From Eledone cirrhosa (lineage: Eukaryota): a stretch of DNA of 64,000 bases. Both the position numbers and the translations under genes were made by a program. Under the pieces are notes generated by a model. It was not told the DNA's origin. It was given only the letters and a program-made list of their open reading frames with translations, and searched no databases. Positions within the stretch are counted from its first letter, which is position 1. Every line of letters begins with the position of its first letter. Where the stretch lies: NCBI GenBank assembly GCA_964016885.1, contig OZ024752.1:11718001-11782000 (forward strand). Direction: 5' to 3'. Of this stretch, positions 1-64,000 are shown piece by piece.

Positions 1-768
1 TCGAAAGTATATACTTTCCTTATGAAAATTAACGGCTGAGCAGCCTAATTTGCATATTGAGTGAGTTAAATCGGTCAGGCATACCGAAAACGATAAATTG
101 AAACAAAATGAAAACGAAATTTCATTTCTCACTCTTAGTATGGCACTTACTTAAATGTAAGTATGCATGTATACGTACATACATATATGTATACAGACAT
201 ACAGTAGCATGCACATATATATATATATATATATATACATATATACATACATATGCATACAGGTACACATACATATATGCACGTATCAGTTTAGCGGCGC
301 TTATTATAACGTCGCTTTGTTCGTTTGTAAACAAACTGAACAGCCTGAATTTATGCCATACGGTGTTAAGGCAACCACGTCACCTTTTTGTTCAACACTG
401 ACACAGGAACGATGTACTAGTTTCAAGCTTGTTAGCTATCATCAGCACCGTTTACCCATCTGCCAGATAGTTGAACGTTCGAAAGTATATACTTTCCTTA
501 TGAAAATTAACGGCTGAGCAGCCTAATTTGCATATTGAGTGAGTTAAATCGGTCAGGCATACCGAAAACGATAAATTGAAACAAAATGAAAACGAAATTT
601 CATTTCTCACTCTTAGTATGGCACTTACTTAAATGTAAGTATGCATGTATACGTACATACATATATGTATACAGACATACAGTAGCATGCACATATATAT
701 ATATATATATATATACATATATACATACATATGCATACAGGTACACATACATATATGCACGTATCAGT
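1..768. repeat. Tandem duplication, 478-bp period (about 1.6 copies visible)
   Basis: tcgaaagtatatactttcc... at 1 recurs at 479; ORFs 108..401 and 586..780 start with identical peptides 478 nt apart. Confidence 0.95.
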
Positions 769-1046
769 ATATATATATAAATATATATAAATGATGAATT
801 TTTTAATATAAGGAACTGTTTCTTTGTTTTTATTCATTGTTTTTATTAATTTATATATATATATATGTATATTATATATGTATATTATATTTGATAATTT
901 GTATAATTTTGTATAATTTTGTACATAGATCTGTTGATATGCATACCAATTCTAACACATATATGTCCTAGAAACGATCGTTAAATAATGAACTTTTTTT
1001 GTTTAATATAAGGAACTGTTTCATTGTTTTATTCATTATTTTTTTA

Positions 1047-1092
<46 letters not shown>

Positions 1093-1357
1093 GCAGCGTG
1101 TTTGTGCATACACGAAAACGCAGTTGGTGTGCGTCATGGTGTCACACCGTTTTATTGTGTGAACATTCATCAGTTGAAATGAGAGAAAGGGCGTTATAAT
1201 TTCAAAAGACATAAGTACATGTTCGATAACAATAATTCCATAGACATGGACTATAGAGGAAATAAAATGGTAAGATTTTAGTCTAAGTTCACCTCAGTTT
1301 ATCCAAGGTCACCAAACTATGCTATCTTTTTTCCTCTCACTCGATAGCTCATTCCAA

Positions 1358-1404
1358 TCTCTCCCTCTCTCTCTCTCTCTCTCTCTTGGTAACTCATTCA
1401 AATT

Positions 1405-1443
<39 letters not shown>

Positions 1444-1463
1444 GTAACTCATTCAAATTTATT

Positions 1464-1497
<34 letters not shown>

Positions 1498-1547
1498 TTC
1501 ACATACAGGCACTCTCACTCTCTCTTCTCTCGCACACACACTCTCTC

Positions 1548-1589
<42 letters not shown>

Positions 1590-1630
1590 TCTCTTTCTCT
1601 CTCTCTTTCTCTTGGTAACTCATTCAAATT

Positions 1631-1714
<84 letters not shown>

Positions 1715-1753
1715 TCTTTCTCTCTCTCTTTCTCTTGGTAACTCATTCAAATT

Positions 1754-1839
<86 letters not shown>

Positions 1840-1878
1840 TCTTTCTCTCTCTCTTTCTCTTGGTAACTCATTCAAATT

Positions 1879-1950
<72 letters not shown>

Positions 1951-1989
1951 TCTTTCTCTCTCTCTTTCTCTTGGTAACTCATTCAAATT

Positions 1990-2034
<45 letters not shown>

Positions 2035-2050
2035 GTAACTCATTCAAATT

Positions 2051-2089
<39 letters not shown>

Positions 2090-2129
2090 ACATACAGGCA
2101 CTCTCACTCTCTCTTCTCTCGCACACACA

Positions 2130-2166
<37 letters not shown>

Positions 2167-2308
2167 CTCACACACACAGACTCTCTCTCTGTCTCTTTCT
2201 CTCTCCCCCTCTCTCTCTCTTTCTCTCTTTCTATTTCTCCCTTTCTATCTATCTCTCTTTCTCTCTTTCTATCTCTTTTTTTCTCCCCCCCCCCCTCTCT
2301 CTCTCTCA
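1358..2308. repeat. Compound satellite: (CT)n tracts punctuated by a constant ~24-nt unit
   Basis: ttggtaactcattcaaatttattt at ~1386, 1441, 1612, 1735, 1860, 1971 and 2032, separated by CT runs of variable length. Confidence 0.95.
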
Positions 2309-2567
2309 GTCCCTAGATTTTATTTATTTCATGATGACGTAAGTGGCTTCCTTTGTTATAGAAAGAAAGCCGTATTCACTATTCCTTCTTCCCAGTAATT
2401 TCTTCACACTTATTTATTTTATATAAATTTACTGTAGTTTGTTTTCTTCGTGTTTTATACTTGCTCTGTTTCACATGAATGAGATGCTTATGAAGCCAAC
2501 ACATTTCTATCCTCTAAGTCTTTTACTTATCCATAATATATACACTCACATACTGCTTACACATACC

Positions 2568-2646
<79 letters not shown>

Positions 2647-2648
2647 AG

Positions 2649-2683
<35 letters not shown>

Positions 2684-2728
2684 GTATATATATATATATG
2701 AGTGTGCTTGTGTTTATATGCCTATATA

Positions 2729-2928
2729 NNNNNNNNNNNNNNNNNNNNNNNNNNNNNNNNNNNNNNNNNNNNNNNNNNNNNNNNNNNNNNNNNNNNNNNN
2801 NNNNNNNNNNNNNNNNNNNNNNNNNNNNNNNNNNNNNNNNNNNNNNNNNNNNNNNNNNNNNNNNNNNNNNNNNNNNNNNNNNNNNNNNNNNNNNNNNNNN
2901 NNNNNNNNNNNNNNNNNNNNNNNNNNNN
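2729..2928. other. Assembly gap (200 N)
   Basis: Run of N. Confidence 1.
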
Positions 2929-3325
2929 AGAAGTGGAGAGAGAGAGGAAAATAAGAGAGATTAGACAGGGGCAAAGAGGTTGGAAGAGGGCGCGGATGGT
3001 GGTGAGAAGAGAGAGGTGGAGCGAAAGGCAGAGCGTAGAGTGAAACACACAGACAAATTAAGAACCAGCGAAAGTGTGATACTATTAGATGTGTCTCGAT
3101 AAAAGAACACAATGTTATAACTACAAGACGGATGTGACCAAATAGAGTAAGGATTCTTCGATCTTTTTGTCACATAAATCTAAGATGAAATGTTAAAAAG
3201 GGACCCCGCTCTAATTATTAACAAATAAGGAGATGGCAAAATCTTGTGCCAATCCGTTTTTGTGTTACTGGGGAAAGTTACTACGTCTAAGTTGTGACTG
3301 TTGGCTTCCTTTCTATTGTCTATAA

Positions 3326-3729
3326 CAGGGGTGTGAAACATATTCCATTGGTGGGCCACTTTTGAACATTGGAACAACTATTAGGGCCAGTCACTGTCAA
3401 AAATGTGTAATCTAATGAAAACCAGTGAATTGAGTCATAAATACATTGTGAATACATTTTTAAACAATAAAGACAAATAACATGAAACTGGGAAATTATA
3501 ACACACATAACCCTCTCAGTGAAGCCCTTTAGTATAGGTCAACTGGGAAATTATAACACACATAACCCTCTCAGTGAAGCCCTTTAGTATAGGTCAACAA
3601 ACAGAAAATTGTATTACGGTTACGAAAAAAATTCTAAATAGGTAAAAATTAAAATCGGTCATCGCGGGCCACTCTGACTGGTCTGGCGAGCCGGATTGTG
3701 GCTCGCAGGTCGCCTGTTGCACGCCCCTG
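3326..3729 (-). mobile_element. hAT-like MITE with two copies of a 55-bp unit
   Basis: Termini caggggtgtgaaaca / tgttgcacgcccctg; gcgggcc subterminal motif; reverse-complement homolog of 49468-50989. Confidence 0.75.
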
Positions 3730-3821
3730 ATTTATAGTATGTCCCGAGCCCCACCGGTGGCTTCCCTGCTATTGTCTATATTTTGTCCCGAGCCTGAGGA
3801 TTCATCAAACCGCTGCTTATC

Positions 3822-4020
3822 TCATTAGTATTTAAACCGGCCATATCCGGCCAGAATTCTCTCACCTCTTTCTGTTCAAACCGGCTGTAAGCGGCTACTC
3901 ATATTAAATAATGTCAAGATCCTGTAGATTCAATATTATCTGAGATAATTATGCGAGGTAAGCCTTTACCACGAACATACAATAGTATATATAGAGTAAT
4001 GTAAATACTAAAGGATTATC
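3822..4020 (-). mobile_element. piggyBac-like MITE, decayed copy
   Basis: Reverse-complement homolog of 59244-59472 and 47683-48458. Confidence 0.65.
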
Positions 4021-4371
4021 AAAGTTTACTAAATAATTTGCCGGTAAATCTGAAGCAACAGTAGCTGCAGCGTGTGAGCTTCTGCAAACTCGCCCCACTT
4101 GATAGAAATCCGAGCTAATTGTTCCTCTAATCACATCATTTCAGTTTTAAAAACAATGGATACATTGGAAGATAAAAGCTTGGGGTAGTCCACTGCTCAT
4201 AGTTACTGGGGTACTGAAGACTCTCGCTCCAGACGCAAGTGTAAAGTCTCACCAAGTTTGTTTGGCCTGTCAAACTATTAATTAAAATTGAGGCTCAAAA
4301 TGTGTTTCTTTTTCTACGGTCGGATATTAACACTTGCTACACCTTTGGGTGTGTCTCCTGGAGCATTACAT

Positions 4372-4574
4372 AATGGTTTCTTATACAGGTACAAGGCCAG
4401 TAATTTGGGGGGAGGGGAAAGTCGATTAAATCGACCCCAGTGTTTGACTGGTACTTTATTTTATCGACCCCATAAGGATGAAAGGCAAAGTGAACTCAGA
4501 TCATAAAGAGCCGCAACTCTATGCTGCAAAGCATGGCGTCCGATCCTCTACCGATACTGCCAATCCACCGGCCT
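4372..4574 (-). mobile_element. tRNA-derived SINE (dominant family of the window)
   Basis: Matches family consensus ggcggtggattggcagtatcggtagag...gagttcaaatccc (B-box-like)...gcctttcatccttacggggtcgataaaataaagtaccag. Confidence 0.9.
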
Positions 4575-5662
4575 TAAATAATGGATCATTAAATAATAAT
4601 GACAATGAAGGGTAGATTGGATTCTGTAATCCTAAAATTGGAATGTCTGAAACGGGACAGATTTGTCACGGATGGCCAAAGGTCCACAAGTCAGAGATTA
4701 TTCAGAGTTAAACAACAACCACATCGAAATAAAAAATAACAGCATTTTGACAAGCTCTTCTCTCAGCAGAAGGAAAGGTTCGACAAAGGGTGTTAAACAA
4801 AAGGGGGCCGAGGATAAGGAATTTATGATTCAGTCACGTTGTAGACACTGTGGACAACAGACATTGGAGATTCGAACTAAGTACATATCCTGGTCACTAT
4901 ACAAATTTCCTTATTTTTCTACAGCTTAAATTAGTCATGATGGAAGATGTTATCTAGACTCCCTCGTATATAAGTTTACATATTTTGTGATTGATTTATC
5001 AACAGTGTGCCTTCAGCTTCGCTTCTTCTTGGTAATTAAATTGAAGGCAGTTTATATACCTAACTATATTCAATACATTCAACAATATTTCTTATAACAA
5101 ATTGTTCGCCAGAGATATTATTCATCCTTTACATAGCCCTCTAAAGTACTGGCATTCATTCGGGCATACTGTTACGCGCATATTCCTTTTCTATAAAAGA
5201 AATCTTTTTTGTACAGCAAGGAATGAAAACATAAAGCACAAATACTAAATAACTATATACACACGTGAATGTGTACATACATATAATAGAGACACGATTC
5301 AGTAACAAAAGAACGATCTTCAGAAATGTGTTAGAATTTTATTTATTTTGTTTGATTAATCTGGGTAAGGCGACATATGAACAACTAACATGAGCCAGCG
5401 CCAGTCTTCAGGCTACATTTTCTATATACTACAACATTCTAGAAGCAAGATTTTCTCTGAATCTTATGCATTGTGAACGAGACTATTGAGTTTGATTTTT
5501 AATCATGAGAATAAGTATTGTTCTAGAAGCGGCAATTAAAGAATCCAAGATGTCGGTTAAATGTATATCTTTCTAGGTAGCAAACTCTATAGCTTGAGGA
5601 TAAATACTTATAAACTTAGGTAATGTTTGTATAAGTACTCATACCTAAACACACTTACAAAT

Positions 5663-5702
<40 letters not shown>

Positions 5703-5867
5703 GAATGTATTTATCTATCTATATATCTCTATATATATTTATATATATATATATATATATATTTCTGTATTATACTTGTTATATTCGTACTTGTAACTGG
5801 GTAATATTTGATATTACTCGCCATATATATAAATTTATATATATATATAATATATATATATATATAT

Positions 5868-6153
5868 AACGAAGGGAGTGGGGTAAGGAACCACATGGAC
5901 CATAACGCACCAGAGTACTCAATCGTTAGGCAGACCCCGACGTAGTAGAGTGGGAAATAGGAAAAAGTATGACCCCGACGACAGAGCTCAAGCCGTTTCG
6001 ACGGCTATTTCTGGACAGAAATACCCGTCGAAACGGCTTCAGCTCTGCCACCGGGGGGGTCATACTTTTTCCTATTTCCCACTCTACTACCCTAAGTATT
6101 GAGTACTTTGGTGCGTTATGGTCCATCTGGTTCCTTACCACAATTCCTTCGTT
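5868..6153. mobile_element. Foldback element family B in (TA)n, carrying only the 3' half of a hammerhead
   Basis: Near-complete palindrome aacgaagg...ccttcgtt; - arm reads GAAACGGC-ttgagctct-GTCGTC-ggggtc; homologs at 7354, 8095, 21133, 34972, 37662. Confidence 0.8.
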
Positions 6154-6249
6154 ATATATATATATATATATATTAGTAAAAAGGAAAAGAAAATGGTGAC
6201 AAATTTTTCCCAGTGAAAAATAGTTTCATTAGGAATAAGTATAAATAAG

Positions 6250-6280
<31 letters not shown>

Positions 6281-6292
6281 TTAATATAGAAG

Positions 6293-6343
6293 AGATTCTA
6301 CAGGACTAGAACTGTTTCATTCATTAGAAATCATCAGGAATCT
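6293..6343 (-). ncRNA. Type I hammerhead ribozyme motif (family A, left arm)
   Basis: Reverse complement of 6893-6943. Confidence 0.8.
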
Positions 6344-6892
6344 GGGTATCAAAAAATAAATATGGTATTTATAGGTCTCTACAAGTGGTAGGAGAGGGTG
6401 GGGAGTGGGATGGGTGCAGGTCATTGGTTGATAGAAAAGGGAATTCATTAAAAGCTAATTCTACAAGGCTATAGTTTATTTTTATTTTTATTTATATTTA
6501 TTTATGTTTTTAGAGTAACAAAGGCAGACAGAATTCTATAAACAGGTTCCGGATGGCATACCATTCCTTGTCAATAAGTTTCTCTTAAGCTAACAGATGT
6601 CCTGAATCTTTTCCTACTACCCACTGACTTTATAGACATCTGTTAGCTTAAGAGAAACTTATTGACAAGGAATGGTATGCCATCCGGAACCTGTTTATAG
6701 AATTCTGTCTGCCTTTGTTACTCTAAAAACATAAATAAATATAAATAAAAATAAAAATAAACTATAGCCTTGTAGAATTAGCTTTTAATGAATTCCCTTT
6801 TCTATCAACCAATGACCTGCACACATCCCACTCCCCACCCTCTCCTACCACTTGTAGAGACCTATAAATACCATATTTATTTTTTGATACCC

Positions 6893-6943
6893 AGATTCCT
6901 GATGATTTCTAATGAATGAAACAGTTCTAGTCCTGTAGAATCT
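6893..6943 (+). ncRNA. Type I hammerhead ribozyme motif (family A)
   Basis: AGATTC CTGATGA t TTC taat GAA t GAA ACAG ttctagtc CTGT A GAATCT: 6-bp stem I, short stem II, 4-bp stem III, GUA site. Confidence 0.8.
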
Positions 6944-7040
6944 CTTCTATATTAAAACTGTTATACTCTGCTATGTATTGAGTACCTTACTTACTGTGGT
7001 TACCTCCGATTCAACCCGGAATAACGTATATATATATATA

Positions 7041-7093
<53 letters not shown>

Positions 7094-7311
7094 AAAAGGT
7101 AAACAGAAGTAACAACACAATCGGTAGAGTATATGGAAGGTAAATATTAGGTTAACGCTTGATATAGCAGGAAGAGGGTCTTAACGTTTCGGACGCTAGT
7201 CCTTTATCAGAAGAAAGAATGAAAAATAAAATAGATTAAGGGGACGGGCGGGATGGAATTGGAAAAAATGTCTTTAGATAAAAATAATAGGTCCATTCAT
7301 GTTGACATCTC
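7094..7311 (-). mobile_element. Family G element with a mutated hammerhead (7179-7214, core CTGATAA)
   Basis: Reverse complement tctt CTGATAA aGGAC tagc GTCC GAAACGTT aaga; homologous to 22060, 58241, 59595, 60135. Confidence 0.75.
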
Positions 7312-7312
7312 T

Positions 7313-7625
<313 letters not shown>

Positions 7626-7636
7626 GCGCACACACA

Positions 7637-7808
7637 TACGGTGTGTTCACTTTTTACGCGAAGATGCGTTTATGAGCGCGCCGCGTAAAGCAAATTCGCG
7701 TAATTCAAGTGGCGTATTTCTGATGAATAAAAATAATTAAAAACCACACGCGTTATAGCGCGTTTTTCGCGCAAAGAGGCGTTAAAGCGAATTCGCGTAA
7801 AAAGCGAT
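7637..7808. mobile_element. pogo/Tigger-like MITE remnant
   Basis: tacggtgtgttcactttttacgcg ... cgcgtaaaaagcga inverted ends; CpG-rich subterminal repeats. Confidence 0.5.
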
Positions 7809-7811
7809 ATG

Positions 7812-7892
<81 letters not shown>

Positions 7893-7945
7893 GAAAAAAC
7901 GAGAAAACTTCGTTTACATATGAAAAATATTTATTGCGTCTCGAC

Positions 7946-8033
7946 CCGTTACGCGCGTTTCGCAGAGGATTGGCTTATGGTTACCCATATGAGTTATGGA
8001 CTCGACTCCAGTATCGATCTACTCCTCAGACTG
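7946..8033 (-). ncRNA. Hammerhead motif with enlarged stem II loop (family L)
   Basis: Reverse complement cagt CTGAGGA GTAGA...TCTGC GAAAC gcgc GTA acgg; palindromic stem III ACGCGCGT; stem I imperfect. Confidence 0.65.
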
Positions 8034-8094
8034 CCTATGCATAGAGAGCTTGATTTTCTACCAACACCATTATTTCACCGTACTACCTACACTA

Positions 8095-8234
8095 TCTAGA
8101 TCTAGCTGTCGAAACGGCCGGAGCTCAGCCGTCGGGGTCCTGAATCTTTTCCTACTACCCACTCTACTACCCTAACTATCGTGTACTCGGGTGCGTTATG
8201 GTCCACCTGGTTCCTTACCACACTTTATTTGATG
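8095..8234 (+). mobile_element. Family B fragment with hammerhead 3' half
   Basis: gtcGAAACGGCcggagctcaGCCGTCggggtc followed by the family B tail. Confidence 0.75.
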
Positions 8235-8260
8235 TATATACACACACACACACACACACA

Positions 8261-8608
<348 letters not shown>

Positions 8609-8665
8609 ATCATTGTTTGACACTGCACCTGACCAAGCCCACCGCATCTACACTCCATAAGCTGT

Positions 8666-8751
<86 letters not shown>

Positions 8752-9270
8752 CTCTCTCTCTCTCTGTCTCTTGCATTTTTCTTTATTGATCCTTTACGTT
8801 TATTTTCCTGAAATAGTCTTCGGCTGTCACATGCATCAAAACAAATCTCACATGACATTTTAAACAAAGAGAATCAATAAAACTAATATCAACCATGAGA
8901 AAAAAATGAAATGCAAAAAAAAAAGAAAGAAAATTGCACCCAACAGATAGTCAATAACCGAATCTTACACCCACCCGCTTAAAATCTGCTCAATGAACAA
9001 GTAAATATCGAAATGTACCGAATGTACCCAGAAGGATAAAAATAAAAATCACACAAAAACTACTATATGTTCTATTTAAGCTTAATGTCTTGAATCCGAA
9101 CGTTCGTTTCCATCTTTTTCTCTGCTCGTCAGTCAATGTAACTTTGTTAACAGGATTCTTAAATCATTAGATTTTCAAGTATTTTACCCAATACTGTCTC
9201 ATGCTATCAGGTGACTTTTTATTTACATTACATAAATCTACTTGTATGTATGTTCGTATGTATGTATCTT

Positions 9271-9885
9271 ATGTCAGGTCACCAGTTGGTGCTACTGGTA
9301 ACATGTATCCCAGTACAACCTGTCTCATGGTCGGGTCATTGGCGACTAAACTGGCAACCCCACCAAGGTTTCTTGGTGAGGGGGGTGACTTTGGACATCC
9401 TGCAGGACTAAAGACAAAACCTGTCAAAGGGCAAAGGAGCTCTTAAGAGTCAATGGCCATCCAAAATCACCGGGAGAGATGACCCCTTAGCCTTTGTCAA
9501 GGCAGAATTCTAGGAGAAGGAAAACTCTGATTTAACACCTGCAACCCTGATGGTATCCAATAATGTTGACTTGTTCTTCTTTTAGGTAAATATCATCTTG
9601 GTTAAGAGAGTGGGACTGGCTTTGTGCAGTGCCTTTGCTCACTATAAAAGCTTCACGGCACAGGCATTGCTTTATATCTGGAGATCGCTCTTCACTTGTC
9701 GTCACATAGTACCATGGGCCCAGCACTATGTGTCAATAATTGTCACAAGTGTAGTGTTTGTACCAGAGTTTTCAAGTCGCTGGCTGGAGTAAAAAGTCAC
9801 ACTCGTTCAGCGCTTCGGTAGGAGTTCTCCTACATGGATATAAAGTAGTGGCCGTACTCGAAAACGAGTTGGCAGCCACCATGTA
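9271..9885 (+). mobile_element. Family K: ~610-bp non-autonomous bipartite RTE-derived retroposon with (ATGT)n tail
   Basis: RTE 5'UTR-like motifs (ctggcaacccca, ctaggagaaggaaaactctga); C2H2-like remnant HKCSVCTRVFKSLAGVKSHTRS; 3' stem-loop ctcgaaaacgag; further copies at 25130, 25828, 54036. Confidence 0.75.
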
Positions 9886-10054
9886 TGTATTATGGTTGTA
9901 TGTATTTATTTATGTATGCGTATATGAATGTATGTATGTATCGTCGTGTGTATGTATGTGTGTGTGCATGTATATATATGTCTATGTGTATATATGTGTG
10001 TGTATGTATGTATGTGTGTGTGTGCATGTATGTATGTTTATATGTATATGTGTG

Positions 10055-10086
<32 letters not shown>

Positions 10087-10231
10087 TGTGCGTGTGAGTG
10101 TGAGAGAGAGGGGGTGTGAGAGAAAGAAATAGTGAGAGTTGATCAAAGTCATTCCGGCCATGACCACCTGCCCATTTTTTATAATAGATCTAGATTTACA
10201 AATGTATTATCACAGACAAACGCACGCGCGC

Positions 10232-10379
<148 letters not shown>

Positions 10380-10401
10380 TGTGTGTCTGTGTGTGTGTGT
10401 A

Positions 10402-10835
10402 GAAGAGATATTTAATTTGTTGGAAATCCAACAAATATAGATGTTTATAACTGATTCAGAGCACTCGACAGCTTTCTGGAGTAAGTATTCAATGATATTA
10501 AATAAATGGAAACTATATTTATAAAACCATATTTATTCTATCATATATATTTCAAGGGTACCAAAAAGTTTGGTACGCTATCATCAGATAAAATACAAAA
10601 TGTTTTGTAAATATTTGACATGACCAAGGATAATATACCTGAACGGTTCAAGCCATCGCTTTCCAGGGATAACTTGAACCGCTAAGGCATATTATCCTTG
10701 GTCATGTCAAATATTTACAAAACATTTTGTATTTTATCTGATGATAGCGTACCAAAATTTTTGGTACCCTTGAAATATATATAATAGAATAAATATGGTT
10801 TTATAAATATAGTTTCCATTTATTTAATATCATTG
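10402..10835. mobile_element. Foldback element family D (arms 10490-10652 / 10673-10835)
   Basis: Inverted arms with a left-sided tail, bounded by microsatellites; homolog at 42290-42703. Confidence 0.9.
10730..10791 (+). ncRNA. Type I hammerhead motif (family D); mirror copy at 10534-10595 on - has a non-cleavable AUG triplet
   Basis: TATTTTAT CTGATGA tagc GTACCAAA att TTTGGTAC cctt GAAATATATATA ATAGAATA. Confidence 0.7.
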
Positions 10836-11066
10836 TATATATATATATATATATATTGTTATGCTTTGGGAGGGCCATGTTGCCAATAAGAAACACACGC
10901 ACCACTTGCTTTCACTGCAATTTATTATAAATTAAATTCATAAATTTAAGAATTTATAAATTTCCGGTTGTAACACATGCGCAAACTAAGCACATAACAT
11001 ACACAAAAACAAGATGGCGTAGGACAGAACAAAGGAGAGGCACAAAAACAAAGAAAAGAATCCCCA

Positions 11067-11109
11067 GTCACTGAAGAGGTCACAGAATGTGTGACGAAAG
11101 AACTTTGAC
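11067..11109 (+). ncRNA. Minimal type I hammerhead motif (family E)
   Basis: GTCA CTGAAGA g GTCACA gaatg TGTGAC GAAAG aa CTT TGAC. Confidence 0.8.
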
Positions 11110-11197
11110 AATATATGAACAATTGTCCGGTTGTGGAACCAACCAACCAACCGGAAATTTATAAATTCTTAAATTTATAAATTTAATTTATAATAAA

Positions 11198-12092
11198 CTA
11201 GCAGTAAAGCCCGGCGTTGCTCGGGGTCGCTCAGTAGCTGTGTTAAAGTTACAATGTTAAGTTTCTTTCTTGGCTTAAAAACTGTAGTGTCTACTGTGCA
11301 GACTTGCATGTGGTGTTTTTGATTAATATTCCCTCAACCAACAATATGCCTTATGAAGTTAAGAAAACATAACGATAACCCGAATGTTATAACAAAAGAG
11401 GATGCTGGGGATAGAAACTGCACTGGTTATTTATTAACAAAGATCGAAAATGTAAACACTGCAACGCAGAGAAAAACATTAGCGTAACCAAATTATCAGT
11501 TATGTCTGTCTGCACGCCTATATCACCTCTCTGTACGACTGTCTGTCTGCACGCCTATATCACCTCTCTGCACGACTATCTGTCTGCACGCCTATATCAC
11601 CTCTCTGCACGACTGTCTGTCTGCACGCGTATATCACCTCTCTGCACGACTATCTGTCTGCACAACTGTCTGTCTGCACGCCTAACGACGAAATATTTGC
11701 TTGTTTTACGTAGTCTTTAAATAGACTTGTTTTCAAGTAAAAATATTGTTTTAAAATGCTTTTAAATGGAAATGAAGCAAAACGGAAGCTTAGTGTTCGA
11801 ACTGATGAATTTTGCAGGTCAATATTTTGCTGGCTCGTAATTTTTTACGTAAGACGCTCAATGTAAACAGAACAAAGGGAAATAACTGATAACTTACGCT
11901 CAAAAATCGATACATTATATTCGATTTCGTCACATAGGGTGGGTCAATTTGAAATTTTTTTTTTCCGATGTCTTCGCTAGGGCTCAATGTACAAGTATAG
12001 CAATTTCGGTGCAATTCCGTGAGAGATTCTAAGAGGAGATGTGTGCCAAAAATCGATAGACAGACAGACAACCACAGTTTTATATATATAGA
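11198..12092 (-). mobile_element. Non-autonomous Helitron with internal ~35-bp minisatellite (11503-11683)
   Basis: On - strand starts TCtatatatataaaa, has (GTCT)n, ends hairpin cccgagcaacgccggg...CTAG; inserted at A|T with no TSD, shown by the uninterrupted family E copy near 57260. Confidence 0.9.
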
Positions 12093-12214
12093 TTGGAGTG
12101 AAAGCAACTGGTGCGTGTGTTTCTTATTGGCAACATGACCCTCCCAAAGCATAACAATATCGGTTTCAACACAAGTTTTCAGATAAAGAATCTTGCTAAA
12201 TAAATTCAGAAACG

Positions 12215-12243
<29 letters not shown>

Positions 12244-12248
<5 letters not shown>

Positions 12249-12872
12249 AATGAAGAATTAGAAATAGAAGCCAGGAATATCCGTCATCAGTTGCCTACTA
12301 TCCATCATAGGTATTTCTTCGTATTACAGACCATATACCTCAAGCTAGGGCGATACAATAACTAAATTAAGTTATTGAGATAAAAAGAGTTGGGTGGAGA
12401 AAGAGAGACATGTAAACAAACACGAATGGTGAGGCAACGTAAAGAGAGGAAAAAATGAGAAAATCAAGTCAATAATTCATTTCGAACATAAGAACGGGGG
12501 ATATTGACGAGAAGGTAAAGACACATCTTGGCCGTTCGGATGTGAGCGAGGAAAAGAATCTCGTACGGTGTGGGACGATGGAGGAAGTGAGAGAGAGGGT
12601 GAGTAGCAGAGAGTGAGTGAGTGAAAGTGGGAGGAAGAGGCTAGCCGAGAGAGGGTGACTAGCAGAGGGGGTGAGTGAAAGTAAGAGGGAGGAAGAGAGA
12701 GAAAGGGGAGAGAGACAGCGGATAGCAGGAAGGGAAGAGAAAAAGGTCTGTAATGCGAAGAAATACCTATGATGGCTAGTAGACCACTGATGACGGATAT
12801 TCCTGGCTTCTATTTCTAATTCTTCATTTATTATATATATCATATATGCAACAACACAGCTCGCCATTTTTC

Positions 12873-12876
<4 letters not shown>
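12244..12876. mobile_element. Foldback element family F
   Basis: 12244-12332 is the inverse of 12745-12835; tail catatatgcaacaacacagctcgccattttt; homolog at 38131-38524. Confidence 0.8.
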
Positions 12877-12963
<87 letters not shown>

Positions 12964-13096
12964 GAGAGAGAGAGAGAGCGAGAGAGATTTTCGAGGTCAG
13001 GATTTTACATAACTCTATACCCTCTCTAATCTCCCCATTCATTGAGTACTCCCATGAATAGTGGTCTCACTACCACAGACCCCCCTCTCTCTCTTG

Positions 13097-13251
<155 letters not shown>

Positions 13252-13934
13252 TGTGTGCCGGTGTGTATGTGAGCGTGTGTATATATATATATGTGTGTAT
13301 GCATGTGTGTGTGTGCGTATAGCATTGCCGTTTGGCGGTAAGATACGAATTCGTCGACTTAACTTCTGCCTCATAAAAAATACCCTTTGTCTTACACAAA
13401 CCGTTTAGCCGATATATGTTACTGTACCAACAGAAGCAACACCCAGCTACGCTATGTGTTATGAGCTGATGTCAAATAATACTGATATTCCGTGGATATT
13501 TTCTTTATGTGGCTCCTGGGCTGAATTATAACTAATCCTTTCTGAATGTGGTCGATGGTCGACTTTTATTGGCTAAATCAATGAGAGGAACCAAGGGAAC
13601 ATTTCTTTCGGGGGGGGGGGGGGGGGGGGGGGGCTTCGCGTAACATTCCACATTTAGGTGTCTGTGTTCTCACATGTAGACGTACGTCCTTCACCATAGT
13701 GTTGTGTCCCCCCTAAACGAAGTTTATTTCCTTTAATAGTTACAATGTAATTTGTCTGCAGTATGGATATAATGAGTGAGGCTAACAAACATAAGACTTG
13801 CCTTAAGCTTTTTATAATCACCAATGAAAGGTGACCTTATTTTATTTCAATATAGCGGAGCCACTATCAACATTATCACAGGGGGTATTATTACTACCAA
13901 CACAAACACTAACTCTATATCTTCCTCTCAACTA

Positions 13935-14700
13935 TTAGATTGACAGTATTGGTAGAGGGTCGGACGCCATGCTTTGCAGCAAAGAGTTACGTCCCTTCAT
14001 GGTTTGAGTTCAAATCCCGCCGAGGTTAACTTTGCCTTTCATCCTTACGGGGTCGATAAAATAAACCACCAGTAACACACTGGGATAATTGCTGGCCTTG
14101 TGCCTAATGTAGAAACAATTAATATTATAATGATTTCTACTATAATGCACAAGACCAGCAATTTGGTGGGGAGGAGAAATCGATTAAATCGACTCCAGTA
14201 CTTACTGGTGCTTTATTTTATCGACCTTGTAAGGATGAAAGGCAAAGTTAACCTCGACGGGATTTGAACTCAGATCATAAAGGTCCGTAACTCTATGCTG
14301 ATTAATAATATTAATAATTGTTTCTACTTTAGGCACAAGCCAGCAATTACCCAGTACATTACTGGTACTTTATTTTATCAACCCCGTAAGGATGAAAGGC
14401 AAAGTTAGCCTCGGCGGGATTTGAACTCAGACTGTAAAGGGACGTAACTATGCTAGAAAGCATGGCGTCCAACCCTCTCCCGGTACAGCCAATTCACCGC
14501 ACTATTAATAATATTAATTGTTTCTACTTTTGGCACAAGGCCAGTAATTACCCAGTACATTACTGGTACTTTATTTCATCGACCCCGTAAGGATGAAAGG
14601 CAAAGTTAACCTCGGCGGGATTTGAACTCAGAATGGCAAGGACCGTAACTCTATGCGTCAAAGCATGGCGTCCGACGCCTCTACCGATACTGCCAATCCA
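13935..14700. mobile_element. Cluster of four tRNA-derived SINEs (one +, three -)
   Basis: Copies at ~13935-14120 (+), 14140-14300 (-), 14315-14500 (-), 14518-14700 (-). Confidence 0.9.
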
Positions 14701-15607
14701 ATGACAAGAGCTATTAATTAAAACATCCAACAAAGAAGAGACTGCTTAAGCTAGACACTTAATATATTTGACATGGAAAGTCAGTCGTGGCCTGAACTAA
14801 GATAGGTATAGGCTTGTCTTATGAGGGCAGTTTGAGAGCAATGTGCTTTCTCTATTGTCAATTTCCTTAAACTCCCAGAGAACAGAAATAGTGTTGGTTC
14901 TGAGACGTGATATGCCACGTAGATCCACCAACACATACACACACATGTTGTGCTTACAATTTGAATTTCATGTATCAAATTAGCATTATAACATTTATCT
15001 TGTTACATAAATACAAACATCTAGCTATGGAGGAATAGATATCTCAACTATTACAACAGCTGTGAATATATTACGACTCTTATGTATGATCAATGCTGGG
15101 TGTCATTAGAAGAGAGATTCTAAGCCTGTACAATCTTCTCCACTTGAATAAGCACCGTATAGGTTTCATTTGTTCGGTCTATTCACCACCATTTGCAAGC
15201 ACCAAGCTCTGTGCTGAGGGATACGTAGTGAAGCAGGTTCGAAGAGGATGTTTCTTGGAGTCTCTAGACATAGCTTCCTGCGCATGGTGGTCTGGTCGTT
15301 CTGGTATCAACCTAATTCACGGCCCAGTTCGTATTTTTCCCATAAAGAACACAAACCCCTTCCACAAACAAACCTTGCTCCATCCTGCGGTGCAAACGAC
15401 ATGAGGAAGACGTTAGAAGAGCCCATCAAGATAAATAACTATCTGTGCATGTCCATACTCTACAAGTTATCGTCAACAGCCTGCAGCCAGGAACAGGCGT
15501 TGTAGCCGAGGAAATATATCGGTGCAGAATCGCAATAGCAGCCCTGATCAAGTATTGGCGGCCTCACCGATCTCACATGACTGAGCTTGAGTTTGGCTAT
15601 ACGGACG

Positions 15608-15784
<177 letters not shown>

Positions 15785-16344
15785 AGTTTTTTTGTGCGTC
15801 GCTGTGTTGTGTCGCAGATGGATATTCTGTTGTCATTTTTGTCAAGGGTAGTCAACTTTTGATTTACTATCTGGTGTCCAAGAAACGTCGTATGCTATTA
15901 CGGCGACCCTACGGCTTCACTAGGAGTTACGAGACCATACCATACCATTGTAACCTTAGCTATAATGCCCGGAGAAAAGAAAGCCGAATGGTTACAACCA
16001 ACATATCTGGTCATATGTGTGTACGAACAGTATTCAGCTTTATATGAAATATTAAACAAAACAACGTCGTGTGGTTTCCCTGTACTGAACTATAATAGAC
16101 ATCTGTATTGCTATTGAGAACAAAGATATATAAAGACTTGAATTATATATCTTACTACGTGGTTTATCTTTAGATAAACAGGATGTAATAAACAAATGTA
16201 AATACTTTGTTAAAATACTCAATATCTAACTAGACAATAAAAGAGAAATCAGCTGAAATGAAATAGTTTCGATCCTAGGTGGGGATTTTATTCAGAAACT
16301 TTACTTATGAATATTACATAAATTCAATATCTCAAGCCTAATAA

Positions 16345-16552
16345 TTGCTTCTACTTAAAGCACAAGGCCAGCAATTTTAAGGGGAGAGGAAATTCGATTA
16401 AATCGACCCCAATGCTTGACTGGTACTTTATTTTATAAACCTCGTAAGGATGAAAGGCGAAGCTAGCATCGGCGGGATTTGAACTCAGAATGTAAAGGTC
16501 CATAACTAAATACTGCAAAGTATTTTGTCCGACGCCCTACCGATTCTAGCAA
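16345..16552 (-). mobile_element. tRNA-derived SINE
   Basis: Family consensus on - strand. Confidence 0.85.
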
Positions 16553-16596
16553 TAAGCCTAGTAATAGGTCATGTGTATTTGTGTATTTATATATAG

Positions 16597-17838
16597 CACC
16601 GTCTGAAACTCTTTACAATTTACACACACGTTGTATTTCCTATCTCAATCATTTCTGATTATAAATTCTGTTCAGGTAAATGGTGACAGGCATCAAGCTA
16701 GCTCAGCAAATCAAAAGACACGCAGTAATCGTTGCCTCAAAAGGCAGAGAAGAGTGACTTAGAGATTGCTCTCTTCCTAAAAGTTGCACAATCACTTGAC
16801 AAAGTTCGCAAAGAGGTGGAAACCGATTGGGATTCGACAGGAGTAGCCAATCGTAAAACGCCTGTTAAGGGCCCTAATACCACCACAACATCCAGATGTG
16901 TGCGAAAGTGGCAGAACATTAGCAATGAAAGCCCCAGAAAGTCAATTAGCGCAATTACTATGGAGGTCAAGGCTCTAAAACACACTATGGGAAAACATTT
17001 GCATGAGGTCCTCCGAAACGAGTCATATATGATATAGAGAGACCAATTCATGTCTGACAATACAAACAAAAACAGTCCTATACCTGCAAGTGGCTTTTTA
17101 GTACATTAAAAACATCAAATGGAATGCTTTGGTTTTTTTTCCGATGAGAATCACTTTGATCGGGAACAAAAGACCAACCGAGGGAATTACAGATGGATAT
17201 GGAGAGACCCTAAAGTCGTTTCAATGGTCATGAACACAATGCTTTCGGCAACTGTGGTAGTTCTGGGCGTCATGAACTATGAAGGGGTTGCCATGCTTCT
17301 TCACTTTTATTTTTTATGGTTTAAGGGTCAATGCTGCTCACTTTAAAGAGGTCTTGAGAGGTCTTGGATACAGAGCGTGATCAATGGATGACCGTACCCC
17401 TACCAACAAGTTTTTGCACCGTCTCAAAAGGCCAAACTGATCCCCGAATGGATGAGTTACAATATCCGAGATCGTGTCACCCCAAACATATGGCCTACAA
17501 GCTCCCCAAACCTGAATCCGTTAGACAACTATGTATGAAGCGTAGTCGAGATGGGAGTCACTCAACACTCCCATAACACTATAAAAACTCTAACCTCCAT
17601 AACTAGCACAGTGTCCAAAATAGATTTTTTTAAATCGTCTGATTCAGACATGTTCACATTTCAGACCATGTATTGAAGCAGTCATCGATGCGAACGCTGG
17701 ATCCATTGAATAGATGCATCAGGAAGAGTCTCGGAATTATTCATGCTAAGATATTCTCAAATAAATCTCTCCTGTCATGACTTCTGTGTCTTTTATTAAA
17801 TTCATGTAAATGACTTCAATGAACAGAGAAACTCTGTA
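16597..17838 (+). pseudogene. Decayed Tc1/mariner-superfamily transposase (DD37D/maT-like)
   Basis: Frameshifted pieces: HTH-like SPRKSISAI, first catalytic FFSDE, VVVLGVM, YQQ..AP, WPTSSPNLNPLD, and terminal FRPCIEAVIDANAGSIE. Confidence 0.85.
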
Positions 17839-19071
17839 AGTTTCCAATCACAAGTGTTCCCATTCTAACCCTACTCCCGTCTCTGTAAATAAGTATTTCT
17901 CCAATGTTACTCATAGATTTTATCCTGTATGTCATTTGTACACATATCCTGAACAGTTATGTAATTATATCTTAAAATTATATCATTAAAATATCATCTC
18001 TCTATATATAATTCTTTATAAAAACGCCAATTTCCCAGTTTGTATTATTATATATATATCTGGTAATCATTGTGTTTATGACACACTAATCTTGGACTAT
18101 AGATATTTAATACGTTCAACGATTTTGCTGTGGTTATTGACGGCACTAATCCACTAGTCTGTATATAAAATATTCTTAGCTGCTTTTCCGATTGAGAAAC
18201 TTCTGGTGCGTGAAAACCCGTTTGATTTAATTCTCCGCTGTTCTCTGTTGAAACAAAAAAAAATGTTAACATAGCAGTAAATTTTATAAATACTTCCTTC
18301 TAACTTTCACTTGTTGAATAAATGACCGTCATCAAATCCATCTGCCAGCCATTAACAATGACATACGTCATCAATCTTAGATCATCCCAAGGATGTAGTA
18401 TTTAGTATTCTGGTGAGCGGGAGAATGTCTTCTGCTTACAACAGTGACGAATTGTTTTCAGTGAATGAAGTGAATTCACCATAAATCAAACCATCCCTTT
18501 CCGTTATAAAACACCCATAACATAGAATATACAGTAGTACTTCTTCCAGACAACATTTAATTCATGATGTTTATCTAATACTTAACTTTACGGTACTATA
18601 TTCAGCCATTCGTTTGTCACAATGCACCTGAGCTTACATATACCTACAAACACTCACACATATATGCATACATACACACACACATACATACACACACATA
18701 CATATATACACACACACATACATACATATATACATACACACACATACATGCATACATACGTACACACACACATACACACATACATACATATATACATACA
18801 CACATACACACACATACACACATGCATACATACATATATACACATATATACACATATATACACATATACACAAATATATACATACATATATACATATATA
18901 TACACACACACACACATGCATACATACATACATTCATATATACACACATACATACATATACACACATACACACACACACATACGTACACACATACATACA
19001 TACACACATACATACACACACACATACATACGGGTTATATACCAACCCGCTTACATACACACACACATACA

Positions 19072-19307
19072 TACGGGTTATATACCAACCCGCTTGGACC
19101 AAAGTATGACTGAACTTGGATTTGCGGACAAAGAGCGCAGCTCCCTAATTCATAGTCTACAAATGGCTGCGATAGCTGGCACCTTCAAAATTTGCAAAAC
19201 ATTCTTGCGATTCAAGAGATGACAATTTCTTTTCTTTTACAACCTTGCCACCAGGAAGGTGGCCGATCAAAAAAATATACTCGAAATTAAGAGAAAGAGA
19301 TAACATA
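19072..19307 (+). mobile_element. Inverted duplicate of the 3' end of the R4/Dong-like element
   Basis: Near-identical reverse complement of 19673-19909. Confidence 0.9.
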
Positions 19308-19451
19308 CACACACATACATACATACATATACACACGCACACACATACATACATATACACACGCACACACACATACATACATACATACATACATATATAC
19401 ATATATACATATAATACACATACACACATACATACACACATGCATACATAC

Positions 19452-19506
<55 letters not shown>

Positions 19507-19758
19507 CAGACAAAAGAACTAATCGTTTATCAGATTATGTATTCTTTTATTTGTTCGATAATCGATCTCGATAAACATCTTGAGGTATAAACACGACTTT
19601 AATCTCTTGATGAAGCAATAAAGCACTTAAATATTCAATTTTAAATTCACGCTTATAACATATCTATTTAGTTATGTTTTCTCTTTCTCTTAATTTCGAG
19701 TATATTTTTTTTGACCGGCCACCTTCCTGGTGGCAAGGTTGTAAAAGAAAAGAAATTG

Positions 19759-20481
19759 TCATCCCTTGAATCGCAAGAATGTTTTGCAAATTTTGAAGGT
19801 GCCAGCTATCGCAGCCATTTGTAGACTATGAATTAGGGAGCTGCGCTCTTTGTCCGCAAATCCAAGTTCAGTCATACTTTGGTCCAAGCAGGTTGGTATA
19901 TAACCCGTAGCACCAATAATGATGGGTATGAAGCTAAAGATGTATCTTGGATACTGGATTTGTAAACTCCTCATCAATGGTCCGTAGATGTCCTCCTTCT
20001 CCTGTATTTTTCTGACAACGTTTACATCAAGTGGGCAGCTGATCTCCACAACAGAACACGTTTTCAATGTGTGGTCCCAAACTACAATATCAGGCCGGTT
20101 GTACTTTAATTTGGTGGCAGTTTTTATTTTCAAGTTCCACCAGTATTCCTTAGTGCCATCTGTCTCAATATATTCTTCCTCGTTTGTTGTTGATTTTGTT
20201 TTCCGAAGTGCGTTCCAGATGGTTCTAGCTATCCCATCGTGTCTCATGGGGGGGTAGTAGCGAGATGACATTCTTTCGCAGCTGGCAACAATGTGGCTTA
20301 CATCCTCGATCTTTGTTTTACATAGCCTACATTTATTGTCAGCTGCTGGCCCTCCTCTTTTGTGCAGCAGATATTTGGTAGGGAGTTCTTGTTCCTGTAT
20401 TGCATAGAGATATCCCTCAAGGTGTGATGTCATAAACTTGTCGGAACTCCATGCCAGGCTTTTTGAGTGGTTTATCCCCTC
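19759..20481 (-). pseudogene. 5'-truncated R4/Dong-clade non-LTR retrotransposon ORF: CCHC knuckle plus restriction-like endonuclease
   Basis: EGYLYAIQEQ, CRLC..H....C, RHD, RPDIVV..EISCP, EKEDIY, IIIGATG in ORF 19759..20433; frame stays open upstream to ~20481, then (TATG)n. Confidence 0.9.
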
Positions 20482-20559
20482 TATGTATGTATGTATGTAT
20501 GTATGTATGTATGTATGTATATGTGTGTGTGTGTGTGTGTGTGTATGTATCTATGTATG

Positions 20560-20855
20560 TATATATATATATGTAATATGTGTAATGTATGTATGTATAT
20601 ATATATATGTCTAAACATAATGTATGTATGTATGTATATGTAATATATGCAATGTATGTATGTATATATATATATGTCTAAAGGTAATGTATGTATGTAT
20701 ATGTAATATATGTAATGTATGTATGTATGTATATATGTGTCTAAAGGTAATGTATGTATGTATATATATGTAATATATGTAATTTATGTATGTATATATA
20801 TATATGTGTCTAAAGGTAATGTATGTATGTATATATATGTATATGTCTAAATGTA
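20560..20855. repeat. Microsatellite-derived minisatellite (~55-65 bp, anchor tgtctaaaggtaatgtatg)
   Basis: Anchor repeated about 5 times. Confidence 0.75.
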
Positions 20856-20971
20856 AAATTCCTTATTGAGTGCTTTTGACTGCACTTCCCGACAGCACGA
20901 CAGCATTCGTTAGCTTCCAGAGCTTCGGTTATGCTGTACTACCCTCTTGTATATATATGTGTGTGTGTATG

Positions 20972-21034
<63 letters not shown>

Positions 21035-21063
21035 GTGTGTGTGTGTGTATCTATCTATGAATG

Positions 21064-21132
<69 letters not shown>

Positions 21133-21135
<3 letters not shown>

Positions 21136-21240
21136 AACCAGTAGGGTCTTACTGGTTTCTATTACCCACTCTACTACCCCAAGTATTGAGTACTTTGGTG
21201 CGTTATGGTCCACCTGGTTCCTTACCACATTTCCTTCGTT
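21133..21240 (+). mobile_element. Family B 3' fragment with a mini-foldback at its 5' end
   Basis: aggaaccagtag ggt cttactggtttct followed by the family B tail; between TA tracts. Confidence 0.8.
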
Positions 21241-21795
21241 ATATATATATATATTTGTATCTATGTATGTATCTATTTAGTTATTATGTATGTATCTATC
21301 TATCTACGTATGTATGTATCTATGTATGTATATATTTATGTATCTATGTATGTATATATTTATATATGTGGGTATGTGCGTATGTATGTGTGTATGTAAC
21401 TATGTATGTATATATGTATGTGTATATGTATGTATCATTCTATGTATGTATCTAGCTATGTATGTATGTATGCATGTATGTGTGTATCTATATATGTATC
21501 TATGTATGTGTGTATGTATATGTATCTATGTTTTTTATATGTATGTGTGTATATGTGTATATATGCATATGTATGTTTATGTGTATGTATGTATGTATGT
21601 ATGTATGTATGTATGTTTGTATGTCCTGATGACGGCCGAAGCCAGAACTCCTGCTGCTTCTGCTGGAATCCGCTAGATGGTGCTAGCGGTCATCTTTTCA
21701 ATATTCATAGCTAAAGTGCTTTCGAAATGTCTATTCGTAAACATACCGTATATCATTAGATATACGAAACTGACATACTTGCGTTGCTTTTAAAA

Positions 21796-22027
<232 letters not shown>

Positions 22028-22059
22028 TTTTCAAAATCCATATATATATATATATATAT

Positions 22060-22262
22060 TAGCTAAACAGAAATAACATCACAATCGGTAGAGCATGTGG
22101 AAGGAATATATTAGGTTAACGCTTGATATAGCAGGAAGAGGGTCGTAAAGTTTCGGACGTTAGTCCTTCATCAGAAGAAAGAATGAGAAATAAGATAGAT
22201 TGAAGGGACGGGCGGGGTGGAATTGGAAAAAATGTCTTTAGATAAAAATAGTAGGTCCATTT
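22060..22262 (-). mobile_element. Family G element with hammerhead motif at 22143-22178
   Basis: Reverse complement tctt CTGATGA aGGAC taac GTCC GAAActtt acga. Confidence 0.75.
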
Positions 22263-22564
22263 ATATGTATGTATATATTGTTATATTCGCGGATGGTCAT
22301 TTTGCCAATTGAACTCAAGCACTAAATAACTTTCACTTTATCTTCTACATTCACAGAACTACATACACTCACCTACACGTGGCACCCTTATATCATGTCT
22401 TCTCTTCCATTCTCCGACACAGTTTATTTTTCCTAATCACTTCCGGGTCCCTGAAATGATGGTGTATGTTTGTGTTATGATCTTTCGACTGCTTTATTTT
22501 CATTCGATTTTCTCTTTTTTTTCTTTTGTTATTTCGTTTCGATGAAAGACTTACGTCCAAAACG

Positions 22565-22599
<35 letters not shown>

Positions 22600-22660
22600 G
22601 CGTGTGTGTTGTTGTCATTGGTCTTCTTATTTTCATGTTACCCCTTATACGCACATGTGT

Positions 22661-22990
22661 CCAGGGCCAGATTTAATGGAGGGTAAAGGGGGCAATTGCC
22701 CCGGGACCCTGCAATGGGTGCCCCCCCCCCCCCCCCCCCCCCCAGTGATGGCCGTACCAATTTATTTGTGCCCTCAGCTGGGCTTTTTAGTTTTAGAATG
22801 GTTAGAATTTTTGAATTTAATACCTGTATGTATAACTTTTCAATTCCAGTTACTTGTACCAAGCTAACTTTGATATGTAAAATGGGGGTGGGTTGCTGTG
22901 TCTTCTTATTTTTGTGTATGATCCCCCCCCCCCCAAAAAAAAAGAAACCCTGAATTGCCTTGGAACCCCCTAAGGTCTAAATTCAAACCT
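22661..22990. mobile_element. Probable hAT-like MITE, decayed
   Basis: cagggccagattta ... taaattcaaacct ends; gggggcaattgcccc subterminal motif. Confidence 0.5.
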
Positions 22991-23007
22991 ACATGTTTCC
23001 ATACGTA

Positions 23008-24060
23008 ATAAAGTGGAACCTCGCAGTACGAGTGCCCCATTGTACTAGTAATTTGCAATACAAGCCGAGGTTAGTACAGCGAACTTTTGTCCTGCAGTAC
23101 GAGTAGAAATCCGCAGTACGAGCGAGTTTCAAGCAAGCGACCGCTAATCGGCGCTGTGCTCTCCAAACAAGCGCAGACTCCGCTCGCTCAGTTCACGTGT
23201 ATATCTCGTTGTAGCAGTATCCCTATTGTGTTTTCTCTGTGTTTTAGTTTTGTGCGTTTTGTGCTATTATTTGGATTGGCTGTATCGGTAGAGGGTCGGA
23301 CGACATGCTTTGCAGCATAGAGTTACGGCCCTTTCAAATCCCGCCGGGGTTAACCTTGCCTTTGCCTTTCATCCTTATGGGGTCGATAAAATAAAGTACC
23401 AGTAATGCACTGGGATAATGGCTGGCCTTGTGCCAAAAGTAGAAACAATTATTTTATACTAATTAGTGGAAGAAAACCCATAAAATATTATTTTTTAGTG
23501 GTTTTCAGGCGCTGGAACGGATTATTTATATTTTAATTAATTTCAATGAGAAAAATTGATTTGTAAAACGAGAAGGTCGTAATACGAGTAAATTGTAAAA
23601 CGAGTAAATCGTAATACGAGTAAATTGTAAAACGAGTAAATCGTAAAACGGGCAAATCGTGAAACGAGTAAATCGTAAAACGAGTAAATTGTAAAACGAG
23701 TAAATCTTAAAACGAGCAAATTATGAAAACGGGTAAATCGTAAAACGAGTAAATCGTAACACGAACAAATTGTGAAACGGGTAAATCATAAAACGAGTAA
23801 ATCGTAAACACGAGTGAATTGTAAAACGAGTAAATCGTGAAACGAGTAAATCGTAAAACGAGTAAATCGTAAAAACGAATAATTCGTAAAAACGAGTAAA
23901 TTGTAAAACGAGTAAATCGTAAAACGATTAAAACGTAAAACGAGTGAATTGTAAAACGAGTAAATCGTGAAACGAGTAAATCGTAAAAACGAGTAAATCG
24001 TAAAACGAGTAATTCGTAAAAACGAGCTCGGCCATGGAACGAATTAAAGTCGTACTGCGA
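23008..24060. mobile_element. pogo/Tigger-like MITE with a nested SINE (23272-23450) and an internal satellite
   Basis: agtggaacctcgcagtacga ... tcgtactgcga inverted ends. Confidence 0.65.
23563..24026. repeat. 16-bp satellite (gtaaaacgagtaaatc), ~28 copies
   Basis: Directly visible tandem array. Confidence 0.95.
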
Positions 24061-24339
24061 TAGATTGGTTTCTCAGGCTGGATTAAAATGTTAAGTTACT
24101 TACGGCCAGGAGACAAAGGAGTTTATATGTATATATGAATACCTACTTACATACGTGTGTATATTTGCTATGCTCCGAGTATGTGAAATACCTCATCAGA
24201 TGTGCATTGTCATTAGAATTAACATATACATTTATTAAATGTTATATATTTTTGAAAGTATTGTAACAACGTTTCCAAAACTTTCCCAAAACTAAAGAGT
24301 TTGTACTTATATCTTATATTTTCTTTTATTCTCTTGCAG

Positions 24340-24386
24340 GTGATGTCTTGCAATAAAGTTAATTTAGATAAGAAACGAATTCAAAG
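24340..24386 (+). other. Candidate 47-nt host exon
   Basis: Polypyrimidine acceptor ttttcttttattctcttgcag and donor AAG|gtgaga; open frame MSCNKVNLDKKRIQ. Confidence 0.35.
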
Positions 24387-24623
24387 GTGAGATATTCGGC
24401 TAAACTTCTTTTATTTTCCTTCAGAGAAATATCGCATATATATATATCTTGATAAAATATGAATGTCATACTTCTTCGTTGCTATGATAAACACAGAACA
24501 AACTAATATTAGTTACACACACAACTCCCACAGTTATACGATATGCACATATATTAATGTATATACGTAAATATAGGCTTATATGTTTATGCATGTATAT
24601 ATAAATACATAAATGTATATATG

Positions 24624-24663
<40 letters not shown>

Positions 24664-24717
24664 CGTGTGTGTGTATAAGTATATATACATACATATATAT
24701 ATATATGTATATGTATG

Positions 24718-24748
<31 letters not shown>

Positions 24749-25129
24749 ATACATATAGACATATATATATATATGCACACACAACACGCACACACACCAT
24801 ACATACATGTGTGTGTTTTGTGTGTATGTATGCATTTATATATATAAATATATACAAATATACATACATACATACACACATACATATACACATACATATA
24901 TACATACAAGTATACTTACACACATATACACATATATACTTATATACACACATACATACATATACACATACATATATACTTACAAGCATACTTACACACA
25001 TATACACATATATACATAGATACACACATACATATACACATACATATATACATACAAGCATACTTACACACATATATACATATATACATAGATACACACA
25101 TACATACATATACACATACATATATACAT

Positions 25130-25740
25130 GGTGGCTGCAAACTCGTTTTGGAGTACAGCCACTACTTTATATCCATGTAGGAGAACCCCTACCGATGCGC
25201 TGAACGAGTGTGACTTTTTAGTCCAGCCTGCGACTTGAAAACTCTGGTACAAACACTACACTTGTGACAATTATTGACATATTGTTCTGGGCCTATGGTA
25301 CCATGTGACGACAAGTGCAGAGAGATCTCCAGATATAAAGCAATGCCTGTGCCGTGAAGCTTTTATAGTGAGCAAAGGCACTGCACAAAGCCAGTCCCAC
25401 TCTCTTACCCAAGATGATATTTACCTAAAAGAAGAACAAGTCAACATCATTGGATATTATCAGGGTTGCAGGTGTTATATCAGAGTTTTCCTTCTTCTAG
25501 AATTCTGCCTTGACAAAGGCTAAGGGGTCATCTCTCCCGGTGATTTTGGATGGCCATTGACTCTTAAGGGCTCCTTTGCCCTTTGACAGGTTTTGTTTTT
25601 AGTCCTGCAGGATGTCCAAAGTCACCCTCCTCACCAAGAAACCTTGGTGGGGTTGCCAGTTTAGTCGCCAACGACCCGACCATGGGACAGGTTGTACTGG
25701 AATACATGTTACCAGTAGCACCAACTGGTGACCTGACATA
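25130..25740 (-). mobile_element. Family K element, full length
   Basis: Reverse-complement homolog of 9271-9880. Confidence 0.9.
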
Positions 25741-25827
25741 TACACATACATATATACATACAAGCATACTTACACACATATACACATATATACATACACA
25801 CATACATATACACATACATATATACAT

Positions 25828-26331
25828 GGTGGCTGCAAACTCGTTTTCGAGTACGGCCACTACTTTATATCCATGTAGGAGAACCCCTACCGATGCGCTG
25901 AACGAGTGTGACTTTTTAGTCCAGCCTGCGACTTGAAAACTCTGGTACAAACACTACACTTGTGACAATTATTGACATATTGTTCTGGGCCTATGGTACC
26001 ATGTGACGACAAGTGCAGAGAGATCTCCAGATATAAAGCAATGCCTGTGCCGTGAAGCTTTTATAGTGAGCAAAGGTACTGCACAAAGCCAGTCCCACTC
26101 TCTTAACCAAGATGATATTTACCAAAATGAAGAACAAGTCAACATCATTGGATACCATCAGGGTTGCAGGTGTTATATCAGAGTTTTCCTTCTAGAATTC
26201 TGCCTTGACAAAGGCTAAGGGGTCATCTCTCCCGGTGATTTTGGATGGCCATTGACTCTTAAGGGCTCCTTTTCCCTTTGACAGATTTTGTTTTTAGTCC
26301 TGCAGGATGTCCAATGTCACCCTCCTCACCA
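25828..26331 (-). mobile_element. Family K element, 5'-truncated, in tandem with the previous copy
   Basis: Near-identical to 25130-25635. Confidence 0.9.
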
Positions 26332-26771
26332 TATATACATACAAGCATACTTACACACATATACACATATATACATAGATACACACATAAATACATATAC
26401 ACATACATATATACATACAAGCATACTTACACACATATACACATAAATACATACACACACACATACATACATTCATAGATACATACATTATAAATATGTA
26501 GAAATAGTTTAAGCATATGTTTGTCTAAGATAACAGAATCAATAAAATCATATCTTAAGATCGCTTTTGAAAAATAATCATTTTACTTCCTTAATATCTT
26601 GTCTACATAGAGGAGCTTCAACTGAAAATGATTTACAAGAAATAGCTGGGTGTTTAATCCTGAGATGGACTAAAGTCCTGTCCAGGAGGGAGTATTGTAC
26701 TCTCAGTCGCTTGGAAACCGTGATAGACATCAGCTTGATGATTCTTCGGGTTCGAGACAGACTTTAGACCC

Positions 26772-27050
26772 CAGTCATGGGCAACATGCGGCCCGCGAAG
26801 CTTTCTGAATGGCTCGCCTAAGTCACCCAAGTGAAATCTTTCTGATATTTTTGTCCCAACTTTTCAGTCGTAATTTATCTTTCAATCATTTTTTTATGAA
26901 CGAGGAAAAAAAACGTGTAGGAATTCTGAAGAAACAAATCAAAACAATCTGAGTTACCGCCCTTTTTTTAATGTGGACACGAATGTAAATTAGCGCTTGA
27001 TGAGCCATATCTCATGCGGCCCGCTTCTGGACAAAGGTTGCCCATGCCTG
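26772..27050. mobile_element. hAT-like MITE
   Basis: cagtcatgggcaac / gttgcccatgcctg; tgcggcccgc subterminal motifs. Confidence 0.75.
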
Positions 27051-27191
27051 GTATAATGTGTAGACAGATCTTTCTTTCATGATTTTGAGTTAGAGATAAA
27101 GACGAGAAAGTGATCCAATATTTTGGGGATTTTCACAACGCCAATGTTATAACCACAAGCGACAAAATTTAACTTTAGACTTTAGATAGGA

Positions 27192-27386
27192 CAGGCATGT
27201 CAAACATGCGGCTCTTTACAAGCACACATGCGGCCCGCAAAAAGGTTTTTACAGCACGAGCGTGTGTTTTATCTTCGCAATATAAAAGATTAGTTGTAAT
27301 GTGCGCAATTAGTTGTCGTGTGTGGCCCTCAGACAACATTATGTGACAGATGTGGCATTCGGGAGACCCTCAGTTTAACATGCCTG
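27192..27386. mobile_element. hAT-like MITE
   Basis: caggcatgtcaaac / gtttaacatgcctg; imperfect 8-bp TSD agatagga/agatagat. Confidence 0.75.
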
Positions 27387-27544
27387 AGATAGATGACTTT
27401 ATAGTGTTAAGCTCTTTCAAATTATTGAATTTCAATTATTCTTCGCATTTCGTTCTGCGGTTTAAGGTTGCTGCATTGTCGTTTCAAACATATTCATTCG
27501 GAAAACTTTCCTAGAATAAATATTTCTTTTTAGCGGCAAAGGGA

Positions 27545-28290
27545 ATCGTAGGCTACTAGCAATATATTTGATACTTTATTTTTCGACCCCATAAGATGAA
27601 AGGCAAAGCTGACCTCTGAGGTATTACGTTCTGTGTTGAAATCCCGCCGAGGTTAACTTTGCCCTTCATCCTTACGGGACCCTAAAATAAAGTACCAGTA
27701 ATACACTAGGGTCGATTTAATCGACTTACCCTGCCCCCAAAATTGCTGGCCTTGTGCCTATATAAGAAACCATTATTAGAGCGGTCGATTGGCAGTATCG
27801 GTGGAGCGCCAGACACCATGATTTGTAGCATAGAGTTATGGCTCTTTACGTTCTGAGTTCAAATCCCACCGAGGTTATTTGTTAAGAAATCTTGTTTATG
27901 GATTGTTATGCTCTCTTTTACTCTTTTACCTGTTCCAGCCATCCGGCTGAGGCCATGCTGGGGCACCACCCTTGCTCATGAACGTTTTAAAAACAGAATT
28001 AAATCCGAAGAATGTCTGAATTCTGAATATTAAACCATCTATTGTTTAGGATATTGGACGTCGGATCATAATATCATCGGTTTGATTCCTGGACAGGGTG
28101 CTGCGTTGTGTTGTTGAACAAAATACTTTATTTTACGTTACTCCAGTACAATCAGCTGAGAGTGAGTACCAGCAGTATCTGGGGAGTTAACCCTGTGATA
28201 GACTAGCGTCATGTCCAGGAGTAATCTGGTACTTTCAGTAGTTTAACGCCAAGGAAACCGGTGATACGCACCGGTCAGATAAGCTTGTGA
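27545..28290. mobile_element. SINE cluster: dominant family pieces, an octopus-SINE-like tail (27912-27973) and a second tRNA-type SINE (28045-28290)
   Basis: Family motifs; ctcttttactcttttacctgttccagccat..ggccatgctggggcaccaccctt; ggtttgattcctgg B-box-like. Confidence 0.7.
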
Positions 28291-28418
28291 CTTAGAATGT
28301 CTCCAAAGCGTGTAACACGAAAATGGGATATCACAATATAATATAGCATAGGGTAGAAATATATAAAGATAACACATTAATGTGTTGTATTGTGTCTCTG
28401 TATGTTTATATGTGTCTG

Positions 28419-28419
<1 letters not shown>

Positions 28420-28492
<73 letters not shown>

Positions 28493-28843
28493 TCTCTCTA
28501 TATATCTATCTACCTATCACTCTTTCTCTTTCCCTCTCTCTCTCTCTATCTATCTATCTCTATCTCTCTATCTCTCTCTATCTATCTTACTATCTATCTA
28601 TCTCTATTTATCTATCTCTCCCTCTCTCTCTCTCTATCTATCTCTCTATGTATCTATCTATCTCTTTCTCTCTCTCTCTCTCTCTATCTCTATCAATCCA
28701 TCTATATGTCTATTTTTCTATCTATCTATCTATCTATCTATCTCTCACTCACTTTCTCTCTCTCTATATATATATATCCCCCTCTCTCTCACTTGCTCTC
28801 TCACTCTCTCTCTATTTCTCTCTATTTCTATATATATATATAT

Positions 28844-28939
<96 letters not shown>

Positions 28940-28942
28940 CCC

Positions 28943-28974
<32 letters not shown>

Positions 28975-29205
28975 CCCCCTCTCTCTCTCTCTTTCTATAT
29001 ATATATCCCCCTCTGTCACACTCTCTCTCTCTCTATATATATATATATTTATATATCCTCCCTCTCTCTCACTCTCTCTCTCTATATATATATATATATA
29101 TCCCCCTCTCTCTCACTCACTCTTTCTTTCTCTCTCTCTCTATATATATATCCCCCTCTCTCTCTCTATATATATATATATATTCCCCTCTCTCTCTCTC
29201 TCTGT
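28420..29205. repeat. Long (CT)/(CTAT)/(TA) compound microsatellite
   Basis: Low-complexity sequence; source of the spurious 277-350 aa ORFs. Confidence 0.95.
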
Positions 29206-29760
29206 GCGTGTGTGATGTTTTATCTGAAGTTGAAAACAGTTCCACAAACCCAAACTCAGAGTTTCTCGTTTTAATTTTCCTGACAAGTATTAAAAAAATA
29301 GAGCCTAGAAAACTGGCTTACAAATATCATATATTGGAAATACTTGGATATCCAGCGCGTCTCCCTGCCGTCCTCCGGGAAAACGCCTTCTCCATTCTGT
29401 CCGCCGGGGCTGTGGGGAGGCCACCAATATGATTGACTGACTTGTCATATTATCAGTCAGATGTTCTATTGATTCCATATATATACGTTCATAGTTTTCG
29501 TATATTTTCATTAATAAAACATTACAAATTTACTCAAAACTGATTTTTCTCAGAGGATGTATTTTTCCATAATTGTATCTTGTTTTTATTAAACTTTAAT
29601 CTGAAAGAAAAAATATATATATTTTAACAATAAAAAAATAATTATGAATTTTTTTAGTAGGAAGTGACTTTTGCCCCACCCTTTAGAAGAGAATTTAAGG
29701 ATAGTTTTAAATATGTATATTTAAAACAATATGAAAATATGAAAAGACATAGAAGATAGA

Positions 29761-30321
29761 CAGTTGTCCTAGTTATTCGTGGGGGTTACGTTTCTAGAGC
29801 ACCCGCGAATAGTGAACAACTGCGGATATTGGATGAGGTCTATAAAAATGCCTATAAACCTCAGAATATAACGTAAAATTTAATTTTAAAAAAAGAGGGA
29901 ACATCTTATGCGAAGGGGCGCCCAATAGGACGGTAAATACGGTATATTGTTATTCATAATTTAGCGTTAAAATATATATATATTGTCAATGAGAAAAACC
30001 ATTAAAAGAATCGTGGAAGATATTTACGTTTCCGCGAATATGTAGTGGTTTCCACGAACAAGTATTAGTTAGTTGTTTGGCAGTATCGGTAGAGCGTCAT
30101 ACGCCATGCTTTGCAGCATAGAGTTACGGCCCTTTATGTTCTGAGTTCAAATCGCGCCGAGGTTAACTTTGCCTTTCATCCTTACGGGGCCGATAGAGTA
30201 AAGTACCAGTAATGTACTGGGTTAATTACTAGCCTTGAACCAAAAGTAGAAACAATTGTTAGTTAGGTTTTAAGAAAAAATTCCGCGAATAACCGAGACC
30301 GCGAATACGGGGGGTACACTG
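29761..30321. mobile_element. pogo/Tigger-like MITE with a nested SINE (30075-30258)
   Basis: cagttgtcctagttattcgtgg ... ccgcgaatacggggggtacactg TA; repeated ccgcgaata. Confidence 0.65.
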
Positions 30322-30857
30322 TATATGCATAATTGAATATGAAAACGTAGATGAGTATACGAAAGGAAAGAAAGAAACGAGTGAAAGGAAAAATGGAATA
30401 GAACTTAAAAATGAAGGAAAAGAAAAGGAAATTTAAAGATTTGAAGGATAATGAGAAGAAAAATTCAAGCATGTAAGATAGACAAAGAAGGGAAATAACA
30501 AGAAAATATAAGTATAAAATATGTAAATCCTTCAAAATGGCGGCGAGAGATCTGACGGTTAAGAGAATATCTTGTTGTTTGACTTGGTCAATTATAGAGT
30601 TTGGTACAAAATGATTCCTCAGTTTCAGTAATATTGACTCTCTCCTGTTTGTTTGTGTATTGTTGTACGGGATTACGCTCTCAGTGTTAATTGCTCCTCA
30701 AAGGCAATGAACTATTGTACTAGAATACAGTTAGCCGTTGGCGTTGTTTTAGAATATTACACAATAACAACTGAAAAGAAATCCAAGAGGAAATTTTACT
30801 AACACATTATTTCTTTCAAGAATATGTGTGTGTCTGTGTGTGAGAGTGAGAGAGAGA

Positions 30858-31066
30858 GTTCCGCGTTCAATCGGGGGTGACCCCAGTAAGTAAGGTACCC
30901 AATTCATTAGAAGTAGGTAAACAAAAAATTCAATATAGAAATTGCTTCTACGGGACTAGAACTGTTTCATTCGAAGGAAAGAAGGAAATCATCAGGAAAA
31001 CCCTTATGATTTCCTTCGAATGAAACAGTTGTTAGTCCTGTAGCAGCTATTTCTATATTAAATTTC
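30858..31066. mobile_element. Family A foldback with a hammerhead on - (30946-30998) and a decayed one on +
   Basis: Reverse complement ttc CTGATGA tTTC...GAAt GAAACAGttctagtcCCGTA gaa. Confidence 0.75.
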
Positions 31067-31084
31067 CTTTATATATATATATAT

Positions 31085-31366
<282 letters not shown>

Positions 31367-31454
31367 ACCAAAGCTCTTATATCGGTTCACATGTATAAAA
31401 ATAAATGGACATAAACGAGTTCTTCAAGTTCGATCGATCGAATAACTGATTATT

Positions 31455-31725
31455 GTAGTTGGATTATTAAAACAAAAACATTGAAATCAAGAGGTTCCGG
31501 GTTCCATTCCACTGCGTAACCTTTCGTGATTGTGTCTTTCACCATAGACATGAGTCGACCCAAGTCTTTCGGCTGAAACTGTGAGGGTAGGAGCCGTTTG
31601 TAAACCATCGGGTGGGTTGTATTTGTAATTCAAAAGACCAGCCTTGTTACCCACTGTGTCACGCTGAATCGGCCTTACTTATGTTATAAGTACACATGCC
31701 TGTGAAATACTCAGCCACTTACGGG
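31455..31725 (+). mobile_element. Decayed second-type SINE
   Basis: gggttccattcccactgcg; ccagccttgttacccactgtgtcacgctgaatc, shared in reverse with 62040-62090. Confidence 0.5.
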
Positions 31726-32074
31726 AAGGCCATCAATTGGGACCCCATTTTCTCACCATACGGAGAAATGGGGGAAGGCAAAAGAGATGGCGGCGATGAG
31801 AGTGGGAGTTTGGCTCTTCCACGTTCGGATTATATCCTTGTGGTTGTGTTCATTAAGCAGTTAATGAGTCTGTTTTTGGTACACACGTTATCAGGTAACC
31901 CTTTTAATTAGTTATACAATAATACAAAAGAGTCTTTCAAACAATAAAGTGAGAAAGCCTTTAATTTAATAAGTAGATCATTGCCTTTAGCGAATAACTA
32001 AAATGTTGATTGTAAAAACTGACGAAGTTGCGTTTAATGATAGAATTATTATTGGCAATAATTACTTCTTTACC

Positions 32075-32282
32075 CGGTAGAATCGGTAAAGGATCGGACA
32101 ACATGCTTTACAGAACAGAGTTACGGCCCTTTACGTTCTGAGATCAAATCCCACCGAGGTTAGCTTTACCTTTCATCTTTATGGGGGTCGATAAAATAAT
32201 GTACCAGTCATGCACTGGGGTCTATTTAATCGACTTTCCCCTCTCGCAGAATTGCTGGCCTTGTGCCTGAAGTAGAAATAAT
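32075..32282 (+). mobile_element. tRNA-derived SINE
   Basis: Family consensus. Confidence 0.85.
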
Positions 32283-34354
32283 AATTACTTCATTCTCCAT
32301 TGTTATCATTGTTTAATCTTTCCAGCATTCCTCCGCCATTTCTGTATATTTGGCGGAAAGATATTTCGCAAAATAATATTGTTTTTCATTAACATTTATA
32401 GTTAAGACAATATTTTTTCTGAGAATGTTTTCGGTAATTACTTCCTTCAGACTCTCAAATGCTGTATAATACCATTTTTTTGTTTCAGAAAAAAAGGAGC
32501 CTACGTTAAAGTTGGTATCTTTAAAACAAATTCTGCCAAGTATCTCCAAATTAATCTTCTCGGCATTAATTCCTAACCATTCATATTTGATATTAACAAT
32601 TTTTCATAAAATTTTAATAACACAGAAATAATATTTGATATTCCTAAAAATGTTTAATGCTTAATTTCTTCTTTATCTTGAAGAATGTCAAAGCTAGACT
32701 AACTCGTCTGCTTAATTTGCTTTCAAATCCGTTTTTATTTTCATTACCAAGTTTTCTTATAACAACACTTAACATTAACCCTGAATATTAACCCATATGC
32801 ACCACCACTGATTGTTTTGTCCACTAAAGAGCCTATATTTCATGAGACACCTTGTTCTGTTGTTTCACTTGACATATGTGATTACCCAATATGTAAAATT
32901 ATATTGCGACTAAGAAAAACAATACTACATAAATAAAATCACTAATTAACTGTTATTTAATTAGCAAACTAATATAATTTAATGGACGACAATCAATTGA
33001 TGGATAAACTGTCTGAAGTTTCATTGACCTTGATTTTGCTTCAGATAATTAGTTGTCTAAGTGGTTTTTCTTATGTAAATCCAAATGTATGTTGTAATGA
33101 TTTCTTTTGTTTTGAAAAGTTTTAAATAGCATTTGGTAGGAAGATTATTTGTCTGTCTTTCTGACAAGCGTCTTTCGCTCTAGCAAATCTATAGTTGAGA
33201 CGAAGTGAAAACGATTCAAAGTTTCGTATTCAGTTAAAAAGCCACATAATGATATTCGGGTGAGATTATATGACGTTCATCCTTGTTTCTAAGTCAGTAG
33301 ATATGTGTGAAATATCGTCAACTGACCTCTTCACATTGTATACGTGAAGTTTGCTTTTCACTTCATGACATTTGCCTGATTTTATTATAGCAATTACCAG
33401 AAACATTATAAAAAGTTATCAGATACCTGATATGGTGTTTTACACCAATATTAAATTTAGGTCTTCTAATATCTTATATGCAGTTACTTGGATTAGGCCC
33501 ATAATATAGCAATTTCGTAATTTTACAATCACTTCCTACCTCTAACATATTTTACTTTCTTACAAGTGTTCTGCATGTTTGTAACTTGAACGGCTTGATT
33601 CAATATTTCATTTACTTCATATCGATTATGGATCATAATCCTATAACGTGGAAGATAAAGCCATTAGAGAAGGATGCCATACACCTTTTGACACCATATC
33701 TAGATTTACAAAGAGCAGTGGGGTTATTCTTAACGTTCTGATTCCTCACGAAAATCACATCAGAAACGTGTCACCACTTAAGGGTCTAGCGTTGACGGTT
33801 CGCAAATATTTGACACCAATTTGAGGCAATTTATTTGATACAGAAGTGTGTTTCTTTACCTGATCTAATATTTTAGGTTTGTGTGGAATTTCTTCCGAAC
33901 AAAAAACACCAAATCAATATCATACATAATAAATGTATCCATAGTAAATGAATAATGAAATTGAATTAATAAACCATTTTGTTGGATTCGCTATCGATCA
34001 CGTGAATGGGCGTTCATTTGTTCGGCTGATCGAATTTCTAATTAACGTGTAAGTGGTTAAAGATTCCAGAAACTTTCTACAAACATGCTTACTTTTTATG
34101 TAATTCTTAGGTAGAATAAGCGAGACATAATGTGATACAGTTAGACCTTAGATTTAAAGGAACAACACACAGAGAAAGAGAGAGGGATCAAGAGAAAACT
34201 ACTTGGGTATTCGATTAGTACTTTTTTTATCGACTACGGGGGAGCGGGGAGAAAGACAAAGGTGACATCAGTAGGTTTGAACTCAAATGACAGAGATCCA
34301 AAACAATTACTACGAACCATTCCTTCCGACGATCTAACGACATTTCTAATTCGC

Positions 34355-34385
<31 letters not shown>

Positions 34386-34535
34386 CAAATAACAAATAAT
34401 TGTTTTTATCGTCTCCGTTGAACCGGTACTTACTCACACTCTATGCAAATTAGTCTGCCCACTACTAATTTTCATAGAAAAAGCATATAACGATATGTGC
34501 TTTTACGATTCTCTAGAGAGGCCGGAAGATAGGTA

Positions 34536-34580
34536 AATATTGCTGATGAGTTGTAACAACAACGAAACTAGTTCAATATT
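34536..34580 (+). ncRNA. Canonical minimal type I hammerhead ribozyme (family I)
   Basis: AATATTG CTGATGA GTTGT aaca ACAAC GAAAC ta GTT CAATATT: perfect 7-bp stem I, 5-bp stem II with G-C closure, palindromic stem III AACTAGTT, GUU site. Confidence 0.9.
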
Positions 34581-34793
34581 CCTTGTCTGGCTTTCTGGAG
34601 AATAGAGGAGAGGTGTTTCCTCAAAAACCAGTATGACTCTAAAAACCGGTTTGTCTGTGTTTACATACAGAATAGCTGGCCACTCACAGTAAAGTGACCA
34701 GTGAAAAAACTTGGTACACCTACATATGTATACGTGTGTGTATTCATATACATACTAGTATTTCAGTATACATATATGGATGTACATCTTTAA

Positions 34794-34840
<47 letters not shown>

Positions 34841-34917
34841 AAAGAGTGAAGAATAACATGGTCAACAGTACAAAAAGGGTTTTATTTACAGTATTAACAA
34901 TTGTTTCATTGATTAGG

Positions 34918-34971
<54 letters not shown>

Positions 34972-34973
<2 letters not shown>

Positions 34974-35082
34974 CGAGGGAAGTGTGGTAAGGAACCAGAT
35001 AGACCATAACGCACCAGAGTACTCAATACTTAGGGTAGTAGAGTAGTAGAGTGGGTAATAGGGAAATGTTTAACCCCGACGG
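34972..35082 (-). mobile_element. Family B 3' fragment
   Basis: Homologous to 5868-5980. Confidence 0.8.
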
Positions 35083-35166
35083 TATATTCGGTATACAAGG
35101 ATGCTATTCACTTCTAGCCCTCAACGTCATATTACTTCCTAAAAACAAGGACGACGGAGTATATTT

Positions 35167-35510
35167 ATAAAGAGAAAAATGCGAAGTTGAAGATGTTAGG
35201 GTCCTTTATTAATTCAGCCGTTATACATATTTCAATGACAATCGATATCGTGATTTCCTCAGACAGCAAAAATTGATTAAAAAGCAACATTTCTGAGGCA
35301 ATTTTAGGTGGAATGGAACGGTCTAAAAAAATCTATGTTTTTGTTCTAAGTGTCCGCTCCTTTCCACCTAAAATTGCCTCAGAAATGTTACTTTTTAATA
35401 AATTGTTGCTGTCTGATGAAATCGCGATATCTATTATCATTGAAATATGTATAACGGCTCAATTAATAAAGGACCCTGACATCTTCAACTTCGCATTTTC
35501 CTCTTTATGT
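35167..35510. mobile_element. Foldback element family C (arms ~35167-35321 / 35354-35509), visibly diverged
   Basis: Inverted arms with scattered mismatches. Confidence 0.85.
35408..35458 (+). ncRNA. Type I hammerhead motif (family C); mirror copy at 35217-35267 on - with CTGAGGA
   Basis: GCTGT CTGATGA AAT cgc GATA tctat TATC ATT GAAATATGTATA ACGGC. Confidence 0.75.
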
Positions 35511-36479
35511 ATATATATATAGAGAGAGAGAGTGAGAGAGAGGAGGGAAGAGAGAGAGGGGGGAGAGATACTTACATATGTTGCTTATAAAGATCAAGAA
35601 AAAAGTACCCAATACAATTTCAAGATTATCCGTCTAACCGAAGCTCAATCAATTCTGCCAATTCTGCCTAGATCAACTATGCCACCTTGTAAAAGAAAAA
35701 AATTACCAAAGTTATCCAATAGAATTTATAGAAAGTAAGGATGACGTAAGTCGGAAAAAGCCTGTGTGAACTTCATTTCTAAATCTAGTTAAGTTTACAT
35801 AAGGAATCAAATTAAATTTTCAATTTGGTCTCAGTCACTGTTTGAACTTTTATGATTCAAATATAATTTAATATAGCTCTCAATTGAAAGGAATGGTTGT
35901 TGCGAATTGTAAAATGACTAAATTTCCGTCAGTTTTCAAAGCCCATTTGATGTTCATTGACAGAATAGAACTTATCTTCAAATCAATCATCTTTTCGTTG
36001 AATTTTGCCAGAATACTACAAACTTACTGAAACTATAATGCGATTATAGGAGCCAATGTTTCAGGGTTTCTTTTGCGTAACGTATTCTTACCTTGCGAAA
36101 TAAATATGCCAGTGGTAGATACACTCTCTTCATCCCTTGGCGTGAGATGTAGTTTTTACTGATGTTTGAATTAATTACACTGAGAATATAACAGCCATAT
36201 TTTAGTGTTGGTTTCTCTCTTCTTGTTTCTATATACCTTAACTCCTTATGCAGTCGTAGGAGAACCGTATTGACATACGGCACTTCTTGAGCAATTTAAA
36301 CCTGGCAGAGCCCATCCCTCTCTTGGCCAGAGTACAGCAATTTTCTTCCAATGAAGGATAGAAAATGAGAGAGATTTTAGTGCTGTTTTCTCTCTTCTTG
36401 TTTCTATATACTCCTGATGGTGTCGTAGGGGAACCGTATTGTAGAAGAGACATAGAGGAAGAATCGCTCCCCAATACTA

Positions 36480-36962
36480 AACTGGTACTTTTTTTTACCG
36501 ACCCCGAAAAGACAAAAGCATAGTTGACCTCGGTGGTATTTTGAACTTAGAGAGCAGAAATCCGGAACGAATACCACAAAGCACATTATTCGCCACTTGT
36601 TATATCTCACTGAGGGCGGTGGATTGGCAGTATCGGTAGAGTCGGACGCCATGATTCGCAGCATAGAGTTACGGTCCTTTACGGTCTGAGTTCAAATCCC
36701 GCCGTGGATAACTTTGCTTTCCATCCTCACGGGGACGATAAAATAAAATACCAGCAACGTACTGGGGTCGATTTAATCGACTCCCCCCCCCCTCCAAAAT
36801 TTCTGGCCTTGTGCCTATACTAGAATTCATTATATCTTACTATTCTGAGTTCAAATCACGCCGAGGTTAACTTTGCCTTTCATCCTTACGGGGTCGATAA
36901 AATAAAGTACCAGTAATGTACTGGGTAATTGCTGGCCTTGTGCCAAAAGTAGAAGCAATTAT
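36480..36962. mobile_element. SINE cluster (one decayed -, two +)
   Basis: Family consensus at 36614-36830 and 36840-36960. Confidence 0.85.
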
Positions 36963-37661
36963 ATCTCACTATCTTTCTACAGTAAAAAATGTATCTATTT
37001 CTGAGAAGACAGGCTGTATGTAACAATTGTGTACAGAAACAATTTTTTAGATCTAAATTTGCGTTGGCTTCCTACTGGCAGATGTGTACACAGTATTGTT
37101 TATATAGCTCAATCTATCTCTTTTGGCAATACTTTTTCTCTTCATGTACAACCGGATAATTTCAGAAATTAGATTGCTGCTGTCATTATTGTTTATCTCC
37201 AGGTCAGCCATGATTAAGCAGAACTATGACCATAACCATTCCAATCATGACCATTAGGTCTTTGTGGGCTTACCTATCAGCAAATCATTCACTGTCCTTC
37301 TTTGTTTAAGAGGGTGGGGTAAAGATGATCATGATGGCCTCACGTTGGCTCGTTAACAAGTAAATAAAATGTGTTGGTGTTTTTCATGAAAACAAGAAAT
37401 GGATTTTAATAACATTCATTGATATCCACATCCATTGGTAACGTTGGTCATCTCAGTTTCTTGTCTGAGCTGAACGATAAACAATATCTAATATGGATCA
37501 TGGCACTATGACCTATGAAGAGATATGCTTTGAAACCTTAGTAATGTTAATAATATGTTAGCTCTGTACATAATATAGAGCACTCCTTTTCCTTATGAAT
37601 TTTACGGAAAAAGTGACACTTCACACACACACTTACATACATACATACTTACATACATACA

Positions 37662-37832
37662 TAACGCACCAAAGTACTCAATACTTGAGGTAGTAGAGTG
37701 GGTAATAGGAACCAGTAAGACCCCGACAGCTGAGCTCAAGCCGTTTCGACGGCTAATTCTGGACTGTCCAGAAGACAGTCCAGAATTAGCCGTCGAAACG
37801 GCTTGAGCTCAGCTGTCGGGGTCTTACTGGTT

Positions 37833-37838
<6 letters not shown>
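37662..37838. mobile_element. Family B foldback with a near-complete hammerhead on + (37769-37823, core CAGAAGA)
   Basis: CAGAAGA cagt ccagaatta gccg tc GAAACGGC ttgagctca GCTGTC ggggtc; palindrome centre ~37771. Confidence 0.8.
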
Positions 37839-37886
<48 letters not shown>

Positions 37887-37984
37887 CTGTGTATACTCTG
37901 GGAGTTTATTTAACATTACCTATTGAGTACGCTGAGATGCAACCGGTCCTAGCAGTGATACCCATGCTAGTTCCGTCAACCTAT

Positions 37985-38067
<83 letters not shown>

Positions 38068-38130
38068 GTATATATATATATATATATATTTATGTATACT
38101 TATACATATATATATACATACTTATATATA

Positions 38131-38524
38131 TATAATGAAGAATTAGCAATAGAAGCCAGGACAATCCCTCATCAGTGGTCTACTATCCATCATAGGTATT
38201 TCTTCGTATTACATACCATATACCTCAGGCTAGGGCGATACAATAACTAAAGTAAGTTATTGGGATAAAAAGAGTTGGGTGGAGAAAGAGAGACAGGTAA
38301 ACAAACACGAACCTGTCTCTCTTTCTCCACCCAACTCTTTTTATCCCAATAACTTACTTTAGTTATTGTATTGCCCTAGCCTGAGGTATATGGTATGTAA
38401 TACGAAGAAATACCTATGATGGATAGTGGACCACAGATGACGGATATTCCTGGCTTCTATTTCTAATTCTTCATTTATTATATATATCATATATGCAACA
38501 ACACAGCTCGCCATTTTTCATTCA
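38131..38524. mobile_element. Foldback element family F (arms ~38131-38298 / 38312-38480)
   Basis: Inverted arms with a right-sided tail, flanked by TA tracts. Confidence 0.88.
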
Positions 38525-38534
38525 TATATATATA

Positions 38535-38680
<146 letters not shown>

Positions 38681-38986
38681 CATACAGAGGTTCAGGACTA
38701 ATATATTAAAATTTAACCCTACAACCTATAAGCCATTACTTTAGTCTAAAACTATTTGTAGGCGAAATTACCAAGTCTATTGATTGTTTTGGTTCACGAG
38801 CTTGACGGAAGAAAACAAAACATATATCAAGGTTTCTTCAAAAATAATTCTTCGTTGTCTCTTTTTCTTTTACTTCACTTTCGTTATCTTTTTTCTTTTG
38901 TTTGTTTATATGATTTTTTTTATATTTTTTTGTTTGCTTTATGATACGTGTGTTTGTATGTGTTTTTGTTTTGTTTTTTTTTGTTA

Positions 38987-39030
<44 letters not shown>

Positions 39031-39040
39031 TATATATATA

Positions 39041-39100
<60 letters not shown>

Positions 39101-39223
39101 TATATATAAATATATTATATATATATATATAAATATATTATATATATATATATTATTATATATATATATAAATATATTATATATATATATAAATATATTA
39201 TATATATATATATATATATATAA

Positions 39224-39273
<50 letters not shown>

Positions 39274-39325
39274 ATTATATATATATATTATATATATATT
39301 ATATATATTATATATATATATTATA

Positions 39326-39387
<62 letters not shown>

Positions 39388-39884
39388 GAAAATGTTTAAC
39401 CCCAAGTATATATATATATATATATTATTCAGTGGATTTTTAGAATTGTTCACAATGACGATTTATCTTGCCAATATTTTTGTTCGATTTGCTTCTCTGC
39501 ATGTGTATTTTTTTTATTGGTTTGTTTATATGTTTGCTTGTTTGTTTGTTTGTTAAAGTCAGCTAAAATACTAAAAAGGTTTTCTTTGGACGTACATAGA
39601 CAGAGGTATGTGCGCCTGCATGCAAACACTTGTATATATTTGTGTGTTGTGTGTTGTGTTGTGTGTTGTGTGTTGTGTGTCTGGTTTTGTTGTTCCATAA
39701 ATCATCATTCGTTGGAATATTATTGAAGGTGAATTTCTCCTCTCATAATATCATAACGATGAGTTTAGACAGTTGACATCTCTCACTTGCAATATCTTTT
39801 TCTCGATCGGATATTAAAGAATATGTTCTGTTGAAGGATTGGGCCGAGGAGAACTAAAAGATGGGAATTAAGAAAATCAAAATA

Positions 39885-40262
39885 CCGTATTTCTCGGCGT
39901 CGAAGACGCTACTTTTTTCCCTAAAATAAATCTCAAAAATCTACCATGCGCACTGGAGGCCAAAGGTTGTTTATTCTTCTTTAGGTAGGTGGATTGGTAG
40001 TATCGGTAGAGGGTCGGACGCTATGCTTTCCAGTATATTTACGTCCCTTTATGGTCTGAGTTCAAATCCTGCCGGGGTTAACTTTGCCGTTCATCATTAA
40101 GAAGTCGATAAAATAAAGTACCAGTAATGCACTGGCCTTGTGCCAACATTTCTGGCCTTGTGCCAAAAGTAGAAATAATTTTTTTTTTTTTTTCAAATTT
40201 TTGGTTGTCAGAATTAGGGTGCGTCCTTCAGAACGAAGCGTCTTAGGCGCCGGTCTATACAG
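39885..40262. mobile_element. pogo-like MITE with a nested SINE (39985-40160)
   Basis: TA-ccgtatttctcggcg ... cgccggtctatacag-TA; uninterrupted copy at 61154-61327. Confidence 0.8.
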
Positions 40263-40772
40263 TACTACCTTTAGGCGTCGAATTGGTAGAGTGGTTACAA
40301 CGTTGGATATAATGCTTTATTGTATTCGCTCCAGTTCTCTGCTCTCTGAGTTCAAATCTCACCGATGTTAACTTTGCCTTTCATCCTTTCGAGGTAGATA
40401 AAAATAAATACCAGTCTAGTACTGGGGGTCGCTTATTCCTCTACATCTCTTTTTTCATTTCCTCTCTCTCTCTCTCTCTTACTTGCTATCTTTCTTTGGA
40501 AGAAATCTCCTGTACTCAGGCCTGGAGAGGAATGGACTTCGTCAGGCTAAAGCTGCCCAAGAAACGCCGTATGTCAATACGGCCCCTCTACGACTCTATC
40601 AGGAGTTACGGGGGGGGGGGAAGAAATACAATCTTTATGGTCGCAACAAATGTATCTTAATAATAATAATAATAATTGTTTGTAATTTAGGCACAAGACT
40701 AGCAATTTCTGGGTAGGGAAAGATTGACTATATCGATCAAATTATTTGTGAGTGTAAACATATAGGTAATTA

Positions 40773-40819
<47 letters not shown>

Positions 40820-40821
<2 letters not shown>

Positions 40822-41317
40822 GATAACAAGTTATCGTTATAGGTAATCCAGTTAGAGGTTGTGAGTACTCTGCATCGTGGATAGTTTTAACGTACGGCTT
40901 TGTTTGACTCAACAAGATGCTTCCATAGTTATGCAGCGAGTTCGCGGTAATTTCTATGCAGGTTATACTTGGAGTAATAATAGTTAAAGAATGAAGAGTA
41001 AGATGGTTGGCTGTACAATAAGGGCTTTATTTAAAGTACTGACAATTGTTTCGTTGATCAGAGAGTTCGTTAATCGCTTGAGGTTGCGTCATTCGATCTC
41101 CAATACATGATTTACCTCTGGTCAACACATCAGAGTACGTAGATACTCTGATGTGTTATTTATCTCTGATGACCAGAGGTAAATAATGTATTGGAGATCG
41201 AATGACGCAACCTCAAGCGAATAGCGAACTCTAGACTCACCTGATCAACGAAACAATTGTCAGTACTTTAAATAAAGCCCTTATTGTACAGCCAACCATC
41301 TTACTCTTCATTCTTTA
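40820..41317. mobile_element. Foldback element family H (arms ~40985-41137 / 41144-41317)
   Basis: Inverted arms with a left-sided tail, between TA tracts. Confidence 0.88.
41036..41138 (-). ncRNA. Hammerhead motif with long stem II insertion (family H); variant core CTGATGT; mirror copy at 41144-41265 on +
   Basis: Reverse complement GTACT CTGATGT GTTGAcCAGAG...CTCTGaTCAAC GAAAC aatt GTC AGTAC. Confidence 0.7.
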
Positions 41318-41327
41318 TATATATATA

Positions 41328-41719
41328 GGAGGGCAATCCCAAAAGTAAGGTCTCCTTCCGATATTGCAACTTTTCCGTTAAAATCCTGTGAATGGTGCTT
41401 CGGGAAACCTCAGGAACCAAAATGCAGAGAGCATCCAGAGTGATCCGCCGATCTTTACGCATGTTTTCCTCGGAAGGAGACCTTACTTTTGGGATTTCCC
41501 TCTATATAATAACTGCGCGAAATTCGCACTTGGCGGTAGCGTTTAACGGGAGCTCCATTCTCAACGGCTGCCAAGCCAAGATTGAGCATCCCAGCGAAGC
41601 GCGCGCATGCTTGTTTGGGAGTGAAGGAAGCACTAATCACAACAGTGCTGCCAACAGCCGTACGAACAGTTTCTCTGAGTCCCAATCGCTTTGGAGACAT
41701 TACTTTTGGGATTACCCTC

Positions 41720-41720
<1 letters not shown>
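41328..41720. mobile_element. mariner-like MITE with a duplicated right end
   Basis: TA-ggagggcaatcccaaaagtaaggtctcc; complementary ends at 41476-41503 and 41693-41720. Confidence 0.8.
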
Positions 41721-41753
<33 letters not shown>

Positions 41754-41787
41754 ATAATAAAATATATATATATTGTATATAGTAATA

Positions 41788-41972
41788 GTTGTTTTTACTT
41801 TTGGCACAAGGCCAGCAATTACCCAGTGCATTACTGGTACTTTATTTTATCGACCCGTAAGGACGAAAGGCAAAGTTAACCTCGACGGGATTTGAACTCA
41901 GACCGTATAGGGACGTAACTATGCTGAAAAGCATGGCGTCCGACCCTCTACCGATACTGCCAATTCACCACC
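41788..41972 (-). mobile_element. tRNA-derived SINE
   Basis: Family consensus. Confidence 0.9.
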
Positions 41973-41977
41973 CTTCG

Positions 41978-42778
<801 letters not shown>

Positions 42779-42914
42779 GTGTGTATATATAACGGCGATG
42801 AATTAGTTTTGCGAGGTTTTTTATATGAAGTCGTGTGTCGAAACAAATATTGTTATACTTGGGGAGGGTCATATTTGTGTAATAACATTGCCAGAATTAA
42901 TAACAGAACACACT

Positions 42915-43232
42915 CACTGTAAAACTAGAAACGTAGTCTATAGCATAAGATGTACAGAGGGTGCTTGCAGAAACATGACAACAACATACATAGGCGAGAC
43001 AGCTCGTAGCATAGGTGAAAGGATAGACCAACACTGGGAGGAACTAAAAGGACGAAAAACGGTTCAGTACTATACGAACATGCCAGACAACAACACGACG
43101 GTAATATAGACAACATAGAAATTAGAATAAATATCTAAACATAGAAATGACCCAGCAGATAGGCAAATCAGAGAGGCCAGTGAAATAGAACTTAGCAGGC
43201 CAAAGCTGAACAGAAAAAATGAATGGAATAAC
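42915..43232 (+). pseudogene. GIY-YIG (Uri) endonuclease remnant of Penelope-like type, frameshifted
   Basis: CKTRNVVYSIRC...YIGETARSIGERIDQH, then in shifted frames SVLYEHARQQHDG and RQIREASEIELSRPKLNRKNEW. Confidence 0.88.
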
Positions 43233-43524
43233 AGCAACACCCAAACAAACAAAACTGACCTAAGAGAAGTATAAATAAATAAATAAATAAATAAATAAAT
43301 ACATACATACACAAGCACAATAACAACAAACATATAAACACACACTAGTAAACTAAGATAGACTACAATAACCAAAGCACAGTCACCCAAACACGAACAC
43401 ACATCAAACACTATACACACACGCAAACGCATGCGCAGAGAAGAAGATAAAAATAAATAAATAAATAAATAAACGGATTAAATAAAGATGGCGAAGACAT
43501 ACAATACAACAGAAGGAAACATAA

Positions 43525-43576
43525 TAGTACCACTGATGGTGTTGCAGATGTGCAACGAAAGAACTTTGTTAGACTA
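43525..43576 (+). ncRNA. Hammerhead motif in the 3' region of the Penelope-like element (core CTGATGG, probably decayed)
   Basis: tagtacca CTGATGG t GTTGCA gatg TGCAAC GAAAG aa CTT tgttagacta; same stem III as family E. Confidence 0.7.
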
Positions 43577-43762
43577 TATATATGTGTTTGTGTCTATATT
43601 ATATCTGTATTTTTGACAGTTGGTCAGTCAATGGTAACATTGAGGACCGAATAAATTAAATTAACTGATATAAAAGATTCAGAAGCGAAAACCAACCAAA
43701 CAGTCAGTGTGTTCTGTTATTAATTCTGGCAATATTGTTACACACATATGACCCTCCCCAAG

Positions 43763-43793
<31 letters not shown>

Positions 43794-43798
<5 letters not shown>

Positions 43799-43932
43799 TT
43801 TCATTCGTGAGAAATCATCACGAATGAAACAGTTCTAGTCCTGTAGAATCTTTTCTATATTAAACATTTATACTCTGTTATGTATTGAGTACCTTACTTA
43901 CTGTGGTTACCTCCGATTGAACCCGGAATAAC
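43794..43932 (+). mobile_element. Family A mini-foldback that turns inside hammerhead stem II
   Basis: aactgtttcattcgtga gaaatca tcacgaatgaaacagtt followed by the family A tail. Confidence 0.8.
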
Positions 43933-43952
43933 TTATATATATATATGCGTGG

Positions 43953-44051
<99 letters not shown>

Positions 44052-44140
44052 TATTTGCTCTACGGTTCTTATATATTTGATATATATTTATCCTTATCGA
44101 GCCCTCTTTGGATTTTAGTCTTCAAATTTATTGTTATTAC

Positions 44141-44236
<96 letters not shown>

Positions 44237-44867
44237 GCAGAAGAAAAGGGTAACAATATATAACAGTATATAATATCTACATTGTACAATGCTACCATAT
44301 TTCCCAAGATTTTATATGCCATATGGTTGTGGAGAAGGACAATTCCGATCATCTTTGCTGGCAGCAGAAAACATTATATTACAGAGACGATGCTTGCCAG
44401 AAGGTAATAACAAGTTAAATTATTCAGATTTATGCAGTTGGAACTTCAAACTATCTTCATATACTACAAACTACTATTTCCTAATAAATCTTTTTATTTT
44501 CTACACAAGACGAACCGCTGATCTCGTATAGAATTTATAAATATGTACACACGACGCCATATATAATATGATATTCTTTCATACATTGCCATGATAGTAA
44601 TAACTTTGTTTGTGTTTGTGGAATATTTTTATTTTCCATTGCAACTTATAAGATTTATGTTCTGCTCCACATGTTTAACAGTTTACAAACAGGCAACCTG
44701 GTAGTAACATATTTTATGAAGGATACGTATCAATCCATAAACTACACACAGAAAAACACGCACACGCTCGTATGTATGTGTGTACGTGTGCATACACACA
44801 CACACCCAATATATATATGTATATATATAAATATGTATATATGTATATATATATAAATATGTATATA

Positions 44868-44929
<62 letters not shown>

Positions 44930-45102
44930 TTTATGAATATTACATTCGCGTATATATATATATATATATATATATATACGCGAATGTAATATTCATAAAT
45001 ACATATATACGTACAAAAATACAAATACACATACTTTCATGTATATATATATATACATGAAAGTATGTGTATATGCATTTATGAATATTACATACATATA
45101 TC

Positions 45103-45133
<31 letters not shown>

Positions 45134-45759
45134 GTTTGTATGCGTATATATATAGAGTGAGAGAGAGAGGGGCGGGGATACATAGATAGGTATACGTGTT
45201 GATTTACATATATATATATATATATATTTACATATATATTTTTTTGTATATATATCTTTATATGAATATATGGGTGTGGGTGTTTGTGTGTGTGTGTGTA
45301 TGTATGTGTGTGTGTGTGTGAGAAAGAGAGAGAGAGGGGGGGTGTTATAACGGGTTTCCTAATTGGTAGCAGATTACACGATGATGTAATACAGAAAGAG
45401 CACTCGATGACATGTGTATGATATTTTATCGATTTTGATATGATATGGAATAAAGAAGTCAATAAATAAGACAAGAGTAAGACTTCATTTCATAGTTTTT
45501 GACTTACACAATAGCCACTATACGTATTTCTGTTGTGGGGTGGCGACATCATGATACCATGTCGCAATGCATGTCACGCTCTTTCCAGATGGCAGAAGAC
45601 AATTGATATGGAATCAGTGTACAAAGTAGCACAATGTAGTGATAGGGAGAATGTCTAAACATTCTAGGGTCGCTATTTCAATGGCTTATCTCCGTATGGG
45701 GATTAATATTTTCCTATTTCTTATAATCTTCTCTTGTGACGCTAATCTCCCCCAGTTGC

Positions 45760-46487
45760 AGACTGCGCATCAACATCTGATATCTCTCTCCACAAAGTTC
45801 GATCACCAGCAGCAGAGTTCAAAGAGCAAAGATCAAGTCCAGTCTATAAGTTATCAAGCCATTGTTTTGGCCGCCGGCCTCTGCTTCTTTTACCAGCCAA
45901 CCTTCCTTCTAGGAATATATAATTGTTTCTACTTTTGGCACAAGGCCAGCAATTATCCAGTACATTACTGGTACTTTATTTTATCGACCCCGTAAGGATG
46001 AAAGATAAAGTTAACCTCGACAGGATTTCAACTCAGATCGTAAAGTGACGTAACTATGCTAGAAGGCATGGCGTCCAACCCTCTTCCGATACTGCCAATT
46101 CACCGCCCTAGGAATATAAAATACCTTTCGATCACCAACAGCAGAGTTCAAAGAGCAAAGATCAAGACTAGTCCATAAGCTGACATTGTCAAGCCATCGT
46201 TTTGGCTGCCGGCCTCTGCTCCTCTTACCAGCCAACCTTCCTTCCAAGCATAACCTACTCGCACCACGAGTTGGTCTTTTTATATGGCCGTATAGTTTGA
46301 GTACTCTTGACTTGACAATTGATGTGTTATATGGTCTTGACTGTGTTAATTGAACGACAAGGTCACTTCAGAAGCTCTCTACATTCCAGAACCACATCAT
46401 GAGACTTATGACTGGCAAGTGGCTCAGCAACCGTATCTGTATCAGTGAGCTGCTCAACATTACAAAACTTAGACCAGTTACATCAAT
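45760..46487 (-). pseudogene. RTE-clade non-LTR 3' remnant with a 5' inversion, partial duplication and nested SINE (45922-46108)
   Basis: - strand TSIVKSRVLKLYGHIKR...LEGRLAGKRSRGRQPKRWLDNV; + strand 46369-46487 KLSTFQNHIMRLMTGKWLSNRICISELL..RPVTSI; SINE TSD ctaggaatata. Confidence 0.75.
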
Positions 46488-46510
46488 TTCTTATAATAAT
46501 TATCATTATT

Positions 46511-46697
46511 GGTAGATTGGCAGTATCGGTAGAGGGTCGGACGCCATGCTTTGACGCATAGAGTTACGGCCCTTGTCATTCTGAGTTCAAATCTCGCCGC
46601 GGTTAACTTTGCCTTTCATCCTTACGGGGTCGATAAAATAAAGTACCAGTAATACACTGGATAATTGCTGGCCTTGTGCCAAATATAGAAACAATTA
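46511..46697 (+). mobile_element. tRNA-derived SINE
   Basis: Family consensus. Confidence 0.9.
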
Positions 46698-46942
46698 TTA
46701 TTATATACCAGACAACACGTGGCCTGTTCACCTTCACTTCAAAATATTTATTTTAAATCATGTTCACTTAGAATTAATTTCTAAATAATTAAATAATTAA
46801 AATATACACTGACATGTATATAATGTGAAATGAAACTGGAAGGCCCATATATATATGTGTGTGTATATATATATATAAATGTCTGTGTGTGTTTATATAT
46901 ATATATATATATATATAAATGTGTGTGTGTATGTATACATAC

Positions 46943-47006
<64 letters not shown>

Positions 47007-47040
47007 GTGGGTGTCTGTGATCTATATACACTGGTCATAG

Positions 47041-47071
<31 letters not shown>

Positions 47072-47116
47072 TATATATACATAGACACTCACATATATAT
47101 GCACAACACCACCACC

Positions 47117-47171
<55 letters not shown>

Positions 47172-47682
47172 ACTCCTTCTCTGTCTCCTCTCTCCATCTC
47201 TCTCTCGCTCTTTTCCTCTCTCTCCCTCTATGTCTCTCTCTCAATCTACTCTCTCACAACCACTATCTCTTTCTCTCTATCCTCCTTTCTCTCTCTGTTT
47301 AAGAAGGTATCCAGAAAACCCCGTATCCCGGGAACCCGTGGTCCGATTTACGCGAAACTTGTGTTATTCCATTTGTATTCCCATTTCAGGGGCAACTTCC
47401 TTTCAAAGTATTTTCCCATTATGCACCCCTTTGACTGTATTCCATTACAGACAAGCAAGCAATCACAGAATTTTAGTAATATATAGATGTATGCCCCCCC
47501 CCCCCGCTCTTAGTTCCATTATTCTTTATTTGAATATATTAGTAATGTTTTTGTTTTTTTCTTAAGGATTCGTTTAGTTTTATTATTTTATGAAATACGT
47601 GTTTCATTCACAATAAACTAATATATCAAGACTACCGCTTCGGTTTGTTTAATATTTTACAATTTGCTAAATATGTGTCGGA

Positions 47683-48458
47683 TTAACCCTTTAGCATTTA
47701 CATTACACTATATATACTATTATATTTTCATGGCAAAGGCTTTACCTCACATAATATCTCACACAACATTTACATTACACTATATATACTATTATATTTT
47801 CATGGCAAAGGCTTTACCTCACATAATATCTCACACAACATTTACATTACACTCTATTTACTATTATATTTTCATGGCAAAGGCTTTACCTCACATAATA
47901 TCTCACACAACATTTACATTACACTATTATATTTTCATGGCAAAGGCTTTACCTCACATAATATCTCACACAACATTTACATTACACTATATTTACTATT
48001 ATATTTTCATGGCAAAGGCTTTACCTCACATAATATCTCACATAACATTTACATTACACTATATTTACTATTATATTTTCATAACAAAGGCTTTACCTCA
48101 CATAATATTGAATCTATGATATTTTGATATTATTATTTTGAGAAAAATAAGGGCGGTGGATTGGCAGTATCAGGAGAGGGTCGGACGCCATGCTTTCTAG
48201 CATAGTTACGTCCCTTTATGATCTGAATACAAATCCCGCCGAGGTTAACTTTGCCTTTCATCCTTACGGGGTCGATAAAATAAAGTACCATTTATGCACT
48301 GGAATAATTGCTGGCCTTGTGCCAAAAAAGTAGAAACAATTATTATTTTGAGAAAAATACCTTAACATAAGTATGAGTGGCCAGTTACGGCCAGTTTGAA
48401 CAGAAAGAGGTGAGAGAGTTCGGGCCAGATATGGCCGGTTTAAATGCTAAAGTAGTAA
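47683..48458 (+). mobile_element. piggyBac-like MITE with a 72-bp x6 internal array (47695-48108) and nested SINE (48150-48340)
   Basis: TTAA-ccctttagcattta ... taaatgctaaag; SINE TSD ttattattttgagaaaaata; simple copy at 59244-59472. Confidence 0.85.
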
Positions 48459-49124
48459 CTTTTTTATGAACTGGATTCCTCTGAATTTCCATACTTCCCG
48501 AAATATCTCATCAATTGAATCGACGTATTTGTGGCTTTATGAGCTCTGTTTGATCTTGTTTATTTTAGGAAATACATTTTTTTCATTTCCAGTATATTTC
48601 TGATACAGATTGGGTTTTTCCCAACGTTTTCTATGATTTAACAGTAATATATGTTTGTATGTTTTTTTATTCGTTTGTCCTTCCATACTTTTCCGATATT
48701 TTCTGCTTTTTTTTTCTCACTCTCTTTGGTTAATAATAAACTAGTGGTGTTGGGCTTGTTTGACGTTCCATACTTTATGAAATGCTTCTTTGATTTAACA
48801 ATTCATTACTGATGCTTTCGGGGTTTCTATTGATCTTCCACTTTTAAAATGCTTCTTTCTTTTGAATTATATTTCTCGTGATATTGTCTGGGTGCGCTTG
48901 ACCTTCCATACTTTACAATAACACATTTTCATTTTAATTTACTGCATGAACGGTGTTGTTTTCGTAGCGAAAGTTGCTTCGTTGTTACGTTTGTTTTTTT
49001 TTTTTTGTTTGTTGTTATTTTTTGCTCTTTTTTGTTTGTTTTTTCATCTGCCGAGAGCAGTTGGTTCTAATTTGCGTACAATTCTTAATAATCGAAAGAG
49101 TTCTTATTTGAATAACGTGAAGCA

Positions 49125-49450
49125 ATGAATTGGCAAAGTCGTTAGAATGTCAAATAGAAGCAAATCTGTGGTTCTCGTTCTGGCTTTGTGCTCTGAGTTC
49201 AAATCCCGCTAAGGTTAACTTTATATTTAATAATTACGGGGTCGATAAAATAAAGTACCAGTCACGCACTGGGGTCGGTTTAATCGACTTTCACCTCCCC
49301 CCCAAAAAAAAATTACTGGCCTTGTGCCTATACAAGAAATCATTATTTGAATAATGTAGGGCGGTGGATTGGCAGAGTCGTTAGAACATCAAATAGAATG
49401 TTCTCGTTCTGGCTTTGTGCTCTGAGTTCAAATTCCACCTAGATCAACTC
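49125..49450 (+). mobile_element. Two older SINE copies
   Basis: Diverged heads with the family core. Confidence 0.75.
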
Positions 49451-49467
49451 TTCCAATTTAGTTTAAG

Positions 49468-50989
49468 CAGGGACGTGCAACAGGGGGCCCGCGGGCCACA
49501 ATCCGGCCCACCAGACCAGTCAGAGTGGCCCGCGATGACCGTTTTTAATTTTTACCTTGTAGGCTTATTTAGAATTTTGTTCGTAACTGTAAAACAATTT
49601 TCTGTTAGTTGACCTATACTAAAGGGCTTCACTGATAGGGTTGCGTGTGTTATAATTTCCCAGTTGACCTATACTAAAGGGCTTCACTGATAGGGTTGCG
49701 TGTGTTATAATTTCCCAGTTGACCTATACTAAAGGGCTTCACTGATAGGGTTGCGTGTGTTATAATTTCCCAGTTAACCTATACTAAAGGGCTTCACTGA
49801 TAGGGTTGCGTGTGTTATAATTTCCCAGTTGACCTATACTAAAGGGCTTCACTGATAGGGTTATGTGTTATAATTTCCCAGTTGACCTATACTAAAGGGC
49901 TTCACTGATAGGGTTATGTGTGTTATAATTTCCCAGTTGACCTATACTAAAGGGCTTCACTGATAGGGTTATGTGTTATAATTTCCCAGTTGCCTATACT
50001 AAAGGGCTTCACTGATAGGGTTGCGTGTGTTATAATTTCCCAGTTGACCTATACTAAAGGGCTTCACTGATAGGGTTATGTGTGTTACAATTTCCCAGTT
50101 GACCTATACTAAAGGGCTTCACTGATAGGGTTGCGTGTGTTATAATTTCCCAGTTGACCTATACTAAAGGGCTTCACTGATAGGGTTATGTGTGTTATAA
50201 TTTCCCAGTTGACCTATACTAAAGGGCTTCACTGATAGGGTTGCGTGTGTTATAATTTCCCAGTTGACCTATACTAAAGGGCTTCACTGATAGGGTTGCG
50301 TGTGTTATAATTTCCCAGTTGACCTATACTAAAGGGCTTCACTGATAGGGTTGCGTGTGTTATAATTTCCCAGTTGACCTATACTAAAGGGCTTCACTGA
50401 TAGGGTTGCGTGTGTTATAATTTCCCAGTTGACCTATACTAAAGGGCTTCACTGATAGGGCTATGTGTGTTATAATTTCCCAGTTGACCTATACTAAAGG
50501 GCTTCACTGATAGGGCTATGTGTGTCATAATTTCCCAGTTGACCTATACTAAAGGGCTTCACTGATTGGGCTATGTGTGTTATAATTTCCCAGTTGACCT
50601 ATACTAAAGGGCTTCACTGATAGGGCTATGTGTGTTATAATTTCCCAGTTGACCTATACTAAAGGGCTTCACTGATAGGGCTATGTGTGTTATAATTTCC
50701 CAGTTGACCTATACTAAAGGGCTTCACTGATAGGGTTATGTGTGTTATAATTTCCCAGTTCCATGTTATGGAAAGAAGTTGTGGTGAATCTTTGGAATAG
50801 AGCTAAATAAATATTAATGGCCCTAATAGTTGTTCTGATAGGATTGTGTGTGTTATAATTTCCCAGTTCCATGTTATGGAAAGAAGTTGTGGTGCATCTT
50901 TGGAATAGAGCTAAATAAATATTAATGGCCCTAATAGTTGTTCCAATGTTCAAAAGTGACCTGCCAATGGAACATGTTGCACACTCCTG
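49468..50989 (+). mobile_element. hAT-like MITE expanded by an internal satellite
   Basis: cagggacgtgcaaca / tgttgcacactcctg; homolog of 3326-3729. Confidence 0.8.
49608..50760. repeat. 55-bp satellite, ~21 copies
   Basis: gttgacctatactaaagggcttcactgatagggttgcgtgtgttataatttccca in tandem. Confidence 0.98.
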
Positions 50990-51820
50990 CGTTAGAGCGT
51001 CGGACACAATTCTTCGTGGCATAGGGTTACGGTCCTTTACGTTCTGAGTTCAAATCCCGCCGAGGTTAGCTTTGCCTTTCATCCTTATGAGCTCGATAGA
51101 ATAAAGTACCAGTAGGGCAGTAGGATCAATTTAATCGACCTTCCCCTCTACCTAAATAGTTGGCCTTGTGCCTAAATCATTAACGCACTGGGTAATTGCT
51201 GGCCTTGTGCCAAAAGTAGAAACTATTATTATATTTCTATACTAAAATGGTGGATTGGCAGTATCGGTAGAGCGTCGGCCAACATGCTTTGTGGCATTGA
51301 GTTACGGCCCTTTACGTTCTGAGTTCAAATCCCGCCGTTGTTAGCTTTGATTTGCTCGTAATACAGAGAGAAGGGAAGGCGAGAGAGGTGGAGTCGATGA
51401 CAGTGGGAGTTCGGCTCTTTTGCGTTTGGACCTGGTGTGCAGCGTCAGTTGTCCGTCTTGAAATGTTCTCTCACTCCCGTTATACACATATATACAACAA
51501 ATTTCCCACTCCCTTTCATTCTTGTGAAGGCGTGTGGCTGAGTGGTTAGAGAATTGGATTCACAATCTTGAGTTTGTGAGTTCGATTCCTGGGCTGGGCA
51601 ATGCGTTATGTCCTTGAGCAAGACACTTTATTTCACGTTGCTCCTTCTACCTGGAGTTGCGTCCGATAGATAGTATTAGCAATTGGAAAGACCAATGGAA
51701 ACACTGTTTCCTCGGTCCGATTTGATGAAATTTGATCATTCCTTTCATTCTTATGAGGTCGAAAGAAAAAGTACCCGTAATGCACTGGGGTCGATTTAAT
51801 CGACTTTCCCCTCTCCCCAC
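50990..51820 (+). mobile_element. SINE cluster including a second-type tRNA head (51527-51645)
   Basis: Family motifs; gtggctgagtggttaga (A box) and gagttcgattcct (B box). Confidence 0.75.
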
Positions 51821-52041
51821 TAAGTCTGTCCTGTCTTTTGGGACAGTAAATATCCTCAAATAAGGTCGAGCTGATCTTGTCCTTATCATCATAAAGACGT
51901 AATAACTACGTGTCTCAAGAACAAGTTAATAAACCCTTCCATGCATCCCTAAACATAAACAGAGGGTATCATAAATAAGGTCCTCTTGCTCCTGTCTCCA
52001 TCATCCTTATAAAGACGTATTAACTACAGACGTACTAACCT

Positions 52042-52240
52042 CAAACCTGCCAAACTCTAAAACTCAAACGGGGAGTACCATGAAAAAAAGTGCACCCAAA
52101 CGAGGAGAAATGAGGCAAAATGGGGAGATTTTACGAAATGAAAACTATACCCATTTTCACAAGAGAGGTCATCTCTTACCCACCCACCCCCAAAAGTGGG
52201 TTGGAAATCTCCCCGTCGGACGGGGAGACTTGACAGGTCT
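52042..52240. mobile_element. MITE with caaacctgccaa / ttgacaggtctg ends
   Basis: Second copy at 63298-63490. Confidence 0.75.
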
Positions 52241-52269
52241 GTATCTGTAAGTACGTATATCAAGAACAT

Positions 52270-52496
52270 ATTGACACAACCTTCCATCCGTTCCTTAACA
52301 TTACACATCTAGAGCCAGTGGTTATGAGAAATACTGTACCACATAATCACTGGAGGTCTTTCTCAAGCTACATCACATTGACACAACCTTCCATCCGTTC
52401 CTTAACATAGACATCACACATCTAGAGCCAGTGGTTATGAGAAATACTGTACCACATAATCACTGCAGGTCTTTCTCAAGCTACATCACATTGACC
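52270..52496. repeat. Tandem duplication, ~107-114-bp units
   Basis: attgacacaaccttccatccgttcc...ctacatcac occurs twice. Confidence 0.9.
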
Positions 52497-53108
52497 GGCC
52501 TCCCACTTTAGCTTGCTGTTGCTATACATACAGACATCTTACGTCTTTTTCAGCGAAATATCGCTCAACTGGTTAAACGGTTAATATTACTAGCATGTGT
52601 AGTGTGTATATTGATATTATACGCACGTATATATACATGTAGATATGATACATCAAATAAAATCGTAATTGACAATATATAATACATAGAAATTGAACGA
52701 AGACTTCTTTACACTGTCTTATGTAATCAGTAACGTAATCCATGATACATTAAAAAAGACGATATTATATATAAACTGCATTAGGAGAAAATTAGTGACA
52801 GAAAATTAGTGTTTATTTAAGCGATGGCCAACCGGAAGTGTTGACATTTCAGAAATTTTAAAAAAGTGAATCTTTAAATAAACAAAATATATTTAATCAA
52901 AAGCCACGAAATTTAGTAGATAAATTATGTAATATTCATTCATTATTTATTCAAAGTAATCCAACTTATTTTACTAATGGGATAAAAAAATTAGTAACCG
53001 TACGCAGTCCCGCGCTCCTTACTTTATTATAGTTTAGATAATCGATCGCCAACACACTCCAGCTTGTGGTTAACTGGTGTGATTTATACTCTGCCCTCTA
53101 TCTATCTG

Positions 53109-53143
<35 letters not shown>

Positions 53144-53179
53144 CTCTCTTTGTCTCTCCCCTTTCTCTCTATCTCTCTT

Positions 53180-53247
<68 letters not shown>

Positions 53248-53471
53248 TTTCTCTCTCTCTCTCCCTCGCTCAACAACACAATATTGTTTGAAAGGTTATA
53301 GCCATAAACCACACATGTATGACTGTCTGAAATTCTCTGTAACAAGGAAGTAGATTCGCTGAATGTTTTCCAATATATATAATCTTTATTTCATGTCTAG
53401 AATAATATCTTCTGTTTGGGCATATACGAGTAAGCACACAAACACGTGCATATACACATATCTATAGATAG

Positions 53472-53504
<33 letters not shown>

Positions 53505-53609
53505 TTATATTTACACAGATACGTATAGATAGAAATATACATACATACACGCTTACACACATATATATATACATACATATAAACATACATACATGCATAC
53601 ATACATACA

Positions 53610-54655
53610 TGATGGTTGCCCCCTCGTTATCGAGTATGGCCATTGTACGATATACCATTATTAATAATTATTAATTAATTCTATCGTGCAATGCCTGTGC
53701 GTGAAGATATATTTTAAAGTGAGGAAAGACTGTGCACTGAGCCAATCCCACTCTCTGAGCGACAGTAACTATAACCCGAAAAGAAGAAAAGATCAACATC
53801 ATCGGTAACTACTGAGCCACAGGTTTTATATCGGAGTTATCCCAGTTTCCTGAGTTGCCTTCTCCTAGAAGAATGCCCTGACAAAGGATAGGGGTCCTTC
53901 ACTCCCAGTGGTTTAACCGCGCGATCGAGTGTCCAGCCTGACTATTTCTATGCCCCCGCGCATATACATACGCATGCACCCATGTATATATACATATACA
54001 TACATATGTACATGTGTATATACATATTTACACACTTTTGGATGGCTGTTGACTCTTATAAGTTCTTCCGCCCTTTGTCAGGTTTTGTTTTTTGTCCTGC
54101 AGGGTGTCCAACATCACCTCCTCACCAAGTAAATTTGGTGGGGTTGCCGGTTATGTCGCCGACGACCCGACCATGCGACAGGTTGTACTGGGTTACATGT
54201 TACCAGTAGCACTCAAGAGTGACCCGACATACATATATACATACATACATGGTGGCTGCCAACTCGTTTTCGAGTACGGCCACTATTTATATGCATGCAG
54301 GAGAACCCCTACCAATGCGTTGAACGAGTGTGACTTTTTAGTCCAGCCAGCGACTTGAAAACTCTGGTACAAACACTACACTTGTGACAATTATTGACAC
54401 ATAGTGCTGGGCCCATGGTACCATGTGACGACACGTGCAGAGAGATCTCCAGATATAAAGCAATGCCTGTGCCGTGAAGCTTTTATAGTGAGCAAAGGCA
54501 CTGCACAAAGCCAGTCCCACTCTCTTAACCAAGATGATATTTACCAAAAAGAAGAACAAGTCAACATCATTGGATACCATCAGAGTTGCAGGTGTTATAT
54601 CAGAGTTTTCCTTCTCCTAGAATTCTGCATTGACAAAGGCTAAGGGGTCATCTCA
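53610..54655 (-). mobile_element. Family K cluster: diverged 3' part (53610-53915), 5' part (54036-54230), younger 3' part (54251-54653)
   Basis: Homology to 25130-25740. Confidence 0.8.
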
Positions 54656-55069
54656 TACATACATACATACATACATACATACATACATACATTCATACAT
54701 ACATACATACATGCATGCATGCATGCATGCATACAAACATACATACATACATACATACATACATACATACATACATACATACATACATACATACATACAT
54801 ACATACAAACACCACTGAACCGTAATAGGTAGCAATAACGAGATCACTGCTATTCCGTTGATTATTGCATTATTGAAACCTTTATTCCGTTGATTATTGC
54901 ATTAATACTATCGTTCTTATTAACAATCAATCGTCCAAATAATTAACTATGTTCATTAACCTCATTACAACCCTGTTGCTTTCATCACTTTCACCTTTTC
55001 CCGATATTTAATAAACCACCACTCATTTCTTTTTCTCTCATTCCTCCAATCTCACTTACGCGCATTATA

Positions 55070-55242
55070 TCGTTACAGTGTCAGACTCGATGCTTTGCAT
55101 CATAGAGTTACGGCCCTTTACGTTTTGAGTTTAAATCCCGCCGAATTTAACTTTGCCGTTCATCCTTACGGAGTCAATAAAATAAAGTACCAGTAATGCA
55201 CTGAAGTAATTGCTTGCCTTGTCCCAAAGGGGGAAACAATTA
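55070..55242 (+). mobile_element. tRNA-derived SINE
   Basis: Family consensus. Confidence 0.8.
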
Positions 55243-55455
55243 TTATTAAGTAACTGTTCTGAAGAGTTTCGCGGATGGCAGCTGATCGCACAACTGGAGA
55301 TATATTTCAAGATGCATGATTACATTGAGCCAGTTAAACTGGGTGAAGTAATGGAAAAATGATGTATAATGTACTCTTGTGTTGGGTACTGTTTCTGCAA
55401 GCTTGCATACACAAACCTACGGATATATACATACATATATATATATATACATATA

Positions 55456-55589
<134 letters not shown>

Positions 55590-56359
55590 CGTATATATAC
55601 ATACATACATACATACATACATACATACATACATACATACATACATACATACATACATACAAACATATACAAGCACGTTTCAAAATGTTCTCTTTGATAT
55701 GATTTCCCTTAATTATATTGTGTAATATTCCCAGCTCCATATCTGCCATAAATGCTGTGCTTTATAAAGTTGTATGCTAATAATCTGCAATGTCTGTTTC
55801 ACTGAGCCGCTCGCTCAGTCGCCCGCTCAATCGCCCGCTCAATCACTCGCTCAGTCGCCCGCTCAAACACTCGCTCAGTCGCTCGCTCGCCTTTTTGCAC
55901 GCTTGTTCGCTCTTTTCAATTTATTGCCCACTAAAATCCTACTAATTTTAGTTGCGCTGCCATTTCCTACATTGTTACCCAATTTACCAGCATACATGCA
56001 TATATACATACATATATACGTACATTCATAGATACATACATACATTCATGCATAGAAACACAGGTATATACTCACACAGATACAGGCTTATATATTCATA
56101 CGTACATATATATATGTAAATGCGTGTGTATATATATGTGTGTGTGTAAAGAGAGAAAGAGAAATAGTCGCTGGTTCTGAAACCGGGAAGACTACATTGT
56201 ATATATATATATATAAATATATATAATGTAATAAACAACATAAGATAATTATTTCATTTACCAGTGGTAAATGCAAACAAAATTTGCTTTCAGTCATCAG
56301 AATGAAAAAATCCTGGTGTATTTATTGACAGTGGATTTTAAAAACCTATATATATATAA

Positions 56360-56665
56360 CACAAATTTAAATTTCGAATACCAGCACAATGCGTATGAAG
56401 AATGTTAAATTGCCAAGATATGAAAAGAATCTTACATTAGTAAATTTAACGATCCCAAATATTTTCGAATTTAAAAACCCATTATTAAGGGAGTCGCCCT
56501 ATGAGGGACTCCAAAATCAATCGGATAGTCTTGCTTGTTTGGAGAGCAGATTTAAATGAAAATATTTGGGATCGTTAAATTTGCTAAGGTAAGATTCTTT
56601 TGTTATCTTGGCAATTTAGCATTCTTCATAACACATTGTGTTGGTCTTCAAATATAAATTTGTGA
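56360..56665. mobile_element. Foldback element family J (arms ~56360-56466 / 56558-56665), no hammerhead seen
   Basis: Diverged inverted arms between TA tracts. Confidence 0.7.
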
Positions 56666-56721
56666 TTCCTATTAAACAATGCTTCAAGCAAGCTACAAAA
56701 CTATATATATTCGTATGTATG

Positions 56722-56780
<59 letters not shown>

Positions 56781-56915
56781 ATAAAAATAACAGATTAAGC
56801 AAAGAATCGCTGCTTTGGATTTTAGTCTTCAAATTTATTATTATTACTATATATATGTATGTATGTATATATATATATGTATGTATGTATATATATATGC
56901 ATATATATATATATA

Positions 56916-57387
56916 TTGCTATACTTTGGGAGGGTCGTGTTGCCAATAAGAAACACACGCACCAGTTGCTTTCACTTCAATTTATTATAAATTTATAAAT
57001 TTTATAAATATAAATTTTATAAATTTCCGGTTGGTTGATTTGTTCCACAAACGGATGGTTGTTCATATATTGTCAAAGTTCTTTCGTCACACATTCTGTG
57101 AGCTCTTCAGTGACTGGGGATTCTTTTCTTCGGTCACTGAAGAGGTCACAGAATGTGTGACGAAAGAACTTTGACAATATATGAACAACCATCCGGTTGT
57201 GAAACCAACCAACCGGAAATTTATAAAATTTATATTTATAAAATTTATAAAAATTTATAATGAATTGAAGTGAAGCAACTGGTGCGTGTGTTTCTTATTG
57301 GCAACATAACCCTCCCAAAGTATAACAATATCGGTTTCAACACACGTATTCAGATAAAGAATCTTGCTAAACAAATTCAGAAACGAA
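56916..57387. mobile_element. Family E foldback (arms ~56916-57114 / 57133-57330) plus right tail
   Basis: Inverted arms; homolog of 10856-12217. Confidence 0.9.
57133..57175 (+). ncRNA. Minimal hammerhead motif (family E); mirror copy at 57072-57114 on -
   Basis: Identical to 11067-11109. Confidence 0.8.
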
Positions 57388-58240
57388 AAAAAATATATAT
57401 ATATATGTATGTATGTATAGCTGAAAAGCTAGCAAAAATAAGTCAAAGTCACAACGTGCCGCCGCTCACATATATGTATGTATGTTTGTATGTATGTACG
57501 TATATATATGTTTGTATGCACACAAAAACATGTAAACAAGCAAAACACGTCGCGAAGAAAAATCTCCATTCTGAGTCTCTATTACTGCCGCTGCTCTTTT
57601 GCTGAATTGAGCGCGACTCAAGGCGAACGCGAAAGCATTGACGTGTATGCGTGTGCTGCTTCTCAAGTCGCTGTGTTTCTGTGCAGGCTCAAAGTAAAGC
57701 CCGACGCTGACTTGATGCAAATCCACCATCGGCGGCTCACTTCGACGGCAATGCCAGACGATGCGAAAAAGAGAGAGGAAGAAAGTCACGTTGGACGACT
57801 GGACATCCTGGTGGACTGGTTTCAGATGTGATTCATGTGAAACGAGGATATTAAACTGGAGATTAACGCATTGGTGTCGGAACAATTCAGTCTTAACGCA
57901 AACTTGATGAAAGCTTCGATTCCATTGAAACAACAGAAAACAATGAAAGGTTTGTTGTCTCTATATATCAATTACTATTGCTTCGTATTTTCACTCATCT
58001 GACCTTCTTGTTTATTTCTATACATATACACTTCTTCCAAACCTTTCATTCCTTTCTCTCCTGCACCATTTCTCTCTCTTCCTCTCTCTCTCTCTCAATC
58101 TCTCTCTCTCTCTCTGTCTCTCTCTCTCTCAATCTATCTCTCTCTCTCTCCCTCTCTCCATCTACATATCTACATAAATACATACATATATACATATATA
58201 CATGCATAAATACATACGTATGTACATATACATATATATA

Positions 58241-58335
58241 CGTTAAGATCCTCTTCCTGCTATTTCAAGCATTAAACTAATATATTCCTTCCATATACTG
58301 TACCGTTTGTGTTGTTATTTCTGTTTACCTTTTAC
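58241..58335 (+). mobile_element. Family G 3' fragment beginning at the hammerhead stem III/cleavage site
   Basis: cgttaagatcctcttcctgc...gtttaccttttac. Confidence 0.7.
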
Positions 58336-58422
58336 ATATATACAGATACATATACATATATATATATATGTGTGTGTGTGTGTGTATCTGTGAGTGTGTG
58401 TGTGTGTGTATATATGTATGTA

Positions 58423-58574
<152 letters not shown>

Positions 58575-58701
58575 TTAGTTAAGCAAAACAAGACCACAAA
58601 ATTCCCATGGAAGACGTTAGTTAAAGAGTGTCAACATAGTTACAGTTTAATGTAAGGAATAAAGAGTGTAATTGTAGTTTAATGAAAGGAATAATTATGT
58701 C

Positions 58702-58825
58702 CGTTTACAATTGTTTCACTACTCCATATAATGTTTCTGGATCAATTGATTATTAGATCGTTATTGATCTGGTTCAGAGGAAGATAAGTAACTTAAGTAA
58801 TGTTATGGAGCAGCTCTTTAGAACG
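58702..58825 (-). ncRNA. Decayed hammerhead with long stem II (core CTAAAGA)
   Basis: Reverse complement CGTT CTAAAGA GCTGCTCCATA...TATGGAGTAGT GAAAC aatt GTA AACG. Confidence 0.6.
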
Positions 58826-58944
58826 TCAGATCATGAAAATATTAATATAGATAAAATGAAATAAGAAATATAAAATAAAGTAAAGTAAGATGGTTACGTG
58901 ACTGTAAGATTACATAGATTGGCATTTCATGAAAGTAGACCTTG

Positions 58945-59028
<84 letters not shown>

Positions 59029-59243
59029 CAATTACACGCTATGTGTATACGCCATGTAGCGTGACTTAATCTTTGCAAGATTATTCAATACAAAAAGTGT
59101 ATTTTCCCTAATACCTTATATATAAAAATACTGCTAGATAGCTAATAATTTGAGGCTAAACAGGCACAATTTCCTTTCTACTTGATTATATAGTTAGGCT
59201 TGGCGATTTTAAACCACGGGCCAAAATGAAGCCCCGGAATGCC

Positions 59244-59472
59244 TTAATCCTTTATCATTTACCTTACTCTATATATACTATTGTATTTTTGTGGTAAAGG
59301 CTTTACCTCACATAATTATTGTACATAATATCGAATCTATGAGATCTTGATATTATTTATTTTGAGAACAATACCTTAACATAAGTATGAGTGGCCAATT
59401 AAAGCCGGTTTGAACAGAAAGATGTGGGAGAATGCTGGCCGTGTATGGCCGGTTTAAATGCTAAATGGTTAA
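59244..59472 (+). mobile_element. piggyBac-like MITE
   Basis: TTAA at both ends; tcctttatcattta / taaatgctaaatgg. Confidence 0.8.
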
Positions 59473-59594
59473 ATAGTGCGTCTTAAAGATATAATGATTT
59501 CTAAGTTTCGTTCAGTGTCTTTATAGAGTAAATATGTTTGTCTTTTCTAACAAGTATATCATACACAAAACGCCAACATCAACAGTTTTCCAAT

Positions 59595-59826
59595 AGATGG
59601 CAACATGAATGGACCTGTTATTTTTCTCTATTTTATTTTTCCGATTCCGCCCTGCCCATCTTCTCAATCTTTATATATCTTCTTTAATTTCTCATTCTAT
59701 TTTCTGATGAAGGACTAACGTCCGAAACGTTAAGACTATTTTCCTACTATATCAAGCGTAAAACTAATAATATATTTCCTCATTGTACTGTGTCGCTGGC
59801 TTTTGTCATTTCTGTTTACCCTTTAC
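59595..59826 (+). mobile_element. Family G element
   Basis: Reverse-complement homolog of 7094-7311. Confidence 0.8.
59700..59735 (+). ncRNA. Minimal type I hammerhead motif (family G), intact core
   Basis: tttt CTGATGA a GGAC taac GTCC GAAACGTT aaga; palindromic AACGTT, GUU site. Confidence 0.8.
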
Positions 59827-60014
59827 ACACACACACACACACAGATATATATATAAACCTGTAGAGCAAACACTTATTATAAGAACAGTTTAAAGTTTAA
59901 GCAAGGAATCGCTTAAACTTTTATCTGTCCTTATAATATATATAATCACGATCTTCTGCTTTACGGTAAGAGTTCTGCAGTCGAAGAGAAAATCAACATG
60001 GTACCTACACTCTA

Positions 60015-60323
<309 letters not shown>

Positions 60324-60326
60324 GCA

Positions 60327-60398
<72 letters not shown>

Positions 60399-61153
60399 AA
60401 ACAAAATGTTTAGCGTAGTGTGATCGGTACATTTTAGCTAGTGGGCGCCAACAGGGTGTATTGAGTCTACTGTCACGAAGAGACTCTTAAGGCCAACCTA
60501 AAGGATGCATCTACTTTTTAACACAGTCTGCTACAGTTCCTGTAGTCAAAGATAGATATTTATATAACCTTGGTAAGACTAATATAACTTTATGGATATC
60601 GATCTTCGTGTAGTACGACTATAACTGCCATCAAATTCTTAGCTTTTTGTACGCAGAATTTTACATAGAATACCTAGAAGATCATGTGGTATGAAGAGAT
60701 TAGAAACGGTTGCTAAACCACCAATTTATAACTTTATAAGATTGTTATGGTATATGTGGCTCGACCACGTCTCTAAGTGGTATGGAAGCCTTGTTTGAGA
60801 ATGTTACCTACCTCTATGGCAAACACTGGAAAGTAATTTCACGGGAAACATGAATAAGAACTATGCGAAGGGAGGCAAGTGAAGAATGTTCAAATGACTT
60901 CAGATAAATGACCCAAGATCAGTGCCTTTACTAACAATTCATCGAAACTGTATTCACGTAAAACTATAAACCCGTAGGTTTGTACAGAACCTACGAGCTG
61001 TATATTGCAATATATGACAATTGATTGATCACAACTTACATCATGTCAGTAGGGTTTCTATGTATGTACGTATGTATGTATATCCTCTATATTTTTATCA
61101 AGTTTAATCTAAACACACTTCCCTAATCTGATTTAGAAATAAATGAGAATATA

Positions 61154-61327
61154 CCGTATTTCCCGGCGTTGAAGACGCTACTTTTTCCCTAAAATAAGTC
61201 TCAAAAATCTACCATGCGTCCTGGAGGCCGAAGGTTGCATTTTTCATTATTATTATTATTTTTTTTTTTTTGTCAAAATTAGGCTGCGTCCTCGAGGACG
61301 AAGCATCTTCGGCGCCGGGAAATACGG
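61154..61327. mobile_element. pogo-like MITE
   Basis: TA-ccgtatttcccggcg / cgccgggaaatacgg-TA. Confidence 0.88.
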
Positions 61328-61511
61328 TACTTTAAGTAAATATAAAGTTCCTTCTACACTTCATGCTTATTATCTAACTTCAAACCTAAAAACTACACTT
61401 AAGTACAATATAAAGTATAAAGTATAAAGATCCCATAACTCCCAATTTCTTCAGCCTGTCATGACAGGCTGAAGAAATTGAGTACCTCTTTATTCACTGT
61501 TGTAATTATAC

Positions 61512-61552
<41 letters not shown>

Positions 61553-61904
61553 GTTGTGTGTTTGTATATATTTGTGTGTGTGTCGTTGTGTGTTTGTATA
61601 TATTTATGTGTGTGTGCCTGAGATTGAGTAGATATATTCGTGATTGTTCACAATGCACTGGAACTATAAGATGCCTTGAAATCTCTTATCAGTTATTTGC
61701 TATTTGTTTCATTTATTTTGTTTTATTGACATGCCTATATTTGGTTTTATGCCCATAGTACATTAAACCCCCAACACTTAGGAACAGAAAACTATAATTT
61801 CTTTGACTCTATTTAATTAAACGGACATCTTGACAGGAAAGAATTATCGAGCGCTAACATCGGAGAGAGATCTGACAACGGCTTTCACTGAACGTAATAA
61901 CTAA

Positions 61905-62245
61905 TTACTGGCACTTCGTCGGTTGCGAGAAGTAGTATCCTTGTTGATACAATCTGCGGAACAGCCTGCTCGTGAAATGTGAAATTAACATGCAAGTGAC
62001 TGATTGAGCTTTCAACAATCACGCGTACTTTTAAAGTAGTTCACAGGGAGATTCAGCATGACACAGAATGTGACAAAGCTAGCCCTGCGAATTACAAGGT
62101 GCAACTCATTTGTTTGCCGGCTGAATGGACAGGAGTGACGTAAAATAAAGTGTCTTGCTGAAGGTCACAGCGCGCCCACGGGAATATGAACTCACGATCT
62201 TACGATTGGGAGCCGAATACCCTAACCACACAGCCACACACCTTC
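61905..62245 (-). mobile_element. Second-type tRNA-derived SINE
   Basis: Reverse complement gaaggtgtgtggctgtgtggttagggtattcggct..cgtgagttcatattccc; homologous to 51527-51645. Confidence 0.7.
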
Positions 62246-62782
62246 AGAGTGACTAATTAACAGGTGTGTCAATTTACGGTTGCAAACGTCGTTTCTTCAC
62301 TAAAACGAGTAGCTTAATGTAATAATCAACTAGCGCCTCTTTTCTACCACCACCACCAACAATAACAACAACAACACCATCAACACTATCGCCACAAACC
62401 CCCCCCCCCCCCCACCACCACCACCACACCATCGCAACCACCACCACTACTACCACTACTACTACTACTACTTACACAACCAACGCGTATCATCAAAGCT
62501 CTCCATAAAACATTATTAACACCTTTACTACTGTCAAACGGAACAGAACAACAATATTGATAAATGAGATTTGAACGTGTAGCGACTGTTTGTTACTGTG
62601 TTAGAATCAAGTTTAAAACAAATCTTATATAAAAGTTATATCGGGGTTCTGTTGCTGTTGTTGATGTTATTGTCGCTGCTGGTTTCTTTTTCAACAAAGC
62701 AATCGGAATTCGAATCATTGTAATAAGCCTCACTCCCTGTTGGTCTGCTGTTCCAGACACGTAGTCGTTATTATAGCAGCTA

Positions 62783-62968
62783 AGGGCAGTGGATTGGCAG
62801 TATCGGTAGAGAGTCGGATGCCATGCTTTCCAGCATAGTTACGTCCCTTTACGATCCGAGTTCAAATCCCGCCGAGGTTGACTTTGCCTTTCATCCTTAC
62901 GGGGTCGATAAAATAAAGTACCAGTAATGCACTGAGTAATTGCTGGCCTTGTGCCTAAAGTAGAAACA
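62783..62968 (+). mobile_element. tRNA-derived SINE with a 16-bp TSD
   Basis: gttattatagcagcta at 62767-62782 and 62969-62984. Confidence 0.93.
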
Positions 62969-63297
62969 GTTATTATAGCAGCTATCAATATTTGCTCCAC
63001 CAACATTACCATGTTAATATTCATCATAAATCGTTGTATGAGGTTTCAACAGTTGGTTAGATATTTGCTCAATTAAATTTGCCAATTAAATCGATACAAT
63101 TACTGGAGTGAAGTCTTTTTTTTTTAATCAGCACATCAACAATATATGTCAGATTCGACCTCGATAGAATTTGAACTGGGAAAAAGGAACGGAAATAAAT
63201 ACTGCAGAGTATTATGCCTGCTGTGAACCTTAATATTAATTTTTTACATAGGTAAAAGACTATTTTATTGAATTCCTCCAAATATATTTGGCTATAT

Positions 63298-63490
63298 CAA
63301 ACCTGCCAACCTCTAAAACCCCAAATGAGGAGTACCATGAAAAAATGCTCGTAAATGGGGAGAAATGGGGCAAAATGGGGAGATTTTACAAAATGAAAGC
63401 TATACCCATTTTCACAAGGGAAGACATCTCTCACCAGCCCCAAGGTGGGTGGGAGTTTTCTCCGTTGGACGCGGAATGTTGACAGGTCTG
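63298..63490. mobile_element. MITE, same family as 52042-52240
   Basis: caaacctgccaa / ttgacaggtctg. Confidence 0.75.
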
Positions 63491-63601
63491 TTATATTGAA
63501 AATTAGTCGAAAGACCATAGACAATGTATATCATATTCGAAAGAGAACAGTTAAAACATAAAGAAAACAAAAGGAGGGAATTCTTTGAATTAGTTTTAGA
63601 A

Positions 63602-64000
63602 TTTTCTACATTATCTAGAAACACTAATATAGGTTTACTGTACAAGAAACAGCTTTTCTACATTATCTAGAAACACTAATATAGGTTTACTGTACAACAA
63701 ACAGCTTTTCTACATTATCTAGAAACACTAATGTAGGTTTACTGTACAAGAAACAGCTTTTCTACATTATCTAGAAACACTAATATAGGTTTACTGTACA
63801 ACAAACAGCTTTTCTACATTATCTAGAAACACTAATATAGGTTTACTGTACAACAAACAGCTTTTCTACATTATCTAGAAACACTAATATAGGTTTACTG
63901 TACAAGAAACAGCTTTTCTACATTATCTAGAAACTCTAATGTAGGTTTACTGTACAACAAACAGCTTTTCTACATTATCTGGAAACACTAATATAGGTTT
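63602..64000. repeat. 52-bp satellite, >7 copies, runs off the window
   Basis: ttttctacattatctagaaacactaatataggtttactgtacaagaaacagc in tandem. Confidence 0.97.

What the first reader, a model, noticed from the sequence alone, without database searches (positions are those of the whole stretch)
34536..34580. Textbook-perfect solitary hammerhead
Seen: AATATTG-CTGATGA-GTTGT aaca ACAAC-GAAAC ta GTT-CAATATT with no mismatch in any stem or core base. It is not in a foldback and has no second copy in the window. It is the best candidate for an active ribozyme here, with predicted cleavage after 34573. Stem III is only 2 bp as a monomer but self-complementary, so dimer activity is expected (inference).
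Basis: partly seen in the sequence, partly recalled or inferred. Interest (0 to 1): 0.7.

Follow-up and report, generated by a model that had tools for sequence, protein, structure and literature searches.

The report
Truncated copy of hammerhead retrozyme family
This hammerhead ribozyme motif is one of more than 5,000 identical copies inside a 467-base non-coding repeat spread through this animal genome, mostly as mirror-image pairs of arms with two fixed ends, likely pasted in by Penelope-type jumping-gene enzymes copying a probably circular RNA; the copy here is a sub-unit fragment predicted to be nearly inactive on its own.

Summary
The motif is real and beyond chance (Rfam HH9 E 4.8e-8; 1 equal hit in 1,120 null windows), but not solitary. 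Its 31-nt core has 5,142 exact copies genome-wide, in a 467-bp non-coding unit forming tandem arrays: a metazoan non-LTR retrozyme. The window copy (34379-34797) is a sub-monomer insertion in (TA)n: a 15-nt inverted arm plus a 397-nt arm. Family insertions are back-to-back arms ending at two fixed sites about 70 nt apart: of 49 loci with an inverted arm, 45 end at site A and none at B. Both arms share one haplotype (0.47% apart, against 4.4% between loci), and most cross the cleavage site. Coding Penelope-like elements in the same genome show this footprint too. Best reading: Penelope-driven priming from both strands of one break, probably on an RNA circle. Helix III is 1 bp plus a palindromic tetraloop and the triplet is GUU; folding puts the monomer 7.6 and the dimer 1.8 kcal/mol from the active form. 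Dimer dependence is textbook. No RNA run or helper was found. The scan noted this family and architecture before on other DNA of this genome.

The parts
34525..34596 (+). Type I hammerhead including upper stem I and the 4x3 internal loop (34533-34536 opposite 34580-34582)
   Evidence: Rfam HH9 alignment, E 4.8e-8; 0 of 15 core positions polymorphic against 94 of 452 other unit positions over 93 loci; compensatory changes in stems I and II
34567..34573 (+). Palindromic helix III (ACTAGT) and U17; predicted cleavage after 34573; forms a 6-bp helix only between two tandem copies
   Evidence: cleavage site inferred from hammerhead numbering, not measured
34400..34797 (+). Main arm of the insertion: unit positions 69-467 of the 467-bp retrozyme, identical to the reference unit except a 2-nt deletion; ends at fixed site A
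34379..34393 (-). Short inverted arm, unit positions 64-78, ending at fixed site B; followed by 6 duplicated filler bases (34394-34399)
   Evidence: site B seen at 2,058 exact junctions genome-wide and as loose ends in 12 contigs of run X1
34355..34378 (.). (TA)n target, left part
34798..34838 (.). (TA)n target, right part
34441..34491 (+). Hairpin holding an octamer-like motif (34443-34450), conserved in the sister family, then a TATA-like box (34483-34491); possible internal promoter, untested
   Evidence: the hairpin also holds 8 of 9 rare both-arm A>G changes
1..771 (-). Sister family (478-bp unit, 63% identical), hammerhead core at 445-439; the array runs 391 bases past the window's left end and holds a second hammerhead there

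Best explanation
The motif is the type I hammerhead of a young 467-bp non-coding repeat with thousands of genomic copies (a non-LTR retrozyme), and the window holds a truncated single insertion that is predicted to be nearly inactive alone and was likely made by Penelope-type enzymes. Steps: (1, inferred) tandem arrays are transcribed. (2, predicted) neighbouring hammerheads pair through the palindromic helix III and cut unit-length RNAs, incompletely because of the weak helix and the GUU site. (3, inferred from other animals) the units are ligated into circles. (4, inferred from the footprint) a Penelope-like RT/GIY-YIG protein cuts both strands of a (TA)n target and primes two cDNAs at two fixed sites, A and B, about 70 nt apart and flanking a 29-nt hairpin: the Penelope 'tail'. 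(5, inferred) each RT runs a variable distance, often several times round the template. (6, shown as DNA) the two products are joined back to back. In the window, the A arm is 397 nt and stops at unit position 69; the B arm is 15 nt.
For: 5,142 exact core copies plus 4,248 matches to a pattern dominated by a subfamily with a compensatory stem II pair. 467-bp tandem arrays, one of them with 9 and about 30 units per arm, nearly all identical. 60 loci were picked by site B; 1 was mis-cut and 3 ran past the fetched stretch. Of the other 56, 49 have an inverted arm: 45 end at site A (40 by alignment, 5 short arms read by eye), 3 end elsewhere, 1 runs out of view, 0 end at B; 7 have no inverted arm. 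The sister family, 63% identical, ends at the homologous two sites. RT+GIY-YIG elements in the same genome (L118, L122, L127) show the same two-armed, two-end insertions in (TA)n, with tails of about 60 and 50 nt. One locus outside a microsatellite has a target duplication of about 13 bp. The two arms differ by a median 0.47% against 4.43% between loci (55 two-armed loci). 34 of 43 A arms and 46 of 58 B arms cross the cleavage site. Two- or three-unit periodic variant patterns appear in 3 of 11 arrays, in B243b on both arms. The A arm is longer than the B arm in 20 of 44 loci, which argues against simple fold-back copying. In vitro, a Penelope protein cuts and extends both strands from two RT start sites that define the tail (PMC11167929).
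Against: No autonomous element sharing sequence with this unit was found among the 50 GIY-YIG loci examined, of 150 scored and 10,597 candidates, so the helper is unnamed. Circularity is not shown: long uncleaved linear transcripts from homogeneous arrays, or later array expansion plus gene conversion between arms, could give shared haplotypes. The partner arm is strictly the nearest sequence in only 20 of 55 loci. Inner ends of A arms are mildly enriched just 3' of the cleavage site (8 of 44 in a window chosen after looking, p 0.02), which suggests that some templates were linear cut RNAs. Matching inner ends of the two arms are not significant once hairpin-joined loci are removed (8 of 38, p 0.11). 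The A>G excess is not significant overall (9 against 4 T>C, p 0.18). In one study only 1 of 9 frog retrozyme dimers cleaved in vitro (10.64898/2026.07.22.740005). The Rfam score is below the gathering threshold.
Confidence: 0.8

Rival explanations
1. Same family and same Penelope-type double priming, but the templates are linear (uncleaved multimers or cut monomers); long arrays arise afterwards by unequal crossover, with gene conversion keeping the two arms alike.
For: Unequal crossover is the model offered in 10.64898/2026.07.22.740005. Ribozyme cleavage was not needed for insertion in vitro (PMC11167929). The period-3 pattern in only one arm of C56 could be later duplication. Mild pile-up of inner ends near the cleavage site.
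Against: Locus-specific haplotypes are carried by every unit of both arms, including in arrays of 7+13 and 9+30 units that show almost no other change. Older loci keep unit-private mutations, so conversion is not fast. Linear copying alone can only shorten arrays.
Confidence: 0.3
2. The unit is merely the pseudo-LTR of an unfound autonomous Penelope-like element, and the window copy is an extreme 5' truncation of that element.
For: Tail, inverted 5' arm and microsatellite target are all features of coding Penelope-like elements (PMC8557442).
Against: In about 90 loci examined, arms continue upstream into further units, never into a coding frame. The one long ORF between opposed copies is an unrelated endonuclease+RT LINE-type frame.
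Confidence: 0.08
3. A solitary, host-domesticated ribozyme like the amniote intronic HH9/HH10 that processes a host transcript.
For: The best Rfam match is HH9; single copy at this site.
Against: Thousands of identical copies; the insertion is essentially unmutated and sits in a microsatellite; helix III is too weak for a monomer; no host gene was seen in the ORF list.
Confidence: 0.02

Closest known systems
Metazoan non-LTR retrozymes (PMC7229834, passages and parts 2-4 of 6 read; bioRxiv 10.64898/2026.07.22.740005, parts 1-3 of 5 read, supplements closed)
   Same: Non-coding tandem unit of a few hundred bp, low GC (35.5%), one type I hammerhead per unit, thousands of copies, strongly self-paired circular fold (z -7.7, 40 shuffles). 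The 1-bp helix III with palindromic tetraloop resembles axolotl HHR_Amex1; the sister family's mismatch at the base of stem II resembles HHR_Amex2.
   Different: Unit of 467 bp, slightly above the 150-450 bp range given there. Insertions as two opposed arms with two fixed ends are not described in the parts read ('inverted' 0 hits in PMC7229834). RNA and cleavage were shown there, not here.
Penelope-like elements: tail and tandem/inverted insertions (PMC8557442, passages; PMC11167929, parts 1-2 of 4)
   Same: Inverted 5'-truncated arm, tail at one end only, AT-rich or (TA)n target, two RT start sites.
   Different: No ORF; tail about 70 nt rather than 30-40; both arms can hold many units; full-size hammerhead with loop II and stem I bulge instead of the minimal form.
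Rfam Hammerhead_HH9 (RF02275)
   Same: Type I topology, 6-bp lower stem I, 4x3 internal loop, 4-bp stem II with 6-nt loop.
   Different: 37.7 bits against a gathering score of 52; helix III lacks 5 model positions; repeat-borne rather than single-copy.

Membership tests
Type I hammerhead ribozyme | Core CUGANGA / GAAA / UH with three helices, helix I open | tested here: met
   core invariant at family level
Type I hammerhead ribozyme | Helices supported by covariation | tested here: met
   6 of 11 pairs change on both sides, 94.5% of cells paired, slid controls 21-46%. The 15 distinct rows come from two related families, so independent events are few.
Type I hammerhead ribozyme | Self-cleavage after NUH | not testable with these tools
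   folding only
Rfam HH9 | Score at or above 52 bits | tested here: not met
   37.7 bits; not filed as HH9
Non-LTR retrozyme | Short non-coding tandem repeat with a type I hammerhead in each unit, many loci | tested here: met
   The window copy alone is a sub-monomer derivative and would not pass the two-unit 'active' rule of 10.64898/2026.07.22.740005.
Non-LTR retrozyme | No LTR/PBS/PPT; target duplication larger than 4 bp when visible | tested here: met
   (one clear duplication of about 13 bp; most are hidden in (TA)n). PBS and PPT were not searched for explicitly.
Non-LTR retrozyme | Expressed as linear and circular unit-length RNA | not testable with these tools
   no run on record as RNA was available; the contigs laid cannot tell a circle from a tandem array
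Non-autonomous Penelope-like element | Tail (two fixed 3' ends), inverted 5' arm, microsatellite bias | tested here: met
   same pattern in coding elements
Non-autonomous Penelope-like element | Sequence shared with the terminal repeat of an autonomous partner | tested here: inconclusive
   none among 50 GIY-YIG loci examined of 10,597 candidates

The most novel reading that the evidence does not exclude
Retrozyme arrays are born multimeric: two Penelope reverse transcriptases, primed from both strands of one break at two fixed sites, run round the same small RNA circle (monomer, sometimes dimer or trimer, occasionally A-to-I edited). The window copy, whose long arm stops within 5 nt of where the short arm ends, would be a snapshot of the two polymerases meeting on one template.
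Probability: 0.45. Interest if true: 0.7.

Novelty: new member of a known kind. Interest (0 to 1): 0.45.

Why it matters
The hammerhead itself is ordinary for an animal genome. The family is useful because the mobilisation of animal retrozymes by Penelope-like proteins through circular RNA is proposed in the papers read but not shown there. This young family gives exact RT start sites, a target, natural GUU/GUC alleles and candidate helper proteins in the same genome, so the route can be tested in the in vitro system of PMC11167929. It would also explain satellite-like arrays arising in one step rather than by crossover.

Tried and rejected
No RNA holder listed; this says nothing about expression. 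Four runs of unrecorded kind were laid: all show the 467-base go-back joint, and one 497-base contig in X4 closes on itself, but contigs cannot separate a circle from a tandem array. The 1,040-aa ORF between opposed copies in L063 is an endonuclease+RT LINE-type frame, not the helper. A search for minimal-stem relatives (104 hits, control 20) returned mostly sister-family deletion variants, with no helper frame joined to them in the 25 loci fetched. A DNA search with the sister family returned nothing although the window holds it, so it is uninformative. GUU against GUC did not differ in insertion length (26 against 29 loci, p 0.29). Fold-back copying of one arm was rejected. miRNA-family Rfam hits in the window are microsatellite or foldback artefacts below gathering scores. 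That GUU is the slowest NUH triplet, and that newt satellite 2 uses an snRNA-type promoter with an octamer, are recalled; searches did not confirm either. A sequence look-up in earlier findings was empty.

Full report
Observation. The sequence at 34536-34580 is as written. A descriptor scan finds it as the strongest of 6 hammerhead-like hits in the window, and a motif of equal strictness arose once in 1,120 Markov-simulated windows. Rfam aligns 34525-34596 to HH9 at 37.7 bits, E 4.8e-8, under the curated 52. Helix III is one pair closing a CUAG tetraloop, and the triplet is GUU.

It is not solitary. The window lies at G000:C12:11718001-11782000 in a 3.0-Gb genome. The 31-nt core occurs 5,142 times exactly (control 0). 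A second pattern, dominated by a subfamily with a compensatory stem II pair, gives 4,248 more. The unit is 467 bp, non-coding and tandemly repeated. Over 93 loci, 0 of 15 core positions but 94 of 452 other positions are polymorphic; position 17 is U in 61 and C in 29 of 90 loci. A sister family (478 bp, 63% identical) overlaps the window's left end. Across 15 distinct hammerhead rows, 6 of 11 pairs change on both sides; the rows are related, so this rests on few events.

The window copy. It is unit positions 69-467 on the plus strand (34400-34796, one 2-nt deletion), preceded by a 15-nt inverted piece of positions 64-78 (34379-34393) and 6 duplicated bases, all inside (TA)n. It is shorter than one unit and has one hammerhead. 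Constrained folding puts the active monomer 7.6 kcal/mol above the minimum, because the core mis-pairs with the helix III strand; a tandem dimer is 1.8 (GUU) or 0.4 (GUC) above. The unconstrained dimer pairs the two palindromes. So this copy is likely a dead end, and activity should be sought in arrays. These are nearest-neighbour predictions without tertiary contacts or magnesium.

Insertion anatomy. Arrays are back-to-back arms with two fixed outer ends: site A, 3-10 bases past unit position 467, and site B at position 78, flanking a 29-nt hairpin. Site B joined to (TA)n occurs 2,058 times and appears independently as loose ends in run X1. I fetched 60 of those 2,058, taken from the first 100 listed, all on contig C1. 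One was mis-cut and three ran past the stretch. Of 56, 49 have an inverted arm: 45 end at A (40 by alignment, 5 by eye), 3 elsewhere, 1 out of view, none at B; 7 have none. The sister family ends at the homologous sites. The genome has 10,597 GIY-YIG candidates. Frames with RT plus GIY-YIG and a Cys linker of the kind PMC8557442 gives for Neptune insert the same way, with tails of about 60 and 50 nt. PMC11167929 (parts 1-2 of 4) shows a Penelope protein cutting and extending both strands from two internal start sites that bound the tail; PMC8557442 (passages) describes the inverted arm, the tail and microsatellite bias. The footprint is therefore that of Penelope-type priming.

Template. In 55 two-armed loci the arms differ by a median 0.47% against 4.43% between loci, though the partner is strictly nearest in only 20. 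Every unit of both arms carries the locus haplotype in the arrays inspected, and 3 of 11 show two- or three-unit periodicity, once on both arms. 34 of 43 A arms and 46 of 58 B arms cross the cleavage site, 16 and 21 of them twice or more. This fits RT running round monomer and occasional oligomer circles, as PMC7229834 proposes (parts 2-4 of 6). Against or neutral: inner ends are mildly enriched just past the cleavage site (8 of 44, post hoc p 0.02); matching inner ends drop to p 0.11 without hairpin-joined loci; A>G changes shared by both arms are 9 against 4 T>C (p 0.18), although 8 of the 9 fall in one hairpin, from 4 loci. Linear templates with later expansion, the model of 10.64898/2026.07.22.740005 (parts 1-3 of 5), remain possible. 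I put the circle step near 0.55-0.6 and the family assignment near 0.9.

Comparison and novelty. By repeat structure it is a non-LTR retrozyme; RNA-level criteria could not be tested. It is not an HH9 member. Palindromic helix III and dimer cleavage are described as usual for metazoan type I hammerheads (PMC4209133, passages; PMC7229834). Five literature searches (retrozyme, hammerhead, tandem, circular; Penelope-like, hammerhead, inverted, pLTR, microsatellite; satellite 2, newt, hammerhead, octamer, promoter; octopus, hammerhead ribozyme, Penelope; retrozyme, rolling-circle, reverse transcription, inverted, Penelope) gave no listing that describes two-armed, tailed retrozyme arrays. Most hits were seen only as listings, and the library lacks most subscription papers. 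PMC1636495 was only searched for one term, with no hit. Multicopy non-autonomous Penelope-like elements are already noted in algae (PMC8557442). Earlier notes of this scan report this 467-bp family and the two-armed pattern in other families of this genome; my reading was recorded before that look-up, and those notes are not counted as support.

Verdict. A real but ordinary hammerhead in a probably inactive fragment; a new member of a known kind, whose family makes the proposed retrozyme mobilisation route testable. Interest 0.45.

Noticed in passing
window 6337/6899, 10587/10738, 12290/12787, 35262/35413, 42476/42602, 57110/57137: Six minus-then-plus pairs of hammerhead-like cores from other families, the same back-to-back arrangement; the window has 39 CTGANGA cores in all.
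   Followed up: no
window 1-771 (-) and L248:7610-8772: Sister-family array of 2.3 units plus tail with two hammerheads (GUA triplet, mismatch at the base of stem II), ending at its own site B in (TA)n just left of the window.
   Followed up: partly
window 42900-43052: Fragment 84% identical over 51 aa to a Penelope-like frame of L191.
   Followed up: no
window 19759-20550 (-): 263-aa frame with a zf-RVT match: the 3' end of a non-LTR retrotransposon.
   Followed up: no
L113:2775-6062, L114:2809-5622 (-), L118, L127: Long RT+GIY-YIG frames with a Cys linker; L114 and L124 are 97% identical over 435 aa, so recently active candidate helpers; two-armed insertions with 50-60-nt tails.
   Followed up: partly
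L164, L189, L217, L218, L068 (unit 38-66); L185, L210 (unit 385-456): The two arms are joined through one of the unit's own hairpins more often than expected by eye: template switching or palindrome repair at hairpins.
   Followed up: partly
L065/L066 and L166, unit positions 112-133: Clusters of three A>G changes shared by all units of both arms within one hairpin, as A-to-I editing of the template RNA would leave.
   Followed up: partly
window 49607-50760 and 63550-64000: 55-bp (21 copies) and 52-bp tandem arrays; the 55-bp unit also occurs inverted at 3486-3598.
   Followed up: no

What the first reader, a model, noticed from the sequence alone, without database searches (positions are those of the whole stretch)
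42791..43767. Linking element: GIY-YIG endonuclease remnant, hammerhead and inverted terminal piece in one insertion
Seen: a frameshifted GIY-YIG domain (NVVY..C...YIGET.R...R..H...R.I.EA..I....P.LN) is followed ~300 nt later by a hammerhead. An inverted copy of the 3' end with a ~60-nt extra tail sits at the 5' side. Its stem III (GAAAGAACTTTG) and terminus (ttgggagggtcat) match the non-coding family E at 10856 and 56916, while stem II differs but still pairs (GTTGCA/TGCAAC vs GTCACA/TGTGAC). Established: this is Penelope-like element architecture. Inference: the non-coding foldbacks are 5'-truncated products or derivatives of such elements.
Basis: partly seen in the sequence, partly recalled or inferred. 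Interest (0 to 1): 0.75.

Follow-up and report, generated by a model that had tools for sequence, protein, structure and literature searches.

The report
Penelope retrotransposon with enlarged polymerase fingers
This is a broken, cut-short copy of a very abundant Penelope-type jumping gene whose back-to-back layout likely comes from copying one RNA from both sides of a DNA cut, which is largely known; the new part is that its family's copying enzyme carries a conserved 70-residue insert that may mark an unnamed branch of these elements.

Summary
Window 42791-43765 is a dead, 5'-truncated, two-armed copy of a high-copy Penelope-like element (family F). Its relatives encode RT plus a C-terminal GIY-YIG (open frames up to 1147 aa).

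Three corrections:
- This copy's hammerhead has a core change (A9 to G).
- The 'tail' and the terminus shared with family E are the first 27 codons of the ORF, not non-coding DNA.
- E is the 3' end of its own sister autonomous element (65% aa identity), not a derivative of F.

In 51 of 54 two-armed copies exactly one arm carries the tail. This fits priming from both target strands at two internal RNA sites. One-sided tails are in print, and this scan noted the rule earlier in other families of this genome.

New here: F, E and their animal relatives have a motif A-to-B' interval of about 126 aa, against 56-57 in Neptune- and Nematis-type elements. They form a separate branch even with the insert removed. 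The insert sits at the telomerase IFD site but was not shown to share its fold. I found it in no paper searched; Repbase and Arkhipova 2006 were not seen.

The parts
42791..42920 (-). Inverted arm: last ~74 nt of the element end plus the long tail; 3' end points left into a TA tract
42791..42872 (-). First 27 codons of the PLE ORF (start codon at 42872-42870), spanning the pLTR end and the tail
   Evidence: the same frame runs on for 175 aa in L168 and L176; homologous to the E N-terminus
42791..42846 (-). Tail proper (long class, ending at reference position 64-66), present on this arm only
42916..42920 (.). 5-nt overlap (microhomology) joining the two arms head to head
   Evidence: both alignments cover these bases
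42916..43765 (+). Main arm: 3' 850 nt of family F, no tail, running into a TA tract
   Evidence: 92.6% to L159
42918..43274 (+). C-terminal GIY-YIG endonuclease remnant with CCHH residues; two compensating 1-nt indels near 43059 and 43131
43529..43570 (+). Minimal type I hammerhead motif: stem I 43529-32/43567-70 (weak), core 43533-39 with A9 changed to G, extra nucleotide 43540, stem II 43541-46/43551-56, 2-bp stem III; predicted cut after 43566
   Evidence: numbering and descriptor from PMC4209133
42702..42790 (.). TA tract, left flank (target)
43766..43793 (.). TA tract, right flank (target)
56913..57395 (.). Family E two-armed copy (sister PLE, 3' UTR only); tail on the right arm only
10853..12244 (.). 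Family E two-armed copy, main arm split by a ~880-bp insertion (about 11198-12078); tail on the right arm only

Best explanation
This is a dead, 5'-truncated, two-armed copy of an abundant Penelope-like retrotransposon (RT plus C-terminal GIY-YIG), likely made when the element's protein nicked both strands of a TA tract and copied one RNA twice from two different internal start sites. Shown: the family, its ORF, the hammerhead motif in the 3' UTR, three fixed end points that all lie in the first 28 codons of the ORF and abut TA runs, and one tail per two-armed copy. Inferred: the template is a read-through RNA covering the 3' UTR and the next copy's first codons; one cDNA starts at the near site (no tail), the other at a far site (tail of 51-53 or 64-66 nt); both stop early and are joined head to head, here through 5 shared bases. 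Family E fold-backs are the same product of a sister autonomous element, cut shorter. The hammerhead would cut as a dimer or with protein help, and this copy's core is likely inactive. The family's RT carries a conserved ~70-aa insert between motifs A and B', predicted to be a folded subdomain; by its position it would most likely brace the template-primer hybrid, as the telomerase IFD does (untested).
For: Family: 150 of 22,444 candidates scored, all 94-100% identical to the 47-aa query. Ten loci picked for long frames gave ORFs of 546-1147 aa running into the GIY-YIG; RVT_1 hit E 2.8e-5, below cut-off. Model pLDDT 92; best matches are telomerase RTs, Z 15.1, rmsd 4.5, 383 aligned. Ends: of 119 loci, 54 were two-armed, 52 single, 9 without a callable end, 4 ran on into a next copy; of the 54, tail on one arm 51, both 1, neither 2, Fisher p 1.4e-11. 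Three end classes. E: 12 of 30 loci have thumb/endonuclease sequence upstream; ORF 866 aa, 65% to F, and window E copies 87-96% to its 3' UTR. In vitro precedent for cutting and extending both strands and for two internal start sites that bound the tail: PMC11167929. Insert: interval 125-129 aa (5th-95th percentile) in 100 of 121 aligned rows, 115-157 in 68 of 150 representatives with both motifs, against 57 and 56 in Neptune- and Nematis-type elements of the same genome.
Against: Everything mechanistic is read from finished insertions. Loci were the best-scoring matches, not a random sample; flanks were only 1.5 kb for 58 of the 119, so long inverted arms count as single; L089 and L096 are near-identical and may be one event. 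About half of the callable copies have no inverted arm. About half of the junctions show short gaps instead of overlaps (read by eye, no control). Stem I of the F hammerhead has a mismatch and the minimum-energy fold does not give the hammerhead. No uninterrupted ORF from the start codon was seen among the 7 run-on starts found (longest 175 aa). In PMC11167929 the start site is not homologous to the target, whereas here the ends abut TA. The insert did not superpose on the TERT IFD at low rmsd.
Confidence: 0.8

Rival explanations
1. One cDNA is made and the inverted arm arises by self-priming, snap-back or a template switch (possibly on an antisense RNA), not by a second priming from the other target strand.
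For: Proposed for rotifer PLEs with palindromic junctions (PMC3846280, passages). Some copies hold extra internal inverted pieces between the arms (e.g. L132, L133, L139, L190).
Against: Both arms end at fixed RNA 3' sites facing outward, their ends are anti-correlated (51 of 54), and the arms usually stop at unrelated 5' points. A snap-back copy would repeat the same end.
Confidence: 0.12
2. Two independent insertions landed in one TA tract in opposite orientation.
For: TA tracts collect many such elements; 155 of 160 ends are followed by a TA run within 100 nt (no background control).
Against: No TA between the arms here, which overlap by 5 nt; independent events would not give one tail per pair.
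Confidence: 0.03
3. Family E is a non-autonomous retrozyme-like derivative mobilised by F, with this copy as the link.
For: Shared hammerhead type and 79-82% identity over 77 nt at the end; retrozymes are proposed PLE derivatives (bioRxiv 10.64898/2026.07.22.740005).
Against: E has its own RT+endonuclease ORF directly upstream of the same hammerhead and end in 6 of 6 loci fetched for long frames (the hammerhead pattern missed in 1); the shared end is coding, with 11 of 18 differences at third positions; no tandem E arrays were seen in the loci printed.
Confidence: 0.04
4. The insert-bearing lineage is already catalogued (Repbase, Arkhipova 2006) within Nematis or the paraphyletic Neptune group, so the family is just a new member.
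For: Linker cysteine spacing is Nematis-like (6-9 residues before the last Cys in 48 of 49; Fig. S2 of PMC8557442). The Nematis-type row is the nearest outgroup (SH-aLRT 87, flagged as a long-branch join). The lineage is large, so curators may have met it.
Against: No row of Fig. S1 with a C-terminal endonuclease has a long A-B' interval; six motifs of this lineage gave 0 hits in that paper's supplement; the paper states that canonical PLEs lack the IFD.
Confidence: 0.5

Closest known systems
C-terminal-endonuclease Penelope-like elements in general (PMC8557442 Fig. 2 legend; PMC3846280 Pen2a_Av)
   Same: Single ORF with RT then GIY-YIG; 5' truncation; inverted 5'-truncated copy; tail on one end; pLTR and tail cover the first codons of the ORF; Asn-rich insert in the ORF; hammerhead in the pLTR.
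   Different: Tail is 51-66 nt (two classes) rather than 30-40; RT has a ~70-aa insert between motifs A and B'.
Nematis clade
   Same: CX4CxxC linker with a short spacer before the last Cys; CCHH endonuclease; C-terminal endonuclease.
   Different: A-B' interval 126 against 56 aa; TDKS instead of SDK-G; KDHK instead of KTHK; long separate stem in the tree.
Neptune clade
   Same: Linker Zn-finger-like motif, CCHH, TA targets, hammerhead.
   Different: Neptune has a ~25-residue spacer, ADKG, KIHK and a 57-aa interval.
Naiad/Chlamys and telomerase RT (IFD-bearing)
   Same: Extra sequence at the same A-B' site; length within the TERT range (126 against about 113 in human TERT and 79 in Naiad-Amil, hand-counted); TDKS occurs in some Chlamys.
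   Different: Endonuclease is C-terminal (139 of 140); hammerhead present; no low-rmsd match of the insert to TERT IFD.
Poseidon of Anolis (PAc), PMC11167929
   Same: Fixed internal start sites inside the ORF's first codons; tail between them; AT-rich target.
   Different: PAc start sites lie ~111-118 nt into the ORF with the hammerhead overlapping the start codon; here the hammerhead is ~210 nt upstream of it and there are three end classes that abut TA.
Minimal hammerheads of metazoan PLEs, PMC4209133
   Same: Long stem II, short stem I, extra nucleotide after position 9, G10.1-C11.1, self-complementary stem III.
   Different: F stem I has a mismatch; this copy has A9 changed to G.

Membership tests
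Penelope-like elements (endonuclease-bearing) | Telomerase-like RT and GIY-YIG in one ORF | tested here: met
   met in family copies, the window copy holds the endonuclease only
Penelope-like elements (endonuclease-bearing) | CCHH motif with two Cys between GIY and YIG | tested here: met
   Cys 99% and 94%, first His 99% conserved in 121 rows; second His seen in F and E
Penelope-like elements (endonuclease-bearing) | pLTR, tandem or inverted copies, one-sided tail | tested here: met
Minimal PLE hammerhead | Core, extra nucleotide after A9, paired stems with compensating changes | tested here: met
   for the families (two families only, so few independent changes); the window copy itself fails at A9
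Minimal PLE hammerhead | Self-cleavage | not testable with these tools
   needs an in vitro assay
Neptune | Linker motif with long spacer; short A-B' interval; RT tree position | tested here: not met
   spacer 7 against ~25; interval 126 against 57; separate branch from 4 motif-labelled rows
Nematis | Linker motif with short spacer | tested here: met
Nematis | Short A-B' interval and KTHK motif as in the aligned members | tested here: not met
Nematis | RT phylogeny with named reference members | tested here: inconclusive
   only one motif-labelled row (L237) was available; no named references could be used
Naiad/Chlamys | N-terminal endonuclease | tested here: not met
   endonuclease after RT in 139 of 140 proteins with both motifs
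Hydra | No CCHH motif; modified linker | tested here: not met
   CCHH present; the Hydra-type row L245 lies far away; KDHK is shared
Penelope/Poseidon | No linker Zn-finger-like motif | tested here: not met
   linker Cys 100% conserved
TERT-type IFD | Same fold as the telomerase insertion in fingers | tested here: inconclusive
   194-residue model: TERT Z 5.2-6.3; 101-121 residues at rmsd under 4, 128-143 only at rmsd 5.8-12.5
Non-LTR retrozymes (for family E) | Non-coding tandem arrays without an own ORF | tested here: not met
   own ORF upstream

The most novel reading that the evidence does not exclude
F and E belong to an unnamed, widespread clade of C-terminal-endonuclease Penelope-like elements whose RT carries a conserved, telomerase-sized insertion at the IFD site, breaking the rule that only telomerases and N-terminal-endonuclease PLEs have one; these elements insert by an obligately asymmetric double priming, one near and one far start site on a single RNA.
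Probability: 0.4. Interest if true: 0.6.

Novelty: new variant of a known kind. Interest (0 to 1): 0.38.

Why it matters
The locus itself is one dead copy among very many. Two by-products matter to specialists. First, PLEs are the closest relatives of telomerase, and whether the IFD is ancestral or arose several times is open (PMC8557442, Discussion passage). A large C-terminal-endonuclease lineage with a 70-residue insert at that site adds a data point and a protein to test. Second, the one-tail-per-pair count turns a qualitative remark in the literature into a rule that a reconstituted reaction can test. Practically, short hammerhead fold-backs in this genome should be extended upstream before being called retrozymes or MITEs.

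Tried and rejected
Rfam at gathering scores: no match in the window. Pfam on the whole 1147-aa frame: none; the RT scores below cut-off. Sequence search of solved structures gave only weak RT palm hits.

Expression: no RNA holder listed; four contig runs were laid and cannot show ends, cleavage or circles.

A conserved hairpin at the start sites: folds of the end-plus-tail region were not better than shuffles (z -0.3, +0.4, -1.3; mononucleotide shuffles). Minimum-energy monomer and dimer folds did not recover the hammerhead.

My first reading of the tail as a non-coding leader ending at the start codon was wrong (corrected).

TERT-IFD fold match: no clear match.

First tree kept the insert and a very long LINE row that fell inside the ingroup; it was rebuilt without both. 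Two proteins were skipped there for missing motifs.

RNA editing as the source of A9-to-G: A>G at 29 sites per 5145 bases against T>C at 8 per 2599, too weak to use.

Target-site duplication cannot be read inside TA tracts.

Paper searches that found no description of the insert; supplement motif search; scan notes.

Full report
1. Observation. The stretch 42791-43765 sits between two TA tracts. A GIY-YIG remnant runs 42918-43274; its first part reaches the Pfam cut-off (22.7 against 22.6 bits, E 1.2e-4). Both motif halves are in one frame and the middle is displaced by two compensating 1-nt indels near 43059 and 43131. A hammerhead-like motif lies at 43529-43570. An inverted copy of the 3' end (94% over 66 nt) with a tail fills 42791-42920 and overlaps the main arm by 5 nt.

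2. The family (F). A search of the own genome (3.0 Gb) with 47 residues gave 22,444 candidates, of which 150 were scored, all 94-100% identical. Candidates are not copy numbers and probably include sister families. Ten loci picked for long open frames hold ORFs of 546-1147 aa, with an Asn-rich stretch in the longest, an RT, a CX4CxxC linker and the GIY-YIG, followed by the same hammerhead and end. An AlphaFold2 model of 738 residues has pLDDT 92, and telomerase RTs are its best matches (Z 15.1, rmsd 4.5, 383 aligned). The closest named protein is from Octopus vulgaris (69%); another is from Holothuria (41%); most of the 187 relatives at E <= 1e-30 are unnamed. The window copy is 92.6% identical to the nearest of 60 copies.

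3. The tail is coding. Where a copy runs on past the tail, a frame opens at the ATG inside the element end and continues through the tail (175 aa in L168 and L176). The inverted arm thus encodes the first 27 residues. The terminus shared with family E is this start: 18 differences in 27 codons fall 5/2/11 on codon positions 1/2/3, and similarity drops upstream. The same overlap of pLTR and tail with the first codons is described for a rotifer PLE (PMC3846280, passages).

4. Family E is a sister element. In 12 of 30 E loci, thumb or endonuclease sequence lies upstream of the hammerhead, 51-68% identical to F. Six loci fetched for long frames gave ORFs up to 866 aa, 61-67% identical to F, ending in the E-type end. 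The two window copies match that 3' UTR at 87-96%. The copy at 10853 continues at 12079 after an insertion of about 880 bp. So the fold-backs are short products of their own autonomous family.

5. Hammerhead. The core is intact in 67 of 81 motifs in 60 F loci, 21 of 35 in the 29 nearest loci, and 30 of 36 in E. On 23 distinct rows, 94.9% of cells pair; stem II has two both-sided changes between F and E, stem III keeps G15.2 paired with C or U, and F stem I has one mismatch. These are two families, so few independent events. The layout is the minimal hammerhead of PMC4209133 (parts 1-2 of 4 read), which cleaves weakly and as a dimer. A9-to-G occurs in 8 of 30 main arms among the window copy and its nearest copies, and in 1 of 81 motifs in the wider set. 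It needs 4 changes on a poorly resolved tree, so inheritance from one source and recurrence cannot be told apart. Ribozyme-dead mutants still insert in vitro in PMC11167929.

6. Insertion footprint. Ends fall in three classes: no tail, 51-53 nt, 64-66 nt; nearly all run into TA. Of 119 loci (61 F, 29 nearest F, 29 E; the queries lacked the tail), 54 were two-armed, 52 single, 9 had no callable end and 4 ran on. Of the 54, the tail was on the inverted arm only in 20, the main arm only in 31, both in 1, neither in 2 (Fisher p 1.4e-11). One pair of loci may be a duplicate, and short flanks hide long inverted arms in 58 loci. PMC11167929 (parts 1-2 of 4 read) shows in vitro that a Poseidon protein cuts and extends both strands and starts at two internal sites that bound the tail. 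The simplest reading is that each strand primes at a different site on one RNA and the two short cDNAs are joined. That step is inferred. [quoted passage not shown] I had noted it before looking.

7. The RT insert. Between motif A and motif B' F has 126 residues. Among 121 aligned rows, 100 had both motifs, with 125-129 between the 5th and 95th percentile (range 86-130), and the insert has conserved positions. In 150 representatives from a 50%-identity library, 68 had both motifs, all 115-157. That search gave 2,539 proteins at E <= 1e-30, which may include other clades. Of 266 proteins, those where the pattern matched showed TDKS in 105 of 119, KDHK in 113 of 119, a linker spacer of 6-9 in 48 of 49, and the endonuclease after the RT in 139 of 140. 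Other PLEs from this genome, labelled by me from motifs in Craig et al., have 57 (Neptune-type, 4 rows) and 56 (Nematis-type, 1 row). By hand count in Fig. S1 of PMC8557442, Penelope has 56, Naiad-Amil 79 and human TERT about 113. With the insert dropped, 20 insert-bearing rows form one side of a long branch (1.43, SH-aLRT 100) against 6 outgroup rows. The ingroup was chosen by similarity to F, the outgroups are few and unnamed, and Poseidon, Naiad, Athena and Coprina are missing, so this shows distinctness, not rank. The insert is modelled with high confidence but aligns to TERT beyond the core only at high rmsd: same site, fold homology not shown.

8. What is known. PMC8557442 (passages, section 12, supplement parts 54 and 57 and searches) describes the architecture and states that canonical PLEs lack the IFD. 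The 2026 retrozyme preprint (parts 1-3 of 5; supplements closed) links retrozymes to pLTRs. An octopus repeat annotation (PMC13282606, passages) lists Penelope families without clades or hammerheads. Nine searches gave no description of this insert in the listings or the parts read. Arkhipova 2006, Repbase and the Fig. 8 data set were not seen and may hold members of this lineage.

9. Verdict. The finding as written is real and ordinary for the class. Interest 0.38.

Noticed in passing
window 43539 and L072-L100: The A9-to-G core change is shared by 8 of 30 nearest copies but 1 of 81 motifs in the wider family; either a ribozyme-dead source copy kept jumping or the site mutates repeatedly (RNA editing not excluded, not supported).
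   Followed up: partly
window 42369-42700 and 10486-10839: Another fold-back family in TA tracts; the two copies are about 70% alike, and one lies directly left of the finding.
   Followed up: no
window 31070-31392 (-): Single-armed 3' end related to F (80% over 221 nt), no tail, cut inside the hammerhead, with an expanded internal TA run.
   Followed up: partly
window 34543, 59704, 22174: Further minimal hammerhead motifs of other families; the one at 34543 has a fully palindromic stem III.
   Followed up: no
window 11198-12078: About 880-bp insertion with an internal 37-bp repeat splits the family E copy.
   Followed up: no
L227, L229, L230, L233 (Neptune-type), L237 (Nematis-type), L245 (Hydra-type): At least four other PLE lineages with long frames coexist in this genome; labels are mine, from motifs.
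   Followed up: partly
L032:2874-6317: Asn-rich stretch of about 130 residues in the N-terminal part of the F ORF, shorter in E; similar inserts are known from rotifer PLEs.
   Followed up: no
L153, L157, L167, L168, L176, L180: Head-to-tail partial tandems of F, the layout that supplies read-through templates.
   Followed up: partly
L166: Three direct repeats of the last ~48 nt of the element end, each followed by TA, as if the near site was primed repeatedly.
   Followed up: no
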